5,961 nt of DNA from a virus (Duplodnaviria; Heunggongvirae; Uroviricota; Caudoviricetes). The translations under genes and the position numbers were made by a program. Of this stretch, positions 1 through 5,961 are shown one piece after another. How positions within the stretch are numbered: position 1 is the first letter of the stretch; every line of letters begins with the position of its first letter. The stretch spans positions 1 to 5,961 of the IMG/VR virus record IMGVR_UViG_2585427746_000001; one strand, 5' to 3'. The notes under the pieces are model-generated. The model worked only from the letters and a program-made list of their open reading frames with translations. It did not search any database and was not told the origin of the DNA.

Positions 1-7
1 AAGGGGA
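1..7 (+). promoter_or_regulatory. Shine-Dalgarno-like sequence (AAGGGGA) for the tail sheath gene
   Basis: Purine-rich AAGGGGA lies 7-8 nt upstream of ATG 15. Confidence 0.45.
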
Positions 8-14
8 CGTCCTG

Positions 15-1517
15 ATGATTAACTTTGATTATATCGGCGATAACAATCGCATTCCGCTGGTACAGATTGAAATCAATAATTCAATGGCCGTGACCGGCAC
101 TCCACCACAGCGTCAGGCGGTACTGTTGTTTGGTCAGGCTGCAATGAAAGACACTACCATTCAGGGGCGCGGTCAGCTTGATGTACCAGTACGTATTACC
201 CGAGCTTCACAAGCAAGAGAACTCTGGGGGCGAGGTTCCATGATTGCACTGATGGTAGAGGAATTTATCGCCATTAACCCTGACACAGAGTTATATGCCA
301 TTGCACAGGGGGCTGGAACAGGTCAGTCCAGGGCATGCGTGATGAATATCATTGGAACAGCATTGGCAGACGGGGTGTTAAGTGTTTACATCGGCGGTCG
401 CCGTTACCTCCTGCCCGTCAGTAAGGGGAAAAAAGGTAAAGAGCTTGTGGAAGAGCTGGCTAAGGTCATTAACGCTGACACTGATGCGCCATTCACTGCT
501 ATCGCAGCTGAAGTCAGTGGTGATAATGCTGAAGGACTTAAAGGCAGCATGGGGGTTAACGCCCGCTTTATCGGTGAATGCTCAGCTCATGATTTACGGG
601 TGAACTATTATGACGGTGAAACTACACCGGCCGGTCTTACGCTGGAGCTCGTCGCGCCAACACAGAAGGCAACAAACCCCGATATCACCCGTAGCGTCTC
701 AGGGATGGGGAATCGTCAGTACAACTACATCGTCATGCCCTATAAGGATGCGGCAAATCTCAAAATTCTGGCGGATGAACTGCTGAAACGCTGGGGACCG
801 GTAAAAATGTCGGACGGTATGGTCTGGATGGCGCATACCGGCACCTTCGGTACGGCAACCAGTTTTGGTGAATCCCGTAATGACTTCCTGTTTACCTGCA
901 CTTCTATTCCTAAAGCACCAGAGCCGGATTATGTCTGGGCTGCCTCCATTTGTGCGGTCTGTGCGCCCTCCCTGTCAACGGATCCGGCCCGACCATTACA
1001 GACACTGGCGCTGCCTGCCCGTATGGCACCTGAAGCACCGGATCGTCTGACGCGGGAAGAGCGAAACAGCCTGCTTTATACCGGCATGTCCACGGTGACC
1101 GTCGCGGCCGCGGATGTGGTGCAGATTGAACGTCAGGTGACGATGTACCGTCAGAATGCATACGGCGAAATCGATCCCAGCTATCTGGATGTGGAAACCA
1201 TCTACACCCTGTCATATCTGCGTTATTCCCTGCGCACCTTTATCACGCAGCGTTTTCCGCGCCATAAACTGGCTGATGACGGGACGCCCGTTCGTGCCGG
1301 TCAGAATATCGTGACACCGGAGATCATGAAACTTCAGTTAATTTCGCTGGGGGAAGAATGGGTGGATCTGGGACTGGTCGAAAATCTGGACACCTTTAAA
1401 AAGAATCTGCTCGTGGAGCGCAACACAAAAGACCGTAACCGTCTGGATGTGATGTGTACACCGGATCTGGTTAACCAGTTCCGCTTCATGGCCGCGCAGA
1501 TCCGTTTCATTTTGTGA
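15..1517 (+). CDS. Contractile phage tail sheath protein (Mu gpL-like)
   Basis: 500-aa ORF with ATG at 15 preceded by AAGGGGA (1-7). Size and position immediately upstream of a small tube-like gene, a frameshifted chaperone pair and a tape measure gene match the canonical myovirus tail order. Family assignment is from recalled similarity and context, not a search. Confidence 0.8.
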   Translation: MINFDYIGDNNRIPLVQIEINNSMAVTGTPPQRQAVLLFGQAAMKDTTIQGRGQLDVPVRITRASQARELWGRGSMIALMVEEFIAINPDTELYAIAQGAGTGQSRACVMNIIGTALADGVLSVYIGGRRYLLPVSKGKKGKELVEELAKVINADTDAPFTAIAAEVSGDNAEGLKGSMGVNARFIGECSAHDLRVNYYDGETTPAGLTLELVAPTQKATNPDITRSVSGMGNRQYNYIVMPYKDAANLKILADELLKRWGPVKMSDGMVWMAHTGTFGTATSFGESRNDFLFTCTSIPKAPEPDYVWAASICAVCAPSLSTDPARPLQTLALPARMAPEAPDRLTREERNSLLYTGMSTVTVAAADVVQIERQVTMYRQNAYGEIDPSYLDVETIYTLSYLRYSLRTFITQRFPRHKLADDGTPVRAGQNIVTPEIMKLQLISLGEEWVDLGLVENLDTFKKNLLVERNTKDRNRLDVMCTPDLVNQFRFMAAQIRFIL

Positions 1518-1525
1518 GGTAAGGC

Positions 1526-1891
1526 ATGAGCGGAAAACAGTATCAGGGCACGGCCACCATCCGTGTGAACGGGCAGGAGTACGACACCCTTGAGGGGGCC
1601 ACGTTCTCCCCGTCCGGCTTTGAGCGTGAAGTGGTGAAAGGCGCGAAAGTTTACGGCTATCGCGAGAAACCCCGTGAGGCGACGCTGGACTGTAAATTCC
1701 CGGCGGGCGGAGAAGGTTCACCGGCTGCCGATGAAATCAACACCTGGACTGCGGTCACGATTGAGTTCGTGGCCGATACCGGTGAAGTCCACATGATGAC
1801 GAAGGCCTGGAGCAGTGAACCGGCCTCGCTTGACGGTGGTGGTGATATCTCCGCGAAGTTCGCCAGCGCCACCAGTACCCGTGTCCAGTAA
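1526..1891 (+). CDS. Phage tail tube protein (Mu gpM-like)
   Basis: 121-aa ORF starting 8 nt after the sheath stop, with GAGGT (1516-1520) upstream of the ATG. Small size and position between sheath and chaperone genes are typical of a myovirus tail tube. Confidence 0.7.
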   Translation: MSGKQYQGTATIRVNGQEYDTLEGATFSPSGFEREVVKGAKVYGYREKPREATLDCKFPAGGEGSPAADEINTWTAVTIEFVADTGEVHMMTKAWSSEPASLDGGGDISAKFASATSTRVQ

Positions 1892-1905
1892 TCAGGAAAA
1901 ATGCA

Positions 1906-2385
1906 ATGACCACACGTAAGAAAAAAACGGCGGTTTCTGACGAGGCCGTGATGGAGGCTATCCGGGATGCACTTGAAGACGGCGATCCCCGCACCGCCGG
2001 GCTGGCTGAACAGCTGGCGAACGGCTATGTGGATCTGCTCGACGGTCTGCCGTTCGGGGAATCCCGTGAATACCGCGTCACCTTCCGCGAACTGACGGCG
2101 AAAGACAGCATTGACGCGGAAACCGAGGCCGAGCGTCTTATGGAAACCCGAAATGGCGGCCCGGTTCTGATAGCCTCGCCGGCACTGCGCGGCATTGCAC
2201 TGCTGCGCCGTCAGATTGCCGCTGTTGGCCAGATTGAGGGGCCATTGTCTCCGCGTCAGATCGGACAGCTCAGCGAGCGCGATCTCTCCCGTCTGATGGC
2301 GGCAGTAAGCCTGCTTGATTCCGCGATGGCCGGAAAGCTGGTCGCTGAACGGGGGCGACCAGATGCAGTGCCGGGATCAGATTGA
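1906..2385 (+). CDS. Tail assembly chaperone (lambda gpG / Mu gp41 analogue), unshifted product
   Basis: 159-aa ORF directly upstream of the tape measure gene. AGGA (1894-1897) lies 8 nt before the ATG. A second ORF overlaps its 3' end in another frame, the hallmark of G/GT-type chaperone pairs. Confidence 0.65.
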   Translation: MTTRKKKTAVSDEAVMEAIRDALEDGDPRTAGLAEQLANGYVDLLDGLPFGESREYRVTFRELTAKDSIDAETEAERLMETRNGGPVLIASPALRGIALLRRQIAAVGQIEGPLSPRQIGQLSERDLSRLMAAVSLLDSAMAGKLVAERGRPDAVPGSD

Positions 2386-2509
2386 AGAAGCCGCAATTGT
2401 GCTGGGGATGGTGACAAAAAGCGGCCCGGAGTGGGCGCTTAACCTCCCCTTATCGCAGCTTTACCGGCACTGCCGACAGACCGAAAAAATTCTCAGAACG
2501 AAGCAGTAA
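1906..2509 (+). CDS. Predicted frameshift fusion product of the tail assembly chaperone (GT-like, about 201 aa) via a -2/+1 shift near 2351-2356
   Basis: Frame 2 is open from 2309 (upstream TAA at 2306-2308) to TAA at 2507-2509 and overlaps the chaperone 3' end (stop 2383-2385). The overlap contains CGGGGGC (2350-2356). The extension stops 3 nt before the tape measure ATG. Confidence 0.45.
2350..2356 (+). other. Candidate programmed ribosomal frameshift site (G5 tract CGGGGGC)
   Basis: In the zero frame the codons are CGG GGG CGA. A tRNA-Gly on GGG (2353-2355) can re-pair perfectly on GGG two nt upstream (2351-2353), placing the ribosome in the frame of the downstream extension ORF. It is the only strong homopolymer within the 2309-2385 overlap. 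Confidence 0.4.
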
Positions 2510-2512
2510 CCC

Positions 2513-4570
2513 ATGGCAAAAAACCTGAAAGCCTCCCTGATTGTCGATTTACTCGGCAATATTTCTGCCAAATCCCGCCAGTGGTCACAGGAGCTGGGGG
2601 CGTTCTCCCGTTCCGGCAGGACAGGCCTGGGTGGTCTTGGAAATGCAGCACGCCGGGCCGGTCAGGAAACAGAACTTGTCGGCTCCCGTATGCAGCGAAC
2701 GCTTGCCGGTGTTCGTGGCAGCATCCGCACGGTAACGTCAGATTTTGACCGCCTGCAGGGCAGCATTACCGGCACCATCGGGCGGATAAGCAACCTTTAC
2801 GGGATGCTGGCGGGAGGGGCTGCGGTCTACGGGTTTAATAAAGCCTTTATCCGCCCGGCCGCAGAGATGGAGAACTATATTCTGCGTCTCAACGCCATTA
2901 ATCATGGCGATACGGCAAAAATGGAAGCAGTGAAAGCCTGGGCAGTACAGAACGCCAAAGACACCACCTGGGGGCTGGCGGGGGTTATGCAGGAATACGC
3001 CTCCAGTCGCGGGTTTGGCATGAGTGACAGGGAAGCCCGTCGCTTTATTACCATGCTTCAGGATCAGGGCGGCTATCACGGCTGGTCACTGTCAGATGCA
3101 CAGGGTGCGTCCCTGCAACTCAAACAGATGTTTGCCCGCCAGAGTATCCAGGCAGCGGACGCCAATATTCTGACCGGATACGGGATTAACGTTTACCAGT
3201 TACTGGCCGATAAGCTGGGCGTAAACCAGAAGATCATCCGTGAGAAAGGCGAAAAAGGAAAACTGGGGCCGGACAGCATTCGCCTGTTATTTCAGGTGAT
3301 GGCCGAACAGGCAAAAGGTGCCCAGAAAAACGCCATGAATTCCTGGACGGGAATGACGTCCATGATGGGCGACGTCTGGGACGGATTTGCCCGCGAGGTG
3401 ATGGCAAAGGGACCGTTTGACAGCCTGAAAAAGAGCCTGAAAGGCTTCCTGGATTATGCCGATGCGGCACAGAAAAGCGGCTTACAGGATAAGCTGGCCA
3501 CACAGACGGCCTCAGCTCTGAATCAGGGATTTGAGTATGCCAGAGACGCTGCGACCGGCTTTTACCGGGTCATTCAGAAAGTCAGGGAAACGCTTCAGGC
3601 ACTGCGCGACGCCGGTTATGGCGATGCGCTGGATCGCATTGGTCAGGGTGCGCAGACCGCCGCAAAGTACCTGATGTATATGTATCTCGCCTCCCGTGCG
3701 CTGAAGGTGCTCAGGTTTGCGGGGACGGGGGCATTACGTCTCGGCGCAACCCCCTTACGCTATGGCATGGCGATGACCTCCGTGCTGACGTCGCCCTTCC
3801 GCAAACCGCAGACCACTGTACCGGGAACGCAGCCCGGACGCGCTGGCCGGTTCCTGAATTTCCTTACCGGGGTAAATCCGGCTGCCGTTCAGCCCGTGCT
3901 GGTCACCAACTGGCCTGCGGGTGGCCTGGCCTCAGGTGGCGGGGATGTGGTGGTCAGCGGTGACGGCAAAACCGTGCGCGGCCGTAAAAAACGCGGCCCC
4001 GGACGTGGACGGGGTGTCACGACCGTCGTGACTGCCGGTGAGCAACTGGCGGAGAGTGCCGGTAAACAGGGCTTCTTCGGTCGTATGATGAGCCGTGCCG
4101 GTGGTCTGCTAACGGCGGCCGGAAACCGCATGGGGCTGGGGCGTTTTGCCGGGCTGTTCCGTGGTGCCGGTCGGCTGGGTGGTGGTGCCCTGTGGGCCGG
4201 TGCCATGGCGGCTCCTGTACTGCTGGACAGCAGCGCCAGTGCAGCCGATAAAGCCGGTGCCGTGGGTTCTCTTGCCGGAAGTATCGCCGGTGGCGCGCTG
4301 GGGGCGGCTGCTGGTCCGGTCGGGGTTGCCATTGGTTCCACGGTGGGCAGCTATCTCGGTGATTATCTGGGGGGCTGGCTGACGCAGGCCTGGCAGAAAC
4401 TGCGTGGCGGCAGTGACGAAAACGGCGGACAGGCCACCGCGAAAACCGCCGCACGGGTGGAGCTTGTGGCCCCTGAAGGCTGGCGGGCGCGCAGTATTGA
4501 TGTGGATGATACCGCACAGCATGGCCTGGATGTGAACGTCTGGAACGGAGGGAACTATGGCCTCTACTGA
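2513..4570 (+). CDS. Tail tape measure protein
   Basis: 685-aa ORF immediately after the chaperone pair. The N-terminal two-thirds is rich in Ala/Gln/Lys/Arg, as in helical tape measure proteins. The C-terminal third is Gly/Ala-rich with GxxxG-type glycine-zipper stretches (e.g. GSLAGSIAGGALGAAAGPVGVAIGSTVGSYLGDYLGG). Confidence 0.85.
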   Translation: MAKNLKASLIVDLLGNISAKSRQWSQELGAFSRSGRTGLGGLGNAARRAGQETELVGSRMQRTLAGVRGSIRTVTSDFDRLQGSITGTIGRISNLYGMLAGGAAVYGFNKAFIRPAAEMENYILRLNAINHGDTAKMEAVKAWAVQNAKDTTWGLAGVMQEYASSRGFGMSDREARRFITMLQDQGGYHGWSLSDAQGASLQLKQMFARQSIQAADANILTGYGINVYQLLADKLGVNQKIIREKGEKGKLGPDSIRLLFQVMAEQAKGAQKNAMNSWTGMTSMMGDVWDGFAREVMAKGPFDSLKKSLKGFLDYADAAQKSGLQDKLATQTASALNQGFEYARDAATGFYRVIQKVRETLQALRDAGYGDALDRIGQGAQTAAKYLMYMYLASRALKVLRFAGTGALRLGATPLRYGMAMTSVLTSPFRKPQTTVPGTQPGRAGRFLNFLTGVNPAAVQPVLVTNWPAGGLASGGGDVVVSGDGKTVRGRKKRGPGRGRGVTTVVTAGEQLAESAGKQGFFGRMMSRAGGLLTAAGNRMGLGRFAGLFRGAGRLGGGALWAGAMAAPVLLDSSASAADKAGAVGSLAGSIAGGALGAAAGPVGVAIGSTVGSYLGDYLGGWLTQAWQKLRGGSDENGGQATAKTAARVELVAPEGWRARSIDVDDTAQHGLDVNVWNGGNYGLY
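4547..4552 (+). promoter_or_regulatory. Shine-Dalgarno sequence (GGAGGG) for the N-like gene, inside the tape measure 3' end
   Basis: GGAGGG lies 4-5 nt upstream of ATG 4557, within the last codons of the tape measure gene. Confidence 0.5.
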
Positions 4571-4940
4571 CACGCCGGGGCGTGGCTCCTTTCGTGGCGT
4601 ACCGTTCCTGGTTTATCAGGAGCAGCGGGAACGGGGCGGACGTAACATTGTGCGCCGTGAATACCCACTGCGTGAAAGCGGCGGTGCGGATGATCTGGGG
4701 CCAAAACTCCCGGAGTTCACATTCACGGTTCTAGTGACCGGAGACGATCTTCAGACACAGCGAAGCCGCCTGCGTGATGCGCTGCGTGCACCCGGTGCCG
4801 GTGAACTGATGCACCCGGATTACGGCACGTTAAACGTGCTGATAAACAGCTTTGAAACAGCCGCCGCTGGCAGTATTTTGTCCGCAGAAACAATATCCCC
4901 GATCCGGTTTTTGTTCCGGGTGGCCGCCGCGTGGAGGTGA
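4557..4940 (+). CDS. DNA circularization protein (Mu N-like), N-terminal domain only; apparently truncated
   Basis: 127-aa ORF with ATG at 4557 preceded by GGAGGG (4547-4552), overlapping the tape measure 3' end by 14 nt. The N-terminal sequence (GSFRGVPF..., ELMHPDYG...) resembles the DNA_circ_N family as I recall it. It ends at TGA 4938-4940, far shorter than the roughly 400-500 aa I expect for full-length homologues. Confidence 0.55.
4933..4937 (+). promoter_or_regulatory. Shine-Dalgarno sequence (GGAGG) for the gpP-like gene, overlapping the stop of the N-like ORF
   Basis: GGAGG sits 6 nt upstream of GTG 4944. The TGA stop of the upstream ORF (4938-4940) directly abuts it, suggesting translational coupling. 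Confidence 0.55.
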
Positions 4941-4943
4941 TCA

Positions 4944-5961
4944 GTGAGCAGCAGGATTGAACTGTATATCGGCGGCAGTATTTTTTCCGGCTGGCTGACG
5001 GTCAGCGTCCGTCGCTCGCTGGAGCATCTGGCCGGGTCGTTTGAACTGGGGCTGATGCTGCCCGGTGAGCGCATCCCCTCAGCCCTGCGGACCGGTCAGT
5101 CCCTGACGCTCAGAATTAACGGGCAGACGGTCATCAGTGGCTGGCTGGATCAGGTCAGTCAGCGGATCAGTGCAACCCGTCATCAGATCAGCATCAGCGG
5201 TCGGGATAAAACCGGCGACCTGGTGGACTGTGCCGCCATCCATCCCGGCAGCCAGTGGCGCAACCGGACGCTGGCACAGATTGCCGCAGATTTATGTGCG
5301 CCCTTCGGGATAGCCGTGCGCTGGCAGGTTAACGACGACACGGCTGCACGCCCCTTCAGCTCTTTTACGCTGGAAAACTCAGAAACCGTGGCGGATGCGC
5401 TGACCCGTGCTGCCCGGCATCGCGGGGTGCTGGTGACCAGTAATGCTGACGGCGATCTGGTGTTCACCCAGGCAGGAAGCCAGCAGACGGACAGACTGGT
5501 GCTGGGAGATAACCTGCTTGATGCCGATTACAACACGGACTGGCGAGGACGATACAGCGAATACCGTGTCCGGGGACACGGGCGCGGTGGTGGCAAACGG
5601 GGAGACAGCGAATCCGCCGCCCGTCTGGCAGCACCTGTGGGCGTCATCAGTGATGAGCAGATCGGCCGCTACCGGCCGAAAATCATCCTCGCCGATCAAC
5701 AGACAGACACCACCGGTGCACGGCAGCGTGCCCTGCGTGAAATGCGCCGTGCGATTGCCCGTTCAGAACGGTTTTCTGCCACCGTGCGTGGCTGGTTCCG
5801 GGATGATGGCCGGTTATGGGATGTCAATCTGCTGACCGGTGTTTCAGCCCTGCGTTTCGGTATAGAACAGACTGAACTGCTGGTCTGTCAGGTGGAGTTT
5901 TTACTTGATGAACATAACGGGGAAGTCACCCGGCTGGTACTGGCACCGCGTGACGGCTTTA
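4944..5961 (+). CDS. Mu gpP-like / phage late control D family baseplate hub protein (3' end beyond window)
   Basis: Not in the supplied ORF track because it has no stop inside the window. Manual translation from GTG 4944 gives an uninterrupted frame of about 339 codons to 5961 ([22 protein letters not shown]...[37 protein letters not shown]...). GGAGG (4933-4937) lies 6 nt upstream of the GTG. Motifs and position after the N-like gene match the gpP/gpD hub family as recalled. Confidence 0.7.

What the first reader, a model, noticed from the sequence alone, without database searches (positions are those of the whole stretch)
2309..2509. Candidate -2 (net +1) programmed frameshift in the tail assembly chaperone gene at a G5 tract
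The chaperone ORF (stop 2383-2385) is overlapped by a second frame that is open from 2309 to 2509 and ends 3 nt before the tape measure start. The overlap contains CGGGGGC (2350-2356), where tRNA-Gly on GGG can slip back two nucleotides onto an identical GGG. Most phage G/GT pairs use -1 frameshifting. A -2 shift has been proposed for phage Mu as I recall it, so this geometry fits a Mu-like element and would give a fusion of about 201 aa.
Basis: partly seen in the sequence, partly recalled or inferred. Interest (0 to 1): 0.45.

Follow-up and report, generated by a model that had tools for sequence, protein, structure and literature searches.

The report
Mu-type -2 frameshift in tail chaperone
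This is the same backward-by-two ribosomal frameshift signal that was shown experimentally in phage Mu, here in a Mu-like E. coli prophage. It should make a small amount of a 201-aa fusion protein needed for tail assembly, so it is a known kind of signal that is not annotated in this lineage.

Summary
The 159-aa ORF (1906-2385) is a Mu gp41-family tail assembly chaperone lying between the tube and tape-measure genes. The +1/-2 frame is open 2309-2509, and CGG_GGG_CGA sits in phase at 2350-2358. Phage Mu has the identical GAACGGGGGCGA, and its GenBank record calls the -2 frameshift verified (Xu et al. 2004).

In 100 distinct relatives from enterobacteria, Pasteurella, Vibrio, Shewanella, Aeromonas and Marinomonas, GGG and the rare CGA codon are invariant. 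The base before GGG is always G. The +1/-2 frame always carries a conserved ~50-aa extension up to the tape-measure start, and the -1 frame closes early. Stop codons across the family confine the frame change to about 14 nt around the motif.

One refinement: the published Mu model is tandem slippage that also involves the A-site tRNA-Arg on CGA.

One addition: a stable helix begins 6 nt after CGA (window 2365-2374 with 2464-2473). A helix at that position recurs in most clades, with different sequences and pairing registers. It is a likely 3' stimulator that I did not find described.

Verdict: new member of a known kind, low interest.

The parts
15..1517 (+). Tail sheath gene (context: Mu gpL homologue)
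   Evidence: Pfam Phage_sheath_1 at 5.7e-34; phrog_165 at 4.6e-195
1526..1891 (+). Tail tube gene (context: Mu gpM homologue)
   Evidence: Pfam Tail_tube at 3.4e-30; phrog_185
1906..2385 (+). Tail assembly chaperone ORF, zero frame, 159 aa (Mu gp41 homologue; analogue of lambda gpG)
   Evidence: Pfam PF23746 Gp41_Mu at 1.2e-32; phrog_508 tail assembly chaperone at 2.7e-44. tblastn gives 48% identity to Mu gp41.
2350..2358 (+). Slip site CGG_GGG_CGA (core GG_GGG_CGA at 2351-2358). P-site GGG is 2353-2355 and A-site CGA is 2356-2358.
   Evidence: Identical to the verified Mu site. In 100 distinct relatives GGG is 100/100, CGA is 100/100, the preceding base is G in 100/100 and the base before that is G in 89/100. 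Family-wide stop codons confine the shift to -8..+6 around GGG.
2354..2509 (+). -2/+1-frame extension (T-like domain, about 50 aa), read after the shift and ending at TAA 2507-2509, 3 nt before the tape-measure ATG
   Evidence: phrog_12783 at 1.1e-38. The extension is conserved at protein level from the junction onward in all clades. It is colinear with the Mu FS-gp41 extension.
2359..2364 (+). 6-nt spacer (CCAGAU), predicted unpaired
   Evidence: Pairing probability is about 0 at +1..+6.
2365..2374 (+). 5' arm (GCAGUGCCGG) of the candidate 3' stimulatory helix
   Evidence: Perfect 10-bp inverted repeat with 2464-2473, duplex -20 kcal/mol, present in both MFE and centroid folds. 99.6% of cells pair in 26 distinct sequences of the window/Mu clade.
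2464..2473 (+). 3' arm (CCGGCACUGC) of the candidate helix, 89 nt downstream of the 5' arm, inside the extension ORF
   Evidence: Its codons TAC, CAC and TGC are the only eligible codons in the single-coding part of the extension that show no synonymous variation.
2513..4570 (+). Tape measure protein gene (context)
   Evidence: Pfam TMP_3 at 1.6e-17; phrog_973 at 1.9e-198

Best explanation
The element is a Mu-type programmed -2 ribosomal frameshift cassette at the 3' end of the tail assembly chaperone gene.

Most ribosomes read CGG GGG CGA CCA ... and stop at 2383-2385, giving the 159-aa chaperone. This is the analogue of lambda gpG.

A minority shift while tRNA-Gly sits on GGG (2353-2355) in the P site and tRNA-Arg(ICG) sits on the rare codon CGA (2356-2358) in the A site. 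Both slip back 2 nt. tRNA-Gly re-pairs perfectly with GGG (2351-2353). tRNA-Arg re-pairs at 2 of 3 positions with GGC (2354-2356), whereas it would have no pairs in the -1 frame.

Reading then continues from GAC (2357) to TAA (2507-2509). The product is a 201-aa fusion ...VAERGR-DQMQCRDQIEE... that carries a 50-aa T-like domain, the analogue of lambda gpGT.

By analogy with lambda and Mu, the shared N-terminal part coats the tape measure protein, and the rare extension recruits tail-tube subunits. The frameshift sets the ratio of the two products.

A stable helix whose 5' arm starts 6 nt after CGA (2365-2374 with 2464-2473) probably resists unwinding and promotes or tunes the backward slip.

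What is shown here: homology, the motif, frame geometry, conservation, and the predicted helix. What is inferred: that the shift happens in this element, its direction and efficiency, and the role of the helix.
For: Homology and context:
- Gp41_Mu family membership and sheath-tube-chaperone-TMP synteny.
- Identical GAACGGGGGCGA in Mu, with a joined CDS annotated 'verified -2 translational frameshift'.

Literature on Mu:
- Tandem -2 slippage on GG GGG CGA with tRNA-Arg 3'-GCI-5' (PMC3458567).
- -2 frameshifting is used in decoding Mu (PMC5009743).
- Efficiency estimated at about 2.2% (PMC3498833).
- The Mu 10-mer alone gave 14% shift into the -2/+1 frame in PURExpress (bioRxiv 10.1101/2025.10.02.679949).

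Comparative evidence from 100 distinct relatives with chaperones as little as 33% identical to the window's:
- GGG and CGA are invariant and the preceding base is always G. This holds even when that codon is Lys AAG, Ser TCG or Gln CAG, where it is a synonymous position.
- The +1/-2 frame is always open up to, or slightly past, the TMP start and encodes a conserved peptide starting exactly at the motif.
- The -1 frame closes early.
- Stop codons bound the shift window to -8..+6 nt around GGG. L140 reads GGG CGA TAA.
- In L039 a one-G deletion fuses the two ORFs in frame.
- The window fusion is colinear with the Mu fusion.

Helix:
- Pairing probability rises from 0.3-0.5 at +1..+6 to 0.85-0.96 at +7..+16 in 25 clade representatives, against a flat 0.57 at control positions.
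- 21 of 25 representatives fall in the top 10% of in-locus controls.
- In 15 of 25 representatives, at most 5% of synonymous recodings of the extension ORF reach the native pairing.
Against: - There is no experiment on this element.
- The direction (-2 rather than +1) rests on the Mu experiment, which I could not read, and on conservation of the upstream G's.
- 11 of 100 relatives have only G4 (AAG, TCG or CAG before GGG_CGA). In these the P-site tRNA would re-pair with a first-position mismatch.
- Public databases disagree on the Mu junction residue. GenBank UIW09302.1 has ...ERGR|EWL, and UniProt P0DJY4 has ...ERGG|EWL.

Against the helix specifically:
- Covariation within the window/Mu clade is uninformative (207 of 500 shuffles reach the observed score).
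- RNAalifold finds no family-wide consensus, because pairing registers differ between clades.
- The whole-region fold of the window is not unusually stable (z = -0.18).
- Four representatives lack the helix: Klebsiella-type L017 and L029, Pmp9 (L016) and B23 (L018).
- I chose the +7..+16 interval after seeing the folds.
- The Mu 10-mer shifts without any helix in vitro.

This prophage copy also carries a 953-bp deletion in the downstream gp43 gene, so the tail module may no longer be functional here.
Confidence: 0.85

Rival explanations
1. +1 frameshift at the same place. With tRNA-Gly on GGG in the P site and the slowly decoded rare CGA codon (I:A wobble) in an empty A site, tRNA-Gly slips forward onto GGC. 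Reading resumes at GAC and gives a 200-aa fusion ...AERG-DQMQCR...
For: A +1 shift reaches the same frame. GGG and CGA are invariant, as a 'hungry codon' model would need. Reporter assays cannot separate -2 from +1. The G4 variants weaken -2 re-pairing. Assemblies with a one-G deletion encode just this 187-aa-type product for Mu (P0003 and P0008).
Against: Mu is annotated and reviewed as a verified -2 shift. The base 5' of GGG is G in 100/100 relatives, including at synonymous third positions of Lys, Ser and Gln codons, and the next base upstream is G in 89/100. A +1 slip does not need these bases. A helix 6 nt downstream is the classic stimulator of backward slippage, not forward.
Confidence: 0.07
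2. The downstream frame is a separate small gene (a 'gp41.5'), translated on its own from ATG 2363 with the G5 tract acting as its Shine-Dalgarno sequence. No frameshift is involved.
For: ATG 2363-2365 is in the +1 frame, 7 nt after GGGGG. D108 annotates a separate '41.5' CDS. Some E. coli records-aa hypothetical proteins from this frame (P0016 and P0020).
Against: Mu has no ATG there, and D108's '41.5' has to start at CTG. Only 53 of 100 relatives have an ATG in the first 15 codons after the motif. Peptide conservation starts at the motif itself (G-[DE]-...), upstream of any such start. Independent initiation does not explain the invariant in-phase GGG_CGA, nor the family-wide confinement of the frame junction to the motif.
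Confidence: 0.03
3. Transcriptional slippage. RNA polymerase stutters on the G5 run and makes some mRNAs with one G fewer or two G more, which encode the fusion in frame.
For: A homopolymer lies exactly at the junction. One-G-shorter versions exist in assemblies (L039, P0003, P0008), although these are DNA-level variants or sequencing errors.
Against: From established knowledge, known bacterial slippage sites are runs of about 7 or more A or T (background in PMC5009743). This run is only 5 G, and 4 G in 11% of relatives. Slippage does not explain the invariant CGA codon, the fixed phase of the run, or the helix 6 nt downstream.
Confidence: 0.03

Closest known systems
Phage Mu gp41 / FS-gp41 (Mu_41 / Mu_56) -2 programmed frameshift (Xu, Hendrix & Duda 2004), also reported for FluMu
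   Same: Homologous chaperone (Pfam Gp41_Mu). Same position between the tube and tape-measure genes. Identical 12-nt GAACGGGGGCGA in the same phase. Homologous 50-aa extension in the +1/-2 frame. Homologous downstream helix (GCGGUGCCGG / CCGGCACUGC in Mu)..
   Different: The chaperone is only 48-49% identical to Mu's and has a longer N-terminus (159 aa against 144 aa). The zero frame runs 9 codons past CGA rather than 7. The window has an ATG in the extension frame that Mu lacks. The window fusion is absent from a collection of about 15 billion proteins, and PGAP does not annotate the extension in the near-identical E. coli HH35 copy. It has not been tested experimentally.
Lambda gpG/gpGT and P2 gpE/E+E' tail chaperone -1 frameshifts
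   Same: Same biological logic and gene position: two nested chaperone products at a fixed ratio, made by a frameshift just upstream of the tape measure gene (PMC5009743).
   Different: Those use -1 tandem slippage on an X_XXY_YYZ heptamer. Here the -1 frame closes after 20 codons, there is no such heptamer, and the shift is to the +1/-2 frame. There is no detectable sequence homology to lambda G.
Arterivirus nsp2TF -2 frameshift and -2 shifting on the HIV U6A site at short spacers
   Same: Backward slip by two nucleotides. Dependence on a 3' element at a short distance is the established theme (PMC3458567; PMC5009743).
   Different: These are eukaryotic ribosomes and U-rich slip sites. The arterivirus stimulator is a protein-RNA complex. 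Here the site is G-rich and the candidate stimulator is a simple long-range helix.

Membership tests
Mu-type gp41 -2 frameshift cassette | Chaperone homologous to Mu gp41, encoded between the tail tube and tape measure genes | tested here: met
   PF23746 Gp41_Mu at 1.2e-32; order sheath-tube-chaperone-TMP
Mu-type gp41 -2 frameshift cassette | [quoted passage not shown] | tested here: met
   CGG GGG CGA at 2350-2358, identical to Mu L001 1858-1866
Mu-type gp41 -2 frameshift cassette | +1/-2 frame open from the motif to the tape-measure start and encoding a homologue of the Mu extension; -1 frame closed | tested here: met
   Open 2309-2509; phrog_12783 at 1e-38; colinear with Mu FS-gp41; -1 frame ends at 2414
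Mu-type gp41 -2 frameshift cassette | A fusion protein is actually made, with the junction showing a -2 (not +1) shift | not testable with these tools
   Needs expression and mass spectrometry. It is only shown for Mu, according to the GenBank note and reviews. The primary paper is not held.
Lambda G/GT-type -1 frameshift | X_XXY_YYZ heptamer, with a long -1-frame ORF reaching the tape measure gene | tested here: not met
   The -1 frame is open only 2349-2414 and ends 98 nt before the TMP start. There is no such heptamer at the junction.
prfB (RF2)-type +1 frameshift | In-frame stop codon in the A site, with a Shine-Dalgarno stimulator about 3 nt upstream of the slip codon | tested here: not met
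   The A-site codon is the sense codon CGA in 100/100 relatives. There is no separate upstream SD; the G run is the slip site itself.
Transcriptional slippage sites | Long homopolymeric A or T run (about 7 or more) at the junction | tested here: not met
   The run is G5, and G4 in 11 of 100 relatives
Rfam frameshift or other RNA families | Match to a curated covariance model | tested here: not met
   Only two chance-level snoRNA hits, E = 1.2 and 5.5, far below gathering scores

The most novel reading that the evidence does not exclude
The Mu-type -2 cassette has three parts rather than being just a slippery G run: [G]G_GGG_CGA, a 6-nt spacer, and a helix arm of about 10 bp at +7..+16.

The position of the helix is maintained by selection across Mu-like phages of enterobacteria, Vibrio, Shewanella, Aeromonas and Marinomonas. 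Its sequence, 3' partner and loop size (about 45 to 89 nt) change between clades.

This would be a 3' stimulator or tuner of the only well-established natural bacterial -2 frameshift. I found no description of it in the searchable literature, but the primary 2004 paper could not be read.
Probability: 0.4. Interest if true: 0.4.

Novelty: new member of a known kind. Interest (0 to 1): 0.2.

Why it matters
For this element the value is mainly in annotation. RefSeq PGAP leaves a 127-nt unannotated gap in the near-identical E. coli HH35 copy, and other records call the extension a separate hypothetical protein (D108 '41.5'; 60-aa E. coli ORFs). The real product is a gp41 fusion needed for tail assembly.

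The comparative survey gives a simple, highly specific rule for annotating such genes in Mu-like phages and prophages: an in-phase G_GGG_CGA within about 45 nt of the chaperone stop.

If the positionally conserved helix 6 nt downstream is functional, it gives a tractable bacterial system for studying how spacer length and mRNA tension select -2 over -1 slippage.

Tried and rejected
- **Primary paper.** Xu et al. 2004 is not held, so the Mu evidence comes from the GenBank note and from reviews.
- **Distant loci.** A 5-sequence one worked.
- **Family-wide structure.** RNAalifold on the Vibrio/Aeromonas-type alignments found no helix downstream of the motif. Only clade-level alignments gave one.
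- **Covariation.** Counting on the window/Mu-clade helix was uninformative: 7 of 10 pairs never vary, and 207 of 500 shuffles reach the observed score.
- **First positional control.** It used 100-nt folds, which cut off the window's 3' arm, and it timed out. I repeated it with 140 nt.
- **Rfam.** No family matched.
- **Literature search.** A search for the motif string returned only unrelated papers.
- **Second motif copy.** The in-phase TGG GGG CGA in the sheath gene is chance. It is absent from Mu, the -2 frame stops after 4 codons, and there is no spaced helix.
- **Rival mechanisms.** I considered independent initiation, a +1 shift and transcriptional slippage, and judged them unlikely. They are listed under the rival explanations.

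Full report
**What is in the window**

The window is the tail module of a Mu-like myophage or prophage:
- tail sheath, 15-1517
- tail tube, 1526-1891
- a 159-aa ORF, 1906-2385, matching Pfam PF23746 'Tail assembly protein gp41' (Gp41_Mu, 1.2e-32) and phrog_508 'tail assembly chaperone'
- tape measure protein, 2513-4570
- a truncated gp43-like gene, 4557-4940

The DNA is 99% identical to prophages in E. coli chromosomes and 91% identical to Mu-like inserts in Stx phages. The exact chaperone protein occurs on 842 public contigs, named 'FluMu protein gp41'.

**Checking the observation**

- The zero-frame stop is at 2383-2385.
- The +1/-2 frame has TAA at 2306-2308 and is open from 2309 to TAA at 2507-2509, 3 nt before the tape-measure ATG at 2513.
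- CGGGGGC is at 2350-2356, read as CGG(2350) GGG(2353) CGA(2356).
- A -2 slip moves tRNA-Gly from GGG 2353-2355 onto GGG 2351-2353.
- The fusion is 201 aa (22 kDa), against 159 aa (17 kDa) for the unshifted product.
- The -1 frame closes at 2414.

In this window alone none of this exceeds chance. GGGGGCGA occurs twice against 0.35 expected, and G5 runs are fewer than expected. The case therefore rests on comparison.

**Link to phage Mu**

Mu gp41 is 48-49% identical to the window chaperone. At the homologous position Mu has the identical 12-mer GAACGGGGGCGA in the same phase.

The literature I could read says:
- -2 frameshifting is used in decoding Mu (PMC5009743).
- The event is tandem -2 slippage on GG GGG CGA. 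The A-site tRNA-Arg (3'-GCI-5') makes better contacts in the -2 frame than in the -1 frame (PMC3458567).
- Efficiency is estimated at about 2.2% (PMC3498833).
- The Mu 10-mer alone gave 14% shifting into the -2/+1 frame in a purified E. coli system (bioRxiv 10.1101/2025.10.02.679949).

The primary paper is not held. The conceptual window fusion aligns without a gap through the junction with the Mu fusion.

**Comparative test**

I gathered 173 loci encoding gp41 relatives from annotated phages, IMG/VR and GTDB genomes. They gave 100 distinct 3' ends that could be scored. Hosts include Escherichia/Shigella, Klebsiella/Raoultella, Pantoea, Pasteurella, Aeromonas, Vibrio, Shewanella, Marinomonas and Alteromonadaceae. 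Some chaperones are only 33% identical to the window's.

Results:
- The P-site codon is GGG in 100/100.
- The A-site codon is the rare CGA in 100/100.
- The codon before is CGG in 83, AGG in 6, AAG in 7, TCG in 3 and CAG in 1.
- So the base 5' of GGG is always G, even as a synonymous third position of Lys, Ser or Gln codons. The base before that is G in 89%.
- In a gapless 49-sequence alignment, GGGGGCGA is the only invariant block.
- The +1/-2 frame always runs on to within a few nt of, or slightly past, the tape-measure start. It encodes a 46-53-aa peptide that is conserved from the motif onward (G-[DE]-...). The -1 frame closes early.
- Taking all sequences together, a +1-frame stop ends 9 nt before GGG in many of them, and in L140 the zero-frame stop directly follows CGA. 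The frame change must therefore happen within about 14 nt centred on the motif.

Four loci gave no in-phase motif. I examined two. L027 keeps the motif but has an upstream frameshift. In L039 the run is one G shorter, and the chaperone and extension are fused in one frame, which marks the junction independently. L172 and L173 were not examined.

**Mechanism and its rivals**

The invariance of CGA and of the G's 5' of GGG is what tandem -2 re-pairing predicts: GGG to GGG, and CGA to GGC with 2 of 3 pairs, against none in the -1 frame.

- **A +1 slip** needs GGG_C and a slow CGA but not the upstream G's, so it is less likely. Without the junction peptide it cannot be excluded. The 11% of G4 variants re-pair less well in the -2 model.
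- **Independent initiation** at ATG 2363 with the G run as SD is possible on paper for the window. It is not conserved. Mu has no ATG there, D108's '41.5' CDS had to start at CTG, and only 53 of 100 relatives have an ATG in the first 15 codons.
- **Transcriptional slippage** on a run of 4 or 5 G does not explain the fixed phase, the CGA codon, or the downstream helix.

Public databases hold two versions of the Mu fusion...ERGR|EWL (GenBank UIW09302.1) and ...ERGG|EWL (UniProt P0DJY4).

**A downstream helix**

In the window, GCAGUGCCGG (2365-2374) pairs perfectly with CCGGCACUGC (2464-2473). The duplex energy is -20 kcal/mol. The helix starts 6 nt after CGA and appears in both MFE and centroid folds.

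Mu has the homologous helix with one G.U pair, and its region folds unusually well (z = -3.0). The window's whole region does not (z = -0.18).

In 26 distinct sequences of the window/Mu clade, 99.6% of cells pair. There is one compensatory change (U-A) and one mismatch. Covariation is statistically uninformative, because most pairs never vary. The 3' arm codons TAC, CAC and TGC are the only eligible codons in the single-coding part of the extension with no synonymous variation at all.

Other clades have different helices that start at the same place, for example:
- UCAGCUGGUUGA / UCAACCGAGCUGA in Aeromonas-type loci
- GGCGCU / AGCGUC and CUGAUGG / CCAUCAG in Vibrio-type loci
- AAGUCGCUGACU / AGUCAGCGAUUU in Vibrio phage 1.028.O

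Across 25 clade representatives:
- Mean pairing probability is 0.3-0.5 at +1..+6, 0.85-0.96 at +7..+16 and about 0.4 at +19..+25. Control in-phase positions are flat at 0.57.
- 21 of 25 sites rank in the top 10% of in-locus controls.
- In 15 of 25, at most 5% of synonymous recodings of the extension ORF reach the native pairing. For the window 2% do.

Caveats:
- I chose the interval after seeing the folds.
- The representatives are related to each other.
- RNAalifold finds no family-wide consensus, because registers differ. It does find one within clades.
- The two Klebsiella-type representatives (L017, L029), Pmp9 (L016) and B23 (L018) lack the signal.
- The Mu 10-mer alone shifts in vitro.

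A 6-nt spacer lies within the range typical of bacterial 3' stimulators (my own knowledge). Lin et al. found that shorter spacers favour -2 over -1. I found no description of such an element for Mu in the searchable library, and no Rfam family matches.

**Verdict**

This is a new, unannotated member of a known kind. None of the three possible fusion sequences is present in a collection of about 15 billion proteins. PGAP leaves the extension unannotated in the near-identical E. coli HH35 copy.

A specialist would not be surprised, so interest is low. The positionally conserved 3' helix is the one possibly new detail and deserves a reporter assay.

Noticed in passing
window 4856/4857 (ORF 4557-4940): Compared with the 99%-identical prophage in E. 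coli HH35, the window lacks 953 bp (L015 5055-6007) inside the gp43 'DNA circularization protein' gene. The gene is left frameshifted and truncated at 127 aa, so this prophage copy is probably defective in baseplate/tail assembly.
   Followed up: partly
window 225-233 (sheath gene): A second in-phase copy of the slip motif, TGG GGG CGA (W-G-R), lies in the sheath ORF. It is not conserved in Mu (AAFGQGSM there), the -2 frame stops after 4 codons, and no helix starts at +7. It looks like chance, but it could cause low-level abortive shifting.
   Followed up: yes
L039 1500-1660 (Marinomonas rhodophyticola); proteins P0003, P0008: The G run is one G shorter (CGGGGCGA), so the chaperone and extension are fused in a single frame. 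Two 187-aa Mu-type fusions from SRA assemblies show the same thing. These could be real hard-wired variants or homopolymer sequencing errors.
   Followed up: partly
Mu proteins UIW09302.1 and UniProt P0DJY4 (P0001, P0002): The two public versions of the Mu frameshift product differ at the junction residue...ERGR-EWL in GenBank and ...ERGG-EWL in UniProt. They correspond to the tandem and the P-site-only slip models.
   Followed up: no
L012, L014, L059-L063, L068 (AAG GGG CGA); L022, L089, L090 (TCG GGG CGA); L066 (CAG GGG CGA): 11 of 100 distinct relatives have only four G's. The extension ORF and the helix are intact. The P-site tRNA would re-pair with a first-position mismatch after a -2 slip. 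These are natural variants for testing -2 against +1.
   Followed up: partly
window 2338-2345 with 2355-2362: A perfect 8-bp inverted repeat (CTGGTCGC / GCGACCAG) has a 3' arm that covers the last G of the run, the CGA codon and the first four spacer bases. Its conservation was not examined.
   Followed up: no
L017, L023-L026, L029, L092-L119 (Klebsiella/Raoultella-type): Only L017 and L029 entered the quantitative pairing tests; neither shows the +7..+16 helix signal. Plain MFE folds of L017, L026, L029 and L092 show a small hairpin from about +1..+3 and a strong hairpin about 70 nt downstream. The other listed loci were not folded. Pmp9 (L016) and B23 (L018) also lack the +7 helix.
   Followed up: partly
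L002 1871-2017 (D108 '41.5'); E. coli proteins P0016, P0020; L015 2583-2709: The extension frame is annotated inconsistently. D108 calls it a separate CDS with a CTG start. Some E. coli records call it a 60-aa hypothetical protein from an upstream ATG. PGAP annotates nothing there, leaving a 127-nt gap.
   Followed up: yes
L128 (IMG/VR Vibrio-type locus): The extension ORF is cut short (GDLKLMAEVAEGLQLAHQCDTSN...*), apparently by an internal deletion that removes part of the hairpin region. This is probably a decayed copy.
   Followed up: no

Follow-up and report, generated by a model that had tools for sequence, protein, structure and literature searches.

A probable deletion remnant of the Mu N-like baseplate gene in an Escherichia coli prophage

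Introduction

In the baseplate of bacteriophage Mu, gp43 (N) acts as the hexameric tube initiator, and its helix-rich/LysM domain binds (clamps) the wedges (PMC11915804; PDB 9ki1). Mu N also enters the cell with the injected DNA, circularizes this DNA, and protects its ends (PMC3325207). A Mu-like prophage of E. coli carries, at the position of this gene, an open reading frame (ORF) of 127 codons. Two questions are raised by this locus: how the short ORF arose, and what its product could still do.

Results

The locus of the truncated ORF

The window, i.e. the whole stretch of DNA that was analysed, is the complete 5961-bp contig JOQQ01000092.1 of the draft genome GCA_000714175.1 (E. coli 5-172-05_S3_C1). 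Both ends of the contig fall within prophage genes. The following features were located; L001 and the metagenome contig L003 are relatives with an intact, 452-aa N.

2513–4570, + strand: intact tape-measure protein gene, 685 aa (PF20155 TMP_3, PHROG 973)
4557–4857, + strand: native 5′ part of N (gp43-like), codons 1–100, with most of the tube-like (DNA_circ_N) domain (identity to the N of L001 and L003, PF07157)
4856–4857, no strand: deletion junction with the 2-bp microhomology AA (overlap and offsets of BLAST segments)
4858–4940, + strand: out-of-frame tail of the stub, 27 codons and TGA (the native-frame reading is the intact N C-terminus)
4858–4960, + strand: remnant of the native N 3′ end, codons about 419–452, frame 2 (99.8% identity to L001 7514–7616)
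4933–4942, + strand: Shine–Dalgarno sequence of the hub gene, GGAGGTGATC (read from the sequence; identical in the intact L001)
4944–5961, + strand: gp44/P-like baseplate hub gene, codons 1–339 of 374, the rest lying beyond the contig end (PF21683, PF22255, PF21929)

The stub ORF starts with ATG at 4557 and ends at 4940 on the + strand; its 127-aa product has been deposited as KEL43344.1 (‘DNA circulation family protein’). The profile PF07157 (DNA_circ_N) matched residues 9–94 over profile positions 4–88 of 88 (E=9.9e-26; gathering score 21 bits), which agrees with the first-pass annotation of the sequence, where a DNA_circ_N-type ORF stopping after 127 codons had been described. The longer profile PHROG 184 (‘baseplate hub’, 411 positions) was matched at positions 3–102 only. 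That annotation had also found no other long + strand ORF for the missing C-terminal part and, indeed, no + strand ORF of at least 40 aa besides the hub gene starts within 4940–5137. A search for terminators in 4300–5300 found none.

The tape-measure gene precedes the stub and the gp44/P hub gene follows it, which is the position of N/gp43 in Mu, and the same gene order was seen in the relatives. The 3′ end of the tape-measure gene overlaps the start of N by 14 nt, the same as in the intact relatives, and the tape-measure protein is identical to that of L003, where the 452-aa N comes next. The hub gene starts with GTG at 4944 and shows GpP-like_1st, Gp44-like_2nd, and GpP_4th domain matches; its product is identical in 338 of 339 residues to WP_000098564.1 of L001, for which the same GTG is annotated. 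The sequence in front of this GTG is a perfect extended Shine–Dalgarno sequence, 6 nt upstream of the start codon and containing GGAGG at 4933–4937. The stub TGA (4938–4940) falls within it and, with both 4557 and 4944 being multiples of 3, the stub and the hub gene stand in one frame with only TGA-TCA between them; on both points the coordinates agree with the first-pass annotation, which had placed the stub stop inside the GGAGG ribosome-binding site of a hub gene in the same frame. In the intact relatives, N ends in a frame other than that of P, 17 nt inside P. The residual 3′ end of N in the window retains this stop (TGA, 4958–4960, 17 nt inside P), and is now untranslated from the N start.

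A 955-bp deletion in N

We compared the window with L001 and L003, the flanks of which are 99–100% identical to it (99.6% and 99.8% for L001). The left and right BLAST segments overlapped by two bases, the left alignment stopped at 4857, and the offsets of the two segments were 955 apart. Both relatives gave the same 955-bp (3×318+1) gap and the same AA junction, the missing segment being L001 about 6558–7512 and L003 about 8345–9299; in L001, N is annotated at 6258–7616 and P from 7600. All of the complete E. coli genomes covering the region (32/32) and both phage-collection records covering it (2/2) likewise matched in two pieces, spanning about 2053–2056 bp against 1101 bp. The intact E. 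coli Mu-like N genes (e.g. WP_198789099.1 in STEC2018-553; the prophage inserted in the Stx phages LC727881 and LC727895), with flanking DNA that is 99.6–100% identical, have the same start, tape-measure overlap, and N/P junction as the window, but contain the additional 955 bp and encode 452 aa.

At the protein level, stub residues 1–100 all match the intact N protein in both L001 and L003 (100/100 identical), whereas residues 101–127 come from a wrong-frame reading of the native N 3′ end; in the native frame, this DNA gives the intact C-terminus. A full-length orthologue of 452 aa stands at the same locus in L001, in L003, and in all 32 of the complete E. coli genomes covering the region, and the frame of the window is broken past the junction. 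Intact N aligned with Mu N from end to end (33% identity, E=1e-70) and with PDB 9ki1, ‘DNA circularization protein N’ (E=1e-73). Since the alignment with Mu N extends over the full length, the 955 bp absent from the window belong to the native N coding region.

The lesion is a single 955-bp deletion with 2-bp microhomology, a pattern typical of illegitimate recombination. The internal deletion of roughly 1 kb that had been suggested from the sequence, keeping the N/P junction, is exactly 955 bp when measured against near-identical relatives. In the comparisons recommended at that time, native N stops at residue 100, with the junction at 4856–4857, and the same locus in close relatives holds the 452-aa N. 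We consider it likely that ORF 4557–4940 is what a deletion has left, as a pseudogene, of the gp43-like gene N in a Mu-like prophage. The deletion took out codons 101–418 plus one base, so that the frame shifts and runs through 27 foreign codons until the TGA within the Shine–Dalgarno sequence of the hub gene. The frame match with P and the position of the stop are accidental products of this shift, since the shared frame results from a 3n+1 deletion and the feature is not conserved.

Among the homologues found by an exhaustive search of representatives, 121 of 148 had at least 350 aa, and the family median was 399 aa; a word-indexed search with the stub returned 10 proteins only, all of them short and partial, without a full-length N among them. 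The other origin proposed in the first-pass annotation, a lineage with a naturally short N, is not supported: the closest relatives all have a long N, and the stub ends in 27 codons of out-of-frame N.

The allele appears to be rare. With a 120-bp junction query, no record among 5426 complete E. coli genomes spanned the deletion junction (0/5426), and exact 42-mer and then 22-mer scans showed it to be absent from GTDB representatives, IMG/VR, and JGI metagenomes. The 127-aa protein was found on a single contig among 15 billion proteins. The event would seem to be recent and strain-specific. In the same genome searches, some E. coli genomes were seen to hold several Mu-like copies, at up to 8 places per record.

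Assembly artefact as a possible explanation of the deletion

An error of assembly or sequencing in the draft genome might have produced the deletion artificially, the true chromosome then having a full-length N. The whole contig is only 5961 bp long with both ends in prophage genes, which is a sign of assembly difficulty in this region; multiple Mu-like copies such as those in some E. coli genomes complicate short-read assembly; and with neither the junction nor the 127-aa protein in any other record, the allele is known from one short draft contig. Misjoins by graph-based assemblers arise where k-mers of tens of bases are shared. Since the two sides of the junction share 2 bp only, far below such k-mers, a misjoin is unlikely here; a single 6-bp direct repeat, AACAGC, the nearest one at the deletion ends, was not used by the junction. 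Furthermore, the flanks are clean, being 99–100% identical to the relatives and containing no ambiguous bases. Microhomology deletions are common real events in prophages, and a second, independent case occurs in related elements. Taken with these observations, an artefact is an improbable, although not negligible, explanation.

The domains lost from N

For P0026, a full-length homologue, the AlphaFold model (pLDDT 88.5) shows β-strands up to residue 116, helices at 129–416, and a small α/β C-terminus. The top Foldseek matches were the Mu baseplate gp43, Milano gp25, and the 7-7-1 baseplate protein. A single-sequence AlphaFold model of the stub itself (pLDDT 48) was too poor for use. The breakpoint corresponds to residue 97 of P0026, within the strand 87–100, so that the strand 107–116 and everything beyond are lost. 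According to this model, the stub does not contain the complete tube-like β-barrel domain with all the strands of the 24-stranded hexameric ring, and the helix-rich domain and LysM-like C-terminal module are missing, codons 101–418 being gone and codons 419–452 out of frame. Thus, as judged from the model and homology, the tube domain has lost its last β-strand, the helix-rich domain has gone entirely, and little of the LysM-like C-terminus was spared by the deletion. It follows that a complete Pfam domain match does not equal a complete structural domain.

The stub resembles Mu gp43 (N) in the N-terminal DNA_circ_N/tube-like domain and in its locus between the tape-measure (gp42) and hub (gp44/P) genes with overlapping gene junctions; it differs in that only residues 1–100 are kept, the rest being missing or out of frame. 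In the Mu record X06796, the N amber mutations 1995 and 7106 lie near codons 410 and 418 of 491, corresponding to residues about 368 and 376 of the present N, both within the deleted part. Since the domains are lost and the deletion spans the positions of these classical ambers, the N allele of the window is almost certainly null, as far as structure and Mu genetics can be carried over to a lineage the N of which shares only 33% identity with that of Mu. Given the complete DNA_circ_N match, the stub may still fold or assemble to some degree.

A more far-reaching proposal is that the stub is functional, either as a short tube initiator like the roughly 160-aa P2 gpU-type proteins, or as a dominant-negative subunit: expressed and translationally coupled, it could enter assemblies with the full-length N of other Mu-like phages, whether co-resident or superinfecting, and thereby poison their baseplates and tails. 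If true, the poison subunit would be an accidental dominant-negative defence. The proposal draws on the complete DNA_circ_N Pfam domain, on the match of PHROG 16855 (‘Gpu-like tail protein’, 158 positions; E=8.3e-19) to residues 9–103, and on the retained native start and tape-measure coupling with a new stop that probably leaves P expression undisturbed. The PHROG 16855 match, however, covers profile positions 10–104 rather than the whole profile, and in the model the tube-like barrel is short of its last strand. The P2 gpU-type proteins (about 158 aa) share the tube-like fold and small size with the stub, but they have a complete barrel with a C-terminal extension and a separate LysM partner, whereas the stub ends in frame-shift sequence: its 27 C-terminal residues are junk. 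The lineage has no separate LysM or BH1a-type gene between N and P as a replacement, Mu N amber mutants with >80% of the protein are already defective, and an allele on one contig only gives no hint of selection. A functional stub, whether as minimal initiator or as poison, is very unlikely.

Readthrough and insertion as alternatives

The common frame of the stub and P, with TGA-TCA as the sole separator, had suggested low-level readthrough of a TGA followed by C, and an N′-P fusion protein with its own function has to be considered. The idea rested on a misread base, as the base after the TGA (4941) is T, not C. A U at the fourth position reportedly favours efficient termination in E. coli. 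The common frame is a by-product of the 3n+1 deletion, and the arrangement is conserved nowhere in the complete E. coli genomes or the 15-billion-protein collection. In a fusion, the hub would also carry 129 foreign residues at its N-terminus, the part that forms its own tube-like ring (PMC11915804). We regard such a fusion as hardly credible.

Equally hard to credit is the reverse history, in which the short gene of the window would be ancestral and an insertion of 955 bp, for instance a mobile element or intron, would have entered N in the relatives: the two-piece alignment by itself fits insertion or deletion, but the protein sequence encoded by these 955 bp can be aligned throughout with Mu N and with the solved chain of Mu gp43, full length is the rule in the family (median 399 aa), 955 is not a multiple of 3 and the window frame is broken past the junction, and the G+C content of the segment (0.586) equals that of the window (0.581).

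Probable consequences for the prophage

Returning to the deletion remnant, the loss of N would leave the prophage without baseplates or tails, and without a protein to circularize and protect injected DNA, barring N in trans. The prophage is thus probably tail-defective unless another Mu-like element in the same cell supplies N. The earlier suggestion of a defective prophage was therefore reasonable. The accompanying idea of a tail module untied from DNA delivery is not supported, given the role of N as hexameric tube initiator of the baseplate in Mu (PMC11915804; PDB 9ki1), by which any contractile tail, tailocins included, would need N. The hub gene P keeps its own strong ribosome-binding site and its start, only 3 nt past the new stop; with these signals retained, the lesion is probably non-polar and the downstream baseplate genes probably still expressed.

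The stub is a case of ordinary prophage decay and not a new type of gene. It has little importance beyond annotation, being a tidy microhomology deletion that left the downstream translation signals intact by chance. The annotation of KEL43344.1 should mark it as a frame-shifted pseudogene fragment, and the prophage should be scored as probably tail-defective.

N-terminal fragments of N that arose by deletion or frameshift were also seen in other, clearly decayed Mu-like remnants, namely the 93-aa P0001 in L004–L007 and a split N in Salmonella salamae (L008). The deletion that formed P0001 likewise has a 2-bp overlap at its junction, but it is independent of the event in the window: N codon 88 is joined to gp48, and about 4.46 kb including P and the other baseplate genes are deleted, whereas only N is hit in the window. 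This second deletion begins 36 bp upstream of that in the window; a deletion hotspot was considered and rejected owing to ascertainment bias, the allele having been found by a stub-based search.

N stub and its junction with P

The window is the entire 5961-bp contig JOQQ01000092.1 of the draft assembly GCA_000714175.1 (Escherichia coli 5-172-05_S3_C1). ORF analysis together with Pfam and PHROG profile matches placed a Mu-like prophage tail module on its + strand:

15-1517, +, sheath
1526-1891, +, tube
1906-2385, +, gp41-type chaperone, 159 aa
2513-4570, +, tape-measure protein
4557-4940, +, 127-codon ORF (N stub)
GTG 4944 to contig end, +, gp44/P-type baseplate hub gene

The first-pass annotation had described the 127-codon ORF as an N stub with a DNA_circ_N-type domain, in one frame with the hub gene P and ending within the P ribosome-binding site, and all of this was confirmed. 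The product matches Pfam DNA_circ_N across the entire profile (E=9.9e-26); with PHROG 184 'baseplate hub' (411 positions), the match is confined to the opening quarter of the profile. The starts at 4557 and 4944 share a frame, with TGA-TCA as the sole spacer, and the stub terminates within the perfect extended Shine-Dalgarno sequence GGAGGTGATC (4933-4942), 6 nt upstream of the P GTG.

A 955-bp deletion relative to intact prophages

A 1101-bp query around the ORF gave full-length matches in 32 complete E. coli genomes and two phage-collection records, all of them two-piece and spanning about 2053-2056 bp. Base-level alignments were made to two relatives with intact N: L001 (STEC2018-553) and L003, a contig from a human-gut metagenome that encodes a tape-measure protein identical to the window's. 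The two agree that similarity on the left runs to window 4857, that on the right it begins at 4856, and that the offsets differ by 955 bp; identity to L001 is 99.6% left of the junction and 99.8% right of it. The only sequence common to both sides is 'AA', and AACAGC, a 6-bp direct repeat close by, was unused. It is practically certain that the contig differs from its intact relatives by this deletion, which bears out the earlier proposal of an internal loss of roughly 1 kb that kept the N/P junction; the suggested comparison with related prophages places the break in similarity at 4856-4857.

Intact relatives encode a 452-aa N, which starts at the same ATG as the stub, overlapping the tape-measure stop, and ends 17 nt into P in a frame different from that of P. 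Since 955 = 3x318+1, translation past codon 100 enters the P frame and runs through 27 foreign codons to the first in-frame TGA, two codons before the P start. When read in the native frame, the DNA after the junction still gives the normal N C-terminus (33 residues). Thus, the frame shared with P and the stop in the P ribosome-binding site are accidents; that site and the GTG are native and unaltered. Readthrough to an N'-P fusion had been considered on the ground that the TGA is followed by C; the next base is T, and with the common frame a frameshift accident the idea finds no support.

The junction also forms a sigma-70-like pair at 4852-4879 (TTGAAA-16 nt-TATTTT, 9/12 matches), to which each side of the deletion supplies one hexamer. 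No other such site occurs in 4300-5300 (shuffled sequence mean 0.2), and this one is probably due to chance.

Rarity and reality of the allele

The junction was found in none of 5426 complete E. coli genomes and in none of the GTDB representative genomes, IMG/VR or JGI metagenomes, and in a set of about 15 billion proteins a single contig carries the 127-aa product. The event is therefore private to GCA_000714175.1. Misassembly of this draft contig, which is short and has both ends within prophage genes, is unlikely because the junction shares a mere 2 bp, whereas assemblers would be expected to misjoin at long shared words. We regard it as highly probable that the deletion is real in strain 5-172-05_S3_C1.

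A lineage with a naturally short N was not supported: the relatives encode 452 aa, and when representative proteins are compared with the N-terminal 100 residues, 121 of the 148 best homologues reach at least 350 aa (median 399). The handful of short homologues resemble fragments from contig ends or frame-shifted products. An insertion in the relatives is made very unlikely by these lengths, by the end-to-end alignment of intact N with Mu N (E=1e-70) and with the solved chain of Mu gp43 (9ki1, E=1e-73), and by the G+C content of the missing segment, which is the same as that of the window.

Domains lost from N

In Mu, gp43 is a hexamer that initiates the tail tube: the tube-like domain makes up a 24-stranded barrel atop the hub, and the helix-rich domain, with a LysM module inside, clamps the wedge three-helix bundles (PMC11915804). 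Mu N is also injected along with the DNA, which it circularizes and whose ends it protects (PMC3325207). A full-length homologue, P0026, shares 84% identity with the stub across the N-terminal 94 residues; its AlphaFold model (pLDDT 88.5) shows strands to residue 116, helices at 129-416 and then a small alpha/beta C-terminus. In structure, this model most closely matches Mu gp43, Milano gp25 and the phage 7-7-1 baseplate protein. Since the breakpoint corresponds to model residue 97, within strand 87-100, the stub is predicted to lack the last barrel strand and everything beyond. The complete Pfam match does not equal a complete structural domain. Classical Mu N amber mutations lie near codons 410 and 418 of 491 (Mu record X06796), equivalent here to about residues 368 and 376, each of which the deletion removes; N function in Mu is already abolished by truncations far milder than that of the stub.

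Expected effect on the prophage

The deletion would make the N allele null, and unless another element supplied N in trans, the prophage would be unable to build baseplates and tails or the DNA-end-binding protein. P and the downstream genes are probably still expressed, because P starts 3 nt past the stop, the Shine-Dalgarno sequence is strong and no terminator-like site was present around the junction (4300-5300). The suggestion of a tailocin-like tail module freed from DNA delivery is not supported, because any contractile tail requires the tube initiator. The explanation as a whole, a real 955-bp deletion inactivating N with loss of function included, appears likely. It is ordinary, strain-specific prophage decay in an already well characterized gene family.

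N stubs in other Mu-like remnants

A 93-aa N stub (4001-4282 in L005) arose from a separate deletion of about 4.46 kb that joined N codon 88 to gp48, and is found on at least eight contigs of related Mu-like remnants, including L004, L005, L006 and L007. Its left breakpoint is equivalent to window nt 4821, 36 bp upstream of the window junction, a closeness that probably reflects ascertainment bias. In the Salmonella enterica subsp. salamae prophage L008 (UGYF01000001.1), the tape-measure gene, N and P are each split into at least two ORFs, which points to either multiple frameshift pseudogenes or assembly indel errors. Both kinds of stub are independent of the one in the window and lie in clearly decayed remnants.

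Other features of the contig

The prophage is mosaic in relation to L001: the sheath and part of the tape-measure gene (window 1-1200 and 3601-3900) are only 70-78% identical, and the window from 3901 onward is 99-100% identical. L003 shows 95-100% identity throughout, the least conserved stretch being 2101-2400 (95%). The gp41 chaperone has 159 aa in the window and 158 aa in L001 and L003, owing to a 3-bp indel. A +1/-2-frame ORF (called as 48 aa, 2363-2509) overlaps its 3' end; this frame is open from 2315, closes just upstream of the tape-measure start, and contains a G-run, CGGGGGC, at 2350-2356. The overlap at 2315-2509 resembles the programmed -2 frameshift of Mu-type tail assembly chaperones, reportedly described by Xu, Hendrix and Duda in 2004. 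The contig begins 14 nt before the sheath ATG and stops at hub gene codon 339 of 374; both ends lie inside prophage DNA and the relatives carry on past them, suggesting repeat-induced assembly breaks, perhaps because the genome holds another Mu-like element.
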